From assembly GCA_963709585.1 (NCBI GenBank), contig CAVPXI010000014.1, forward strand, positions 96,001 through 160,000: a DNA stretch of 64,000 nucleotides, read 5' to 3'. The first letter of the stretch is position 1. Each line of letters begins with the position of its first letter. This stretch comes from Candidatus Dormiibacterota bacterium (GTDB taxonomy: Bacteria; Chloroflexota; Dormibacteria; Aeolococcales; Aeolococcaceae). The notes beneath the pieces were generated by a model, which searched no databases, was not told the origin of the DNA, and saw nothing but the letters and a program-made list of their open reading frames with translations. Both the position numbers and the translations under genes were made by a program. Below are positions 1 to 64,000 of this stretch, one piece after another.

Positions 1-1130
1 TCGCGGTTCAAGGCGGCGAGCCCGGCGCCGATGACCACCATCGCAAAGCCTGCCCAGATCCAGAGGTAGCCGATGATCATCGCGATGTCTACGATCGGCA
101 AGCTCAGGATCGCCTGCATTGTCGGGCTCAACGAGCCGGTCGGCGTCAGCGATTGCGTGCCAAGAAAGAAGATGCCGCTGAAGCCTGCATGGAAGTTGCT
201 GGCGTCGATCTGCACCCGGTAGTTGCCCGAGCCGACACCGTCGAACTTGAACGTGCCATTCGCCGCCGTGGTGGTGGTCGCCGTAGCGGAGCCGCCTGAG
301 CTCAGCAGCGAGAGATGCAACCCCGGGACGCCATCCTCGTCGGGGAATATCTGGCCTCGCTGAGTGGGGTGAGTCGGTGAGAAGTCACGCCACACCAGCC
401 CGGTGACAGCTCCCGACGCCGCCGTCGGCGCCACCGCCGCGACCGCTCCGTTCTGCTGCAACGCCGTGGGACTGATCGCGATGAGTCCGAGTTCGAGGGT
501 GCCTCCCGCAGCGACGGTCGTCTTGCTCTCGAGGGTGCCCCCCGGTCCCGGCTGCACCCCGGTGGCGGCCAGGCCCGACACGGTCTGACCGGTGGTCGGG
601 TCGATCGGGTACAGCCCCGGGGGATTGACGGCGTTGCTGACTCCCTGAATCGCGGCGTTGACCATGCCGGTATGGGGATCGATGAAGAAGATCGACGCCC
701 ACGTCAACCCCGCGGCGGTCGCGCTGAACACGAGCGGCATGAACACGATCGTCTTGAATGCCGTCGACCAACGAATGCGTTCGGTGAGCACCGCGAAGAC
801 GAGGCCGAAGAACGTGACCAGGAACGGAAACAGCACGACCCAGACGACGTTGTTCTTGAGCGAGACGATGATGTCGGTCGTCGAGAAGACGGCTTTGTAG
901 TTGCCGAGCCCGATGAAGTTCTGGCCGCTGGCATCGAACAGGCTCCGCACCACGGTGGCGATGAACGGATACACCACGATGATCAGCAGCCAGACAGCAC
1001 CTGGAAGGAGGAAGAGCAGCGAGCCGAGGTGGCTTCGGAAGCCGCCCCCGCCCGCCGGCGTGCTCGTGGTCGGCAGGATTTCCGCGGGCGCAGCCGGCAG
1101 GGATTCGGAGGTCGGAACGGCTACCGCCAC
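1..1130 (-). CDS. Carbohydrate ABC transporter permease (MalF/AglF-like) with an inserted extracytoplasmic SdrD-B/Cna-B-like domain; 3' end lies outside the window
   Basis: Manual translation from GTG at 1130: LLFLLPGAVWLLIIVVYP, FIGLGNY, NNVVWVVLFP, FKTIVFMP, then VTGLVWRD...TTTTAANGTFKFDGVGSGNYRVQI, then WIWAGFAMVVIGAGL. Both ends are in the same frame, and the gene is divergent from a sugar-binding lipoprotein. Confidence 0.85.
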   Translation of the reverse strand, partial: MAVAVPTSESLPAAPAEILPTTSTPAGGGGFRSHLGSLLFLLPGAVWLLIIVVYPFIATVVRSLFDASGQNFIGLGNYKAVFSTTDIIVSLKNNVVWVVLFPFLVTFFGLVFAVLTERIRWSTAFKTIVFMPLVFSATAAGLTWASIFFIDPHTGMVNAAIQGVSNAVNPPGLYPIDPTTGQTVSGLAATGVQPGPGGTLESKTTVAAGGTLELGLIAISPTALQQNGAVAAVAPTAASGAVTGLVWRDFSPTHPTQRGQIFPDEDGVPGLHLSLLSSGGSATATTTTAANGTFKFDGVGSGNYRVQIDASNFHAGFSGIFFLGTQSLTPTGSLSPTMQAILSLPIVDIAMIIGYLWIWAGFAMVVIGAGLAALNR

Positions 1131-1320
1131 GTTCGAGCCTTCACCACAGTGCCGGAGATGCTACTTGTGCGGACGGGCGACCGCAACCCCGGTATCACCC
1201 ATTGGTATGAGAACCGATCTGAGGCAGTTGCGTTTCGCGGACAGGTGGAGTACACCGATGCATTACGCACTGGATCGCCGGGGGCTGGGCGAGGGTTTTG
1301 CCCCCGTGAGGAGGACCTTT

Positions 1321-2706
1321 ATGACGCAGGTCAGCACGCTGAGCAGGCTGGCGGTGGTGACGGCCGGAGTCCTGGGAATCGCGACCGCATGCGGTTCGAC
1401 ATCGACGCCCGCAACGTCATCGAGTTCGAGCTCATCGAGCGCGAAGATCGGCGGATCGGTCACGGTCTGGGCCGAATGGACGTCACAGGAGCAGCAGGAC
1501 TTCCTGGCCGCGCTGGCGCCGTTTGAGGCGTCGACTGGCATCACCGTGAACTACCAGGGCAAGGGCAACAACATGAGCACCGTGCTCACCACCGCGGTGT
1601 CGGGCGGGTCACCGCCGGACGTGGCCCTCGTCGCCGACCCGGGCACGCTGCAAACCCTGGCCAAGCAAGGCTCGATCAAGGATCTGACCAGCATCGTCGG
1701 CGGCATGGCCTCCAACTTCGGTGCCGCCTGGAACACGCTGGCGACCTACAACGGCAAGCTGTACGGCGTGTGGTTCAAGGGCGCGAACAAGAACACCATC
1801 TTTTACAACCCGGCGCTGTTCACCGCGGCGGGCATCACGTCGCCGCCCACCACGTGGGAGCAGCTGCTCACCGACGCCGCGCAGCTGAAGGCAGCCGGCG
1901 AGACACCCTTCTCGTTGTGCACCGACATCGGCTGGCCGGTCGCGGATATGTGGCAGAACATCTATCTCAAGACCGCCGGCGCCGCGGACTACGACAAGCT
2001 GGCGACGCACACGCTCAAGTGGACCGATCCGACGGTGACCACGGCCTTCACGACCATGGCCCAGCTGGTCGGCCAGACCTCGTACTTGCTTGGTGGACTG
2101 CAGGGTTCGCTGTCCCTCACGTACCCGACGTGCGCGGACAAGGTGTTCCCCAAGCCACCGGCGCAGCCGCAGGCGGCGATGGTGGCCGAGGGCGACTTCG
2201 TGGTCAGCGAGATCGCCGGAAACTCCGCTAATTACAACCCGGGGACGACCGGCGCCGGCGGCGCGGCGTGCACCGCGAGCCCCGCGAGCAAGCCGTGCTT
2301 CGACTTCTTCTCATTCCCGGCGCCGGCAGCGGACAGCGCGAACAGCGGAGCCATCCAGGGTGCGGGTGACGTGGCGATGATGCTGAATGCGACGCCACAG
2401 GCGACCGCGCTCATCAAGTACCTTGCCGGCCCCGAGGGCGGCACCATCTGGGCTCACCTGGGTGGCTTCGCGTCGCCTAACAACCAGGTGAAGACGAGTG
2501 CCTACCCGGATCCCGTCACCCAGGCCGACGCCCAGGCCCTGGTCAGCGCGAGCAGCTTCGTTTTCAGCCTCGACGATCTCCAGGGAAGCTGGGAGCCGAA
2601 GATGTGGGCGGATCTGATCGACTTCCTCAAGAACCCCAGCAGCTCGAACATCTCCTCGATCGAGTCGACGATGGACACGCAGGCGGCGGCCGCTCTCGGC
2701 CACTGA
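1321..2706 (+). CDS. Sugar ABC transporter substrate-binding lipoprotein (AglE/alpha-glucoside-like)
   Basis: RBS GAGGAGGA before ATG 1321; lipobox IATAC followed by a Ser-rich linker; SBP motifs FEASTGITVNY, PPDVAL, NGKLYGVW, PTTWEQL. Confidence 0.9.
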   Translation: MTQVSTLSRLAVVTAGVLGIATACGSTSTPATSSSSSSSSAKIGGSVTVWAEWTSQEQQDFLAALAPFEASTGITVNYQGKGNNMSTVLTTAVSGGSPPDVALVADPGTLQTLAKQGSIKDLTSIVGGMASNFGAAWNTLATYNGKLYGVWFKGANKNTIFYNPALFTAAGITSPPTTWEQLLTDAAQLKAAGETPFSLCTDIGWPVADMWQNIYLKTAGAADYDKLATHTLKWTDPTVTTAFTTMAQLVGQTSYLLGGLQGSLSLTYPTCADKVFPKPPAQPQAAMVAEGDFVVSEIAGNSANYNPGTTGAGGAACTASPASKPCFDFFSFPAPAADSANSGAIQGAGDVAMMLNATPQATALIKYLAGPEGGTIWAHLGGFASPNNQVKTSAYPDPVTQADAQALVSASSFVFSLDDLQGSWEPKMWADLIDFLKNPSSSNISSIESTMDTQAAAALGH

Positions 2707-2803
2707 CCAAGTCACCTCGCGCAAGCGCGGCCGGTCCGGCTCGGAAGCACGAGCCGGGCTGGCCGACAGCGCACCATCCGGGGGGCTGCGCCGGGTAACC
2801 CGA

Positions 2804-3868
2804 ATGCTAGGCTCCGGCAGCGTGGAGGAACGCGCTGTCGTGAGCCCAACGCCGCGAGGATTGCTCACCCGTTTTCTCAACGGCTCCGGCGTGGAGCTCG
2901 GGCCGGGTCATCACCCGATGCCCCTCCCCTTTCCGGGCGTTTCGGTCCGCTACGTGGACCGCTGGCAGCCCGAGGAGAACCTCGCCTTGTTCACCAACAT
3001 CGAGGCCGGGGCAACGTTTCCCAAGCCCGACATCGTCGCCAACCTCGACGTCGACCGCCTCTCGGCTCTTCCTGACGAGAGCCAGGACTTCGTGATCGCG
3101 AGCCATCTGCTCGAGCACCTTGCCGATCCACTCACGCAGATCGACGAGATCCACCGGGTCCTGAGGCCGGGCGCGGTCGTACTCGTCTTTCTTCCCGATC
3201 GGCGCTACACGTTTGATCGCAAGCGGTCCGCGACCCCACTCGCGCATCTCATCGCCGAGCATCGAGAACGGGTCACCGTTGTCAGCGACGAGCACATCGA
3301 GGATTACCTGCGAAAGACCGACGTCTGGGACCCCTCATGGACGCCGGAGCAGGAGCGCGAACAGTTCGAGCTGAACCGCCAGCGATCGATTCACGTCCAC
3401 TGCTGGTCGGAGGACGAATTCCTGCCGGTGCTCGAGTACACCGTCCTCGAGATGGGGATGCGCTGGGAGCTGCTCGACGCCATGTTTGTCGAAGACGTTC
3501 CCGGGGGATTTGAATTCGGATTCGTGCTGCGCCGCTCGCCGGTGGCGGCGGAGCCCGCAGTGATGGCGGAACACCTTCGGCTGTCCTGGCAGGTGCTCGC
3601 GTCGAAGTCGCGCCAGCACGCCGAGGCTGAGCGGCAGATTGCACGGCTCCGTGCGCTGCCGGGCTTTCCGGTGATGCAGCGCGCGTGGCGCGTGCAGCGC
3701 CGGCTGCGCCAGGATTTGACCAGGGCGCTCGACGGCACGCGGGCGGCGACCGTGTTCTCGAGCGGACGTCGCTCGCTAGGCTTGCAACACCGCCGCGACC
3801 GCGCCCACGACGAAGATCAGGGCAAGGTAGGCGAGCGAGTAGTGGAACAGCACCGCCGCAGCGTGTGA
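2804..3868 (+). CDS. Class I SAM-dependent methyltransferase domain protein (Methyltransf_11-like)
   Basis: GVELGPG, DFVIASHLLEH and HRVLRPGA motifs. Start uncertain (2804 or GTG 2840); 3' end overlaps the convergent cyoE. Confidence 0.75.
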   Translation: MLGSGSVEERAVVSPTPRGLLTRFLNGSGVELGPGHHPMPLPFPGVSVRYVDRWQPEENLALFTNIEAGATFPKPDIVANLDVDRLSALPDESQDFVIASHLLEHLADPLTQIDEIHRVLRPGAVVLVFLPDRRYTFDRKRSATPLAHLIAEHRERVTVVSDEHIEDYLRKTDVWDPSWTPEQEREQFELNRQRSIHVHCWSEDEFLPVLEYTVLEMGMRWELLDAMFVEDVPGGFEFGFVLRRSPVAAEPAVMAEHLRLSWQVLASKSRQHAEAERQIARLRALPGFPVMQRAWRVQRRLRQDLTRALDGTRAATVFSSGRRSLGLQHRRDRAHDEDQGKVGERVVEQHRRSV

Positions 3869-4729
3869 TGACCCTTTCGCCCGAGCCCAAAGCGCCAGCC
3901 CGAGATAGCAGCCGCCGAGCACACCGGCTCCCACCGTGTAACCGATGCCGAGCATGAGTCCTGGGAGCAGGCTCGCAGCGATCAGGGCAAGCAGGTACAG
4001 AAGGATCCGCCGGTGGGTCCGGGCGGTACCGATGATCCCCGGGAGCATCGGCACGCTCGCGTTGCGGTAGTCACGTCGAAGCAGGAGCGCCAGCGACCAG
4101 AAGTGTGGCGGGGTCCACAGGAATACCAGCGCAAAGAGCACGAACGCCGGCCATCCGACGTTGTCCTGGACCGCCGCCCATCCGACGAGCGGTGGAAACG
4201 CGCCGGCGGCGCCACCGATGACGATGTTGAGCGGTGTTCTGCGCTTGAGCAGCATGGTGTAGATGAGGACGTAGAAGAGCCCGCCACCGAGCGCCAGCGC
4301 TGCCGCCAGGGTGTTCACGGCAACACTGAACACCACCACCGACGCGACGATCAGCGAGACCCCAAAGGTGAGCGCCTGCCACGGAAGAATGCGACCCGAC
4401 GGGAGCGGACGGCTGCAGGTCCGCGCCATCACCCGGTCGATGTCGCGGTCGTACCAGCAGTTGATCGCGCCGGAGCCTCCGGACGCGAGCGCGCCGCCGA
4501 GCGCCGCCCAGAAGAGCAGCGGGAGTGATGGAACGCCGCGCGCGGCGATGAACATCGTCGCGACTTCGGTGATGAGCAGCAGGACGATGATTCGGGGCTT
4601 GGCGAGGCTGATGTAGTCGCGAGCGTTGGCTCGGATGTCGGTCGACATGCCGAGTGCGACCCCGCCGGCAGCTCCGGCCACGCCGATGGCGTCCGGTGGG
4701 CTCATCGCGATGTCTGCGCTGGTTTGCAT
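3776..4729 (-). CDS. cyoE: Protoheme IX farnesyltransferase (heme O synthase)
   Basis: KPRII, NCWYDRDIDRVMARTCSRPLPSG, YTMLLKRRTP, GAFPPLVGW, WTPPHFWSL, DYRNASVPML. Alternative start at 4648. Confidence 0.95.
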   Translation of the reverse strand: MQTSADIAMSPPDAIGVAGAAGGVALGMSTDIRANARDYISLAKPRIIVLLLITEVATMFIAARGVPSLPLLFWAALGGALASGGSGAINCWYDRDIDRVMARTCSRPLPSGRILPWQALTFGVSLIVASVVVFSVAVNTLAAALALGGGLFYVLIYTMLLKRRTPLNIVIGGAAGAFPPLVGWAAVQDNVGWPAFVLFALVFLWTPPHFWSLALLLRRDYRNASVPMLPGIIGTARTHRRILLYLLALIAASLLPGLMLGIGYTVGAGVLGGCYLGLALWARAKGSSHAAAVLFHYSLAYLALIFVVGAVAAVLQA

Positions 4730-4737
4730 GCCCTCTC

Positions 4738-5265
4738 CTACGCGCTGCCGGTCCGCGATGTGCCCAGGAGCGTGGTGATCTCGGCATTGAAATCCGCAAC
4801 ACTCATGGTCCCCAGTCCTCCGAGCACGACGTCGGCGACCTTGCCCTGCGTGCTGAGAAAGACCAGCGCCGGCGCCGATGGTATCCGGTAGTCGACGGCG
4901 AGCGTCGCATTGGTGTCCGCGATGCTGGCATAGGGCACCCGGAATGTCGATTGAAACGCGAGTGCCGGCCGCGTCGTGTCTCGCAGGTCGATGCCCAGGA
5001 ACGAAACACCGCGGGCGGACCACGTCGCGAACGCGGTGTTCAACGCGGGCTGCTCATCGTGGCAGGGCCCGCACCACGATGCCCAGAAGATGAGCACCAC
5101 GGGATGGCCGCGCAATGAGGTGATGCTCACGTCCTTCCCGGCGAGCGTTGGGCCACCGGACGCGCTGACCTGCTCGGACGGGGCCGATGTCACGTGAGGC
5201 GCACCGCAGGCGGCGACGAGCACGGCGACCGCGCAACCTAGCACGACACGACGATTGCCGCTCAC
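4738..5265 (-). CDS. TlpA/ResA-like thiol-disulfide oxidoreductase lipoprotein
   Basis: Lipobox VAAC; FWASWCGPC active site; YRIPS cis-Pro motif; lies inside the oxidase operon. Confidence 0.9.
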   Translation of the reverse strand: MSGNRRVVLGCAVAVLVAACGAPHVTSAPSEQVSASGGPTLAGKDVSITSLRGHPVVLIFWASWCGPCHDEQPALNTAFATWSARGVSFLGIDLRDTTRPALAFQSTFRVPYASIADTNATLAVDYRIPSAPALVFLSTQGKVADVVLGGLGTMSVADFNAEITTLLGTSRTGSA

Positions 5266-6710
5266 GGTTGCGGAGCCACCGCGTTCGCCGCGGATCGGTC
5301 ATCGACCTCGAACCACCGGATTCCCAGGTAGAGCAGCGCGATGAGGAAGGGTGTGCCGCCCGGGACCCACATCACACCGGCGGCGATCTCCTGGTCCGCG
5401 AGCAGGCTGAGGCCTCCGGTCGGCGTCGGGTACGCGTACAGCGGATTGGTCGCGTATGCGATCAGGATGGCGAGACCCCAACTCACGAACATCCCAAGCA
5501 GGACCACCGCCGCGCGCCCCAGCAGTGACAGTCGCCCGGTTGCGTGGAGCGGGCTGATCACCTGGTCCCAGAACAACAGCCCGACCACGAGAAACGTCAG
5601 GTGCTCGAGATCGTGTACCGATGCGATCCGCAGCGTCGCGTCGTAGATGGCAGGGGTATGCCAGACGAGGAGGTCGACGCTGAACGCGAGCACGACCACG
5701 CTCGCAGCTCTCGAACCCGAATGGAGTACGTGCACGACACGTGCCGGCCACGTTCCCTCGACTTCGATCGGCCGTCCCTGGGCGGCCAGATACCCGGCCC
5801 ACGCGGTTCGAAACGGATCAGCAAGCAGGATGAGTGGAGGTGCGACCAGCAGCAGGAGGACGTGCTGCACCATGTGATCCCACTGCAGCGTGGTGTCGAA
5901 GTACGAGATCGGTGACACCAGCGCGAGCAGGAGCGCACCGATGCCGAGCGCGAACGCCGTATCCCCGTTGTCCCATGTTGTTCCGCGTCCCAGGGCCACA
6001 GAGGCTGTTCGCCGCCCGCGCCAGTACAGATAGGCCGCGGTGGCACAGCCCACGATCGGTACTGGTTCGAAACTCCAGTTGAGCAGCGGTGGCCAGAGCA
6101 TGCCTGCGGATGAGGCGTACTGGATCAGCAGGTATACCGCGATGGAGACGCCGGTAATGTAGGCCCACTGCTCCAGGATGGCCCGGGCATGCGCCGAACC
6201 GAGGCGATCAGTGCCGCGCACGTGCCCCATGATCAGGCTGAGCAACCAGGCCGCGACCCCGATGAACTCAGCAAGCAGGACCGCATACCACAGCGTCGAG
6301 ATATCAGCGTACGTACCGGCGCTGTTGAGCGTCCAGTTGAACTGGTACATGAGTAGGATCCTCACGGCCCCCGTGAGCACTGTGGCCAGGAATGCCAACC
6401 AGAGCAATCCCGTGACCGCGCTGGATTCGCGTGCGCTGCTGACAGCATTCGAAACCGCCAGGAGAGCGACCACCCCGACGACCGGGAACGCGAGTGCGAT
6501 CAACGCCAGCACCTGCGGCGGCGTACCGACGCCACTCGGGTGCCACATGCTCCCGAAGTTATTGGCTCGCAGATACAGGAATGCGAAGAGCAGGCTCAAC
6601 TGAAGCGTCGTGTTCGACGCGATCACCAGCCGCGAACTGAAGATGAGCGTATGCCCGCCACCTTGAGTCTCGTCCATAACGGATAGTCCGGTGGGACTGG
6701 CCTCACTCAT
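5262..6710 (-). CDS. ctaG: Divergent cytochrome oxidase subunit III-like domain in frame with a CtaG (caa3-type) assembly factor
   Basis: N-terminal ~200 aa are multi-TM with IASN..FAFLYLR (subunit III-like). The C-terminal part has HMVQHVLL, WHTPAIYD, HDLEH and DQEIAAGVMWVPG (CtaG). An internal Met at ~6101 could be a separate start. Confidence 0.75.
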   Translation of the reverse strand: MSEASPTGLSVMDETQGGGHTLIFSSRLVIASNTTLQLSLLFAFLYLRANNFGSMWHPSGVGTPPQVLALIALAFPVVGVVALLAVSNAVSSARESSAVTGLLWLAFLATVLTGAVRILLMYQFNWTLNSAGTYADISTLWYAVLLAEFIGVAAWLLSLIMGHVRGTDRLGSAHARAILEQWAYITGVSIAVYLLIQYASSAGMLWPPLLNWSFEPVPIVGCATAAYLYWRGRRTASVALGRGTTWDNGDTAFALGIGALLLALVSPISYFDTTLQWDHMVQHVLLLLVAPPLILLADPFRTAWAGYLAAQGRPIEVEGTWPARVVHVLHSGSRAASVVVLAFSVDLLVWHTPAIYDATLRIASVHDLEHLTFLVVGLLFWDQVISPLHATGRLSLLGRAAVVLLGMFVSWGLAILIAYATNPLYAYPTPTGGLSLLADQEIAAGVMWVPGGTPFLIALLYLGIRWFEVDDRSAANAVAPQP

Positions 6711-6712
6711 GC

Positions 6713-8643
6713 TCAGGCTCCACTCAATGCCGGTACGGCAGGTCCGAAGTCTGCCGCCGGCTTCCCAGTGTCGTAATTGTCTGGGAGCGACCACGAAACC
6801 GGCATCCGATCAAAGTTGAAGGTGGGCACCGGCGTCGGCACCTGCCACTCGACGCCGAGCGACTCCCATGGGTTGGCTGCGGCGACACGCTGCTTGATGA
6901 CAACCTCCCAGATGAGAATGCCGAGGAAGAGCGACATGGAGAGACCCAGCGCGAGCGCGAAGATCGACGCGCTGTCGTTCAGCGGTTGGAGGTACGCTGC
7001 ATAGCTGATGTCGCGGCGCGGCATCCCGAGAATTCCAACGGCGATGAGCGAGATGAACGTCCCATTGAAGGTGAGGAACACCGCCCAGAACTGGTAGCGC
7101 AGGAGCTTGATGTCCATGGTCCGGCCGGTCATCTTCGGAAGGTAATAGACGATCCCGGCCATGAGCGCGAAGACCTCCCCACCCATGATCGTGTAGTGGA
7201 AGTGTGCCTGCACGAAGTAGCTTGCATGGAGCGTGAAGTCGCTCGGGACGTCGGAGAGAAAGACGCCCGTGAACCCACCGATCAGGAAGTTGAAGAAGAA
7301 GGCGAAGATGAAGAGCATCGGGGTGCCGAAGCGAGTTCGAGCGCGCCATAGCGTTCCCAACGCCACCAGGTAGATGATCCCCGTCGGCACCGAGATCATC
7401 TCCGTGGAGAACATGTAGAAGGGTCGCAGCGAGGGTGCGATGCCGCTGACAAACAGGTGGTGCTGCCAGACCACGAAGCTCAGCACGCCGACACCGACCA
7501 TGCCGCCGATTCCTACGCGACGTCCCCAGAGCGGCTTTCTGGCGAAGGCCGGGAGCATCTCCATGACCAGGCCAAAGGCGGGGACGACAAAGATGTAGAC
7601 CTCGGGGTGGCCGAAGAACCAGAAGAGGTTCTCCCACAAGTACGGCGAGCCACCACCCGCGGGGATGAAGAACGTCGCCTGATAGGTGCGGCTGAACATC
7701 TCCATCAGGACCGCGACGATCAGTGCTGGCGCTGCGAGCGCGCCGAGGAACGACGTCACCAGCACTGACCACACGAATACCGGCATCCGGCTCAGGGGCA
7801 TCTCCGGAGCCCGCTTGGTCAGGATCGTCGCGATCATGTTCAAACCAGACAGCGCGATCGAGAGGCCGATCAGGGCGAAGCCCATGAGGTAGGAGTCCAT
7901 GCCGAGGACGTTCTGGTCGGAGAGCGGCGCATAGCCCGTCCACCCCGTGGTGAAGCCACCGAGAAAGACCGTGGAGAGCAGGATCAAGCCGCAGGCGGGA
8001 GGAGCCAGAACGTGAGCGCCTCGAGGCGCGGGAATGCCATGTTGCGCGCGCCGATCATGATCGGCACGAAGTAGTTGCCGAACGGACCGATGATCGCTGT
8101 CGACGCCATGAAGATCATCAGCGTGCTGTGAAGGCCAACCAGCGTCAGATATGACTGGGCGTTCGCCACCGACGGCACGGGAGTCAGCAGCTCGGTCCGA
8201 ATGAACATGGCCCCCAGCCCGCCGATGAACAGGAAGGCGAGGATCATCACCATGTACTGCATTCCGATCACCTTGTGATCGGTGGTCATGCGGAAGTACC
8301 GAAGGAGGCCCCCGCCCTCACCGTGCAGGTAGGCGTTGTCCTCCTCGGTGGGCCTCTTGGCGCCGAAAAGACGGCCGATCGGGTAGTTGAAGAACCCCAT
8401 GCCGGCAAGGAATCCGGCGGCGCTCATGGCGTAGCCGAGCAGAATCCCGGGATCGGAGCCAAGCGAGGTCGGTTCGCCGCCGGCGCCGTAGAAGTTGGAG
8501 ATGGCTCCACTGCCGAGGGCGTACCCGGCGATGAAGCCGATCACTGCGCCGATCAGTCCGAGCAACAGCCCCCACTCATTGAGCCGCCGTGCCAGGGTCG
8601 GCCGTGTCGACATCGATGGCCGGGCGGTGGTTACAGCGTCCAC
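6713..8643 (-). CDS. ctaD: Heme-copper oxidase subunit I, A-family-like (one frameshift near 7985, probably a sequencing error)
   Basis: TTDHKVIG, LHSTLMIF, WFFGHPEVY, WQHH, AHFHY and GMPRR are split across ORFs 7984..8730 and 6713..7987. GTG 8643 follows RBS GAGGGAG. Confidence 0.93.
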
Positions 8644-8680
8644 ATCTGCTCCCTCGTGTGTGTATGCGAGTAGAACGCGG

Positions 8681-9532
8681 TCACGGCGCGTAGACCCCCG
8701 GCTGGGGGAGGTTCGAGCCGGCGTAAACATGGCTGTAGGGCGGGAGGTACTGCATCACCGGGGCATCCAGCGCCGTCTGCTGCTGAATCCACGCGGAGAA
8801 ATCCGTGGCGCTCACCACCATCGCGGTGTCGTCGGTCATGTTGCCGTGCCAGAGACCGCAGAGCTCGGAGCACTGGACGCGATAGGTGCCTGTCTGCGTC
8901 GGCGTCGCGGTCACGACGTTGTCGTTGAGAGGCACGGCGTCAGCCTTCACGCCGAGCGCGTAGAACCAGAACGAGTGGATAACGTCCAGCGACGTGACGT
9001 GGAACTCAATTTTCTGGTTGACGGGTAACACGAGCTGAGCGGTCTCGATGCCGCCATATGCTGGATATCGGTAGGTGAACCACCACTGCTGGGCGATCAC
9101 CTGCACCTCGAGTGGCTGATCGGCCGTCGCCGGCATCGGCAGCGAGGCTGCGGTGGTTGAGATGCCGGCCCCCGGCTGGTCGATGGCGAGCGCCACGGTG
9201 CCGTAGACAGCCAGGCTCAGCACGACGACGAGCGTGGTCGCGATCCAGGTGGTCTGGGCCCGCGTATTGCCTCGAAGCTCGCTCGCGCTCACCTCGGCCG
9301 TGGGCGGGGCCAGTCGGTTGACCACCAGGGTGAAGAACAGCGCCGCAAGGACCGCGGAGAAGACGGGCCACGCGATCACAGAGAGCACCAGGATCACGAG
9401 GCTCTCGCTGGAGGCGAGGTCAGAGGCTTGCCCCGGCGGGATCGGGCCGAGCGCCAGCGCCACATCGCCGGCCACGGCGAGGACGAACCAGACGATGAGC
9501 ACGACCCGGATTGCGGTGGCTCTGTTTCTCAT
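8681..9532 (-). CDS. ctaC: Cytochrome c oxidase subunit II with CuA site and no fused cytochrome c
   Basis: Two TM helices, AQQWWFTYRY, DVIHSFW, CSELCGLWHGNM (CuA ligands). No CxxCH motif. Confidence 0.93.
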   Translation of the reverse strand: MRNRATAIRVVLIVWFVLAVAGDVALALGPIPPGQASDLASSESLVILVLSVIAWPVFSAVLAALFFTLVVNRLAPPTAEVSASELRGNTRAQTTWIATTLVVVLSLAVYGTVALAIDQPGAGISTTAASLPMPATADQPLEVQVIAQQWWFTYRYPAYGGIETAQLVLPVNQKIEFHVTSLDVIHSFWFYALGVKADAVPLNDNVVTATPTQTGTYRVQCSELCGLWHGNMTDDTAMVVSATDFSAWIQQQTALDAPVMQYLPPYSHVYAGSNLPQPGVYAP

Positions 9533-9535
9533 CGG

Positions 9536-10141
9536 TCAGCCCACCTGGAGCTCGCCGGCCATGTAGCCGAGGGTCTGCATCGGACCACCGTTGCCGTAGA
9601 GGGTTCCGGCCCCGCAGGGTACGAAGCACTGCCAGCGGAAGAGGCCCTTCTGGTCCGGCACGACGAAGCTGAACTCGACGACGTTCTGAGTCACTTTCCC
9701 GGACACCCCTTCAAGGGGAACGCTGACCCCGAGATCAGGAACCGTAAAGGTGTGAGCCGGGGTCGTCGGGTCGAGCGCCTGGATCACCTTGCCGTTGACG
9801 GTCATCTCGTTGTTGACCGTGCCTCGGACCAAAGAGAAGTACGGGTTGCGCAACCCGGACGGACTGTCCTGCTGGTCGATGGTGATGTGCACCACCGCCC
9901 CGGCCGGCACCTTGAGATACGTGGTCGGCAGGTAGGAGACCCACGCAGGATGTGGTCCGAAGCCGATCGTGCCGACGGTCGTCAGGGTGAAGTTGACGAC
10001 CGTCTTCCCCTGGATCGTCGCCGAGGTGGACGTCGCCGTGATCTGCTCGGGCGTCGGGTTGAGGAAGCGGGTCACGAAGAACCCGACTGCCACCGCCGCC
10101 ACGACCACACCGGCCACGAGGATCCAGAATCTCGATCGCAT
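9536..10141 (-). CDS. Membrane-anchored cupredoxin-fold protein, first gene of the oxidase operon
   Basis: N-terminal TM helix; VPAGAVVHITI, AHTFTV, GLFRWQCFVPCG...GGPMQTLGYMAGELQV, a cupredoxin-like C-terminal ligand loop. Confidence 0.75.
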   Translation of the reverse strand: MRSRFWILVAGVVVAAVAVGFFVTRFLNPTPEQITATSTSATIQGKTVVNFTLTTVGTIGFGPHPAWVSYLPTTYLKVPAGAVVHITIDQQDSPSGLRNPYFSLVRGTVNNEMTVNGKVIQALDPTTPAHTFTVPDLGVSVPLEGVSGKVTQNVVEFSFVVPDQKGLFRWQCFVPCGAGTLYGNGGPMQTLGYMAGELQVG

Positions 10142-10386
10142 GGTTGCCTTACCTCTCTGTGTGCACGACTGGGGCAGTGGCGGACACGACGACGTGAATC
10201 AGGAGGGGCACCGGTAGCGTCGCGTGGCAACGGCCACTATGCGGAGCTAGGTCGCTCCGCCAGGCCCGCGACGGCCGAGATGAGATGAATCCGGGCACCA
10301 GTTCTCCACTCAACAGGCTGCCGGCTCGTGCTGAAGGCGACATGATCGCGGTGTTAGAGGGGTTCCGTCAAGCCCCTCGTTTGGCG

Positions 10387-10400
10387 GTGACCTGCGTCAC
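10387..10400. promoter_or_regulatory. CRP/FNR-family-like operator upstream of the oxidase operon
   Basis: GTGA-CCTGCG-TCAC (GTGA-N6-TCAC), ~16 bp upstream of a minus-strand TTGACG -35-like hexamer at 10366-10371. Confidence 0.45.
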
Positions 10401-10509
10401 TCACGTTCGAGGGGCGACCCGGTGAGCGCGCGATCGTATTGCTCGGCAGTTGACCGATCTCGGATGCCGCCGGCGACCACACCAACCCAGGTGCGGAGGG
10501 CACCGTCGG

Positions 10510-11481
10510 TCAGGCGGCATCCTCGGCACTGCGGACGAGACTCAGAGACGCCGGTGCGTTGACGGGCTCGCCCGCCGACGCCGGTATGTTGTCGGGCTCA
10601 CCCGCAATCTCGCGCAGCGTCCGCCCGCTCATCTGCACCCTGACCCAGGCCGCAACCAGTGCGATCACGCTGAGCAGAAGGACGATCCCGATTGCAAGCG
10701 TGGGGACATTGAGGAGCTTGAGACCGGAGACGAGCAGCACGGCGCTGAGCGCACCTCGGATGAACAGCGTCGGGGCATAGGACGAGATGGTCGCTCCGAT
10801 GAGCACCCCAGGAAGACTGCCGATGAGGATCGACGCGGTCAGTCCGAGCTTGAAGTCCCCAAACAGGATGTGGGCGATGGCAGCTGCCCCCACCATGGGG
10901 ATCGCCTGAGCGAGGTCCGTACCCACCATCTGGGATCCGCGCAGGCGCGGATACAGGAAGAGCAGCAGGACGATGACCAGGGTGCCCGACCCGACCGAGG
11001 TGATCCCGACGATGAAGCCGATCGACGCCCCGATCGCCAGCGTCGGGACCCTCTTGACGCGCAGCGCGTCCTCGACCCCACCGGCCTGTCCACTCCTGCG
11101 GTCCAGGTACATCTTGAAACCGAGGGCGGCGACGGCCACGAGCAGGATCGCTCCGAGCGACACGCTGACGATGCTTTGAATTCGAGTCCCGTCGCCGACC
11201 CACTTGAGGAAGGAGACCCCGAGGAAAGCGGCGGGCACCGAGCCGATGGCAAGCCACGCGACCAGACCCCAGCGCACCGTCCCGCGCCCGGCGTGAACAG
11301 CGGCACCGACCGGCTTCATCACCAGGGACGCGACCAGGTCGCTCGCCACGGCCGCGACTGGCTGGACGTGGAACAGCAGGACGAGTACCGGGGTCATGAG
11401 CGCGCCGCCACCCATCCCGGTTAGCCCGACTGCGCATCCGACGATCAGTCCGGCTAGTGCGATGTAAAGGTCGATGTGCAC
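10510..11481 (-). CDS. Sulfite exporter TauE/SafE family membrane protein
   Basis: GLTGMGGGALMTP, AVASDL, GITSVGSG and VGTDLAQA motifs. Confidence 0.9.
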   Translation of the reverse strand: MHIDLYIALAGLIVGCAVGLTGMGGGALMTPVLVLLFHVQPVAAVASDLVASLVMKPVGAAVHAGRGTVRWGLVAWLAIGSVPAAFLGVSFLKWVGDGTRIQSIVSVSLGAILLVAVAALGFKMYLDRRSGQAGGVEDALRVKRVPTLAIGASIGFIVGITSVGSGTLVIVLLLFLYPRLRGSQMVGTDLAQAIPMVGAAAIAHILFGDFKLGLTASILIGSLPGVLIGATISSYAPTLFIRGALSAVLLVSGLKLLNVPTLAIGIVLLLSVIALVAAWVRVQMSGRTLREIAGEPDNIPASAGEPVNAPASLSLVRSAEDAA

Positions 11482-11565
11482 CGCGTGATCCCCTTCTCAG
11501 CCCCTCGCGTCCCGTTTGACGCCGATACCCAACCTTGCCGTATCTGTGGACCTGGCGTCAACGAG

Positions 11566-11580
11566 TTTGATGGGATCAAA
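11566..11580. promoter_or_regulatory. Perfect inverted repeat, possible operator upstream of the TauE gene
   Basis: TTTGAT-GGG-ATCAAA in an AT-rich patch next to a minus-strand TTGACG at 11556-11561. Confidence 0.3.
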
Positions 11581-11984
11581 TCCATCTCATAATGCGAACG
11601 CTGCGGCATCCAGTGTCCGGTGGATCCGCGCCTCGAGCGACGATGGCGCGGGACCTGCCGCCCACGCGCGCTGGGCGGGCGGCGAGGTCTCGCTAACCGG
11701 TCGGTCAGAACCCCCTTCCGCTCAGGCCCTCGGACCTGGGCTTCACCCGTTCTCCTGGCTCTTTCCCCCGGTGCACAAACATTACTCCAAATGCGTCGAA
11801 AGCGTTAGACGCTCTCACCCGAGGCTGGGTCCCGGGCATCCTCCACGGGGCCGGCCCCGTGCGTGCTCTCCGGCGACCGTTATCGGTCGTTAACCAACGC
11901 GATACCCGACCATAACGCGACGTTTCCTACGCTCACGGCGGGTCTGGATCTCCAAATCCAGCGGACTAAGGAGGAAACGCGGGG

Positions 11985-13118
11985 ATGAACATCGAACTGC
12001 ATCGTCGTGCGCGCTTGCGTGCTCTCGCACACGCGAACGATGGGATACGCAACGCCCCACGACAGGCTGTGTCGTTGGGCGCGACGGCAGTGCTCTTCGC
12101 CGGGGCACTCGCCGCGTGCGGTGGCACCCCGGCTGTCGCGGGTGGAGCGACCGCGACCGCGATCGTGCCCCTGGTCGTCTACTCGGCGCAGGGGTACGAC
12201 AGCGTCATGACCAAGGCATTCCAGAAGGCCACCGGCATCCCCGTCAAGCTCGACGACGACAGCACTGGCCCACTGCTCGCCAAGGTGGCCGCCGAAAGCA
12301 ACAATCCCCAGTGGGGACTGCTCTGGGTCGACGGCGACACGGCGTTTGCCTCGCTCGACAAGCAGGGACAGCTGCTCGACTATGCTCCGCCGGTCACGCT
12401 GACCTCGGTCGCACAATCCCTGGTGCCCGCCGACCACTCGTACATTCCGGCCAGCACGACGGTGATGGCCGCGGTGATCTACAACGCCGCCAAGGTCTCG
12501 GCGGTGCCGGCGACATACCAGGATCTTCTCCAATCGCAGTACAAGGGTCGAGTTGGCATGAACGATCCGTCCCAGTCGGGGCCGACGTTCCCGTTCATCG
12601 CCGGCCTCATGGACCAGTTCGGGGGCACCGCTAACGGGGTGGCGGCCGGGGAGTCGTACCTCACCAAGCTGAAGGCGAACGGCCTGCAGGTCTTCCCGAC
12701 CAACGGCGACACACTCCACGCGCTCGAGACCGGGGTGATCGATTACGGGATGATCCAGAGCTCCGCCGCGACGGGCGAGGTGATCAAGGCCACGAAGAGC
12801 GCGACGTTCGACCCGAAGGTCGTGTACCTTCCAAATTCAACGCTGTTGCCGGCGGTGATCGGCATTGACAAGAAGGCTCCGGCAGCCGAGCGATCCGAGG
12901 CTCAGCGGTTCGTGCAGTTCGTGCTGTCTGCCGCGGGCCAGGCGATCATGCAGACGGGTGATCCGTCGGGAGACTCGCTGTTCTGGCCGATCGTGCCCGG
13001 GGTGACCACGCTCCCCGCACTCCCGCCATTCCCTGCCAATTACCAGAAGCTCGATCCCTATTTCTGGGGCCCGTTGGAGGGCCAGGTGAACTCCTGGTTC
13101 GACCTGAACATCAAGTAG
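11985..13118 (+). CDS. ABC transporter substrate-binding lipoprotein (FbpA/AfuA/PhnS-like: Fe3+, phosphonate or thiamine class)
   Basis: RBS AAGGAGG; lipobox LAAC; LVVYSA, FQKATGIPV, STGPLLAKV, MNDPSQSG, AQRFVQFVLSAAGQ. Confidence 0.85.
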   Translation: MNIELHRRARLRALAHANDGIRNAPRQAVSLGATAVLFAGALAACGGTPAVAGGATATAIVPLVVYSAQGYDSVMTKAFQKATGIPVKLDDDSTGPLLAKVAAESNNPQWGLLWVDGDTAFASLDKQGQLLDYAPPVTLTSVAQSLVPADHSYIPASTTVMAAVIYNAAKVSAVPATYQDLLQSQYKGRVGMNDPSQSGPTFPFIAGLMDQFGGTANGVAAGESYLTKLKANGLQVFPTNGDTLHALETGVIDYGMIQSSAATGEVIKATKSATFDPKVVYLPNSTLLPAVIGIDKKAPAAERSEAQRFVQFVLSAAGQAIMQTGDPSGDSLFWPIVPGVTTLPALPPFPANYQKLDPYFWGPLEGQVNSWFDLNIK

Positions 13119-13127
13119 GAACCGACA

Positions 13128-14900
13128 TTGGCCGGTACCCTCACCAGCTCTCCGCCGATCGTGGCGGAGAGCCGCGGGGACAGGAGGCGGTTGGCGCTGT
13201 CTCGGTTCAGCGGCGCTCCATTGCTCGTCTTCTGGCTGCTCGTCGCGGCAATTCTCGCAGTGCCGGTCCTCCTCTTTCTCGCGGTCGCATTCTCACCCCG
13301 GCTGTTCGATCAGGGGCCTGAGTGGTTCACGCTATCCGGCTTCGGGCAAGCGTTCTCGGGCCCGCTCCTCCAGGGCGTCGCCGACTCCGTCTTCGTCGGC
13401 GTGTGCAGCGCGATCGCCGCAGCGGCGATCGGTTTCGTCGTGGCCTGGCTTGTGGTTCGAACCGACCTCCCCGGACGGCGGCTGTGGACCGGGGTCATGT
13501 TTGCGCTCCTGCTGGCGCCGTCTTACCTGGTCGCACTCGGGTGGGAACGCCTGCTCGAGCCGATGGGCGTGCTCGACGTCGCGGGGGTGCACCCCGGCGG
13601 ATTCCGAACCCTCTTCTACGGTCCCTTCGGGGTGATCGTGGTCCTGACCGCGAAGGGATTGCCCTTTGCTTTCCTCGCCATCTCCGCGGCGCTGCGCGGG
13701 CTCGGCGAAGAGTTCGAGGCGGCAGTGCGCGTGCACGGCGGCGGTCCGCTCGCCGCACTCCGGGTGGTCGTGGCGCTGATCTCGCCCGCGGTGTGGTCGG
13801 CACTCGCCATCGTCTTCGCCGAATCCGTGAGCGATTTCGGCGTGGCCGACACACTCGCCAATGACGCTCACTTTCCCGTTGCCACGTACTCGCTCTACAA
13901 CGCGGTGCAGGCGTTTCCCATCCAGTTCTCAGTGGCGGCCGCCGTCGGTTGGGTGTTGCTGGGACTGGTCGCGCTTGCGCTTCTCGCGCAGGGCTGGGCT
14001 CTCCGAAGCCGGAGTTATCGAGTGTTCGGGGGCAGAAGCCGGCCGGCCCGTCGACTCCATCTCTCCGGGTTCGCGAAACTCGGGGCGCTCACCGGCATGC
14101 TGGCGGTCCTCGTGATCGGCATCGGCGTCCCCGCATTCGGAGCGGTGTCGGCATCACTCATCAACGGACTCGGCTCGCTCATCACCAGTCACGGGTTGAC
14201 ACTGGCCAACTACAGTCGGGTGCTCAGCAGCCCGGATCTGCGCGATCCGCTCATCTACTCAGGGCAGCTCGCCCTCATCACCGCGACAGTGACCATTGTC
14301 CTGGCCGTGGTGGCGGCGCGCGTGATGTCGCGCCGCGGGACTCACGTGAGCGCGCGATTGCTCGACATGACGCTGCTCACCGCCGTCGCGCTGCCCGGCA
14401 TCGTGTTCGCGGCAGGCTACATCTTCACCTTCAACCTGCCCGTGCTCACCCAGTTCGGCATTCAGCTCTACGAAACCACTGGACTGCTGGTCGTCGGCTA
14501 CATCGCCACCGCGCTGCCGGCGACATCCAGAAGTCCTGCTGGGCAGCGTCAGCCAGATCCAGGAATCGCTCGCCGAAGCAGGGCGCGTGCACGGGAGCGG
14601 TGTGCTCGGCGCGTGGATACGCACGGTGCTCCCGGTGCTTGCGCGGCCGTTGCTCGCCGCGTGGTTGCTCGTCTTCGGTGCGACGCTCCTCGAGCTTCCG
14701 ATGTCGCAGCTGCTCTATCCCCCAGGCCAGCCACCCGTGTCCGTGGCGATCACCAAGGCGCTCGCCAACTACGACTTCGCCGGCGGCACCGCAATGGAGG
14801 TGGTCGCCGTGCTCGGCGCACTGGTCATCGTCGCACTGGTCTGGACTTCTTCCGACTGCTCGCGCCGGCGGGGTGGCGGCGCATCGGATCGACGACATGA
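13128..14900 (+). CDS. FbpB-like double-domain ABC permease with two compensating frameshifts (~14531 and ~14846)
   Basis: RTDLPGRR and EFEAAVRVHG motifs. The second EAA region (SLAEAGRVHG...LLELP) is shifted into ORF 14587..15090 and the frame is regained before the stop. Confidence 0.85.
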   Translation: MAGTLTSSPPIVAESRGDRRRLALSRFSGAPLLVFWLLVAAILAVPVLLFLAVAFSPRLFDQGPEWFTLSGFGQAFSGPLLQGVADSVFVGVCSAIAAAAIGFVVAWLVVRTDLPGRRLWTGVMFALLLAPSYLVALGWERLLEPMGVLDVAGVHPGGFRTLFYGPFGVIVVLTAKGLPFAFLAISAALRGLGEEFEAAVRVHGGGPLAALRVVVALISPAVWSALAIVFAESVSDFGVADTLANDAHFPVATYSLYNAVQAFPIQFSVAAAVGWVLLGLVALALLAQGWALRSRSYRVFGGRSRPARRLHLSGFAKLGALTGMLAVLVIGIGVPAFGAVSASLINGLGSLITSHGLTLANYSRVLSSPDLRDPLIYSGQLALITATVTIVLAVVAARVMSRRGTHVSARLLDMTLLTAVALPGIVFAAGYIFTFNLPVLTQFGIQLYETTGLLVVGYIATALPATSRSPAGQRQPDPGIARRSRARARERCARRVDTHGAPGACAAVARRVVARLRCDAPRASDVAAALSPRPATRVRGDHQGARQLRLRRRHRNGGGRRARRTGHRRTGLDFFRLLAPAGWRRIGSTT

Positions 14901-16027
14901 CGCAAGCGTCCCTCCCGGAGATCTCTCCGGCGGGTCATCACGTCGAAATCAGCGGTGCAGTCAAGCACTACGGCCGGGCACGCGGGCTCGTCGGTGTCGA
15001 CCTCGTCATTCGACCGGGTCGCTTCCTCGTGCTGCTCGGACCGTCCGGCTCCGGCAAGACAACCCTCGCGCGCTGCCTGGCGGGAGTTGAGCGCCTTGAC
15101 GGCGGCGTCATCCGTCTCAGCGACCGGGTGGTGAGCGACGGGCGGCGGCATCTCCCGCCGGAACGCCGGAATCTGGCCATGGTGTTCCAGGACTATGCGT
15201 TGTGGCCACACCTGACCGTGCACGGCAACGTCAGCTATGCGCTCCGCCGACGTCACCTCGCACATGCCGAATCCCGCCGGCGAGTGCTGGACGCGCTGGA
15301 TCAGGTCGGCCTCGCCCCCTTCGCCGATCGATACCCTCACCAGCTCTCGGGCGGAGAGCAGCAGCGCGTGGCACTCGCGCGCGCAGTGGTGGCCCGTCCC
15401 GGGCTGCTGCTCTTTGACGAGCCGCTGTCCAACCTGGACGCGGATCTCCGAGAACGGCTCCGCGTGCAGATCGCGACCATCGCACGGGACAGCGGGGCCA
15501 CGGTCGTGTACATCACCCACGACCAATCGGAGGCCTTCGCGCTCGCCGACGAGGTGGCGGTGCTCGACGGCGGTCAACTCGTGCAGCTGGGCCCACCGGA
15601 GCAGATCTATCGCCAGCCCGTGAACCTCTTCGTCGCTCGCTTCACCGGATCGGCGGGAGAGTTTCCCGGTCGGGTGATCCGGGTCAGCGACGGCCATGTC
15701 GATGTCGCGGTCGGTGACGCGGCCACGCTGCGCGCTCGCCAGGGTGGAGACGTGACCGCCGGCGCCGAGGTCCGGGTCCTGGTCCGCCCCGCGGCCACCC
15801 GCGTGGTCGTCGAGACGACCGGCTCAGGCGCATCACTCACCGGCACGGTGGTGGACGTCGCTTACCGGGGCAGAGGGTACGATCACTTGGTCGCCTGCGC
15901 CGGGGGAACACTCTCTTCGGTCTTCGATCCGAACCGGTGGCCGCGCGGCGCCGAGCTCACGATCCAAATCGACCCGGACGGGTGCGTCGCCTATCCGGAC
16001 AAGGCGAGCGGATCGAACCTGAACTGA
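14897..16027 (+). CDS. ABC transporter ATP-binding protein (FbpC/PotA-like, TOBE domain)
   Basis: GPSGSGKT, VFQDYALWPH, LSGGEQQR, DEPLSNLD, THDQSEA. ATGA overlap with the permease stop. Confidence 0.93.
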   Translation: MTQASLPEISPAGHHVEISGAVKHYGRARGLVGVDLVIRPGRFLVLLGPSGSGKTTLARCLAGVERLDGGVIRLSDRVVSDGRRHLPPERRNLAMVFQDYALWPHLTVHGNVSYALRRRHLAHAESRRRVLDALDQVGLAPFADRYPHQLSGGEQQRVALARAVVARPGLLLFDEPLSNLDADLRERLRVQIATIARDSGATVVYITHDQSEAFALADEVAVLDGGQLVQLGPPEQIYRQPVNLFVARFTGSAGEFPGRVIRVSDGHVDVAVGDAATLRARQGGDVTAGAEVRVLVRPAATRVVVETTGSGASLTGTVVDVAYRGRGYDHLVACAGGTLSSVFDPNRWPRGAELTIQIDPDGCVAYPDKASGSNLN

Positions 16028-16052
16028 TGGCAGCTGGAGGTATCAATCGCCG

Positions 16053-17099
16053 ATGAGCATTCTCGTGATTCTTGCGACGTTCCTGGCCGCGGGTGTCGAA
16101 TGGGTGGAGGCGCTCACCATCGTCCTCGCGGTGGGCCTGGTCAGAGGCTGGAGAAGCGCGTTCACCGGCACCATCGCGGCGGTGGTTGCGCTGGTCGCAC
16201 TCGTGGCCGCGTTCGGGCTGGCCATAACGTCGCACATCTCCATCGACGCGGCTCGAACCATGGTCGGTGTTTTCCTCCTGCTGTTCGGCCTCAAATGGCT
16301 GCACAAGGCAGTGCTTCGGTCGAGCGGCCTCAAGTCGCTGCACGACGAGGCCAAGATCTTCGCGGAGACGGAGGTGATGCTGCGTGCCTCGAGCGGACGC
16401 AAGGTCGCTCTCGATCGTGTCGGCGTGAGCACGTCATTCAGCGGGGTCTTTCTCGAGGGGCTCGAGGTGGTGTTCATCGTCGTCGCCCTGGGAGGACTTC
16501 AGGACGTGTCGTCGGCGGTCGTGGGCGCCGTCGCATCGCTGGTGGTGGTCGCGGGCGCCGGGTTCGCGCTCCGGCATCCATTGACCCAGGTGCCGGAAAA
16601 CGCCATGAAGTACGTGGTCGGCATCATGCTCACGTCGTTCGGGACCTTCTTCGCTGGCGAGGGCATCGGGGTGCAGTGGTGGGGCAGCGACCTGAGCCTG
16701 CTCCCGCTCATAGCCGGTTACGCGGCAGTGTCGCTGCTCTTCGTATGGCTGCTGCGGCGACCGGCTGGCGTCAGCGGCCGCCTCGACACCGGAGTGGTTC
16801 ACGCTCTCGGTGCCGCGGTCCGCGAGGTGTGGGGGCTGTTCGTCGAGGACGGAGCGGTCGCGATCGTGGCCATCGTGGTGCTGCTCGGCGCGACGGTCTT
16901 CACGCAGCACTTCCCCGCACAGCGTGCCCTGGCAGGCCTTCTCCTCGCGGTCGGGATCGCAGGCGCTGCCGGGGCGGGGCTGTCAGAGGCTCGCAAGCAC
17001 AGTCGCGCGGTCAAACGCGTGGACGCTGCGGCAGCGCAGAACCCTGCGCCCGCACGCGTGCGTCCCGAGCGGATCGCCGACGAGGCGCCGGCCGGGTAG
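16053..17099 (+). CDS. COG4280-like membrane protein (FTR1-related permease fold)
   Basis: FLAAGVEWVEALTIVLAVG, FGLKWLHKA, VFLEGLEVVFIV and VPENAMKYVVG: twin ExxE motifs in TM helices. Confidence 0.75.
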   Translation: MSILVILATFLAAGVEWVEALTIVLAVGLVRGWRSAFTGTIAAVVALVALVAAFGLAITSHISIDAARTMVGVFLLLFGLKWLHKAVLRSSGLKSLHDEAKIFAETEVMLRASSGRKVALDRVGVSTSFSGVFLEGLEVVFIVVALGGLQDVSSAVVGAVASLVVVAGAGFALRHPLTQVPENAMKYVVGIMLTSFGTFFAGEGIGVQWWGSDLSLLPLIAGYAAVSLLFVWLLRRPAGVSGRLDTGVVHALGAAVREVWGLFVEDGAVAIVAIVVLLGATVFTQHFPAQRALAGLLLAVGIAGAAGAGLSEARKHSRAVKRVDAAAAQNPAPARVRPERIADEAPAG

Positions 17100-17101
17100 C
17101 G

Positions 17102-18499
17102 TCAGTTGCGGCCGAGGTCGAACGGACGCAGGAATCGCGTGGGCTGAAAGGCGATGTACGCGGCGGGCGCGATGTTGTAGGTCGGCCCGAGCGCGGTTGC
17201 CGCGGCCTCGAGGTTCGCAGCGCTCGTGCTGTCGCCCCAGGCGCCGGTGTTCACTCGGTGGATCAAAGCCTGGAATGCCGCGATCGTCTCCGCCGGAGTG
17301 AACGTGCAATGGCCGGCGCGATGCACGTATCCCTCGCGCAGCATCGCGCCGTCGGCCGCGTCCTGCGCGACGTTGCGATACGCCTGCTCATCCTGGTTGA
17401 CCACAAGACCGTCGCCGGTGGTGTGCAGGGTGAGCACCGGGAGGTCGAGATCGCCGTTGTAGACGATGTACCTGGTGAGGTACTTGACCGCCCCCGGATC
17501 GGCGGCGATCGGCGCTGAGGCCTGGATCGTCGCCAGGTCAGCGCTCAGGCTCAGACCTGCCGAGGTGTAGAGCGCCTGGACCTCGGCAAGATCAGAGGAC
17601 AGTGCGAGCTGCGCGGTGAAGTTGACACCGGTGGTCCATGAGACGTTGCCGCCTGCTCGCGCCTCGAGCTCTGCCCTGAGCGCGAATGCAAATGGTCCGT
17701 CGACCTGGGTCTGCCACAGGAACTGATTCGCCTCCTGGGAGGCGTAGTCGGTCGACGCCGGCTCGGGACTCGCCGGATTGAACCAACCGGGGACATCGGC
17801 GAGCGCGCTCGCCAGCGCGATACGAGCTCTGCCCTGCGCGGTCCCCTGGGCGGTCGTCAGCAAGGTCTCGGCGATCCCGAGGTTGGTGCTGGGGCTGGTG
17901 ATGTTGACCACCTGGAGACCCGAGGTGGGTCCGAGGAGCTGTTGTACGGCGACCGCCGAGTCGAGGCCCTGGTTCCACGTGCCCACGCCCCCGGCGAGGA
18001 CGCCGCACATCGGCAGCGCCGCGGTGAACCGCTGCGGAGCGACCTGGACGAGCGCGGCGGTGATCATCCCGCCGAGTGAGTGCCCCCAGGCGATCGTCCG
18101 AGCCGGCACGCCGACGCGCCGGTCGAAGGTGTTCAGCGTCGCGAGCTGGTCGGGTATCGCCTGCTGGAGCGCCCAGCCGGTCGTGGCATACGAGGATCCG
18201 GCGAGGGCGTAGCCGTTGCTGAGGAGCCACCCGCCGGTCAGGGGATCGCCGACGTCGGTCGCGGGGTTCGGGCTCCCCGGAGTCACGTAACCGTGGCTGT
18301 AGAGGACGAGGGTGCCGTTCCAGCTTGCCGGGACCTGGATCAAGTAGGTCGCGCCGTCGTGGAGGGTGCCGGTGATCGTGGTGGGTCCGCCGGCGAACGC
18401 GGAAGAGGGCCCCGCGCCGATCGCAGCTGTCCCGATGCCGAGGGCCACAGCACTCACGACTGCGATGCGACGGCGGCTTGTCATTTGACTGCGACGCAT
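17102..18499 (-). CDS. Secreted alpha/beta hydrolase
   Basis: Signal peptide; WNGTLVLYSHG, GYALAGSSY, nucleophile elbow GHSLGG, HTTGDGLV, AGHCTF. Confidence 0.85.
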   Translation of the reverse strand: MRRSQMTSRRRIAVVSAVALGIGTAAIGAGPSSAFAGGPTTITGTLHDGATYLIQVPASWNGTLVLYSHGYVTPGSPNPATDVGDPLTGGWLLSNGYALAGSSYATTGWALQQAIPDQLATLNTFDRRVGVPARTIAWGHSLGGMITAALVQVAPQRFTAALPMCGVLAGGVGTWNQGLDSAVAVQQLLGPTSGLQVVNITSPSTNLGIAETLLTTAQGTAQGRARIALASALADVPGWFNPASPEPASTDYASQEANQFLWQTQVDGPFAFALRAELEARAGGNVSWTTGVNFTAQLALSSDLAEVQALYTSAGLSLSADLATIQASAPIAADPGAVKYLTRYIVYNGDLDLPVLTLHTTGDGLVVNQDEQAYRNVAQDAADGAMLREGYVHRAGHCTFTPAETIAAFQALIHRVNTGAWGDSTSAANLEAAATALGPTYNIAPAAYIAFQPTRFLRPFDLGRN

Positions 18500-18669
18500 G
18501 TTTCACCCCCCGCTGTGGATCCCGAAGGCTGTCAGGGCGCCTGACGCTACTCCGCGCGCACAGCGTCGGTCAAGGTGCTCGACACATCGCATGACTTCGC
18601 CACCCTTCGCAGCGAGAACCGTAACCGCTCGTTCGGCACCGACCATGCGAGGAGCGCAGCGTCAAGAGC

Positions 18670-20982
18670 GTGATCCTCCGTCGCCGCCGTCCGATGGCAA
18701 CATTCTTCACCGTCCTCGGACTCGCCGTCAGCGTTGCGGCGGTCGGCCTGGTCGGATCGACCGTTCCCGCGTTCGCCACGACCACCCATCCCGGGCCTCT
18801 GAATCTTGATCCTTATCTGACGATTCAGGACAAGAACCTCGACTGTGAAGCCGCCGCGCTTGCAGCCGCATTCATCGCACGAGACATATCAGTCGATACC
18901 GGAGTGGCGAATCTCCAGAACTGGATCTTCGATCAACTTCCCGACGATCGCCGAAACGCCATCAGCAGCGGAGGTCACATCACCTGGGGCGACCCGTACA
19001 CCGACTTTGTCGGCAACGTCAATGGTGTTGAAGGCTTCGGACCCGGCGACGGGTATGGCGTCTACTACCAGCCTATTGCCAATGTTGTCACCAAGGTCGG
19101 CCATACGGTGACCGCATCAACGGGATGGACCACCTCGTCCATCGAAGCGGAGATCGAGTTGGGGAATCCAGTCGTCGTCTGGATCGATTTTCGCAGCCTC
19201 TTCAGTCATGCAGGCTATGCAACCAGCACGTGGACGGCGTTTGACGGACGCAAGATCCCATACACCCTCCACGAACATGCGGTCACCGTGCTCGGCACGT
19301 ATCCGGGACATTCGGTGACGCTCCTCGATGTCTACTCGGGCAAGCAGTACACCTACTCGGAGTTGCAATTCACCTCGATGCTCTCGACGTTCGGCGGGAT
19401 GGGCGTCGCCGTCGGCCCCCCCGTGGTGGTCCCGCCGCCATATCCGGTGGTGGCGTCGCTGGCGCCGGCTGCGGGACCGGTGACCGGAGGCCAGGCGGTG
19501 ACTGTCAGCGGCACCGGGTTCGCCGCCGGGATGACCGTCACCCTGGACGGCACAGCAGTCACCGCGACCGGCATCACGAGCACCTCATTCGATCTCAGGA
19601 CGCCCGCTCACGCGGCCGGGTACGCCCAGCTGAAGGTCACGACGTCAAAGGGATCGAATCCGCTCACCGCCAATGCGGGATATGTCTTTACGGCACTGGC
19701 GAACTATGTCGCGCTCACGCCGTTTCGCATTCTCGACACCCGCGCACGGACGTGCGTGCAATGTGGCCCCGGCGGACTCGCCGCGAATCAGACCAGGACC
19801 GTGCAGATCACCGGCGTGACCGGGCCGAGCGGTGGCGCCGATCAAATTCCCGCCACGGCCACGGCGATCGTCATGAACGTGACCGCGGTGGCCAGCACCA
19901 CCGGCGGCTTGTTGACCATCTACCCCACCGGTACCGCGCTTCCTCGAGCATCGAACTTGAATTTCGGTGCAGGCACCGCAACGCCAAACCTGGTCACCGT
20001 GACCCTGGGGCAAACCAGCGTCTCCGCTGTCGAGCGTGACGTCAACATCTACAACCCGATCGGATCTCTCAATGTGGTCGCTGATGTCGAAGGGTACTTT
20101 CTTCCGGCTGCAAGCAGCGACCCCACCGGCGAGTTCCACTCCATCTCTCCGCTGCGCGTCTGTGATACCAGACCGACGCAAGCCGCCAACGCGTGCAACC
20201 AGCATGCAGGCACCGACCATCGCTTGGGGCCGAACTCGGTCGCCAAGATCAACGTCTCCGGCGTTCCGAGCGGGGTCGCCGGCACGCCGTCGAGCATCCC
20301 GAGTGACGGGACAGCCCAGGCCGCCGTCTTCAACCTCACTGCGATCGGTGGCACCGTGCCGACATACCTCAGCGTGTTCCCCTCACTCGCCGACGGTTCG
20401 TGTCGGGCCTCATCAAGCACCTCGACCCTCAACGTCGCTGGGGGTGCGACGCGGGCGAATCGTGTCATGGTGAGTTTGGGGCCCGATGCAACTGGCGGCC
20501 CTGCAACCGATGTCTGCGTCTACAATGCGGTCGGTTCCATCGACTTCGTCCTCGATGCGAACGGTTGGTTCGGATCGAGCCTGCCCTCGACGCCCCTCGG
20601 CGCTCAGTTCCAGGCGATCGGTCCAACGCGGGTCTGTGACACGCGAGCCGGCTCCGGTACACCGTGCTCGGGCCACGCTCTTGGCACAGGTGGAACCCTC
20701 CCCATCGGCGTGGCCGGTGTCGCGGGCATTCCCAAGCACGGTCCGGTCGCAGTGATTGCCAATCTCACGGCGGTGTCCCCTTCCACCACCACGTACCTCA
20801 TCGCTTATCCGGCGGACGTCACTCCTCGTCCCAACGCGTCTGACCTCAACATCGTGGGCCCGGTGCTTCCGAACCTCGTGGTGGTCGGTCTCTCGCAACT
20901 CGCTCCAGCAGGGAGCATTCGTCTGTTCAACGCCAGCGGGAACGTGAACGCTGTGCTGGACGTCGAGGGCTGGTTCCAGTAG
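18670..20982 (+). CDS. Secreted C39-like cysteine peptidase with IPT/TIG domain and three surface beta-sandwich modules
   Basis: Signal peptide; Q..LDCEAAAL, GNPVVVW, EHAVTV, LLD (C39-like triad); GPVTGGQAVTVSGTGF (IPT); three PxRxxDTR...NxTAV...DVEGxF modules. Confidence 0.8.
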   Translation: MILRRRRPMATFFTVLGLAVSVAAVGLVGSTVPAFATTTHPGPLNLDPYLTIQDKNLDCEAAALAAAFIARDISVDTGVANLQNWIFDQLPDDRRNAISSGGHITWGDPYTDFVGNVNGVEGFGPGDGYGVYYQPIANVVTKVGHTVTASTGWTTSSIEAEIELGNPVVVWIDFRSLFSHAGYATSTWTAFDGRKIPYTLHEHAVTVLGTYPGHSVTLLDVYSGKQYTYSELQFTSMLSTFGGMGVAVGPPVVVPPPYPVVASLAPAAGPVTGGQAVTVSGTGFAAGMTVTLDGTAVTATGITSTSFDLRTPAHAAGYAQLKVTTSKGSNPLTANAGYVFTALANYVALTPFRILDTRARTCVQCGPGGLAANQTRTVQITGVTGPSGGADQIPATATAIVMNVTAVASTTGGLLTIYPTGTALPRASNLNFGAGTATPNLVTVTLGQTSVSAVERDVNIYNPIGSLNVVADVEGYFLPAASSDPTGEFHSISPLRVCDTRPTQAANACNQHAGTDHRLGPNSVAKINVSGVPSGVAGTPSSIPSDGTAQAAVFNLTAIGGTVPTYLSVFPSLADGSCRASSSTSTLNVAGGATRANRVMVSLGPDATGGPATDVCVYNAVGSIDFVLDANGWFGSSLPSTPLGAQFQAIGPTRVCDTRAGSGTPCSGHALGTGGTLPIGVAGVAGIPKHGPVAVIANLTAVSPSTTTYLIAYPADVTPRPNASDLNIVGPVLPNLVVVGLSQLAPAGSIRLFNASGNVNAVLDVEGWFQ

Positions 20983-21042
20983 CCGAAGGGCTCGTGATCG
21001 GTACGCCGGTGCTAGGGTGGAAGTGCAAAGGAGGTAACCGCA

Positions 21043-21624
21043 ATGGCGAGACGATTCCTTGCTGGGGTCCTACTGGTCGCGGGAGGGGCCTCGATCACCG
21101 TCGGCGTTTCCCTGAACTGGGCAACGCTCCCAGGTTCCGGACAGGGTCTGAACGGCTTCACGATGGGCAGCACCAACATCGACGCGGTGGTGACCTACGC
21201 GGTGGGCGGTGTGCTCATGCTGTTCGGGCTGGTCATCGTGCTCAGGGGAGGCACCATCTCTCGCGCGCTGGGCTTCTTCGCGTCGATTCTCGCGATCGTC
21301 TGGGCGGCGGAGATCGGCTTCCTGCTGAGCAACTTCAAGCACGACATCGACCACCTGGTTCCGGCCGTGTCGCTGGCACGGGACCTGCAGGTCGGGTACT
21401 TCCTGATCGCCGGAGGAGCGCTCGTTGCGTTCCTCGGCGGACTGATCGGTGTCAGCATCCGGCGAAAGGTGAAGGCACCAGCGGTGCGACGCGAGCCGGC
21501 CCTACAGGTTGTCGGCGCGGCTGCAGTACCGCGTGCTGGAACTGCCCTCGGGGATCGATCGGCCGCGCCGACGGTCGATTCGCGCACACCCGCGGAGATG
21601 GGGATGGGCTCGCGTCGCCAGTGA
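21043..21624 (+). CDS. Hypothetical four-TM membrane protein
   Basis: RBS AAGGAGGT; four hydrophobic segments; codon usage typical of the window. Confidence 0.7.
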   Translation: MARRFLAGVLLVAGGASITVGVSLNWATLPGSGQGLNGFTMGSTNIDAVVTYAVGGVLMLFGLVIVLRGGTISRALGFFASILAIVWAAEIGFLLSNFKHDIDHLVPAVSLARDLQVGYFLIAGGALVAFLGGLIGVSIRRKVKAPAVRREPALQVVGAAAVPRAGTALGDRSAAPTVDSRTPAEMGMGSRRQ

Positions 21625-21680
21625 CCGTCCTCCGAGCGTCGGATACCGCACCGGTTCCGACGCTCTGGAGGTGGGCAGCC

Positions 21681-24600
21681 TTAGGTGATATGGACGGTGA
21701 CGGCCGTCGATGTCGTCGAATTGCCGGCATTGTCCGTGGCCACGGCGGTCAAGGAGTAGGTTCCCCTCACCAGCTTGGTGGTGTTCCAGGCGAAGGTATA
21801 TGGGCTGGTCTTGACCGTGGCCAGTACTGTGGTCCCGTTGAGATAGAACGTCACAGTCGCAATACCCGAGGCCGCGCCCGTGCCGGTGCCCACATCGGAC
21901 GCGCTGGCCGTGACCGTCACCTTCGTGCCCAAGGCAAAGCTCGATCCCGATGCGGGCGATGTGACCGAAACCACCGGAGGTGCGGCGTCGATCTTGATTG
22001 ACTGGGACTTGACGGCTCCCTTGTTCCCGGCCACGTCCACCGAGAAGAACTTGATCGTGGCTGTTGCCGACACGGTGAAGGGCCCGGTGTAGACCGGGCT
22101 CGAGGTCGTCGGCGTCGAGCCGTCATTGGTGTAGTAGGTGGCGGCAACACCCGAGCCACCGGTGTTGTCCGTGGCCACCAGGGCGACGGTCACCGGAGTT
22201 GTCTTGTACCAGCCTGTGGAGCACGTGGTGCTGTTGCAGGTGATGGTCGTCGTCGGTGCAACCGTGTCGATCTGGATGGCCTGGGACTTGACGGCCTCGG
22301 CATTGCCGGCGTTGTCCACCGAGAAGAACTTGACGGTGGTCGTGGCCGACACGTTGAACGGCCCGCTGTAGACCGGGCTCGAGGTCGTCGGCGTTGAGCC
22401 GTTGGTGGTGTAGTAGGTGGCCTTGACACCGGAGCCACCCGAGTTGTCCGTGGCCGCCAGGGCGACGCGCACCGGAGTTGTCTTGTACCAGCCTGTGGAG
22501 CACGTGGTGCTGTTGCAGGTGATGGTCGTCGTCGGTGCGACCGTGTCGATCCCGATGGCCTGGGACTTGACGGCCTCGGCATTGCCGGCGTTGTCCACCG
22601 AGAAGAACTTCACGGTGGTCGTCGCCGACACGGTGAACGGCGCGCTGTAGACCGGGCTCGAGCTGGTTGGCGTCGAGCCATTGGTGGTGTAGTAGGTGGC
22701 CTTGACACCGGAGCCACCCGTGTTGTCCGTGGCCGCCAGGGCGACGGTCACCGGTGTGGTGTTGTACCAGGCCGTGCACGCGGCGCTGTTGCAGGTGATC
22801 GTGGTCGTCGGTGCGACCGTGTCGATCTCGATGGTCTGGGCCTTGACGGACTCGGCATTGCCCGGCCTTGTCCACCGAGAAGAACTTGACGGTGGTCGTG
22901 GCCGACACGTTGAACGGCCCGCTGTAGACCGGGCTCGAGGTCGTCGGCGTTGTGTTGTCAATCGTGTAATAGATGGCCGCGACACCCGACCCACCGGTAT
23001 TGTCCGTTGCCGTCAGGGCGACGCTCACCGGCGTTTTGTTGTACCCGCCCGAGGAGCACGCCGTGCCGTTGCAGGTGATCGTCGTCGTCGGTGCGCTGGC
23101 ATCGATCTCGATGGTCTGGGACTTGACTGCCTCGGCATTGCCGGCGTTGTCGACGGAGAAAAACTTGACGGTGGTCGTGGCCGACACCATGAAGGACGCG
23201 GTGTAGGCCGGACTCGAGGTCGTCGGCGTCGAGCCGTCAATCGTGTAGTAGGTGGCCGCGACACCCGAGCCGCCGGTGTTGTCCGTGGCCGTCAGGGCGA
23301 CGGTCACCGGAGACGTGGTGTACCAGCTCGTCGAGCACGCCGCGCTGTTGCAGGCGATGGTCGTCGTCGGCGGGGTGGTGTCGGGAAGCTGGACCTGGAT
23401 CGATTGGGTGTTGACGGTCTCGGCATTGCCGGCGTTGTCCACCGAGAAGAACTTCACGGTCGTGGTCGCCGACACGTTGAAGGGCGCGGCGTAGACGGTG
23501 CTCGAGGTGGTCGGAGTCGAGCCGTCGGTGGTGTAGTAGGTCGCGGCGACCCCGGAACCGCCGGTGTTGTCCGTGGCCGTCAAGCCGACGGTGACCGCGG
23601 AGGTGTACGCGCTCGTCGAGCACACCGTGCCGTTGCAGGCAATGGTGGTCGACGGCGCGACGGTGTCAATCTGGATCGTCTGCGAGTTGACCGCCTCGGC
23701 ATTGCCGGCGTTGTCGACGGAGAAGAACTTGACGGTGGCCGTCGCCGAAACTGTGAAGGGCCCGGTGTAGACCGAGCTCGAGGTCGTCGGTGTCGAACCG
23801 TCAGTGGTGTAGTAGGTGGCGAAGACACCGGAGCCGCCGCTGTTGTCCGTGGCGGCCAAGGTGACCGTCACCGGCGAGGTCTTGTACCAACCCGTGGAGC
23901 ACGTCGCGCTGTTGCAGGTGAGGCTGGTCGTCGGCGGGGTGGTGTCCACCGTGATCTGGATCGCCTGAGTTTTGACGGCCTCGGCGTTGCCGGCCAAGTC
24001 GATCGAATAGAACTTCACCGACTTGCTCTGAGACAACGTGAACGGCGCCGCGTAGGCGGTGGCCGTGCCGCTGGTCGTGGGGTCGCTCCCGTCGGTGGTG
24101 TAGTAGGTCGCACGGATTCCGGAGCCACCGGCATTGTCGATCGCGGACAGACCCACCTGCACGGGAAGCGCGTAGCTCGCCTGACAGGTCGTGCTGTTGC
24201 AGCTGACGCTGGTGGTCGGCGGGACCGTGTCGATCTGGATCGCCTGCGACTTGACCGCTTCCGTGTTGCCGACCTTGTCGGTGGAGAAGAACTTCACCGT
24301 GGCCGTACTCGAGACGGTGAACGGTGCGGTGTAGACAGCGCTCGCGGTGGTCGGTGTCGAACCGTCGGTCGTGTAGTAGGTCGCCGCGACCCCGGAGCCG
24401 CCGATGTTGTCGGTGGCTGTCAGCGCGACCTGCACCGCGGTGTTGTACCAGCCCGTGCCGCAGACGAGGCCGTTGCACGTGGCGGTGGTCGTCGGCGGCG
24501 TGATGTCCGGCCCGGGCGGCGCCGTGTGGCAGTTGCCGGTGCCCGAGTTCGTGAAGGTGCTCTCCCCGTTGTTGATGAAGTTCCAGCTGTAGCTGCCGTT

Positions 24601-27600
24601 GTGCAGGGTCATCTTGATGATCCCGTGCGTCGTGGCGTTCAGCACCTGGCTGTTGGGGGCTGGGCTCGCCGGCGTGTCCAGGCCGTTACCCCCGGTCCCC
24701 ACCACGAATTCCTGCACGCCATAGGTCGGGTCCAGGACCCCGCTCGCGTTCTGTGGAGCGAACCGCTCGTACCAGTGCGAACCGGCGCTGAGGACGACGT
24801 CGACGCCACCGGTGTAGAGGTCTTGCCAGATCTGCTGGTAGGTGCTGTCGCCTCCTCCGGCCGTGGAGCTGAACCGTGGGTCCTTGTAGTAGGCGAGGGT
24901 GCAGACGGAGGTGTCATGGGCCAGGTCGTTCTGAAGCCACAGGTCCTCAGCGCCTCCGGCCGCGCAGAAGGTGGCGTCTGTCTGGCACGGCGCGGTGTTC
25001 AGGGCGATCATGTGCCACGAGCCGAGGTTGTAGCTGTAGTAGCCCTTTGTAGGGTCACCGGCTGCGGCTCCGAAATACTGGTAGTAGCCTGCACCGGCTG
25101 TCGTCGGACAATCGGTGCCCCCGGTCGTGGGCAGCTCGTAGCCATAGTCGTTGTCGCCCGGGACCGGGTGTGTGATCGCCAGCTTCTGTCCCCAGCTCAA
25201 GGCGTAGGACTGCAAAAAGGCCTGGTATCCACCGCAGTTGTACTGGGTGTCGCCGATGGGCAGGACCGCATCGACGCCCGTGAGCAGCTTCTCCGTGGAG
25301 GCGGCAACGCAGTCGGGGCTTACGCCGAACCCGTTGTTGAAGGCAGGGGAGTTGGGATCGCACGCGATGTCACCCGCGGCTCCGATGATCGGGTCCGGGT
25401 TGGGCGTCACCTGGATCTGCTGCGTCTCTACCGCCTCGGTGTTGCCGGCGTTGTCAACCGAGAAGAACTCCACGGTGGTGTTTTGCGCGATCGTCCACGG
25501 GCCGGTGTACTGGGGGCTCGACGTGGTTGGGGTGGTGCCGTCGGTGGTGTAGTACGTTGCCTTCACCCCGGCGCCGCCGGCGTCCGTCGGCGACAGCGCG
25601 AGCGTCGTGGAGCCGTTGTAGGTGCTGGCCTGACACGGCGCGCCATCACAGGAGATTGTGGTGACCGGCGGGGTGGTGTCGGGTGGGAAGAGCAGCTGAC
25701 GTATGGTCTCGGTCGTGGTCCCGACCGGAGCGCCGCCTGGCTGGCCGGCGTTCTGCAGCCAGGTGACGAAGGCGCTGATTGTGTCGAGCTCGACAGCCCC
25801 TCCGGTGGCCACGCAGGCGCTGTAGCCTGCCGGGTCGTAGGTCTGCGAGCAGATGTCATGGATCACCACGGGGACCCAGCCACCGCCGTTCTGGTAGGCG
25901 GCCGTCACCGAGTTCTCGAAGTACGAGAGAGGGATCTCGTTGGTGCCGTTGCCGTTGTAGATGGTACGGGTCGCCAGCATGTTCTTGGGCGGGATGGTCT
26001 CGGAGTAGAGCGGTCCGGCGCCGACACCGGCCACGTCGATGCCACCCGCGGCTCGAGCGGTCGTGTATCCGCACCCCTGCACGATCAACTCGGCATTGGC
26101 GTTATAGGCGCCGTAGCCATACGCGAAGCCGACCGGGTCGAACCCGTGGGCGATGAGGTTCTCTCGATCGATGCAGGTGTTGTCGATCTTCTGCTGCTGG
26201 GTCGTCGCGGAGCTGGTGAGATCCATCTCCTGAAGACCGTGCCCGGCGATCTCGTCGCTGTGGTTGTAGAGAGTGGTCATCTCCGCGTAGGTCATCTCGT
26301 TGGGGTCCACGCCGACCTGGCCCGTGTTGACATAGAAGGTGGCGCGGACATTTCCGTCGGGCAGGAGCACATGTTCAAAAGCGAGGGAGTACCCGGCCTC
26401 ATAGCCGTCGTCGAAGGTGATCGTGACGATGGTCGCGAAGTTGATGGTCTGCGACTGCGGCTGCTCGGCATTGCCGGCAAGGTCGGTCGAGAAGTAGCGG
26501 ATCGTCGCATTCTGCTGGGCGGTGAAGGGACCCGTGTAGACCGTGCTCGAGGTGGTGGGCGTTGACCCGTCGATGGTGTAGTAGGTGTTGGCCACGCCCC
26601 AGCCACCGTTCGGGTTGTCCGTCGCGGTGAGGGTGACGGTCACCGGCGCTGTGTAGGGAGTGGTGGCGCACGGCGCGCCGTTGCAGCTGATGCTGGTCAC
26701 CGGTGGCGTGGAATCGGGCTGTTCCACGAGAGAGATGGACACCGAGCCGACCCCTGTGGCGTTGCCGGCGTAGTCCCAGGATTCGTAGGTGACCGTGGTC
26801 GAGGCGGTGAGTGGGAAGGTCCCGGTGTAGAGAGTGCCGCTGGTCGGCGATGGCGTGCTGCCGTCGGTGGTGTAGCGGGTGCTGGCCACCCCCGAGCCGA
26901 CATCGGTCGGCTGCAGGGTCACGTAGACGGTGCCCTGATAGGTGGTCGACAGGCACGAGGCTCCGTTGCAGGAGACGCTGCTGACCGGCGGCACCGTGTC
27001 AACCGTGGTGGCGGTGGGATGGATGGGCTCGAACACCGACCCGGCCGGGGCGCCGCCGCTCTGACCGGTGTTCTGCACCCAGGTGAGGAAGGTGTTGAGG
27101 TCACCGAGGTCGATCCAGCCCGCCACCGAGGTGCAGGTCGCGTAGTTGCTGGGGTCGAGGGTGGATGAGCAGACCCGCTGGATGACGATGGGGACCCAGC
27201 CTCCGCCGTGGGCGGCCGCCCCGGTCACCAACGCCTCCAGGTTGGCCAGGGTGACCTGCCCGGTGGGGGCGTAAGCGCGCAGCCCCAGCCAGTCCTTGGG
27301 CGGTAGGGTCTCCGCGTAGGTGGGTCCGGTGGGCGACAAGCTGCCGGCGGTGCGCGCATTGCCGTAGCCGCAGCTCTCGACCTCCTGCTCGAGACTGGCG
27401 TTGAAGAATCCTCCCGGGTAGGCGAAGGTGGTCGGGGTGATGCCGTGCTGGAGGATGGTCTGCCGGTCGTTGCAGATCTCGCCGATCTGCTGCGCGGCGC
27501 TCAGTGTGGTGAGATTCGTGTCGTCGACGGTCTTGCCGCCGATGTCGTTCCCGGCCGCAGCCAAGGCGCTCAGCTGCGCCCAGGAGAGGGTGGTCGCGCG

Positions 27601-29181
27601 GCCGATGGTGCCGCTGTTGACGTAGAAGGTCGCGGTCACGCCATGGGGCTGCAGAGCCTGCTGCCAGCCCAGGGTGTACTGACTGTAGCCGCCATTGTCA
27701 AAGGTGAGCGACACCGCCGTCTTGTACGGCTGCACCTGGACCTGCTGCGACTCCACCTGCTCGGTGTTGCCCGCGAGGTCGGTTGAGAAGAATTGGACGT
27801 TCGTCGAGGCGTTCAGCGCGAACGGCCCGGAGTACACCGGGCTCGATGTGGTCGGCGTCGAGCCGTCGGTGGTGTAGTAGGTATGAGCTACCCCCCAGCC
27901 GCCGGCATTGTCGGTGGCGTTGAGGGTCACGCTGACGGTTCCAATGTATGGAGTCGACAAGCAGGGCGCGTTGTTGCAGGCGATGGTCGTCGTCGGTGGC
28001 GTGGTGTCGGGTGGCGGCTGGATCGAGAGTGCCTGCGTGTTCACCGCCTCGGCATTGCCAGCGTTGTCCCACGAGCTGTATTCGACGGTCGTCGAGGCGG
28101 TCAGCGGGAACGGGCCGGTGTACGCGGGGCTGGTCAGCGTGGGCGTGCTGCCGTCGGTGGTGTATCGGGTCGTGGCCACGCCGGAGCCGAGGTCGGTCGC
28201 CGCGAGCGCCACCGAGACGGTTCCGCTGTACGTGCTGGACTGACACGGCGCTCCGTTGCACGAAATCAACGTCGTCGGCGCCACCGTGTCGGCTGAGGTT
28301 GCCGCAGCCCCGATGGTCTTGAAGACCGTGCCTGCGGGTGCGCCACCCGTCTGCCCGGCATTCTGCACCCAGGTCAAGAAGGTGTTGAGGTCTGCGAGGT
28401 CGATCGCCCCGGCAGACGCCAGGCATGTGCTCTCGTTGGGGTCAGTGGGAGAGCAAACCTTCTGGATCACGATCGGTACCAAGCCCCCGGTGGTCGCCGC
28501 GCCGTTCACCAGGTTCTCGAGGTTGGTCAGGGTGACCTGCACGGAGGCGGACCACGCGCGCATCGCCAGCCAATTCTTAGGCGGCGTTGTCTCCGCGTAA
28601 GTCGGCCCAGTGGGAGAGAGGCTTCCTGATGTGCGGGCGTTGCCGTAACCGCAGTTCTGAACCTCACTCTCGATCGTGGTGTTGAAGGCACCGGCCGGGT
28701 AGGCGAAGGTAAACGGCACGATGCCGTGCGACATGATGTTCAGGCGATCGCCGCAAATCTCGTTGATCTGCTGCGTGGAGGTGAGCGTGGTCAGGTTGGT
28801 GCCGTCGGTGGTCTTGCCGCCGATCTCATCGCCCGCGCCGGCGAGCGTGCCCAGCTGCGTCCACGAGATTTTAGTGGTGCTTGTTCCGGTCGCGACTGTC
28901 CCGCTGTTCACGTAAAAGGTCGCGGGAACGGCGTGCGGCTGCAGGGCCTGCTGGTAGCCGAGCGTGAACTCGCTGGCTGTGTTGTTGTCGAAGTTGAGCG
29001 AGACGATCGTCGAGGTAGCCGCACGTGCGCTGAGGACGCCCGGCCCGAACATCACGGGCGCCACCGCCACCATCGCGATCGCGAGGGCGAGGCAGACACC
29101 CGGGCGCCTCATCGAGCGGAGGTGCCCCGATTCCGTTGCGTCGTATCGCCGTTGAGTTTTTCCGCCTTCCACCTTGCTCAC
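21681..29181 (-). CDS. Giant (~2500 aa) secreted multidomain protein: 3 NodB/polysaccharide deacetylase domains, 1 metallophosphoesterase-like domain, 14 chitobiase/Fn3-associated repeats, C-terminal bacterial Ig domain; one frameshift at ~22861
   Basis: ORFs 22123..29181 and 21681..22994 join if one C is removed (GCATTGCCCGGC versus GCATTGCCGGC in sister repeats). Signal peptide; xFDxx motifs; repeated YYTTDGSTPT...FFSVDNAGN; GTYSLTAVATDNAGN at the end. Confidence 0.88.
22010..24500 (-). repeat. Tandem array of nine ~279-288-bp coding repeats (chitobiase/Fn3-associated)
   Basis: Recurrent GAGAAGAACTT / GTAGTAGGTGGC blocks at ~280-bp period; the last units are nearly identical at DNA level (22191-22330 versus 22470-22610). 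Confidence 0.9.
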
Positions 29182-29260
29182 CCCTTCTTGTCAACCCGGT
29201 GCACCGCTGCCTTCAGCAATGCTGTTATTCGGTCTATCGGCGTCATCGCATGTGTATTGC

Positions 29261-30205
29261 TCACTGTGTCATCGCCTGGCGTACGGTCTCGACGACCGTT
29301 CCCGCGGGCGCGCCACCCGGATGTCCGGCGGCCGCAAGCCAGTCAAGGAACTGGCCCATCAGCCGGTCGTCGATCGCACTCCAGCTCGACATGCAGGTCT
29401 TGTAGTCGGCCGCGGCGTGGTCGCAGACCTGGTGGAAGGTGAGCGGCAGCCAGCCGCCGCCGTGCGCCGCCGCCGCGTTGACGAAGGTCTCCAGGTCAGC
29501 GAGGTTTTTCGCCTTCGGTGCGTCGACATCGACGGTACGCAAGGCGTACGGGTCCTTCGGCGGCAGCGTATCCGCCCAGGGGAAGCTCGGGACCGTGGTT
29601 AACAGAGATGCGTCCCCACCTTCTCTGGAGTTCAAGTATCCGCACGACCCGACGATGGCCTCGGCGGCGGTGTTGAATGCGCCGAACGGATACGCATACG
29701 AGACCGGGTCCACGATCCCGTGGGCGAGCAGGTCCGTGCGCGACCCGCACACGTCTGCCAGCTTGTCGGTGTAGGAAACTGCCGGATCGGTAAGCCTGAC
29801 GTGACTCACACCATGCCCACCGATGTCGTCGCCCTCGCTCTGCAGCGTGCGCAGCTGTGCAAACGACATGCAGCAGCGGAAGGGTCCGTCACTGTCCGAC
29901 GTGATCACGTAGTACGTCGCATTCATGTGACGCGCGCGAAGCAGCGGTCGCAGGTAAAGGTACTGGTCCAGGTAGCCATCGTCGAAGGTGAGCGATATCA
30001 CCAACTTTGGGGGGCGCAGATGGACCACCGTGGTGTTCGCCTGCGCGGAGGCGCAAGCGCTGACCCCCCACGCAGTCGCTATCGACACTGCCCCGAGGGC
30101 AGCGACTCTCAGAAAACGCCGCGGTTGCTGACTCGAGCGCACGCGGCGCTGCACCTGCTCGAGCGGACTGCGTCGTGGCGGGATGCCTCGGTGCACGTCG
30201 CTCAT
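29261..30205 (-). CDS. Polysaccharide deacetylase (CE4/NodB), probably a lipoprotein with an intact active site
   Basis: TFDDG, GGHGVSH, YAYPFG, PLTFHQ; N-terminal VSAC lipobox-like sequence. Confidence 0.88.
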   Translation of the reverse strand: MSDVHRGIPPRRSPLEQVQRRVRSSQQPRRFLRVAALGAVSIATAWGVSACASAQANTTVVHLRPPKLVISLTFDDGYLDQYLYLRPLLRARHMNATYYVITSDSDGPFRCCMSFAQLRTLQSEGDDIGGHGVSHVRLTDPAVSYTDKLADVCGSRTDLLAHGIVDPVSYAYPFGAFNTAAEAIVGSCGYLNSREGGDASLLTTVPSFPWADTLPPKDPYALRTVDVDAPKAKNLADLETFVNAAAAHGGGWLPLTFHQVCDHAAADYKTCMSSWSAIDDRLMGQFLDWLAAAGHPGGAPAGTVVETVRQAMTQ

Positions 30206-31017
30206 GCCTGCTCCGTGCCCACGAAGTTCTCGTAGACGGTCTCGGCTCGCTTGCGCAGGACCGCGAGCGAGGGATGCGTCCACTGTTGGCGCAGCGACCG
30301 CTTGGTGTCCTCACGATTCGCGGACGGGACCCACGCCTCCCTGTCCTCCAGCGATGTCGCGGCGCGAAGGTCGGCGAGCGCTTTGTCCAGCTCCGCTCGA
30401 CTGACCTTCCCCGACTCGAAGCCGAGCAGGATCCGCGAGAGCGTGCCGCGCAACCCGGAGAAATCGAGGACCTCGCGCACACTTGATTCCGTGTGCTCGA
30501 ACTCCGCGAAGCTCGTGCGGAAGCGCGTGTTGAGTCGCCGGATCACGTCGCCGAAGTCGTTGGTGACCTGCTCGAACTCACCGACCACGAACCGGTCGCG
30601 GTAGGGAAGCAGGCACGTGTAGAACCGCGAGTACGCGATCAGCGCGCCGGACACGCTCACCCAGGGCTCGCGCACAACTTGAGACAGGATTGCCCCCTGC
30701 GGCTTGCGGATCAGCACAAGCGCCGGTACGCCGCGCCGGGCCGCCTCGATCAGTTGCGCCGGGGCGTGCAGGTGGTGCGCCAGGCGCACCGGCTTGGGTT
30801 GCGACAGCTGCAGCGCATAAACGGCGAATGTCGTCGCGGATCGCGTGTAGCCGTCGATCACCAGCTCGGTCTCAGGGCTGATCACCTCCGGGCTGGGGCC
30901 GGGATATTTCCGCCGCGCGAACGGCAGATAGAGCGACGGGTACTCCGCTACCCGCGTACGCAGCCGGTGCCGGGCTCGGCTCGCAAGGGAGACCGACGAT
31001 CGAGCGACCACTGTCAC
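30202..31017 (-). CDS. Sulfotransferase-like P-loop protein
   Basis: VIDGYTRSATTF resembles the 5'-PAPS loop GxxRSGT; AHHLH; LIRKPQGAILS resembles the 3'-PB motif RxP...S; FEQVTND. Confidence 0.6.
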   Translation of the reverse strand: MTVVARSSVSLASRARHRLRTRVAEYPSLYLPFARRKYPGPSPEVISPETELVIDGYTRSATTFAVYALQLSQPKPVRLAHHLHAPAQLIEAARRGVPALVLIRKPQGAILSQVVREPWVSVSGALIAYSRFYTCLLPYRDRFVVGEFEQVTNDFGDVIRRLNTRFRTSFAEFEHTESSVREVLDFSGLRGTLSRILLGFESGKVSRAELDKALADLRAATSLEDREAWVPSANREDTKRSLRQQWTHPSLAVLRKRAETVYENFVGTEQA

Positions 31018-32252
31018 ACCTCCACAGCCACGCGGTCGTGCTGAAGAGCGTCATGGCGCTTGCGGCCGAGAAGTCGCTGGTAGACCTTCAAGTAGGTGCT
31101 TTCCTGCCGCTCCCACGCGAGCCGCTGGGCAACCCCTCGGCGTCCGGCCCGTCCCATGTCGGCCCGAAGCTCAGGGTCGTCAAGCAGCTTGTCGACCAGG
31201 CGCGCGAAACCGATCACATCTCTGGACACCGCGTACGCCGCTGCGTCGCCGGCGAGCGCCCTGGTCTCCCGAAGGTCGAAGCCGACGAAGGGCAGCCCGT
31301 ACGCCATGTACTCCATTCCTTTGACCGGTGAGACGATTTCCTCGAGGTTCGGCTCCAGCCCGAGATCGGCAGAGGACAGATAGGTGGACACCGCCTCCTG
31401 CCCGACCCAACCGGTGAAGCTAACCCAGTTTTCGAGGCCGAGATCCGCGGCGAGTTGCTCACACGCCGCGCGCGCCTCACCGTCTCCCAGGAAAGCGAAA
31501 TGGCAATCCGTTCGACCGATCACATGGACCAGGTGATCGACCATCCGAAGGGCCACGTCGACACGGTCCTGCGGGCCCATGAAGCCGACCCAGCAGCAGA
31601 GGTAGCGTCGTCCCTTCTTGAGCTCGGGACGCATCGGCACGACGCGCAACTCTTCGAGCACGGGGCCGTTGCCGACGACGCTCACCTTTCCTGGCCGTAG
31701 ACCACCTCGAGCGTACGCGACGTTCTCGAGCGACTGATTGACAGTGATCACGTGATCGGCGACCCGATAGCTCTCCCGCTCGAGCCAGCAGAGCAACTGG
31801 AACACGATTCCGCGACGGAGGCCGTATCGCAATTGGTACAGCTCAGGCGAGAGATCCCGCTGATCGAGCACGAGGCGGCGGCCGAGGAGCTTGAAGGGCG
31901 CTCCGATGGCGAAGTAGATGTCCGGCGTTCCGCTGACCTGGACGGCATCGAACGGATCGCTGACGAAGACCCGGACGGAGAGAAAGGCGGCCAGCAACCA
32001 CGAGTAGCCGTATTCGCGGATGAAGCCGATCTTGCTCGTGGCGTCGGCCGGCGCGCGGTACTCGTGCAGTCGAGTTGCGGCGTACCGGCCGTTCCCCGGG
32101 TCGGCACGGCAGATCACACTCACTCGGTAACCGCCCGCCACCAGCGTTGCCGCCTGTTTCTGGAGCCTGTGGTCACGGGCCAGCGGCACGTTTTCGACGA
32201 TGAGCAGGATGTGAGGAGGGCGCACGGAATCAGCCGGCGACCAAGTTCGCAC
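31014..32252 (-). CDS. Glycosyltransferase family 4
   Basis: ENVPLARDHR, DLSPEL, ADHVITVN, VVGNG, FTGWV, SPVKGMEYMAYGLPFV. Confidence 0.92.
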   Translation of the reverse strand: MRTWSPADSVRPPHILLIVENVPLARDHRLQKQAATLVAGGYRVSVICRADPGNGRYAATRLHEYRAPADATSKIGFIREYGYSWLLAAFLSVRVFVSDPFDAVQVSGTPDIYFAIGAPFKLLGRRLVLDQRDLSPELYQLRYGLRRGIVFQLLCWLERESYRVADHVITVNQSLENVAYARGGLRPGKVSVVGNGPVLEELRVVPMRPELKKGRRYLCCWVGFMGPQDRVDVALRMVDHLVHVIGRTDCHFAFLGDGEARAACEQLAADLGLENWVSFTGWVGQEAVSTYLSSADLGLEPNLEEIVSPVKGMEYMAYGLPFVGFDLRETRALAGDAAAYAVSRDVIGFARLVDKLLDDPELRADMGRAGRRGVAQRLAWERQESTYLKVYQRLLGRKRHDALQHDRVAVEV

Positions 32253-32276
32253 GTGCCCGCCGAAGCCGGGATCAAC

Positions 32277-32984
32277 TCAACCGGGCGCCCTCCCATTGCT
32301 CGCATGCAAACTCGCCGGGGCAGCCTCCGGCACCGTAGGGTCGGCATTCTCCGGATGCAGGACGAGCTGGATCGTGCCGTTCTCGACGTGGAACTCTGTC
32401 ACCGAGCCGCGTCTGACCGGGTGTCGCCAACTCCTGCCGTCGACGCCGGTCAACTCCAGCATCACCAGCCGGATCATCACTGCGTGGGTCACCGCGGCCA
32501 CCGATTCGCCTGCGTGCCGAGAGCCGATGAACTGAACCGCCTCGAGCATCCGACGCTGCGCGACCATCAGCCGCTCGCCCTGTGGGCAGGCCGCGATCCG
32601 GGGTGACAACTCGTAGAGGCTGTATGCCTCCGGGTCGTAGAGCGCCGCTTCCTCGGGCGTCATGCCCTCCCAGGCGCCATAGTCGAGGTTGTTGAGCCCC
32701 TGGAGAATGCGAAGGTCAGGAACCCAGTGCTCGTCAGCGATGATCTGCGCGGCGGCGATCGTGCGCCGGAGCGGCCCGGTGTACACCGAGGTCAGCCCCG
32801 CGCCGTCCAGGCGCCGCGCCGCATCGACTGCGTCGCGGTAGCCCTGAGCATCCAGCGGGACGTCTCGGCGGCCCCGGTATCGATTCTCCACGGTGAGCGA
32901 CGTCGTTCCGTGCCGGACCAGGTACAGCCGGCATGCCGCCGCACTGCGGCGCTTGGTGTCTCGAATCGCCATCCGCGCGGTCAT
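32277..32984 (-). CDS. Histidine phosphatase (phosphoglycerate mutase superfamily)
   Basis: LYLVRHG, DVPLDAQG, PLRRT, DYGAWEG, AVTHAV. Confidence 0.88.
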   Translation of the reverse strand: MTARMAIRDTKRRSAAACRLYLVRHGTTSLTVENRYRGRRDVPLDAQGYRDAVDAARRLDGAGLTSVYTGPLRRTIAAAQIIADEHWVPDLRILQGLNNLDYGAWEGMTPEEAALYDPEAYSLYELSPRIAACPQGERLMVAQRRMLEAVQFIGSRHAGESVAAVTHAVMIRLVMLELTGVDGRSWRHPVRRGSVTEFHVENGTIQLVLHPENADPTVPEAAPASLHASNGRAPG

Positions 32985-34687
32985 CGGCGCGGGCTCGACG
33001 GGCGTTCACTCCGGGGAGCGGGTTCCGCGGCCTCGTCTTCCCCGGCGTTCTCAATGTTGAGCAGCGTGCTCGACGGGCTGGGAATCTTTGCGGCCCGCGC
33101 GGAGTGCCCGTTGAGTGCCGGTGCGGGCGCGGTGACCGGGTCAGGCGTCTCGACCTTGGCGGCAGACCTCTCCGCCGCCTCGGCGGGTGTGGTCAGCGGG
33201 CGCGGAAGGCGGCGCGCTCTGCCCACGTTGACGAGCGCACACGCGACCAGGTCGTCAGGCGAACGCCCGAGCTGAGACATCGCGGCCCGCACCTGAGCGC
33301 GTGTCGACAGCCGGGCATCAGCAACGAACAGGATCATATGGCTCAACTGGGCGAGCACCTCGGTGTCCGCGCTCGCCAGCACCGGCGGCGCTTCGACCAC
33401 GATGAAATCAGCCCGATCGCGGAGCTGCCCGAGGAGTCGTGGCAGGGCAGGCGAGACCATCATCGCTCCAGGGTCGGGCACCGAACGGCCGGCCGAGATC
33501 AGCTGCAGCCCGGGGACGTCGGTGTCGCGCAGTGCAGAGCCAAGGCTCGAACGATCCAAGAGCACGCTGCTGAGTCCGACCCCCTCGCTCAGGCCGAAGA
33601 GCTCATGAGTGCGGCTCCCTCGCAAGTCCGCGCAGACCAGGATGACTTGCCGGCCGGACAGCGCCAGGGCCGCGGCCAGGTTCGCCGCGACTGTGGCCTT
33701 GTCTTCCCGGGTCGCGCTGGTGACCGTGAGCGTGTCGGCACTTCGCCCACTGGCCGCCTGGAGGACCCGTGTCCGTAGGTCGCGATATGCCTCGGCGACG
33801 CGGGAGCCTGGACTGTGAACGATGACGAGCCGCTCGCCCGCGGACCGCTTCCGGGTACGGAAAGCCGGGATCAGTGCCAGGACCGGCGCATCGGCCTCGG
33901 TCGCCAGATCGAGGGGCCCACGAAGGCGGTCGTCGATCGCGTCACGCGCGAAGGCCACACCGACCCCCAGCGCCAAACCCAGAATCAAGGCGACGCCGAC
34001 GTCCAGCCAGCGATTCGGACCTGTCGGGGATGCGGGCCGGGAGGCATCACTGATGAGGCTTGGCCGCACCGCGCCGGGCGCGGCCGGAGCCGGGGTCTTG
34101 CTGCCTGGCACGAACGTCGGCGCAGGAGTCCGAAATCCAACATAGGCCTCCGCAATACCCTCAGCCGCGCGCTGAGCCTGGATCGGGTTCGGAGCTGAGA
34201 AGGCGATGTCGAGCAGATCGGTGTCCACCGGGACGGTCACCGACAACCCGGACTGCAGCGCGCTCGGCGAGATCTCCGCCGCCCTCGAGGCGATCAACAG
34301 CACTGCCTCCGACGACACGATCCCCTTCTCGGTGGCCATCACCACGGGCTGCTGGCTCGCGGCACTCGCCGATTCGGCGAAGACGACCACCGTCGCGTGC
34401 GACGTGTATATCGACTTCTGCTCCTTCGCCACCACGTACGCGCCCGCCGTCACCGCCAGGGCGATCAGCAGGATCCACGCCAGGTGCGCCCTCAGGAACC
34501 GCGACCCGACCCCGGTCTCGCGCGCCCGGGGTGCGCGAGGCGGCGGGATTGCGGTGTAGCGCTCGCCGCCGCCCTCCAACTGAGTGGGCAGTCTTGAGTG
34601 TGCACTCATATGATTCGAGTTCTGCCGCGAACGGGTGGGCGATGGTTCAGTTGTTTCGTCCGCGCGATCCCATAAAGGCGTGTTCAC
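32981..34687 (-). CDS. Polysaccharide chain-length determinant / Wzc-like protein with a degenerate tyrosine-kinase domain
   Basis: Two TM segments flanking a Wzz-like loop; AEAYRDLRT, VAANLA, ADLR. GTG start overlaps the upstream TGA. Confidence 0.85.
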   Translation of the reverse strand: MNTPLWDRADETTEPSPTRSRQNSNHMSAHSRLPTQLEGGGERYTAIPPPRAPRARETGVGSRFLRAHLAWILLIALAVTAGAYVVAKEQKSIYTSHATVVVFAESASAASQQPVVMATEKGIVSSEAVLLIASRAAEISPSALQSGLSVTVPVDTDLLDIAFSAPNPIQAQRAAEGIAEAYVGFRTPAPTFVPGSKTPAPAAPGAVRPSLISDASRPASPTGPNRWLDVGVALILGLALGVGVAFARDAIDDRLRGPLDLATEADAPVLALIPAFRTRKRSAGERLVIVHSPGSRVAEAYRDLRTRVLQAASGRSADTLTVTSATREDKATVAANLAAALALSGRQVILVCADLRGSRTHELFGLSEGVGLSSVLLDRSSLGSALRDTDVPGLQLISAGRSVPDPGAMMVSPALPRLLGQLRDRADFIVVEAPPVLASADTEVLAQLSHMILFVADARLSTRAQVRAAMSQLGRSPDDLVACALVNVGRARRLPRPLTTPAEAAERSAAKVETPDPVTAPAPALNGHSARAAKIPSPSSTLLNIENAGEDEAAEPAPRSERPSSPRR

Positions 34688-36198
34688 ATCAGGTCCTCGT
34701 TCGCTGGCGCTTGCTGTCGGCTGGGGGAGCGCGCGACCGCGGCGCGCCGGGTTCCGGTAGCGGCCAGGGCGGCCAGAATGAACATGGCGTCGGCTGATCC
34801 GCGATACGTTAGGTGGGGATCGAACACCATCAGGACAGCGGTCACGATCACCGCGACGAACGTGGCAGATCCAGCGATACCGGCTGCGTCTGCGCTCCCA
34901 CGCGCCACTCGCCATCCGCGCTTCGCCATCGCGACGACGAAGAAGACAAAGCTTGCGAACAGCGGGATCCCGCCTCCCCAGAGCAGCCAGGTGTAGCCGC
35001 TCTCGATCCACACGTAGCCGGTCCCCTGAGTCGCCACCGCAACTCGTGCGGCCGGGCGGACACCGAGAATGAAGTTCCAGTCAGCGAACAGCTGCGGCCA
35101 GAAGTAGTTCTGCAAATTCTGCACTCGGTCTGTCCAGCTGACCGGCAGCCCGCTGGCCGACCCGAAGCTGCCGAGCCGGACGGCGAGCACCGGCCACACG
35201 ACCACTGAGCCGATCAGCCCGGCGGGAACAAGGACTTTGAGCAGCCGCGCGGAATTGGTCACGGCTGCGATACACGCGGCGCCCACCAGGAGGCCGATGA
35301 CGCCGGAGAACTCGCCCGCGGACAGCGTCCCCAGAACGAGCAGCCCGGCAGCAGCTCCGAGCAGGGCTCGGTGGCGGCGGCCACGCGACAACATGGCACC
35401 GACGATCGCCAGGTTGTAGACCATGAGATCCGCAGTCGCCGCAGGCAGCCCGAGGGTCGAGCTGCCACGCGCCGGAAAAGCCTGCGTGTAGCCATCGGGC
35501 GCAAAAAATGTGGCGAGGAACCTCGGGACCCCGAAGAGGCTCAGTGACTGCACGATCGCGACCACTGCGACAATGCACGCGGCGGCGACTGAGATCCACA
35601 GGCAGCGGAGGATTTGTTGATCCGTGGTGACGCTCATGCGGATCACCGCGTACAGGCCGAGGAACTTCCAGAGCACGAGCGCGTACAGCAGATCGTCAGA
35701 GGTGATCTGCTCCTGGCGGACTGCCATCCACAGCAGGGGGACGACGGAGCTGCACACGGCCAGCAGAACGATGGAAGCCTCGACAGCCCCGATCCGGAGT
35801 CGCGGTAGCCGTCCGGTTCGCAGCCCGACGATGCCGCGTGTCCCCAGCGCCACGCCCGCGATCAGGACGATCGCCTCGTTCGGCCGAAGCACGGGTATCG
35901 CCGAACCGCGGTTGATCCCGGCGGTCAGCGGGGTGAGTCCGACGATCAGGAAGGCGCCCAATGCGGGCCATCGCCATACGCAGGCAATGAGCCCCAGGAG
36001 CAGCAGCGCGGCAAGAGCGTACAGCGGGGCAAAGGTGCTGGCGGCGCCCGCCACCGCGGCACCGACCAGGATCGGCCCGAGGAACCAGCGTCCGGACGGG
36101 CGGCCAAGCCGAGGCCATTCGCGGCCCCAGGGCGTGGACGTGGTCCCGACGCGATCAGCGCCCCGGGTCGTTCCGAGCCGCGCGCCTGCTTCAACCAT
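34684..36198 (-). CDS. Wzy polymerase / O-antigen ligase-like membrane protein
   Basis: About 12 TM segments; ARGSSTLG, SWTDR, ESGYTWLLWGGG; position within the polysaccharide operon. Confidence 0.7.
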   Translation of the reverse strand: MVEAGARLGTTRGADRVGTTSTPWGREWPRLGRPSGRWFLGPILVGAAVAGAASTFAPLYALAALLLLGLIACVWRWPALGAFLIVGLTPLTAGINRGSAIPVLRPNEAIVLIAGVALGTRGIVGLRTGRLPRLRIGAVEASIVLLAVCSSVVPLLWMAVRQEQITSDDLLYALVLWKFLGLYAVIRMSVTTDQQILRCLWISVAAACIVAVVAIVQSLSLFGVPRFLATFFAPDGYTQAFPARGSSTLGLPAATADLMVYNLAIVGAMLSRGRRHRALLGAAAGLLVLGTLSAGEFSGVIGLLVGAACIAAVTNSARLLKVLVPAGLIGSVVVWPVLAVRLGSFGSASGLPVSWTDRVQNLQNYFWPQLFADWNFILGVRPAARVAVATQGTGYVWIESGYTWLLWGGGIPLFASFVFFVVAMAKRGWRVARGSADAAGIAGSATFVAVIVTAVLMVFDPHLTYRGSADAMFILAALAATGTRRAAVARSPSRQQAPANEDLM

Positions 36199-37896
36199 CA
36201 ATGCACTCCGCCGTTGCCGGCCGGGCGGTGGCGCAACTGGCCGAGCCCGCCGACGAGCCATCCAAGCTCAGGGGACCGCCACCAGGCTTGCAGCGCCAGG
36301 AACACGGCGCCTCCGACCAGGGCGGCTGCGAGTATTCCGACCCGAGGGCCGAACGATCCGCCGAGCAAGCGCGGGATGGTAGCCGCCACGATCCACGCCG
36401 GCCCGGCCATGACCACGGCAGCGGCCGCGAACTTGGCGATCGAGGGCAGCAGCCGGTACGAGGCGGCTCCACCGACGTTCCGCCTGACGCGGGCGTTCAG
36501 ATGGAGGCCGGCCACCGCGGTCGACGCAGACAGGGCCAGCCCGAGGACCAGCACCACTGCCGGGCCGTGGACGAGGAGCGAGCTGGTCGCCAGCGACAGG
36601 CACGTGACCGCCTGAATCAGCATCGAGACCAGCGGCGACCGCGTGTCCTTCATCGCATAGGAGGCGTAGGTCGCGATCATGAACGCCGTCTGGCCGACGA
36701 CGGCCACCGATAGCGCAGCGAGTGAGAAGGCCACCAGGTTGATGCCCGTCGCTGTATCCATCCTGCCGAACGAGATCGCTCGGCCCAGGGGGAAGGCCAG
36801 CACGAGGTAGCCGACGGCGGCCGGGATGGCGACGAAGAATCCCAGGGCCAGGCCGCGCACGAGCGCGTCGCGAAATGCGGCAAGGTCGCCGGCGAGGTGC
36901 ATCCGCGCGAGCCTCGGGAGCAGGGAAAGCGCCACCGGCGTCGCCCCGATCGCGATCGCCAGGTAGTAGAAGTTCAGTGCGATCTGGAAGGCGACGACTC
37001 CCCCTTCAAGCCGATTGGCCATCACCAGGAGGGTCAGAATCTGAACCGCGCCGAGCCCGGCTTGCGCCAGTGCCGGTAGCGCCCGCCGCACGACGGTGCG
37101 AACCTCAGGGTCGCGCCACCCGGGGAGCGGCACGAGGACCACGCCGGCCCGCCGTGCCCCCCACCACTGCGTCGCCGCATGCAGGGCGACCGCGCCGGTG
37201 GAGCCGAGCCCGAGGAGGAGGATCTCGCCGAGGGGCACGTCTGTGACGTTGGTACTCGAGCCGTAGAGCAGCGCGGCGGCACCAAGCACCGCAATCGTGC
37301 CCAGGTTCTCCACGGCCGGGGCGCCGGCAGCGAGCGCGAAGCGCCGTCGCGAGTTCATCACCGCGGTCGCCGACCCGACGACGCCGTAGAGAAAGATCTG
37401 CGGGATGAACATGAGAATGAGGAGTTGCCCGACGCGCACCTGTGCGGCGCTCGTGAGCGCATGTCCCCCGCCCAGCGCCGCGAGCCGCAATGCCTGGGGG
37501 CCGAGGCCGACAGCCACCGGGGTGATCACGAGCAGCGCTATCAGCGTCATGCCCAGGAAGCCACCCGCGACCCGTTCCGATGCCCGACGGTCGCCGGCGT
37601 CGATATGGCGCACGAGCGCCGGAACCAGCAGCGACGAGAAGAGCGAGCCGGCCAGGAAGCCGTAGTAGACGAGGTTGGGAAGTGAGTTGGTGAACTGATA
37701 GGTGTTCCCGAAGAAGGTGGGGCCGAGGACCGCTCCGATCACGGCGAATCGCATTAGCCCGGTGACCCGGCTGACGATCGTCCAGGCCGCAACAGTTAAC
37801 GAGTTCGCCTGCGGCGGAGATTGGGCTGAGGTGCGGCTCCGGCTCGCGCGCGGAAGTCGCGGCCGGCACCAGGAGAGTCGAGGATGGTGTGCTCAT
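36198..37896 (-). CDS. murJ: MurJ/MviN-family flippase (frameshift at ~37804)
   Basis: SRVTGLMR, NSLPNLVYY, SSLLVPAL, APAVEN, LLPRLA, AMKDTRSP. The N-terminus MSTPSS... joins after removing one base at GAGTTC 37801-37806. Confidence 0.8.
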
Positions 37897-38618
37897 CGCG
37901 CCCCGGTTGTGGAGAGCACGACCGGCACCGTCCGCAGCAGGATGGAGAGATCGAGGGTGAAGCTCCTCCTGTCCACATACTCGATGTCCAGGTCGAGCCC
38001 GTCCTTCATGGTGAGGCTGTTCCTGCCACTGACTTGCCAGAGGCCGGTGAGGCCCGGAGCGACGAGAAACCGCCGGGAGTGGGGTGGACGGATCAACTCC
38101 GCCTCCCAGGGCAACGCTGGGCGCGGCCCGACGAGCGACATGTCCCCGCGAATGACATTCAGCAGCTGTGGGAGCTCGTCGATGCTGGTCCTGCGCAGCA
38201 GCCGGCCGACCTTGGTGATCCGCGTGTCGTTTTCGAGCTTGTAAAGGCCCTGCCGCCCCCCGGTTGGCGGCTGGTCCAGCGTGAGCAATTGGGTGACGTA
38301 ATTGCGATGGACGTCATCTGGGGAGCCAGCGTGCATCGTCCGGAACTTGTAGAGCACGAACGGCCGCTGTCCTCGGCCAAGCCGGGTCTGCCGGAACAGC
38401 GCCGGTCCCGGGCTGGTCAGCTTGATCAACACAGCCACGAGAACGAGCAACGGGGATACCAGGATCAGACACGCCGACGCAATCACGATGTCCAGCACGC
38501 GCTTGCTGGGCGGCGTGCGCAGCGGAACATCACGTGCGTCGTCGATCGGAAGGTCCGCTGCGGCGCGAAGGTGATCGCTGAAGATCATCGAAGCCTCACC
38601 CTTGCTCCTCGCTTCCAT
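37893..38618 (-). CDS. Priming sugar-phosphate transferase (Bac_transf, WcaJ/PglC-like)
   Basis: KRVLDI, FRQTRLG, KFRTM, RITKVGRLLRRTSIDELPQLLNVIRGDMSLVGPRP, PGLTGLWQVSGRN. Confidence 0.95.
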   Translation of the reverse strand: MEARSKGEASMIFSDHLRAAADLPIDDARDVPLRTPPSKRVLDIVIASACLILVSPLLVLVAVLIKLTSPGPALFRQTRLGRGQRPFVLYKFRTMHAGSPDDVHRNYVTQLLTLDQPPTGGRQGLYKLENDTRITKVGRLLRRTSIDELPQLLNVIRGDMSLVGPRPALPWEAELIRPPHSRRFLVAPGLTGLWQVSGRNSLTMKDGLDLDIEYVDRRSFTLDLSILLRTVPVVLSTTGAR

Positions 38619-39254
38619 TAGCGGCGGGCCTCGCCCATCGATAGCGACGAATCGAGCCTGTCGCCGAGTTCGATCCGCGCTCCGATCGCCGGCAGCCGCC
38701 GAACCTCACCGCGCACCCGGGCGGGGTTGCCGAACGCCACGCATCCTTCGGGGATGTCGCGGGAAACCACCGAGCCGGCGCCGATGAGACATCCGGCCCC
38801 AATATGGACGAAGGGAAGGATGGTCACGTTGACGCCGATTTGCGCGCCTGCCCCTATCGATGGCCCACACATCACCGCGGCCGACGCTGCCTGCCCGGGG
38901 TACAGATCGTTGGCGATGGTCACGCCTGGCGCGAGAAAGGCGTCGTCTCCGATCTCTGTGAACTGCGCGATGTAGCAGTTCGCGTGGATCTTCACGCGGT
39001 CACCGATAACGCATCCGTAGTCGATCACGGAGTTGCTCCACACCGAAACGTCGTCACCGATGCGGCAGTCCTCGCGAATCACCACGTTGTGGCCGGTCTC
39101 GAAGCTTGCTCCGATGCGCGATCCCACGTAGACCACGGTGCCGCTGCGGAGGTGCGGGTCCTGGCCCAGCACCAGTTCTCCGGCCGCGTTTCGCGAAGAT
39201 GGATAGCCGACGATGGCGCTCGAGTTCAATCCGCGGATCCCCACCCGCGACCAT
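38618..39254 (-). CDS. Hexapeptide-repeat N-acyltransferase (WbpD/WxcM-like; frameshift at ~39225)
   Basis: TGHNVVIRE, IGDRVKIH, FLAPGVTIAND, IGAGSVVSRD, GNPAR. ATG 39254 joins after removing one base at GAGTTC 39222-39227. Confidence 0.88.
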
Positions 39255-39255
39255 G

Positions 39256-40395
39256 TCACGCAACGTCGACCTGCTTCGAGCGCAACGCATCGTGGACTGC
39301 GGCGTGCACCGCGTCGCACACCGCGACGATCTGAGCGTCGCTCATGTGCGGGAACATCGGCAGCGACAGCACCTCGCCCGCGGCAGCCTCCGCGACCGGA
39401 AGCGGCCCATCGGCGAAGCGGCGATATGGAGTTTGCCGGTGGCATGGGACCGGGTAGTGGATTCCGCTTTCAATGCCCGCCGCCGCGAGCCGCTGCTGAA
39501 CCATCGCTCGACCCGGAACTCGTACCACTGCCAGGTGGTGGACTCCTCGGGACCCGGTCGCCTCCTGCACAAGTCGCGCGGGCCCCGACGCAAAGACGGC
39601 GCCATATCGCGTGGCGATTGCTCGGCGAGCCTCGTTCCAGGTGTCGAGCCGAGGGAGCTTCGCCGTGAGCACCACAGCCTGCAATGCATCCAGCCGGCTG
39701 TTGGTGCCGACCACGACGTGGCGGTAACGCGTCCCGCGGGCGCGGCCGTGGTCGCGCAGCCGCCGCAGCCGTTCCGCAAGGACAGCGTCACCGGTCACGA
39801 CTGCGCCGGCGTCGCCGAACGCGCCCAGGTTCTTGCCCGGGTAGAAGCTGAAGCAGCCCGCCCGACCGAACGACCCCGCTCGCCGGCCGTTCCAGGTCGC
39901 CCCGTGCGCCTGAGCGGCATCCTCAATGAGCACGACGCCGGCCCGACTGGCGGCGCGGCAGAGCGCGTCCATGTCCGGCATCTGGCCGTAGAGGTGCACG
40001 ACGATCACCGCCCGCGTGCGCGGCGTGATTGCCGCCTCGAGGTCGGCAGCGGTGAGCAGCAGGGTCTCCGAGCTCACATCGGCGAATCGCGGCGTTGCCC
40101 CTGCGAGAACGACCGCCTCCGCCGTGGCCACGAAGGTGTTCGCCGGAACGATGACCTCATCGCCGGCGCCGATCCCGAGAGCGGTGAGTGTGAGTTGGAG
40201 GGCGTCCGTCCCATTGGCCATGCCGATCGCATGGCCCAGGCCACAGTAGGCGGCCCATGCATCTTCGAACTCCTCGACTGCCTGACCACCGATGAAGGCA
40301 CTGGAGTCGAGGAGTTTCGCCCAGTTCTGGTCGATGGTGGCGCGAATCTCGCGCGTCATCGCGGCAAGGTCGGTGAACGGGACCAGGCGTGTCAT
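39256..40395 (-). CDS. DegT/DnrJ/EryC1/StrS aminotransferase (WbpE-like)
   Basis: NGTDAL, VHLYGQ, EDAAQAHG, SFYPGKNLGAFGDAG (PLP lysine), NSRLDALQA, LSLPMFP. Confidence 0.95.
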   Translation of the reverse strand: MTRLVPFTDLAAMTREIRATIDQNWAKLLDSSAFIGGQAVEEFEDAWAAYCGLGHAIGMANGTDALQLTLTALGIGAGDEVIVPANTFVATAEAVVLAGATPRFADVSSETLLLTAADLEAAITPRTRAVIVVHLYGQMPDMDALCRAASRAGVVLIEDAAQAHGATWNGRRAGSFGRAGCFSFYPGKNLGAFGDAGAVVTGDAVLAERLRRLRDHGRARGTRYRHVVVGTNSRLDALQAVVLTAKLPRLDTWNEARRAIATRYGAVFASGPARLVQEATGSRGVHHLAVVRVPGRAMVQQRLAAAGIESGIHYPVPCHRQTPYRRFADGPLPVAEAAAGEVLSLPMFPHMSDAQIVAVCDAVHAAVHDALRSKQVDVA

Positions 40396-41657
40396 CCCGC
40401 CTCCGATTCGGGCAGCAGGAGCTCAGGCAGCGGCGCAGCCATGACACTGGCCTGCCCAGCGGTGAGCGGGGAACGGGTAGCGCCATCGTTGCCCCGGCCG
40501 ACAAGGTGGATGAGGCGCCCTCGAATGTCAACCTCGTCGAGCAGTACGGGACGGCCCAGGCGGCGCGAGAGCTGTGCCGCCTCAAGCGTCTCGACCACCG
40601 CGAGCCCGTTTTCCCCATCGGTCTGAGGAGCGGCACCGGTCGCGGCGCACTCGACAAAGTGCCGGTCCTGCACGGCGAGCGGCTCGTCCGGGGGGACGAA
40701 CGGCACCATGATGTCGCCGTACCGATACGACGTCGGCGGCTGACTGATGTTGCCACTATTCGGCGAAAGGCACACACCCTTGTCGAGGACGCGTATCCGC
40801 TCCTCAGTGGCAACGTCGTCGTAGATGGCCATCTTCTTGCTCCCGACGGCCGTCACGCGGCGCACCTTGCAGGGGTCCAGCCAGCTCACGTGGATATTTG
40901 CGGACAGCCCCTGGTCAGCGAACAGGTCGTCGTAGAACAACCGCAGATACGCGACGTCCTCGAACCGGTGGTGAGCGTGTCGCGCGGCCCACGCCTGGAC
41001 CGCGACTGGCTTGCGCCCCAGCACGAAGTTGAAGATGGAGATGTCATGGGGCGCCAGATCAAGAATGACGTTCACGTCGTCCTGATAGAGCCCGAGATTG
41101 AGCCGGGCGCTGTCGAGGTAATACAGCTCGCCGAGGTCTCCGTCGCGCACCAGCTCGCGGAGCTTCCGCACCGCAGGGTTGTACTCGAATGTGTGGCCGA
41201 CCATAAGGACCACGCCCGCCGCGGAGGCCGCATTGATGAGCTGCAGCGCGCCCTCGGTCGTCGGCGCGAGTGGCTTCTCGACCAGGACGTGCTTACCGGC
41301 TTCTATCGCTTGCAGCGCGACTCCCACGTGCGTGCTCGGCGGAGTTGCGACCACGACGGCGTCCACGTGCTCGAGCGCCGCCTGGAGGTCAGTGTGACCG
41401 AGTGCCGTCCTGAAGCTTCGAGCCAGCTTGTCCAGGCGCTCGGCGCGGCTATCGACCATGACGACCTGAGCGACGCCCTCGGTTGCGTCGAGTACCCGGA
41501 CGTGTTTCGATCCCCAGTATCCGCAGCCAACGACACCAACCCGCAAACCCGGTTCACGAGCCGTGAATGCATGCAATCCACCCAAGCCAAGGCTCGTCGC
41601 GTCCTCGACGCCTTGTACCGCTCCGGGTGGGCGCGCTCCGTCCATGCGCCTAGCCAC
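40392..41657 (-). CDS. Gfo/Idh/MocA oxidoreductase (WbpB-like)
   Basis: GCGYWG, GKHVLVEKPLA, VGHTFEYNPAV, DLAPHD; RBS AGAAGGGGA before GTG. Confidence 0.92.
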   Translation of the reverse strand: MARRMDGARPPGAVQGVEDATSLGLGGLHAFTAREPGLRVGVVGCGYWGSKHVRVLDATEGVAQVVMVDSRAERLDKLARSFRTALGHTDLQAALEHVDAVVVATPPSTHVGVALQAIEAGKHVLVEKPLAPTTEGALQLINAASAAGVVLMVGHTFEYNPAVRKLRELVRDGDLGELYYLDSARLNLGLYQDDVNVILDLAPHDISIFNFVLGRKPVAVQAWAARHAHHRFEDVAYLRLFYDDLFADQGLSANIHVSWLDPCKVRRVTAVGSKKMAIYDDVATEERIRVLDKGVCLSPNSGNISQPPTSYRYGDIMVPFVPPDEPLAVQDRHFVECAATGAAPQTDGENGLAVVETLEAAQLSRRLGRPVLLDEVDIRGRLIHLVGRGNDGATRSPLTAGQASVMAAPLPELLLPESEAG

Positions 41658-41752
41658 GATGTCCCCTTCTAGCCCTACGGCCCCCTACGATTCCCCAATG
41701 TCGAGCCGCTGCTTATGTCCCGATAAGCAGACGTCCCCGCTCGATCGGCGAA

Positions 41753-41782
41753 AGTATAGTGCGAACGTTGCGGGTTCGTCAG
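41753..41782 (-). promoter_or_regulatory. Sigma70-like promoter of the polysaccharide operon
   Basis: Minus strand CTGACG-N18-TATACT, about 95 bp upstream of the Gfo start. Confidence 0.5.
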
Positions 41783-41830
41783 CGTCCGCACGATTCCAGA
41801 CATTTCGCCACCATTGCCTTCAACTCGGAG

Positions 41831-41927
41831 GTGCAGACAGGTGCACATAGGTGCACATAGATGCACGCAGGTGCACATAGATGCACGCAGGTGCACATAG
41901 GTGCACGCAGGTGCACGCAGGTGCACG
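41831..41927. repeat. Intergenic tandem repeat, ~10 copies of the 10-bp unit RTGCACRYAG
   Basis: gtgcagacag gtgcacatag gtgcacatag atgcacgcag gtgcacatag atgcacgcag gtgcacatag gtgcacgcag gtgcacgcag gtgcacg. Confidence 0.95.
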
Positions 41928-41957
41928 ATCGCGTTTGTCATCCGTCCGTATGCGGGC

Positions 41958-43250
41958 TCACTTGGGGCACCCATAGGTGGCGTTGCATTCGTACTGCTGG
42001 GTCGAGTCGTCGAATGACACCGTCAACCATGTGAGGTTGTTCTCCTGGGCCTGCACGCGGGAGATGTAGCCGTTGGCAGCGATCGAATGCCAGTCACCGG
42101 AATACCACGACCCGATGCAGCCCCAGATATCGCCGGCCGCGTAAGTGCCGGTGCCGGTCTGCTTCAGCCACGACTCCCAGCCGTTGTAGCAACCGCGGAT
42201 GTAGGCGCCCCAGTAGTCGGCGGCCGCCGCAGTCGAGTCGCGGGTGAAGGGGAAAGTCCCGTTCTGGTCGCCTGCGTACGCCGGATACGGCGCCTCCCAC
42301 GCGGGGTCATCCCAACTCATGATTCCTAGGATTGAGAAGGTCTTCGGGCACAGACCTGCCTTCGGCGTGTACGGATAACCGCCAGTAGTGGTCAGCGGAT
42401 CGACCTGGTAGTTGTGCACCTCCGAGGCGAGCACGCCCTCGGTTGCAAGCCCGGTGCAGTAGGTGGTCGATGCGGTGGTCGGCGATGAGAAGCTGTCGCC
42501 ACAGCCGCGATTCCAATAACAGCTGCCGCCTCCACCGCCCTCTGACGCGTCCCCGGGGAAATGAAGGTATTGGAACCAGGTGGACTCCTCGACTGCGTCA
42601 GCCCGGATGAGGTTGTCGGGCAATCCCCACTTGCACGCCGCCCACTGGAGGATCTCGTCGGTCGTCCCGGTGAACTGACCGTCAACACGAGGCATGAGCC
42701 AGGAATCCCACATCGAGTTGTACGTGTCTCCCTGATCGCGCGGCCGGATGGCGAACGACGCCGCCATGGCTCCCGGCGCGGGCATCGTGGTGTTCTGCTG
42801 CTTGTTCTCTGGTCGCGGTTCCCAGGTGGAGTCGTGGACGGCGGCAGCGCACTGCGAATCGGACGGCAGCGGCGCGCCCACTGGTTCGAGCGAGAAATAC
42901 CCGGATGCCGGAGGCGGCCCGTCAGATGGCGCGGGGCTGGGCGTTGGCGTGGGAGTTGGGGCTGGTGTTGGTGTTGGTGTTGGTGTCGAGGTCGCCGTCG
43001 GTGTTGATGTCGGGGTTGGCGTGGGCGCGGGTGTTGTCGTGTCAGTTGGCGACTCCGTCGCCGCGGCTGTCGGCGTGCTCGGAGCGCACGTCTTTGACTT
43101 GTGGCATTTGAGGGCGCCGTTCGTCAGCGACGACTGGCTCAACGGGCCCGTCCCGGCAATGGCCACACCCAACGCCGAGGCAATCGCGAGCGCGACGAAT
43201 GCTGTCGCCATGCCGGCTCGTGCTCGTCCCGGTCGGCGAAAGTTGCTCAT
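41958..43250 (-). CDS. Secreted Cys-rich protein with a Pro-Thr linker and a lysozyme/lytic-transglycosylase-like domain (paralog 1)
   Basis: RBS GGAGGT; signal peptide; (PT)n linker; WAACKWG...IRADAVEESTW (SLT-type E-S motif), GIMS, AADYWGAY, IGSWYSG. Confidence 0.65.
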   Translation of the reverse strand: MSNFRRPGRARAGMATAFVALAIASALGVAIAGTGPLSQSSLTNGALKCHKSKTCAPSTPTAAATESPTDTTTPAPTPTPTSTPTATSTPTPTPTPAPTPTPTPSPAPSDGPPPASGYFSLEPVGAPLPSDSQCAAAVHDSTWEPRPENKQQNTTMPAPGAMAASFAIRPRDQGDTYNSMWDSWLMPRVDGQFTGTTDEILQWAACKWGLPDNLIRADAVEESTWFQYLHFPGDASEGGGGGSCYWNRGCGDSFSSPTTASTTYCTGLATEGVLASEVHNYQVDPLTTTGGYPYTPKAGLCPKTFSILGIMSWDDPAWEAPYPAYAGDQNGTFPFTRDSTAAAADYWGAYIRGCYNGWESWLKQTGTGTYAAGDIWGCIGSWYSGDWHSIAANGYISRVQAQENNLTWLTVSFDDSTQQYECNATYGCPK

Positions 43251-43510
43251 GGTCGGACCTCCGGTTCGCTCGGCCCGGTCGGGTAGCCTGGCGCGCATCG
43301 AGGAACGGCGAGCTGCGGAGGCCGCTAGCTGACGACCCGTCCGGTGATGCCCGGACTCCGGGCGCACCCGCCGCGGAATCGGCGTGCTCCATCGGGAAGC
43401 TAGCAGCCGTTACACGGATGTGAATCGGTGGCAACCGATCCTTCATGTGGCTGTTACACAGCTACCACGGGTCGGCGATCCGAACGTCGAACGCGAAGTC
43501 CGCTCAGCGA

Positions 43511-44763
43511 TCAGGCGGGGCAGCGGTACACGGGGTCGCACTCGTACTGCTGGGTCGAGTCCTTAAAGGATGCGGTGAGCCAGGTCAGGTTGCTCTCGGC
43601 CGCCTGCACCTTGGATATGTACGCATTGGCTGCGGCCGTGTGCCAGGCCCCCGAGTACCAAGACCCGATGCAACCCCAGATGTCGCCTGCCGCGTAGGTG
43701 CCCGTGCCGGTCTGCTTCAACCAGGATTCCCAGCCGTTGTAGCAACCGCGCATGTAGGCGCCCCAGTAGTCGGCGGCCGCCGCAGTCGAGTTCGCGGGTG
43801 AAGGGGAAAGTCCCGTTCTGATCGCCCGCGAAAGCCGGATACGGTGCCTCCCACGCTGGGTCATCCCAACTCATGATCCCGAGGATTGAGTAGGTCTTTG
43901 GGCACAGGCCCGACTGCGGCGTGTACGGATAACCGCCGCTACTGGTCCGCGGATCGGCCTGGTAGTCGTGCACCTCCGAGGCCAGCACGCCCTCGGTAGC
44001 AATCCCGCTGCAATAGGTGACCGAGGCGTCGGTGGGTGACGGGAAGGCGTCGCTGCAGCCGCGATTCCAGTAGCAACTGCCTCCGCCCCCACCCCCATAT
44101 GACGCGTCGCCGGGGAGGTGCAGATACTGAAACCAGGTCGAACTCGACGACGGCGTCGGCACGGATGAGGTTGTCCGGCAAACCCCATTTGCATGCCGCC
44201 CACTGGAGTATCTCGTCGGTGGTGCCGGTGAACCGACCATCGACACGGGGCAGTAGCCAGGAATCCCACAACGAGTTGTAAGTGCCGGCTCGATCGCGTG
44301 GCCAGCTGGAGAAGGAGGCCGCCATCGCCCCGGGCGCGGGCATCGTGCTGTTTTGCTGGCGGTTCTGCGGTCGAGGTTCCCAGGTTGAAGAATGCACTTC
44401 GGCAGCGCACTGAGAGTCCGAGGGCAGCGACGACGAGGCGCCCGCCGGTTGTAATGAGAAATACCCGGATGCAGGCGGTGGGCCGCTGGACGGCCTCGGT
44501 CTCGATATCGGCGTGGGGCCAAGCGACTGTCTGGGGCCTGAGGGAGCACCCGCTTGGGGTCCACCCGGCGTTGCCGGGTTCGACGGCAGATTCGCGGTGG
44601 ATATGGGCGTGAAGCATGACGCCCCCGGCCGGCAATCCCCTGCGTCAGGCGGTTTACTGTGAGTAGTGGGGCTGCTCGACGCACACGCGGCGGCGAGCGG
44701 GACCATGCCAAGGATGGCAGATATCGCAAACCGACGCCGAAGCCCGCCGCGTTGCCATCTCAT
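43511..44763 (-). CDS. Lipoprotein paralog of the lysozyme-like protein (paralog 2; frameshifts at ~44141 and ~43791)
   Basis: Lipobox LAAAC. Pieces in ORFs 43939..44766, 43563..44729 and 43511..43864 are collinear and highly similar to paralog 1; both breaks are single-base insertions relative to it. Confidence 0.7.
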
Positions 44764-44907
44764 CAAGCAGTCCCCTCGTGGTCAGCGTACGCCACCCACT
44801 GGTCGACGAGTATCCGACGGGACCGAAGCTAGAACTGCAACCTCGCCGCGAAGATCCCCGACCTGCTCCGCCTCGGCATTCCGTCGTTTCCAGCCGCAAA
44901 GAACGGA

Positions 44908-44931
44908 GCCGGAGCGGTAACCCGCTCCGGC
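44908..44931 (-). terminator. Rho-independent terminator-like hairpin
   Basis: GCCGGAGCGG-TAAC-CCGCTCCGGC, followed on the minus strand by TTCTTT, 30 bp after the stop at 44962. Confidence 0.65.
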
Positions 44932-44961
44932 CCCTGTCTCCCGAGGCTTGTCGGTGGCCGA

Positions 44962-47152
44962 CTACGGCGCCAAGTTCAGCGATGTGCCGAAGTTTGCGAA
45001 CGGGTCTCTCGTCCCACCACACGTCGGGTCAGTGCTGATGTAGTAGCTGGGAGCGCAGTTGGGATACTGGATGTACTCCGAGGCGAAATAGAACCCCTTT
45101 CCGGCGACGTACACGGCGGCTCCGTAATCCCCCCATCGGGGCCGGATGTTGAAAAAGGTCGGGTAGGGCTGGTACTCGGAGAATCCGTCCTGGGGTGCCT
45201 GGCCTAGCGCCGTGATGTGGATCTTCTTCCCCGAGAGCCCGTCCGAGCTTGTCGTCACACGGCCGTAGGCGCTGCTCGGGAAGAATCCGCCACTGTCCGC
45301 GTGCGTCGGTCCGCCGTTACCCGACAGCGTGAAGGACATGAGGGCTCCGCTGTTGCCGGTACCGCCGACGAGCGTTGGGAACTCCAGATCTTCGTGCGCA
45401 GCTGCAACGTATCCCTGCTTCGTCAGGGTGAGGGTCGGGCTGGCTCCCTTGAACGACGCGGTGCTCACCACGAAGTAGGCGGCGCCCATGTGGTCCTCGC
45501 TCGTCTTGCCGAACTGCTCACTGATCAGCGTGCTGACAGCGAACCAGATCTGGCCCCCTGCATACGATGCCTGGGTGGCCCCGTCCCCGTTGGTTGCGAT
45601 CCCTGACTCAGGGCACGGGTCGGCGGCTGCCGCGTCAAGCTCCTTGCAGTAGGTGCCCTGATCCAGCGTTCCAGCTCGCTGAGGACCAAGGCCGCACGGA
45701 GTACCGCCGCTCGCCAGACAACTCTCGCCGTTATCTGTATACGACTCCAGCCCGGTGAACAGATCTCCGCCGAACCCTATGGAACCACATGAACCGCAGT
45801 TGAAGCTGTTGAGGTTGGACAGTCCGGTCCAGAAAAACACCGCCGCGCGGTTGTCGCCGGATGACGGCGGGAGTGGCGGAACCTCGAATGACTGGAAGTC
45901 CGTCGTCGCGACCATGAAGCCAGAGCCGCCGTAGTTGTTGTTGAATTCGCTGCTGACCGTCGAGCTGGCGGGAATAACCTGAAACCAGCACGTCAATCCG
46001 GCCGTCGGCCCGCTGTTGCAGCTGCCGTCAGGGGGTTGGATCCCCGGGTCGGTGCCCATATTCTCTTGCAGGAGGTTCACAAACGCGTAACCCAACTCGA
46101 GGGCGCTCTTCTGGATGGCAAGCTGCTGCGCTCCGTTGAAGCCGAAGCATCCGTAGCTCGGGCACGGAGGGTAGCTGGAGGACGGTCCGAGGTTGAACTC
46201 GTCATAGAACATCAGGAACGCGTCCCGGGTGGTCGCCGTTTTCGCGTAGTCGTTCAACAGCTGACCGGCCCCTGGATCGCTCGTCGACCCAGGCAAGGTG
46301 TTCGGGTCGACGAAGTACACGTTCCAAGTCGTGGCAGTCGGGTTCGCGGTGTTGCTCACGGCGAGGCCTTCGCGACAGGCGTCATGACCGCCGAGGAAGC
46401 AAGCGCCGGGCGCGAACGCGCCGCCGCTCGATTCGGGCGTGGTGGAGACGATCTCTGTGATGAACCAGTGTCCACCGTTGTCGGCGTCGTACTGGCACAT
46501 GATGTCGCCGGCGCTGCTATAACCAAGTCCCGTGAGGCCCATCAGCGCGTCGAGCGACGTGTCTCCTGTCACGGGTCCAAGCGAGGCGTTGTAGATGCGA
46601 ATCTCGCCGATGTTGATCGAACTCCATGACATAACCGTTGCCCGCGCACAGACCCTGGTCAGGAGGTTCGATGTCGAAACCGTAAAGTCCCCCATTGGCC
46701 GTCGCCGCCAAGCCGTAGGGGTTGGTAGTCGCGCCGCTGCTACTCGAGCTGATCGAGTCGCATCCCGCTCGGACCGGCGCACATGTCACCGTCGGGAACG
46801 GAACGGCGGGGGCCGCGGTGAGCGCCCGTCCACCTACGCGAGCGGCGTGAAGGTTGGGAAGCTGCTGGTGCGACGTCGATGCCCGCGTCGCGGTGCTTGC
46901 TACCCGTGCAGCGGCAGAGGTTGTCTGCACAGCGCGTGTCAGATGGCCGGTTTGGAGATGGGAGGCGGTTCCCAGGGAGGCGACCCCAACGGACGCCCCG
47001 GCCGTGGTCGCTGTTGCTCCGGCCACTGTGACCAGCGAGCCCAGCACCAGGCCTGCCGACGCCACCATGAAGGCTGCTCGCTGGACCCGCGGATGGCCGC
47101 GGGGTCGCCCTCTCTGCGCGACAAAAAAGGTCCGCTCGTTGCGATCGCCCAT
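44962..47152 (-). CDS. Large secreted Cys/Gly-rich hypothetical protein, probably beta-rich (frameshift at ~46621)
   Basis: RBS GGAGGAG before ATG 47152; signal-like segment. IEPPDQGLCAGNGYVMESIN is restored by removing one base; GDIMCQYD, NDYAK and RWGDYGAA motifs follow. Confidence 0.7.
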
Positions 47153-47234
47153 CCCAGCTCCTCCAGTGCCCCGGACGTCTGCCTTGCGGGCCGGCTGCGC
47201 CCACCGACCTCCGACCCGCAAGTGGCGATACAGG

Positions 47235-47264
47235 ACTATGGTCGGATGAGTGCGTGTGTGTCAA
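47235..47264 (-). promoter_or_regulatory. Sigma70-like promoter
   Basis: Minus strand TTGACA-N18-CATAGT upstream of the 47152 start. Confidence 0.55.
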
Positions 47265-47364
47265 GTGGTGGGCTCGGCGCGCTTGACCACCTCGAGCGGC
47301 TGCCTTTCAATTGAGTGGCCGGACGTCGATCGCTCTCGCGTTCCGAGGAGCGTCAGCTACGGCC

Positions 47365-47796
47365 CTACATGCAATGTGAACAGGTAGTCCGGGGAACTCC
47401 AGGTGCGCTCATCACCGTAGAGCCACCGCCTTTAACGTTCGGCTGAGCAGGAGGGACACCACCCGTCGGGGGGCGGGAGACGGCACCCGGAACTGAGTGC
47501 GTTTCGGCGGCGCTGGAAGACGACCCCGTGCCGGCCGCAGCACCCGGGACCAGGGCGTGCGCGGAGCCATGGGCCCCGACCGCGTTGGCACCGGCCCGGC
47601 CGCTCGCGCTAGCGGCGGAGTATGTCGGGGCATGCCCGCTGAGCTGTTGGAGCCCGCCGAGGGCTTGCGTCGTCAGGAGAGCGGCGATTGCGACGGCGAC
47701 GACCGCCAAGGCCACAACCAAGGGGCTAAGGGGCCAGGCCCGACGAGCAACAGCTACCACTTCCGAATTAAGTATGCCACGCGATGCACCTCCCAC
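47365..47796 (-). CDS. Hypothetical membrane-anchored low-complexity protein with C-terminal CxxC
   Basis: One hydrophobic helix, Ala/Gly/Ser/Pro-rich tail ending TCSHCM. Start uncertain. Confidence 0.45.
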   Translation of the reverse strand: MGGASRGILNSEVVAVARRAWPLSPLVVALAVVAVAIAALLTTQALGGLQQLSGHAPTYSAASASGRAGANAVGAHGSAHALVPGAAAGTGSSSSAAETHSVPGAVSRPPTGGVPPAQPNVKGGGSTVMSAPGVPRTTCSHCM

Positions 47797-47814
47797 CCAC
47801 GCGAATCCGGCCGA

Positions 47815-48093
47815 TCAAAGCAGCGTCTCCTCCTGCTCAACTCGCTTGTTCCGGCGGCGCTCCGGTCCCGTCTTCGCGTCGGACGCCGGGTGCTCCACGA
47901 TCGCGACGACGCGCGTCGCCATGAAGCGCCCGACGCGCACCGGCTGGCCGGTGCGGGTCAGTTCCGCCACTTCGACAATGCCTCGCGCGGTGGTCACCTC
48001 CACCCGCCTGCCGGCGCGCGTTGCAGTGATCTCGAACGTCCGCGCGGTTCCGGTCCCGGCGTCGACGATGACCTCCACGGTGTCTCCGATCAC
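47815..48093 (-). CDS. Small hypothetical protein
   Basis: 92-aa beta-rich ORF with typical codon usage, divergent from the aldo/keto reductase. Confidence 0.55.
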   Translation of the reverse strand: MIGDTVEVIVDAGTGTARTFEITATRAGRRVEVTTARGIVEVAELTRTGQPVRVGRFMATRVVAIVEHPASDAKTGPERRRNKRVEQEETLL

Positions 48094-48135
48094 CCGCCCA
48101 CTCTAGCGACAGTGTCGATGATCCAGAATCCGGGT

Positions 48136-49173
<1,038 letters not shown>

Positions 49174-49359
49174 GCGGGACGCGAGGTCATTGCGGGCACC
49201 AAAACGGTGGATGCGGTCGCCATAGTGCCCGTCCGTCTAAGTCACAGACGGTGCCGCTACGGATTGCGCCAGGTCCGGCTACACGACACGAGCCAGCCCA
49301 TCACCCGGACGATCCTCGGCTGGGGTCCCTGACTCGTTGGAGAAGCCGCAAGCGTCACG

Positions 49360-51691
49360 GTGAACCCTCTCCTCCGCCACGACTGGCGGGAACGTTCTCG
49401 TTTCACCTCGTTTCTCCTCCTGCTTCCGATGGTCGTTGTGGCCGGGGCGTCGATCGGGGGAACTCGCCGTGAACAATTCGGCGTCGACAGCGGCGCAGCG
49501 AACGGACTCGATCGACGTGCAGTTGGTGAACGTCCGAGAGCATCTGCGCGACGCCGCTGTCAGTGGCACTGCGTTTCTGGTCAGTCACGTCGCCCAGGAC
49601 GCCGCCGGGCTGACCTCCGCAGGGCACGAGGTGGATGTCGAGCTCGCCGCCTTGAAGTCCTCCGCTGATCTGACCCCTCCCGAGGAGTCGGCCCTCGCTG
49701 TGGTCCTGCGCGCATGGCGCGTGACCGACGCTTCGCGCCTCGACGTGCTGGCGAGTGGGGCAGCGAGTGCATCGGCCGTCCAGGTGATTCTGCGGCCGGT
49801 GTTTGAACAGGAGATGAACACGTCGTTGACGGAGGTCACGTCGCAGCTCACCACACTCGACGGCCTTATTGCAGCCGACGTGACCGCCCGGCGGCATGCG
49901 CGCGACACCACGCAGACCGTGTCCACGGTTGCCATCGCGGTGGCGATCATGATCGGATTCGTGGCCGCGCTCTGGCTCTTGCACCAGCTCAAGGAGCGAC
50001 AAGAGACCGTGCGCCGGCGGGAACGGCGGCTGTCGGCTCTGGTCGAGCATGCCAGTGATGGGATCCTGGTGGTCGACGGAAGCGGTCAGGTCACGTTCGT
50101 GACCCCGTCGTTCAACCAGGAGTTCTTTGGGAGGACGGCTGCGACGACTTTCGAAGGGATGATTCACCCCGAAGATCGCGATCATGCCGCAAAGGCATGG
50201 CAACGCGTGACGTCCGGCGGCGAGGGCACAGTGAGTGAGGTGGAGGCACGCCTCCTGCGCCTGGACGGCGAATGGCGTCACGCCTGGGTGAAGCTGACCA
50301 ATCGGCTTGGTGACCCCGGAGTCGATGGGATCGTCCTCAATGTCACCGATGTCAGCGACCGCCACGAGTTTGAGAAGACGCTGACTCACCAGGCTCTTCA
50401 CGACGCCTTGACCGGTCTTCCCAACCGCGAGCTGCTCCGCCACAGGATGGAGCGCGCAAACGCCACTGCCGCGCAGCAGGAACACAGTGTCCTGTACCTG
50501 GACTGCGACGACTTCAAGCGCATCAATGACACGTTCGGCCATGCAGCCGGCGATCAATATCTTGTGGAAGTGAGTCGAAGGTTCGTCGCGTCCGTCCGCC
50601 CTGAGGACACAGTTGCGCGTCTCGGTGGAGACGAGGTCGCCATTCTGCTCGAGAGCACGGGCGCCGAGGGCGTCAGTCTTGCCGCCAAACGGATCGTCGG
50701 CGCGATGGGCCTTCCAGTTGTCATCGCGGGAAAGGCGGTGCATCCCACCGCCAGCATCGGCGTGGCATCAAGTCAACCAGGCGCCCTCCACCCCGAGACG
50801 CTTCTGGCCGCCGCGGATCTGGCGATGTACTTCGCCAAGCGCGGCGGTAAGGGCGGTTACTGCGTGTTCGCCGAACAGATGCGCACAGACCTGGTGGATC
50901 GGCTCGAGCTCGGTGAGGACCTGCGCCAGGCCGTCGAAGCCACCACCCTCCAAGTGGAGTACCAGCCCGTCATCGACCTGCGGACCGGCAGCATCATCGG
51001 GGCGGAGGCGCTGGCTCGGTGGCATCACGCTTCGCGCGGCTGGGTGGCCCCGACACGTTCATCCCTCTCGCAGAAGAACTCGGCTTGGTTGAACGCATCG
51101 ACCAGTGGGTCCTGCGTGAGGCATGCACAAGGGGACGTTCGTGGATCGAGGGTGGGCTGCACCAGTTCAAGATGGCCGTCAACCTTTCAGGCCGTGACCT
51201 GGAGCATCCGGACCTGGTCGAACAGATCGCCCGCATCCTCCACGAGACCGGGTTTCCCGCGCGCCAATTGGAGATCGAGCTGACCGAAGGGGTGGCGATC
51301 AACGAGTTCGAGCGGTGCCGAGGCGGCATTGGAGGCGCTCCAAGCTCTCGGGATTCACCTCGCGATCGACGACTTCGGCACGGGGTATTCAGCACTATCC
51401 CGCCTGCGCAACCTCCCATTCGACCAGCTGAAGGTCGACAAGGCTTTCGTGGACGACATCGACCTGCCTCACCGGGGGCCACTTCTTGTCGACACCATCC
51501 TCGAGATGGCCCACGTGCTGGGACTTGACGTGGTGGCGGAGGGGGTTGAGACCACCACCCAAGCTGATTATCTGAGGAAGCGAGGATGTGACTTCGCCCA
51601 GGGATTCCTGTTCAATCGACCGATGGGCCATGCTGAATTGACGCTCCTTCTGAAACGTCAGCAACCCGGGGTCCTCGCTCTACCTGCCTGA
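49360..51691 (+). CDS. Membrane-bound PAS-GGDEF-EAL c-di-GMP signalling protein (three frameshifts: ~49461, ~51049, ~51307)
   Basis: Two TM segments; PAS (IHPEDR); HDALTGLPNR, DCDDFKRINDTFGH, RPEDTVARLGGDEV; YQP, AEALARW, ELTE, IDDFGTGYS, VVAEGVET, spread over four ORFs. Confidence 0.9.
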
Positions 51692-52028
51692 CGACTTCAG
51701 CCGGGCGCAGAGCGGCCCCTCCCAACGGCTGCCCGACGTAGTCGGCGTAGTTCACGTCAATCCACTCCGGCTCACCGTCGAGATACTCGAGTTGCTTACG
51801 GTAGTCGGTGTCGGTCTCGGGTCGATCGGCATTCGCCATATAGCTTTCGCGATTTTTGAAGCGAACGATCATCATGATCCGATCCGGATCCTTGTCCTCC
51901 CAGGCGACTTCGTACGAATGCATTCCGTGGCCATAGTCCTCGGCACTGGGCACCATCTCCCGCAGCACCTTCTCGTACTCCGCGCGACGGCCTGGCTTGA
52001 CCTTCGCCCGCATGATGGTTCCGTACAT
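51612..52028 (-). CDS. Antibiotic biosynthesis monooxygenase (ABM)-like dimeric alpha/beta barrel protein
   Basis: RBS GGAGGAG; MYGTIMRAKVKPG, FKNRESY, LDGEPEW. The true stop is probably near 51680-51700, since the tail overlaps the convergent gene. Confidence 0.75.
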   Translation of the reverse strand: MYGTIMRAKVKPGRRAEYEKVLREMVPSAEDYGHGMHSYEVAWEDKDPDRIMMIVRFKNRESYMANADRPETDTDYRKQLEYLDGEPEWIDVNYADYVGQPLGGAALRPAEVVRQVERGPRVADVSEGASIQHGPSVD

Positions 52029-52131
52029 CGCTCTCCTCCACGTATGCCCGCAAGGGCCGAACCGTCAAGGGAAGTATGCGCAGCGTGTCAGCGGTTGGAT
52101 AGGCCGCTCCAGTTCGCATCGCGACCCGCCT

Positions 52132-52497
52132 CTAGGGCCGGTGCCGGCCCTTCGAAACTGCCTGATGCATGCGCACCGAAAGGAGTTGCATCACGAGCGA
52201 CTTGGGAAGCGGCGTGTCGACGCGAAACTGCAGCGTTCCCTTCGTCGTCATGTACGAGGTTGCCTCATCGAGCTCCGCTGTGACCGACCCGCTATGCGGG
52301 AAATAGCTCAAGTGATTCTTGAACGCTGCGAAACCGGCGACCACCTGGCCCTGAACTTTGAAGGCCGGCATGCCGTATGACATGCTCTCTTCAGCCTCCG
52401 GAACGATCTCCAGGATGGTGTCACGTAGCGACCGGAGCGTCGACTGCTTCGGCTCATCCAATGCGGCCAAATACGCGTCGACCTCTGCTCTGGACAT
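52132..52497 (-). CDS. DUF1801 / YdhG-like protein
   Basis: VDAYL, LRSLRDTI, PEAEESMSYGMPAF, FAAFKNHLSYFP, KGTLQF. Confidence 0.85.
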   Translation of the reverse strand: MSRAEVDAYLAALDEPKQSTLRSLRDTILEIVPEAEESMSYGMPAFKVQGQVVAGFAAFKNHLSYFPHSGSVTAELDEATSYMTTKGTLQFRVDTPLPKSLVMQLLSVRMHQAVSKGRHRP

Positions 52498-52603
52498 GGA
52501 GAAAGTCTCGTGCAGTCATGCCCGACCGGTCAAGAGATGGGTAACCCAGCTCAGCGCTCGAGCCGACGCCGGGGGGCCTCCGTATTTGTCAGAATCCGCC
52601 GCC

Positions 52604-53272
52604 GTGGCCAAGGCAGGTTCGCACATCGAAGTCGTCGTCGAGGTGGCCCCCAAGCGCTCGTTCGCGTCGGCAGTCGACTGGCCTGGTTGGTGCCGGAGTG
52701 GGCGAACGCCGGACTCGGCGGTTGAGGCGCTCGCGGCATACGCGACTCGATATGAAGCGGTCGCGGCCACCGCAGGAATGCGCTTGCCGACCGTCGCCGG
52801 CGTCGGGTCGCTGATCGTGGTCGAGGAGATCGAGGGCGACGCCACCACCGAGTTCGGGGCGCCAAGCAAAGCCGCGTCGGTCGAGGTGCGCCCAGCCACT
52901 GCCCGGGAAGCCAATCGCGTCGCCGCTCTTCTCGAGGCTGCCTGGACGGTGCTCGACGAGGTCGTGGCGTCCGCGCCGGCCGACCTTCGCAAGGGGCCGC
53001 GCGGTGGGGGTCGCGATCGCGACGCGATGTACGAACACGTTCTCAGCGCGGAGCAGGCCTACGCGGGGAAGGTTGGGGTGCGCGTGCGGACGCCGTCAAG
53101 AGACGACACCGCTGCGATCGCTGCGATGCGTGAGGCGCTCGTGGCGGTAATCCGTGCGGATCGAACCGGCAAACCCGCCCGCGAGGGTGGATGGGCGCCG
53201 CGCTACTGTGCCCGCCGTGTCGCCTGGCACGCGCTCGACCACGCGTGGGAGATTCAAGACCGCAGCAGCTGA
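52604..53272 (+). CDS. Conserved hypothetical protein with a DinB-like C-terminus
   Basis: FASAVDWPGWCRSG, GDATTEFGAP, KGPRGGGRDRD, HVLSAE, RRVAWHALDHAWEIQD. Confidence 0.75.
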   Translation: MAKAGSHIEVVVEVAPKRSFASAVDWPGWCRSGRTPDSAVEALAAYATRYEAVAATAGMRLPTVAGVGSLIVVEEIEGDATTEFGAPSKAASVEVRPATAREANRVAALLEAAWTVLDEVVASAPADLRKGPRGGGRDRDAMYEHVLSAEQAYAGKVGVRVRTPSRDDTAAIAAMREALVAVIRADRTGKPAREGGWAPRYCARRVAWHALDHAWEIQDRSS

Positions 53273-53511
53273 CGGCGGTCCAAGGGCATCCTCGCCACAG
53301 GTCGAGGCGATGAGCGTGCCAGGCGTTGAGCCGCGCCCAGGGGATCCCCTGGCCTGATAGTGACCCTGGTATATCTTCACCTTCGTCCCGATGAGAGATC
53401 TGTGGACATGACCGGTACATTTAGCTACAGTCGGTGGGTTAGGGTGCCAGCCTGGCACACCGGCCGGCTCCGGGCGCAACAGGTCAGGTTCACCCAGGAG
53501 GACGCGAATCC

Positions 53512-54540
53512 ATGCATAGCTCGCGTGGCCACACCACTCGGTTGCTGCTGGGCATCGCGATGTCGGGGGCCGCATTGATGACCCCGCTGATCGCGATGGC
53601 GACCGTCACGCCCAACCTCTCCCCGAATGTCGGGTCAGCCCACATCCTCTGGACCAAGGACCACTACACATCGGACGCACAAACCGATCCCAATCAGCTC
53701 CTGTATCACGGGGGCACCGTCGAGACCAAGCCGGCCGTGTACCTGGTCTTCTGGGGCCCGGAATGGGCCAACGGATTCTCGGTCGCGGCGGGCTCATACA
53801 CCTACACGAACCGGACGGCGGAAACCTACCTACGCGATTTCTTCGGCTCCGTCGGCGGGAGTCCGTGGGCAGGGGTGCAGACACAGTATTGCCAGGGCGC
53901 GGCGATCGGTTCGGTCAATTGCAACGGAGCTCTCGGCGCGCAGTTCGTCCAGAACCCATCCAGCATGTTGAAGGGCACCTGGGTCGACCCGAGCGCAGTT
54001 CCGTCGCCGATCGTGACCACAGCGCTCGTGGAGAACACCACCAATGATCCGGTTGCGACCGAAGCGCTCAAGGCGGCGCAGCACTTCGGTTACAGCGTCA
54101 ACGCCACGTACGTCATCCTGGCGCAGCCGGGCACGGTGGCAACCGCCTACGGCACGGTCTATTGCGCGTATCACAGTGAGACCGGCCATGCGCTCGGCGC
54201 CCGTGGTGTTCGCTACGCGTTCGTGCCATACGTTCCGGAGCAGGGCTCGGGCTGCGGTGTCGATTCGGTGAATCAGAACGACGCCTTTGGCCACGGCTAT
54301 TACGACAGCTACAGCATCGTCGCGGGGCACGAGTTCGCCGAGGCGGTGACCGATCCCGACAACTACAACGGGACCCAGGACGGGTGGAACGATGTCCAGA
54401 CCAATGAGAACGGCGACAAGTGCGCCTGGACGGGACTCCAGAACATCACGTTGCGTGGTCAGACGTATGCGGTTCAGCCGCTCTGGAGCAACGCGGCGGC
54501 AGGCGGCCAGGGTGGCTGTGCCGTGAGCCTCGGGAGCTGA
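53512..54540 (+). CDS. Secreted Phi-1/EXORDIUM-like domain protein
   Basis: RBS AGGAGG; signal peptide; LLYHGG, VYLVFWG, YCAYH, HEFAEAVTDP, ENGDKC, VQPLWSN. Confidence 0.7.
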   Translation: MHSSRGHTTRLLLGIAMSGAALMTPLIAMATVTPNLSPNVGSAHILWTKDHYTSDAQTDPNQLLYHGGTVETKPAVYLVFWGPEWANGFSVAAGSYTYTNRTAETYLRDFFGSVGGSPWAGVQTQYCQGAAIGSVNCNGALGAQFVQNPSSMLKGTWVDPSAVPSPIVTTALVENTTNDPVATEALKAAQHFGYSVNATYVILAQPGTVATAYGTVYCAYHSETGHALGARGVRYAFVPYVPEQGSGCGVDSVNQNDAFGHGYYDSYSIVAGHEFAEAVTDPDNYNGTQDGWNDVQTNENGDKCAWTGLQNITLRGQTYAVQPLWSNAAAGGQGGCAVSLGS

Positions 54541-54564
54541 CGCTGCGCAGGTGAGTCAGCGCGG

Positions 54565-54605
54565 AGCGCAGGTGGGCTCGTCGCCGACGGCGGCCCGCCT
54601 GCGCT
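54565..54605. terminator. Hairpin between convergent genes (possible bidirectional terminator)
   Basis: AGCGCAGGTGGGC...GCCCGCCTGCGCT followed by TT. Confidence 0.55.
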
Positions 54606-54650
54606 TTGCGTCGTTATCCTCAGTCGCCGGAGCGAGTTGCCGAGCAGCGA

Positions 54651-57600
54651 CTACGGGGCCGCTCTGACGAGCGGGGTGCTCGGCGCGAGCCGAGTTGATG
54701 CATGAGTTCCGAGCAGCCGTTCAACTCTGTCCAGCCATGGGCGCGCTCCGAGTTGCTCGAACAGCGAACGGGAACTCGAGTTCCAACCCCATGTGCTTCC
54801 TCGGGGCGACCACGTTCAGCGAGCCACTCAGCGAGTTCGACCAAAGTCACACCGAGCTCGAAGGGGACTTGGATTTCGCGAAATCCCTCTATGGCCGCAA
54901 CGAATCCTGCCTCGACCGAGTCGTGGTTACCCCGTATCGCACTGAGGCGCGCCCCGAAACGTGCGGCCTGCGCGCGGAGCAAGGGAGTGACCACCCCGGG
55001 TCTCGCCTGGCGTATCAGGTCGAGCATCCGGTCAGCGGATTCGAGATCCCCCAGTTCGAGAGCGGCCTCGAGTTCCTGGGCGAAGGCACGTTTGATGGGT
55101 GACCTCAGCAATCCCAGAACGGGAACCAGCTGAAGGATCTCCGTCGCCACGGCGAGCGCTTCGGCGTGCCTGCCTTCACCCCTATAGAGCTCTGCCTCGG
55201 CACACCCGATACTGGCCCGGTAGTCGACGCCCAGCCCGTCGGCGCTGGCGCCGGTCATCGCCAGGAGCTGGCGGGCAGTCTCGATCTCCCCCCGACGCAG
55301 GTAGATTGGGACCAGCTCGACGAGGCCGGCAACCACCGACTGCATCGCGTTCAGCTCCTCAGCAGCCTCCGCCTGCGCGGCGGTCGAGATGGCTTCATCC
55401 CATTTACCCAGCGCGGCGAGCGAACTCAGGACCCCGACGAGCGCTGCAAGCTCGCGTGCACGGTCGCCTTTCTGCCGCGCCATCGCGAGCATGGGCGCCA
55501 TCGAGTCCACGACTTCGAGGAATCGGTCCTGAGATTCGAGAACGACACCCAGGTTGGTCCAAGCGCGAAACGCGGCGGTTGTGAATTCACCGTCCATCGC
55601 GACCTCGAGCGCGCGACGCAGCAACGTTGCAGCTTCATCGAGACGCCCCCTGCGGAGGACCCAGATCGCCCGGCTGCTCAGAGCCTGCGAGTAGACCTCG
55701 TGAAGCTGCAACTGCGCCGACAGCAGCAATGCTTCCTCGAGCACTGGCGCCGCTTCCTGGTCGCTCGCAAGCGCAAGGAACCTGCCGAACTGACCCGTCA
55801 CGAAGGCAAACGCCGCGTCCGGTTCATCGCCGGCAAGAACGCGATGCGCGCGGCGCAGTCGGTCGATCGCCTGGTCGAGGTGGCCCTGCTGATATGCGAT
55901 CTCAGCCAATCTTGCATCGATCCGAGCTGCCGGATGAGACTGCCCCCCTTCTTCAAAGAGCCGCTTCGCCTCTTCGTAGAGTGCTGCCGCCTGTTCCAGC
56001 CGCCCGAGCTGCAATACGGTATCGCCGCCACGCTCGAGCAGTTCTGCCTGCCGGGTTGTGACACCGACGAGTTGCGCTGCTTTCTGGAAGTACCGCGCAG
56101 CTTCCGCGTTGGCGGCGAGCGAAGCGGCACGCTCCCCCGCCTGAGCGAGCACCTCCGCGGCAAGATTCTTCACACGCTCGGCGTCGGGGTCTTGGGGAGC
56201 GAGGTTGTACGCCTCGAGGTAGTTGGCTGCGACCACCTCGACGACATCGGACTCCTCGCCGCCCCAGGAGCTCTCGAACCACGCGGCGACCGCGAGGTGC
56301 TTCTCCCTGCGGTCGCGTTTCGAGAGCGTCTCGTAGGCGACTCGCTTGACAAGGTCCTGCAGGAAACCGTACTGGCCGCGCTCTGGAGAGCGCGGATCGG
56401 ACTGCAGCGACAGCACCTCCTTGCGCACCAGCTCGGCAAGCAATGGCTCGAGTTGCTCGACGGGCACCGCGGCGATCGCTGCCAGGGAGTCCTGCGTGAA
56501 GGTCTTACCGAGGACTGCAGCGTCCTGCAGGACGCGCCTCGCCTCCGGCCGGAGCCCGTCCAGGCGGGCGGCGATCAGGCCGTGCAGACTCTGCGGCACC
56601 TCCAGATCCTCGACGGGTCCGGTCAGGCGGTACACACTGCCGGCGCGCTCGAGCAGACCGCGATCAAGGAGCATGCGCACGGTCTCGACTGCGTACAGCG
56701 GCACGCCCTCAGCACGCTCCAGGATCTGTTCACGCAGCTCATCCGGCAGGCCGGGCACGAGCCCATCGAGAAGGTGCTCCATTGCGGCAGACGCAAGCGG
56801 CTCAAGGAAGATCGACGTGAAATTGCGCTTACCGGCTCCCCATGTGGGATGACGATCGACCAGCTCCGGGCGGGCCAGCGTCACGACGTACAGGGCGTGA
56901 TTCCGCGACCATTCAAGGAGATACTCGATGAACTCGAGCAGCGACGTGTCCGCCCACTGCATGTCCTCGAAGAGCAGCACGGTCGGATGTGCATCGGCGA
57001 GCCGCTCAAAGAACACGCGCCATGCACTGAAGAGATCCTGCCGCTCCTGGGTCGCGTGCCCCTCGAGCGCCAGCAATTGAGCCAACCGTGGCTCCACCCA
57101 ACGGCGCTCGTCAGCGTCCGGTAGGTACTCCTCGAGGCAGACACGAAGCTTCTCTCGGGCCGAGGCGGGGTCCTCCGCCTCGGTGATCCCGGCCCGCATC
57201 CGCACCATCTCCGCGAGCGCCCAGTAGGTGACCCCTTCGCCGTAGGCGAGACAGCGACCTCGGTGCGTGTAGACGAGTCCGGCGATGCCGTCGAGGTACT
57301 TGAAGAACTCCCAGCCGAGGCGTGACTTTCCGATCCCGGCAATCCCGACCACCGAGACGAGATGCGCTTTGTGCTCCTCGGCGCTTGCATGGAACTGATC
57401 CTTGAGGAGGCGCAACTCACGATCTCGGCCGACAAACGGGGCCTCCAGCCCCTCCGACTTCAGCGCGCCCCCGACAAAGGCAACAACGCGCAATGCCTGC
57501 CACACCCGCACGGGCTCCGCTTTGCCCTTGAGAGCGCGGTCGCCGATGTCCTCGTAGACGATGGCCGCTTCGGTGGCTCGCCGCGTGGCGTCACCGACCA

Positions 57601-58258
57601 GGACAGTCCCCGGCAGCGCTTCCGCCTGGATCCGGGAAGCGGTGTTGACGAGATCGCCGGCAACCATGCCCTGTCCAACCGCACTGAGTGTCACCGCCGC
57701 CTCCCCGGTCAGTACGCCCGCGCGCGCTCGCAGCTGCGGTACCCCGGTTTCGGACCCGAGAGTTGCCACCGCGTCCACCAGGTCGAGCGCCGCGCGCACC
57801 GCACGCTCGGCGTCATCTTCGTGAGCGACGGGAGCACCCCACACCGCCATCACGGCATCGCCGATGAACTTCTCGACCACGCCTCCGTAGCGGGTTATCA
57901 GCGCCTTGCATGTCTCGAAGTAGGTCGTGAGCAGCTCGCGTACCTCCTCGGCATCCTGTTTCTCCGAGAGCGAGGTGAACCCCACCAGGTCCGCAAAGAG
58001 GACCGAGACCAGCCGCCGCTCTGCCGCAGCGGTCGGATCCGAGGCGACGTCCCGCGCAGGCGCCGCAGCAACGACGGCTGCCTTCGCCCCTGCCTGGAGC
58101 GACGCGCCGCAGTTGAGGCAGAAGGCGTAGTCGGGCTCGGCGGCCGCACCGCAGGCGGGGCAGGCGCGGCTCAAACGCAGTCCGCAAAGCGGGCAAAACC
58201 TTGCGGCGGGCGGAATGCTAGCGCTGCATCCGGGGCAGATCATCGGCGCTTGATCCAT
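54651..58258 (-). CDS. Double zinc ribbon + class III adenylate/guanylate cyclase + AAA (STAND) ATPase + TPR protein (two insertions near 54772-54783)
   Basis: Four CxxC motifs; LFADLVGFT, KFIGDAVMAVWG, GDLVNTASR, LKGK; FVGRDREL, GIAGIGKSRL, FEDMQWAD; TPR-like helices. The corrected end reads LESRSLFEQLGARPWLDR...stop at 54651. Confidence 0.92.
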
Positions 58259-58399
58259 ACTCGCAGCGCTACTCTACCGCGCTGCTTGGGACCCATCACC
58301 GGAGCGCGGGCAGATCACGGATGCAGGGACGAAGTGCCGTTGCAGGGCGTGCTATCGCGCCGTACGTCCTCTCAGTCGCGCCGCCGTATTTGTCCTCCG

Positions 58400-58807
58400 T
58401 CAGCGGGGAAAGAGCTCGTCCTGCTGGTAGGGGTTCCAGGCAAAGAACCACGATTCGGTCACCCTGCCGTCCTTCATATGCACGACGTGCGAGCCCAAAT
58501 CCTCGTACTTGACGCCGCCGACCTCCAGGGCGGAGGTGACCAGCGCAATGGCGTGGTCGTCGTTGGCGACGATGTCGTGGATGTCCAGGTGGAACGTACC
58601 GCTTGACGCCTGGACAAGCTCCAAGAAGAACCCGAGCGTTTCGTCGATGCCATGCGCGTCGCGACTGAACCTGCTGCGGCCGCCGTTGTGCCAGACGATG
58701 TGTTCGTCGAACAGCCCCCGGATCGTGTCCATATCTCCCGAGTTGAAGGCGTCATAGCCGCGCCGAAAAAGGGTCGCGTTCGGGTGTTCCGCTGTGACCT
58801 GTGCCAT
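58400..58807 (-). CDS. SnoaL-like / NTF2 family protein
   Basis: YDAFNSGD, IVWH, HDIVANDDH, DGRVTESW. Confidence 0.85.
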   Translation of the reverse strand: MAQVTAEHPNATLFRRGYDAFNSGDMDTIRGLFDEHIVWHNGGRSRFSRDAHGIDETLGFFLELVQASSGTFHLDIHDIVANDDHAIALVTSALEVGGVKYEDLGSHVVHMKDGRVTESWFFAWNPYQQDELFPR

Positions 58808-58928
58808 CGATTTCGCCTCCGCGTCGTACTTCCGACCAAGACGGGTCACCTTGGCACGTTCGATCCTGCCTCGTCAATCGCCGCAGCGCATGCTCCGCAA
58901 CCGTCGGGATTCTTGGCGCCGCAGCCCG

Positions 58929-59279
58929 CTACAGGGTCAGAATCGGGTGCACCTCAACGCTGCCGACATGCGCCGCCGGATTCTTCGCCGCCCACGCGAT
59001 CGCGGCAGCGCGATCCTTGCAGTCCAATACGAAGTAGCCGTTGAGCCACGGTACGGCCGGGCTCATCGGCCCGTCCGTGGTCGTCGCCTCGCCGTCGCGG
59101 ACGTTGACTGTGAACGCTGCTGAGGAGGGCTGGCACGGATCGCCGTCAAGGAAGGCCCCTGCCGCCTTGAGCTCCTCGAGGTATGTCGCGAAGGCTTCGA
59201 TCACGGCGTTCAGCTCGGGCGTCCCGGGTCGCGGTGCCACCAACTCGTCGACGTACTGCAGGAAGATGTACTTGGGCAT
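58929..59279 (-). CDS. YciI/DGPF-family protein
   Basis: LKAAG, TTDGPM, GYFVLDC, AIAWA, GSVEVHP. Confidence 0.85.
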   Translation of the reverse strand: MPKYIFLQYVDELVAPRPGTPELNAVIEAFATYLEELKAAGAFLDGDPCQPSSAAFTVNVRDGEATTTDGPMSPAVPWLNGYFVLDCKDRAAAIAWAAKNPAAHVGSVEVHPILTL

Positions 59280-59374
59280 GTCGCGTGCTCCTGGTAAGAG
59301 TTTGTTCAACACTTAGACGACGAGTGAGCCGCGGCAATTTCGACAAGGGTGCGCGGAGGAAGCGGCGAGACCCG

Positions 59375-59848
59375 TCAGCCTCCGCTCCAAAGTCGTTGGG
59401 TCGCGAAGTAGTGATGCGCGAGTTGGACGACCTGCTGGCCAGTGAGGTCATCGATGTCCGCTCGAACATCGGCGATGACCTTCGCAGCCACGTCCTTGCG
59501 ATGCTGCTCCGCATAAGCGACCCATTGGTGAGACGCATTTGCCTTCCCATTCCCGTGGCCCAGCAATAGGATCGCCCGGGCTGGAGCGAGCGCCTCGCTG
59601 ATCTCCCGCCAGTAGTCGGGATTCCCGGCCTCGTACGTCCCCTTGGGATTCCCGGCCTTGTGGGCAATCTCGTGGGCATGACCCTGTACGTCCACGTCCT
59701 CGACCCGCTCGGGGGACTCCGCGCCGGCTCCGCCGAGCACGTAGATCAGCGTCCGGTGGAAGTCGATGGTCGCAACGACATTCGCGTCGCGGATCAACTC
59801 CACGTTGACGGTGTGTCGGGTTGTCGAATCGGGCGTCTGATCTGCCAC
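59375..59848 (-). CDS. Hypothetical protein resembling bacterial eRF1-like / host-attachment fold proteins
   Basis: RBS AGGAGG; IDFH, AHKAG, YWREISEAL, ILLLGHGNGK, DLTGQQVVQLAHHYF pattern. Confidence 0.55.
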   Translation of the reverse strand: MADQTPDSTTRHTVNVELIRDANVVATIDFHRTLIYVLGGAGAESPERVEDVDVQGHAHEIAHKAGNPKGTYEAGNPDYWREISEALAPARAILLLGHGNGKANASHQWVAYAEQHRKDVAAKVIADVRADIDDLTGQQVVQLAHHYFATQRLWSGG

Positions 59849-60157
59849 GGTTAGGTTGCCTCCTTGTTGTCCAGGGCGTGGCGTTCGACCGCCGTACTGT
59901 CGACGCCGTGCCGTACGCCGGTGCCGGTGCCGGCGCCCTCGCCGCCCGGCACGAGCCGAAGATTACGCGCGAACGGGCGTCTTCCCTCACGGGCGGCCGA
60001 GGCGCCTGCTCAGTTGCTTTTGGCGGCGCCGACGTTGGTCGACGACTACAGTGGGCTGGTGCGACAGACCACTGGCTTTGCCTTGCCCCGGCGGTGCCCT
60101 GAGCGGGCTCCCCGCCAGGATCGACGCTGGTGTGCCCCGAACGTGAGGATTAGCGGG

Positions 60158-60808
60158 TCAGGCTGAGACCGCAACGGCAGCGTCACGGTCATCGAGGAAT
60201 GCCCACCACGCGTCGGCGGCGGACCGAGCGGCACCCACCACCCGGCCCTCCGGTGCTCCGAGCTCGGCAACGGCCTCGATCCCCCAGCGGGCATGGTCCT
60301 GGTCCATGGTCGCGTGGATGTCCCAGAACCGGGTCCCTGCCGCGCTGATCTCGTAATGTCGTCGCAGGCCTTCTGCCTTCGTCGCCGCGATCGCCGGCGC
60401 TTGCATCTCGTAGGCCACGAGCGCAGCGAGCCCCTCAGCCGGACTCAACTCGATAAGGTCCCGGTATGTCGTCAACAACCGGCTCGTTGCGTCGCTCGGG
60501 AGCGCATCGCATGCTCCCACGGCATTCGCAAAATCCGCAAAAACCGCTACGTGTGGCTCAGGGTTGGACTCCTCGTCAGTGAGGTTCTGCTGGACCAACT
60601 CCGCGGCTCGACCGGGGTCGAGGCGGGCGAGCAGCGCGCGCAGGATGCCGGGGAGCGATGCCTCGAAGTAGCGATACTGCGCCGCGTACGCGCCAAGCTC
60701 GCCGGGCTGAAGAGAGCCCGCCTCCCAGCGCCGGTAGAAGGGATGGTCGAGGAGTTGGCGCTCGGCCAGCGCGGCCGACAGCCTGGCCTGGAGTTGATCG
60801 GGAGTCAT
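60158..60808 (-). CDS. Heme-oxygenase-like diiron protein (TenA/PqqC/CADD family)
   Basis: LLDHPFYRRWEAG, YAAQY, NLTDEE...H, YEMQ, KAEGL, HATMDQDH, WWAFLD. Confidence 0.85.
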   Translation of the reverse strand: MTPDQLQARLSAALAERQLLDHPFYRRWEAGSLQPGELGAYAAQYRYFEASLPGILRALLARLDPGRAAELVQQNLTDEESNPEPHVAVFADFANAVGACDALPSDATSRLLTTYRDLIELSPAEGLAALVAYEMQAPAIAATKAEGLRRHYEISAAGTRFWDIHATMDQDHARWGIEAVAELGAPEGRVVGAARSAADAWWAFLDDRDAAVAVSA

Positions 60809-60984
60809 GACAGCCCTCTGCTTCCGTCGCTTGATACGCGCACAGAATACGCCGTGCTCAAGCGAGCGCTGCGCTTGTGTCACCCACGAGCGGCGAGACC
60901 GGGCGCGCCCATCAGGCCGATGGCTGCCACCTCGAGCCCTGCGAACCCCTCGAGCCATATAAGGCGGGTCGTCCGTTCACACCG

Positions 60985-62292
60985 TCAGCAATTGACGCAG
61001 ACCCCGTTGTTCACGAATACGCCCAGATCAATGAAGCTGCCGTTGTTGACGAGAGTTCCGTCGTTCGTGAGGCTCCCGTCGTTGGTGAGGGTTCCACCGT
61101 TGACGAGTGAACCACCCTGTTGAATCGTCGTGATCCCACTAGGGCCGATGGTGAGCGACCCATCATTCGTGGTGGTGCCGTTGAGGGTCAGGGCCCCACC
61201 TGCCATCAGCGACCCGCCAGAACCTAGGTTCAATGTGGCCCCCGGAAACATCGTCAGGGCCCCCGGGTTGGCGGGGTTGCCGTTGAGGGTCAGAACGCCG
61301 CCGTTGACATTGACGGAGCCGGTTGGACCCAGAGTGAGAACTCCACCGCCGGAGATGGTGAGCGCTCCGGGGTTGGCGGGGTCGCCGTTGAGTGTCAGGA
61401 CACCGCCGTTGACATTGAGGGAACCGGTTGCGTCGACGAGGAGGGTCGTTGCTGCGGGGATGCTCAAGTCCTTCGGTGCGGTTGCCCCACCGGACACTTC
61501 GCAGGTCCCCGTGCTCTGCTGCCAGACCCCGCCAATCTGGATACAAACGACACTGTTGAGGTTGGGGGACGTAGCCAGGCCAGGGTAGGTGAGAACCGAC
61601 ACCCCGGGCGTGATGGGGTTCCCCACGACGATGGGGTGGTCCGGATTTCCGTTTTCAAAGAGGATCACGACCTCTTGCCCAACATGGGTTACGCCATAGA
61701 GGCCGGCCAGGGGCTGACCGCCGCTGCGGCCGGGGTCGACCAGCAGGTAACCGCCGGGGTTTTGCACTGCCGGCAGCACAACCCGCCCTCCTTTGTCGAG
61801 TCCAAAGGAGCCAGGAGCGACCGCAATGTTGCCTATCGCGGCCTGCAGTGCGGACAAAGCGACGTCACCGCTAGGGCAGGACGAGAACCCGGTCGTGGGA
61901 CCCGGTAGGCTGGCGCCAAGCGAAAGGAGCTCGGTATCGAACAGCGCGGTGCCCTGGGAGCAGTCAGCGGCGGTGAGCGGCAACCCGATGGCGATGCCCT
62001 GAGGCGAACTCGATGCCCCGGGGTCTCCGAACAAGTCGATACCCGGCGCGCACCCCTCTGGTCCAGGGCTTTTGAGAACGAAATATGGGGATTGAGTTGG
62101 CCCTGGCTGAACTGTCACATAGGTGCCGGCAGGACAATGACTTGGTCCTGGATCCTTGAGAACGACCTGGAACGGTCCGGCCAAAGCTGCCTGGGCGACC
62201 ATGGGGGTGGCTACCGCCGCAAACGCCGCGGACAGCGCCAAGCACGCCGCCCATAACACGGCAGGTCGCACCACATTTCGAAACATCGCCAA
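60985..62292 (-). CDS. Secreted hypothetical protein with a Gp5/VgrG OB-fold-like motif and C-terminal Gly/Asn/Thr beta-helix repeats
   Basis: RBS AAGGAGG; signal peptide ending AQA; VGQEVVILFENGNPDHPIVVG; a 35-aa direct repeat and NxGxLx hexads. Confidence 0.65.
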   Translation of the reverse strand: MAMFRNVVRPAVLWAACLALSAAFAAVATPMVAQAALAGPFQVVLKDPGPSHCPAGTYVTVQPGPTQSPYFVLKSPGPEGCAPGIDLFGDPGASSSPQGIAIGLPLTAADCSQGTALFDTELLSLGASLPGPTTGFSSCPSGDVALSALQAAIGNIAVAPGSFGLDKGGRVVLPAVQNPGGYLLVDPGRSGGQPLAGLYGVTHVGQEVVILFENGNPDHPIVVGNPITPGVSVLTYPGLATSPNLNSVVCIQIGGVWQQSTGTCEVSGGATAPKDLSIPAATTLLVDATGSLNVNGGVLTLNGDPANPGALTISGGGVLTLGPTGSVNVNGGVLTLNGNPANPGALTMFPGATLNLGSGGSLMAGGALTLNGTTTNDGSLTIGPSGITTIQQGGSLVNGGTLTNDGSLTNDGTLVNNGSFIDLGVFVNNGVCVNC

Positions 62293-62837
62293 TGCCCTCC
62301 TTCAAACGCAGCCTCTTTGGTCAGGAGACGGCTGCCAACCTGTACTCGGCGCTGCTTCAGACCCTCGTTCGAGGGCCATCAAACACCGCACAGTTCAGTA
62401 CCCCCGAATTACGACCCTCAGTCGCGCCTTGGTTCACGAGAACAGATCGTATGAGCGTGCCTTAGCGTTGCCTTAAGGAATGGTGAGGGCGCCGAACGCG
62501 AGGTTGTCGCAAGGCGCCCGCGGTCTTAGGTTGCTCGGCAATAACCTCGTTCCTCACGAACTTCCGGACGCGACACCGTCTGACATATAAGAGGAGAGAC
62601 CGCGCAGACGGGGTAGGCCAATCGCCTAGACGGCGAGGGTCCGAGCACGGGCGTCAGGCGGGTTGGGGCTCCCCTACCAGCCGGTCGCGGGCTTTCGCGA
62701 TGACCGCCTTGTAATCGGGGTTGGAAGGGCTCAACGAGAGCGCTCTCCAGGAGCGCGAGGAGGTCGCGGAGAACGACCCGGGCAGCTGGGTCTTCTGCAC
62801 CAAAGGGACGCGATATCCCTTATGGTATAAAGGAAAC

Positions 62838-62895
62838 CGGAGCGAGAGGGATTCGAACCCTCGATGCCGGTTTACCCGGCATACCGCATTTCCAG
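62838..62895 (-). pseudogene. 3' half of tRNA-Ser(GGA), probable att-site remnant
   Basis: Minus strand CTGGAAA TGCGG TATGCCGGGTAAACCGGCATC GAGGGTTCGAATCCCTC TCGCTCCG gives anticodon loop, long variable arm, T-arm and acceptor 3' strand. The upstream sequence cannot form a proper acceptor, D or anticodon 5' strand. Confidence 0.75.
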
Positions 62896-63037
62896 AAAGC
62901 GGATGTGGCCTGACCGGCCCCGTCTGGGACCGTCTCCTGAATACAAACAGCACGTTCGCGCCGTCAGGATCTGACTGGTCGTGACTCCCGGTTGGCATCG
63001 GCGTTGGCATCAAGCCGGGTGTCCATCGCAATCGCGG

Positions 63038-64000
63038 TCATTGGAACCAGCCGTCGACGTCGAGCGCGGCGTTGATGTTGCCCGCGGCGTTGAAGAGGTT
63101 GACGTCACCGACATGCGCGCCTGAGGCCAGGCCCACGACCACCAGGTTGGGCAAGGCGATGCCCGGGTTCACGTTGAGGTCCGAGACGTTTGGCTTCGGG
63201 CTCGCATCGGCCGGGTAGACCGTGAGATAGGTGGGCTGGCCGCCGCTCACCGCGGTGAGCGTGGCGATGATCGCCACCGGCCCGCTCCCTGGGATCCCGT
63301 CGACACCGGCAACGGTCACGAGCAGGGTCCCACCCGAGGTCAACTGGTGCCCCGAGCACAGGGTGCCGGTCCCGCTTCGGGTGTCGCAGATCCGGGTCGG
63401 CCCGATCGCCTGATACTGCGCCCCGGTCGGTGGACTGCCCGTCGTCGACCCGAACCAGCCGCTCGCGTCCAGGACCACGTTGATGGAGCCGGCCGCGTTG
63501 TACACGCACACATCGGTGCCCGGTCCACCGCTGTGGCTGGGGCCGAGGGGCACCATCACCCGGTTGGCCAACGCCTCGCCCGCCGAGACGTTGATGGTCG
63601 ACGAGGCGGGCACGCTGGTCAGACAGCTGCCGTTGCTCTGGGTCGGGAAGACACTCAACCAGGTGGCTTGGGTTCCTGCCACCGCGGTCAGGTTGAGCAC
63701 CGCCGCCCCGGCGCTGCCATTGGTCGGGATGCTCGCCGGCGTGCCGCTCACCCCGGTCGGGATGTCGGTGACATTTACGCGCATTACCTGACCGGAGCCC
63801 AGCCTGTTGTCGGTGCTCTGTCCCAGGTTGCAGCCGTTGGCCGGCTGCTTGGCACGGGTGTCGCAGACCCGCAGCGGCGCGATCGCATGGAACTCCCCCG
63901 CCGGGTTGCTCGACGCCTGGGGCACGAAATACCCCTCGACGTCAGCCACGACGTTGAGCGTGCCCAGGGCGTTGTAGATGTTGACCTCACGCTGGGCGTC
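63038..64000 (-). CDS. C-terminal part of a surface protein with PxRxCDTR beta-sandwich modules, paralogous to 18670..20982; starts outside the window
   Basis: ADVEGYF, GEFHAIAPLRVCDTR, TDVCVYNAAGSI, QAIGPTRICDTR and LDVDGWFQ closely match the same modules at 20070-20982. Confidence 0.85.
   Translation of the reverse strand, partial: DAQREVNIYNALGTLNVVADVEGYFVPQASSNPAGEFHAIAPLRVCDTRAKQPANGCNLGQSTDNRLGSGQVMRVNVTDIPTGVSGTPASIPTNGSAGAAVLNLTAVAGTQATWLSVFPTQSNGSCLTSVPASSTINVSAGEALANRVMVPLGPSHSGGPGTDVCVYNAAGSINVVLDASGWFGSTTGSPPTGAQYQAIGPTRICDTRSGTGTLCSGHQLTSGGTLLVTVAGVDGIPGSGPVAIIATLTAVSGGQPTYLTVYPADASPKPNVSDLNVNPGIALPNLVVVGLASGAHVGDVNLFNAAGNINAALDVDGWFQ

Follow-up and report, generated by a model that had tools for sequence, protein, structure and literature searches.

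The stretch of DNA analysed here (the window) comprises 64,000 nt of the genome of Candidatus Dormiibacterota bacterium (GCA_963709585.1, contig CAVPXI010000014.1, positions 96,001-160,000) and carries an intact operon with the order cup, coxB, coxA, a membrane part fused to ctaG, tlpA and ctaB (Table 1; residue numbers throughout follow the R. sphaeroides numbering). The product of coxB contains the CuA pattern (His ... C-S-E-L-C-G-x-x-H-x-x-M) and finds its best solved match in subunit II of the T. thermophilus caa3 oxidase (2yev_B). The coxA gene probably starts at GTG 8643, as in the orthologue P0003, with ATG 8613 as the alternative start; the start of the ctaG frame is probably ATG 6710, directly after the coxA stop codon, and that of ctaB is probably 4729 or 4705. 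A CtaG homologue is the next gene after coxA in many related loci. The PF09678 match covers residues 256-495 of the ctaG frame as listed, and a Pfam search gave no match for the first 255 residues; it may be guessed that this N-terminal half is a divergent subunit III. The ResA, DsbE and TlpA models score below their cut-offs on the tlpA product.

Table 1. Genes of the operon and residues discussed in the text (positions in the window)
Feature	Position	Strand	Basis
cup201 (201 aa, membrane-anchored, weakly CuA-domain-like)	9536..10141	-	ORF directly upstream of coxB
coxB, oxidase subunit II, CuA site, no cytochrome c domain	8681..9532	-	PF00116 at 1.1e-18
Gln (CAG) at the subunit II K-channel entry Glu (E101 in R. 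sphaeroides, E78 in P. denitrificans)	9254..9256	-	aligned to the Glu of 2yev_B
coxA, oxidase subunit I, two extra N-terminal TM helices	6713..8643	-	PF00115 on both pieces
Asn (AAC) at the D-channel entry Asp (D132)	8041..8043	-	HMMER alignment
Glu (GAG) at the D-channel neck Asn (N139)	8020..8022	-	HMMER alignment
One-base deficit (one G too few) splitting coxA in two frames	7990..7991	.	frame change and contigs of two runs
GHPEVY: CuB ligand His284, Glu286, active-site Tyr288	7595..7612	-	motif in alignments
Glu353 (GAG), helix VIII, adjoining Thr352, hallmark of the K-less lineage	7400..7402	-	alignment, locus counts
Ser356, helix VIII, one turn below Glu353; Ala in canonical enzymes	7391..7393	-	alignment, locus counts
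Ile (ATC) at the K-channel Lys (K362)	7373..7375	-	alignment to solved chains
Ala at the Mg-site Asp (D412), window reads LHA; preceding His411 kept	7223..7225	-	alignment
N-terminal membrane part fused to caa3_CtaG CuB-assembly factor, one ORF	5262..6710	-	PF09678 at 1.8e-41
tlpA, TlpA/ResA-like membrane thioredoxin (copper-site maturation)	4738..5265	-	AhpC-TSA, Redoxin and Thioredoxin Pfam matches
ctaB, heme O synthase	3776..4729	-	NF003349 at 1.8e-101, above cut-off; PF01040

In the window, coxA is indeed broken by a frameshift close to the place given in the preliminary description (near 7985): one frame ends in '...FWLLPPAA*' and the other goes on with 'GLILLSTVF'. The break is an assembly or consensus error, because the Logan contigs of two public runs, X1 and X2, carry one more G behind 7990 (one contig each, at full local depth, 5.4 of 5.4 in one run and 10.7 of 10.7 in the other), which restores the frame. 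With this G in place, the junction reads as in P0003 and the product is 640 aa long; intact coxA orthologues have 613-648 aa and 58-93% identity. A decaying pseudogene whose substitutions are read errors would suit the split gene, but this reading is barely credible: contigs of two otherwise matching runs contain the missing G, the X1 contigs show zero differences at the codons for 132 and 139, and more than 100 intact homologues carry the same residues. Decay and read error were thus ruled out by conservation, the intact homologues and the restored frame, and chance is excluded because the substitutions are conserved. The earlier view of an evolved variant rather than a decaying gene holds, since the pattern with Glu139 co-occurs across homologues in 112 related protein clusters and in 47 of the 79 scored species genomes.

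An AlphaFold 2 model of P0003, which is 92% identical (pLDDT 88.6, pTM 0.90), predicts helices at residues 25-49 and 62-79 that precede a canonical core starting near residue 120; alignments to the solved chains begin only at about residues 117-148 of the N-terminal coxA piece. Foldseek matches the model best to subunit I of the bovine and R. sphaeroides enzymes (target-normalised TM 0.90-0.94, rmsd 1.4-1.8). By sequence, the best PDB matches are actinobacterial CtaD chains (1.3e-87 for the C-terminal and 5.4e-22 for the N-terminal coxA piece), the closest solved structures being C. glutamicum 7q21_D and M. smegmatis 6adq_F; they have the same fold, but possess Asp132, Asn139, Lys362 and Phe353 and are devoid of the two extra N-terminal helices. 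The ba3 chains of the B family match at 5e-8 to 6e-6, as against 1e-87 for A-family chains.

All codons named in the preliminary description sit exactly where it placed them, and the risk that a proper alignment would shift the register was checked; HMMER alignments to solved oxidases uphold the residue assignments. The register of positions 132 and 139 was compared with HMMER alignment coordinates: the window segment 'pimigarnmafprlealtfwll' aligns gap-free to 22 residues of M. smegmatis 6adq_F, and in the alignment to R. sphaeroides 1m56_A query residues 194-244 lie on chain residues 95-146, which puts N230 on 132 and E237 on 139. Positions 362 and 353 were placed by aligning the motif to solved chains and to the canonical paralogue in the same genome; here 'stemisvptgiiyl' lies opposite 'mtflisvptgvkff' in C. 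glutamicum 7q21_D and 'mtfliavptgikff' in the mycobacterial chains.

Conservation was scored at 79 loci, of which 67 lack Lys362 (K-less loci; 49 without and 18 with Asp132) and 12 are canonical. As described earlier, the window keeps the six His (H102, H284, H333, H334, H419 and H421), the GHPEVY motif and the R481/R482 pair. Tyr288 and His284 are present at 79/79 loci, and in the type without Asp132 the six His, Y288 and R481/R482 occur in 49/49 or 47-48/49 loci. The six His, the helix-VI Tyr, the subunit I fold and the CuA ligands of subunit II are those of the A family; the Tyr is the residue that is cross-linked to His284 in this family, and the variant may have the same link.

The earlier suggestion of a different reaction, such as NO reduction, found no support. 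Only a buried extra Glu near the active site, discussed below, recalls the NO reductases, which are reported to have no His-Tyr cross-link residue and to carry a non-heme FeB with a Glu ligand in place of CuB (10.64898/2026.01.22.701106). In the window, the three CuB His, the GHPEVY Tyr, CuA, the copper assembly genes (ctaG, with its caa3_CtaG domain, and tlpA) and heme O synthase are all present, and A-family O2 reductases give the best matches in structure as well as in sequence, with B-family chains reaching only about 1e-7. NO reductase was therefore ruled out on active-site residues and assembly genes, and a different chemistry in general is regarded as very improbable.

Lys362, Asp132 and Glu101 of subunit II are textbook examples of near-essential residues in A-type oxidases. 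The window has I362, M299, V365 and, in subunit II, Q101, so that all ionisable or hydroxyl residues in the lower half of the K route are replaced and only T359 is retained; in subunit II, 'lrgntraqttw' of CoxB aligns to 'ihgndrlevvw' of 2yev_B. Residue 362 is Ile in 33, Thr in 8, Val in 6, Leu in 1 and Ser in 1 of the 49 loci without Asp132. At position 101 of subunit II, the 67 K-less loci have Gln (43), Val (5), Leu (4), Glu (3), Ser (3), Ala (2), Ile (2) or Met (1), with the residue not found in 4. Accordingly, Glu101 occurs in 9/9 canonical loci with CoxB found versus 3/63 K-less loci (L012, L018 and L070), and the correlated changes in two genes to which the preliminary description drew attention are confirmed. 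Positions 299, 362 and 365 and subunit II position 101 are hydrophobic or amide.

Judged by these sequence features, the variant is a member of an oxidase lineage already in print as K-less, namely the '2TM Chloroflexi & Actinobacteria' subclade of Degli Esposti et al. 2021 (PMC8239418; Supplementary Table S1, table for Fig. S7). Two extra N-terminal helices, HPEVY, the absence of the K-channel in either subunit and caa3_CtaG are given as its features (PMC8239418; 10.1101/2020.03.01.968255), and its taxa include Ca. Dormibacter (PMC8239418). The window has the extra helices, HPEVY, the loss of Lys and of the COX2 Glu, and caa3_CtaG; it also shares with the published subclade a membrane cupredoxin ('Cup') and the same K-channel losses, with Lys changed to a hydrophobic residue and the COX2 Glu replaced, and the published lineage is still counted in family A. 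In the column order of Degli Esposti et al., the window reads Y M I T V E with COX2 Q, the Dormibacter entry Y M V T V E with COX2 A, and Acidimicrobium ferrooxidans Y M L T V E with COX2 Q. The proviso that the pattern might match an already characterised subfamily thus applies in part: the subfamily, Ca. Dormibacter included, has been described (PMC8239418, 10.1101/2020.03.01.968255), though by sequence features. The implied novelty was put too high. The K-channel loss in both subunits is already tabulated, and the importance of the locus is set below the earlier estimate because this loss has been published for the group; the D132/E139 swap and Glu353/Ser356, on the other hand, were not found described. 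The D channel of the subclade is called 'essentially conserved' (10.1101/2020.03.01.968255) or is said to have 'no significant change' (PMC8239418), from which the window departs, with Asp132 gone and Glu at 139, and Glu353 and Ser356 lie outside the positions tabulated in PMC8239418. No mention of the swap or of Glu353 was found in the literature searched, including the available text of PMC8239418 and 10.1101/2020.03.01.968255; figures S7/S10 or a 2020 BBA review may cover them.

The relocation of the D-channel carboxylate from 132 to 139, claimed from the window alone, recurs throughout the group: residue 132 in the 112 protein clusters with Glu139 is Asn (53), Arg (32), Gly (25) or Ser (2), and none of them keeps Asp132. 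Among the scored loci, Glu139 occurs in 47/49 K-less loci without Asp132 and in 0/30 loci with Asp132, while Asn139 is found in 18/18 K-less loci with Asp132 and 12/12 canonical loci. The remainder of the channel in the type without Asp132 is largely kept (N207 49/49, E286 49/49, Y33 46/49, N121 42/49, S200 37/49), apart from Ser201, which is changed to Met, Leu or Ile in 45/49 loci. The window has E286, N121, N207, S200 and Y33 in addition to Asn132 and Glu139, and these residues make it probable that the D channel is still there, its acid having moved. In the acidophile relatives neither 132 nor 139 is a carboxylate (N/L, Q/M and S/G), and the lineage can evidently do without one.

The arrangement has a laboratory parallel in R. 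sphaeroides, where N139D uncouples the pump and the double mutant D132N/N139D regains full proton pumping (PMC7196763). In the double mutant, too, the carboxylate is moved from 132 to 139 and position 132 is neutralised; it is, however, a laboratory construct with an intact K channel and Asp at 139, whereas the window has Glu. Most natural members also differ from the double mutant because they have Arg, not a neutral residue, at 132 (46/49 loci without Asp132).

The new Glu in helix VIII reported earlier proved to be a constant feature of the lineage. Glu353 occurs in 67/67 K-less loci versus 0/12 canonical loci, Ser356 in 67/67 K-less loci, with Ala in 12/12 canonical loci, and both occur in 116/116 acidophile-type relatives, including Acidithiobacillus ferriphilus and Sulfobacillus thermosulfidooxidans. 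None of the 68 protein clusters that keep K362 has Glu353; the residue is lacking in 29 of the 151 clusters without K362 and is therefore not universal among K-less oxidases. By helix arithmetic, nine residues or about 2.5 turns separate Glu353 from position 362, and the two lie on opposite faces of helix VIII; the assignment of Glu353 to the depth of CuB follows from this arithmetic only, and the side chain could face lipid or another helix. An equivalence to the buried Glu280 of cNOR is only a lead.

Glu353, Ser356 and Thr359 form a ladder on helix VIII that is invariant in K-less loci, and such a ladder might be the upper part of a rebuilt K route with an unrecognised entrance, which would leave the enzyme with two proton inputs. 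This would agree with the Glu211, Glu215 and Glu280 cluster of cNOR, described as a small hydrophilic pocket overlapping the end of the K pathway (PMC3431322), and with the classification of several relatives as having 'KC' or 'hybrid' channels by Degli Esposti et al. On the opposite side, the signature columns of the K-less group showed no ionisable residue conserved below Thr359, and the four K-route positions compared above are hydrophobic or amide, so a rebuilt route appears improbable.

The best explanation, suggested by the conserved residues and given about an even chance of being right as a whole, is that the operon encodes a CuA-dependent, aa3-type O2 reductase of the A family that would take all N-side protons via a re-mouthed D channel. 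Electrons would enter at CuA in subunit II and pass to heme a and then to the heme a3-CuB-Tyr site, the ligands of which are observed, the donor possibly being the membrane-anchored cupredoxin-like product of cup201. The N-side K route would be closed by the observed changes K362 to I, S365 to V, S299 to M and subunit II E101 to Q. All N-side protons would then enter by the D channel, in which the Asn121/Asn207 neck, Ser200, Tyr33 and Glu286 are kept and the sole entry carboxylate has shifted from a surface loop (132) into helix III (139), as a natural counterpart of D132N/N139D. The complete mutual exclusion of Asp132 and Glu139 suggests selection for one carboxylate only, which would point to a coupled, still pumping enzyme. 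Glu353 and Ser356, located above Thr359 at approximately CuB depth, may act locally in place of Lys362, donating protons and compensating charge while the active site is reduced, and would be refilled from inside the protein; this proposed role is the weakest step of the scheme. The more specific combination, in which Glu353/Ser356 are a stand-in for the K lysine refilled via the D channel and the Dormibacteria/Actinomycetota branch has in addition undergone a natural re-mouthing like that of D132N/N139D, is put forward tentatively and is less likely to be right than wrong. If true, it would represent a third proton-routing design among A-type oxidases, with the D channel as the sole input, a mirror image of the B family.

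Perhaps the enzyme uses the D channel only and does not pump, moving just the chemical charge (one per electron). Such an oxidase would suit high-potential donors acting via cupredoxins, as in iron-oxidising acidophiles with sister enzymes (Acidithiobacillus, Acidiferrobacter, Acidihalobacter and Sulfobacillus); thermodynamic reasoning from the mid-point potentials indicates that iron oxidation in acidophiles leaves too little energy to pump. The Acidithiobacillus rus-type oxidase is an isolated, active O2 reductase. The aa3 oxidase of the rus operon (CoxA of Acidithiobacillus and Acidiferrobacter, P0280 and P0273), which has about 34-38% identity to the window's orthologue, shares with the window Ile362, Glu353, Ser356, Thr359 and Glu286, the loss of Asp132 and a cupredoxin gene in the operon; it differs in Leu139, and so has no relocated carboxylate where the window has Glu, and in the extremely acidic habitat of its hosts, the window's relatives coming from soil, peat and sediment.

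A non-pumping enzyme would also be in keeping with the cupredoxin-like gene beside the K-less operons. The cup201 product gave no Pfam or NCBIfam family at E<=0.01 and a weak COX2 match (E 0.083); in a BLASTP comparison with the CoxB of the window (E 0.004), its His and C-x3-C line up with the CuA His and Cys pair, and H130, C172, C176, M188 and M194 are invariant in 55/55 aligned copies. The gene lies upstream of coxB in 54/60 HPEVY-type K-less loci, in 0/7 K-less loci with Ala286 and in 0/12 canonical loci. For ordinary respiration the genome keeps a canonical oxidase on another contig (contig 18), which has D132, N139, K362, a YS-type helix VI and the subunit II Glu and is followed by a CtaA gene; the variant is the second oxidase of the genome. 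It also occurs in 5 of 21 other genomes of the class, each with a canonical-type match too. A further point for the absence of pumping is that a carboxylate at the 139 position uncouples canonical enzymes (N139D, N131D and yeast N99D; PMC7196763). Nevertheless, the exclusion of Asp132 wherever Glu139 is present (0/112) is the outcome expected under selection for coupling, nothing would oblige an uncoupled enzyme to drop Asp132, and Glu286 and the Asn121/Asn207 neck are conserved; an oxidase without pumping is considered unlikely, while it deserves more weight than a rebuilt K route.

In the tree, the Glu139 sequences form one clade (113 tips, support 0.835) nested in the K-less/Glu353 clade (120 tips, support 1.0). 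According to the record titles, they come from MAGs of Dormibacterota, Solirubrobacterales, Gaiellales, Acidimicrobiales and other Actinomycetota and from none of the named acidophiles; the close homologues are named Candidatus Dormibacteraeota by NCBI. The runs holding the stretch are labelled soil, peat, permafrost and freshwater sediment. Low-pH adaptation, the other reason offered in the preliminary description, is consequently a poor fit, and acid adaptation as a general reason was ruled out by the taxa in the record titles and the habitat labels.

The lineage is widespread in soil bacteria and conserved without Lys362, Asp132 or subunit II Glu101, and it thus offers a natural experiment on how many proton inputs an O2-reducing pump needs. 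The mutual exclusion of Asp132 and Glu139 and the association of Glu353/Ser356 with the loss of Lys362 supply specific residues to mutate, and these two regularities form a link between the natural variant and a double mutant thoroughly studied in the laboratory. The questions are testable because some relatives belong to named strains or species (Dictyobacter kobayashii, Acidithiobacillus ferriphilus, Sulfobacillus thermosulfidooxidans). D. kobayashii Uno11 (locus L077) carries the Asp132 type, and among the 80 loci listed the Glu139 type occurs in no named strain. For the Dormibacteria, the variant adds to the canonical terminal oxidase a second one with a patchy distribution.

The change of the Mg-site LHD to LHA noted previously is also real. 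Residue 412 in the 49 loci without Asp132 is Gly in 45, Asp in 2, Ala in 1 and Asn in 1, and a new Asp about nine residues ahead of it is 99% conserved in K-less loci.

The genes of the variant oxidase, the A-family enzyme without the K-channel lysine Lys362 (oxidase residues are numbered as in Rhodobacter sphaeroides), form one tight row on the minus strand of the window, which lies on a contig of a 3.5 Mb genome of 24 contigs (88.8% complete); the closest homologues carry the NCBI name Candidatus Dormibacteraeota.

Features of the variant operon and its upstream neighbour in the window, and of the canonical oxidase locus of the same genome
Feature	Position	Strand
TauE/SafE family membrane protein	10510-11481	-
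201-aa membrane-anchored protein, no family	9536-10141	-
coxB, subunit II	8681-9532	-
coxA, subunit I, split over two frames	8643 or 8613 down to 6713	-
coxA frameshift	7990/7991	
ORF with caa3_CtaG (CuB-assembly factor) as C-terminal half	5262-6710	-
TlpA/ResA-like thioredoxin	4738-5265	-
Heme O synthase	3776-4729	-
Canonical locus L001	G000:C18:63695-68068	
L001 coxB	569-1405	
L001 coxA	1336-3096	
L001 ctaA	3110-4099	

Frame A of coxA terminates past FWLLPPAA and frame B resumes with GLILLSTVF, and the orthologue P0003 (92% identical) reads PPAGLILLS in a single frame. Logan contigs from four public runs were compared over 7500-8500; two runs do not cover the frameshift site, and the other two (X1 and X2, two samples of one study) each contributed one contig with an extra G behind 7990 at full local depth. 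These contigs otherwise match the window with 0-2 other letters, and X1 shows no difference in the codons for residues 132 and 139. The frame repair called for in the preliminary description is supplied by this extra G, and the coxA frameshift is an assembly slip. X1 or X2 may be the source sample of the window, so that the comparison represents reads contradicting the assembly, with no independent population shown. The one-base deficit sits at a short G run, and other split genes in the assembly may be similar consensus errors.

Every codon named in the preliminary description is exactly as claimed, and the register of residues 132/139, 362 and subunit II 101, assigned there by eye, was borne out by alignment to solved chains. 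A phmmer search of all PDB chains gave an ungapped alignment of M. smegmatis CtaD with the segment spanning the loop and helix III, the Asp/Asn of the chain standing opposite the Asn/Glu of the window, and the coordinates for R. sphaeroides 1m56_A place these window residues on 132 and 139. The helix VIII segment, compared with vptg(v/i)k of corynebacterial and mycobacterial chains, sets Ile on the Lys, and subunit II sets Gln on the entry Glu of T. thermophilus caa3 subunit II. All six His ligands are retained, as are Glu286, Tyr288, the Arg pair and the CuA ligands. In the window coxA, Ala occupies the place of the Mg-site Asp, and the P-side region of the Mg site and water exit seems rebuilt as well. 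A new Asp is found about nine residues before the lost one (LSD of FLSDVPSD, ~7247-7252) in 99% of K-less loci and is absent from canonical ones, and Thr stands for Val two residues past the heme a ligand His421 (96%).

The scan of GTDB species genomes covered the best 80 of at least 592 confirmed loci, of which 79 were scored (L032 was left out, its coxA match being too short). All 12 loci keeping Lys362 have Asp/Asn at 132/139 and non-Glu/Ala at 353/356, with Glu at subunit II position 101 in 9/9 cases where CoxB was found. All 67 K-less loci have Glu/Ser at 353/356, and their subunit II residue 101 is Q in 43, V in 5, L in 4, E in 3, S in 3, A in 2, I in 2 and M in 1 (not found in 4); Asp132 is absent from 49/67 (132/139 pairs R/E 45, N/E 1, G/E 1, R/S 1, N/L 1), and both Asp132 and Asn139 are kept in 18/67. 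Across the 79 loci, loss of Lys362 is correlated with loss of the subunit II Glu, and the 132/139 swap is nested within the K-less loci; this answers the co-occurrence check proposed in the preliminary description. The scored loci form three nested layers: loss of Lys362 with gain of Glu353/Ser356; within most of these, the HPEVY motif and an upstream gene for the 201-aa protein; and the swap at 132 and 139. Among the best 80 of at least 592 loci, record titles in the third layer name Dormibacterota, Solirubrobacterales, Thermoleophilaceae, Gaiellales, Acidimicrobiales, Streptosporangiaceae, Nocardiopsaceae and one Chloroflexota MAG.

The 120 best of 7999 homologues are 58-93% identical, most being intact and 613-648 aa long, and nearly all repeat both motifs. 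The alignment comprised 222 sequences, namely the window coxA translated across the break with an X, the paralogue from the same genome and 220 of 270 homologous proteins (560-1200 aa; the remaining 50 were excluded on length). In the 112 clusters with Glu139, residue 132 is N (53), R (32), G (25) or S (2), never Asp, residue 362 is I (96), V (15) or Q (1), and Glu353 is present in 111/112; Glu353 occurs in 0/68 clusters keeping Lys362 versus 122/151 without it. In the FastTree LG tree of 219 sequences (three with coverage below 80% were dropped), the Glu139 sequences fall in a single clade (113 tips, support 0.835), whose sole exception has His at 139. This clade lies within a K-less/Glu353 clade (120 tips, support 1.0) arising among YS-type (A2) oxidases; in a second small, separate clade, K-less sequences that have Glu353 stand beside others that lack it. 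This topology indicates that the link between Glu353 and K loss arose only a few times and that the large counts mostly reflect shared ancestry. The variant pattern is conserved and not a product of decay, a reading already given in the preliminary description and correct, as the substitutions recur in mostly intact homologues. Decay was rejected in view of this conservation in related clusters and of the frameshift being an assembly slip.

Published work already describes, for the same group, the loss of the K channel from both subunits, which makes the locus a further member of a known lineage. Degli Esposti et al. 2021 (PMC8239418) describe a subclade "2TM Chloroflexi & Actinobacteria", with taxa including Ca. 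Dormibacter, and the window matches every feature listed for it; the Ca. Dormibacter residue row reads Y M V T V E with Ala in COX2, and the corresponding residues of the window are Y M I T V E with Gln. A 2020 preprint (10.1101/2020.03.01.968255) reports the same for acidophilic iron oxidisers and their Actinobacteria and Chloroflexi MAG relatives and calls the D channel "essentially conserved", and a 2026 Ferrigenium preprint (10.64898/2026.01.22.701106) reports COX without the K channel in both subunits, its meaning being unclear there. The observation and its evolutionary reading stand, and the possibility of an already described subfamily, raised in the preliminary description, proved partly true, the K-channel loss having been published. 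Glu353 and Ser356 without Lys362 were found in 116/116 proteins of an acidophile-type set (those of at least 560 aa among 119 newly listed proteins), including Acidithiobacillus ferriphilus, Acidiferrobacter, Acidihalobacter, Acidimangrovimonas and Sulfobacillus thermosulfidooxidans. Five oxidases from Acidithiobacillus ferriphilus, Acidiferrobacter, Acidihalobacter and Sulfobacillus (P0280, P0273, P0286, P0290 and P0320) have N/L, N/L, Q/M, S/G and R/S at 132/139, with no carboxylate at either position, so the D-channel mouth is not conserved there, contrary to the wording of the 2020 preprint. What remains of interest is the exclusion rule at 132/139 and the hallmark pair Glu353/Ser356, which are concrete, testable handles on proton routing; no mention of the coupling of Asp132 loss to Glu139, of the invariant Glu353/Ser356 pair or of the acidophile Asp132 loss was found in the literature searched, an absence that falls short of proof.

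As an internal control, the same genome encodes, on contig 18, a canonical oxidase (subunit I with Asp132, Asn139, a YS-type (A2) helix VI and Lys362; subunit II with the entry Glu), followed by a COX15/CtaA heme A synthase gene; the variant operon has no ctaA. This paralogue is also without the Mg-site Asp (Gly). Variant orthologues with 55-66% identity, the N-terminal extension being covered, occur in 5/21 other same-class genomes (families f1-f4), namely G119, G191, G017, G182 and G074, each of which also has a canonical-type match; G173, flagged as unpublished and counted among the 21, shows just a canonical-type match. This distribution makes the variant an accessory second oxidase of patchy occurrence. 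Public runs in which the stretch occurs carry the labels soil, peat, permafrost and freshwater sediment.

The variant locus has the full O2-reductase metal-ligand set and CuA, and its operon includes genes for copper and heme assembly, on which grounds NO reduction was rejected. The AF2 model of P0003 (pLDDT 88.6, pTM 0.90) has the A-family fold; against subunit I of the bovine and R. sphaeroides enzymes its target-normalised TM is 0.90-0.94. Lys362, Ser365, Ser299 and subunit II Glu101 are replaced by Ile, Val, Met and Gln, which would close the N-side K route. The 49 loci without Asp132 keep much of the D channel (Asn121 42/49, Asn207 49/49, Ser200 37/49, Tyr33 46/49, Glu286 49/49), the Ser201 position being hydrophobic in 45/49, and the sole carboxylate of its mouth would now be that at 139. 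A carboxylate added at 139 uncouples pumping in canonical enzymes, and the D132N/N139D double mutant restored it (PMC7196763). Asp132 is never kept with Glu139 (0/112), as selection for a single carboxylate, hence for coupling, would give. On these grounds, a coupled enzyme with the D channel as the only proton input is favoured. One rival is a "low-gear" oxidase that does not pump and serves high-potential donors; the acidophile relatives and the cupredoxin-like partner protein suggest it.

For the favoured coupled enzyme, Glu353 could serve as a stand-in for Lys362, supplying the local proton and charge compensation for which canonical enzymes use the lysine; of all the proposed steps, this one is the least secure. 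Glu353 comes directly after Thr352, which hydrogen-bonds a CuB histidine in canonical structures, and helix arithmetic puts it nine residues (~13 Å along the helix) P-side of 362, at approximately active-site depth, with offsets about the helix axis of ~180 degrees to 362 and 60 degrees to Ser356. A rebuilt second proton channel via Glu353, Ser356 and Thr359 is a rival to the D channel as sole input.

The 201-aa protein encoded upstream of coxB has no family in Pfam or NCBIfam and shows a weak alignment with the subunit II CuA domain. Five residues are invariant in 55/55 copies, namely H130, the Cys of a C-x3-C motif (C172, C176), M188 and M194, and the second CuA His is absent. The gene is found upstream of coxB in 54/60 HPEVY-type K-less loci (a related example is L004:4494-5123), in 0/7 with Ala at 286 and in 0/12 canonical loci. 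The protein may represent a new kind of copper site and the electron donor of the oxidase; membrane "Cup" proteins in such operons are mentioned by Degli Esposti et al.

The caa3_CtaG ORF carries an N-terminal membrane part of ~230 aa with three strong hydrophobic segments and no family, fused to CtaG, and a separate ORF takes its place in many related loci; as a guess, this part is a divergent subunit III. The TauE/SafE gene (PF01925, 2.8e-38) lies directly upstream of the operon on the same strand. In the Glu139 subgroup, Gln immediately precedes the CuB ligand His333 (coxA 7457-7465; 94%), where the Asp132 K-less group has Ala, Met or Gly, and an Arg-Pro pair is found in the P-side loop between helices VII and VIII (96-98%).
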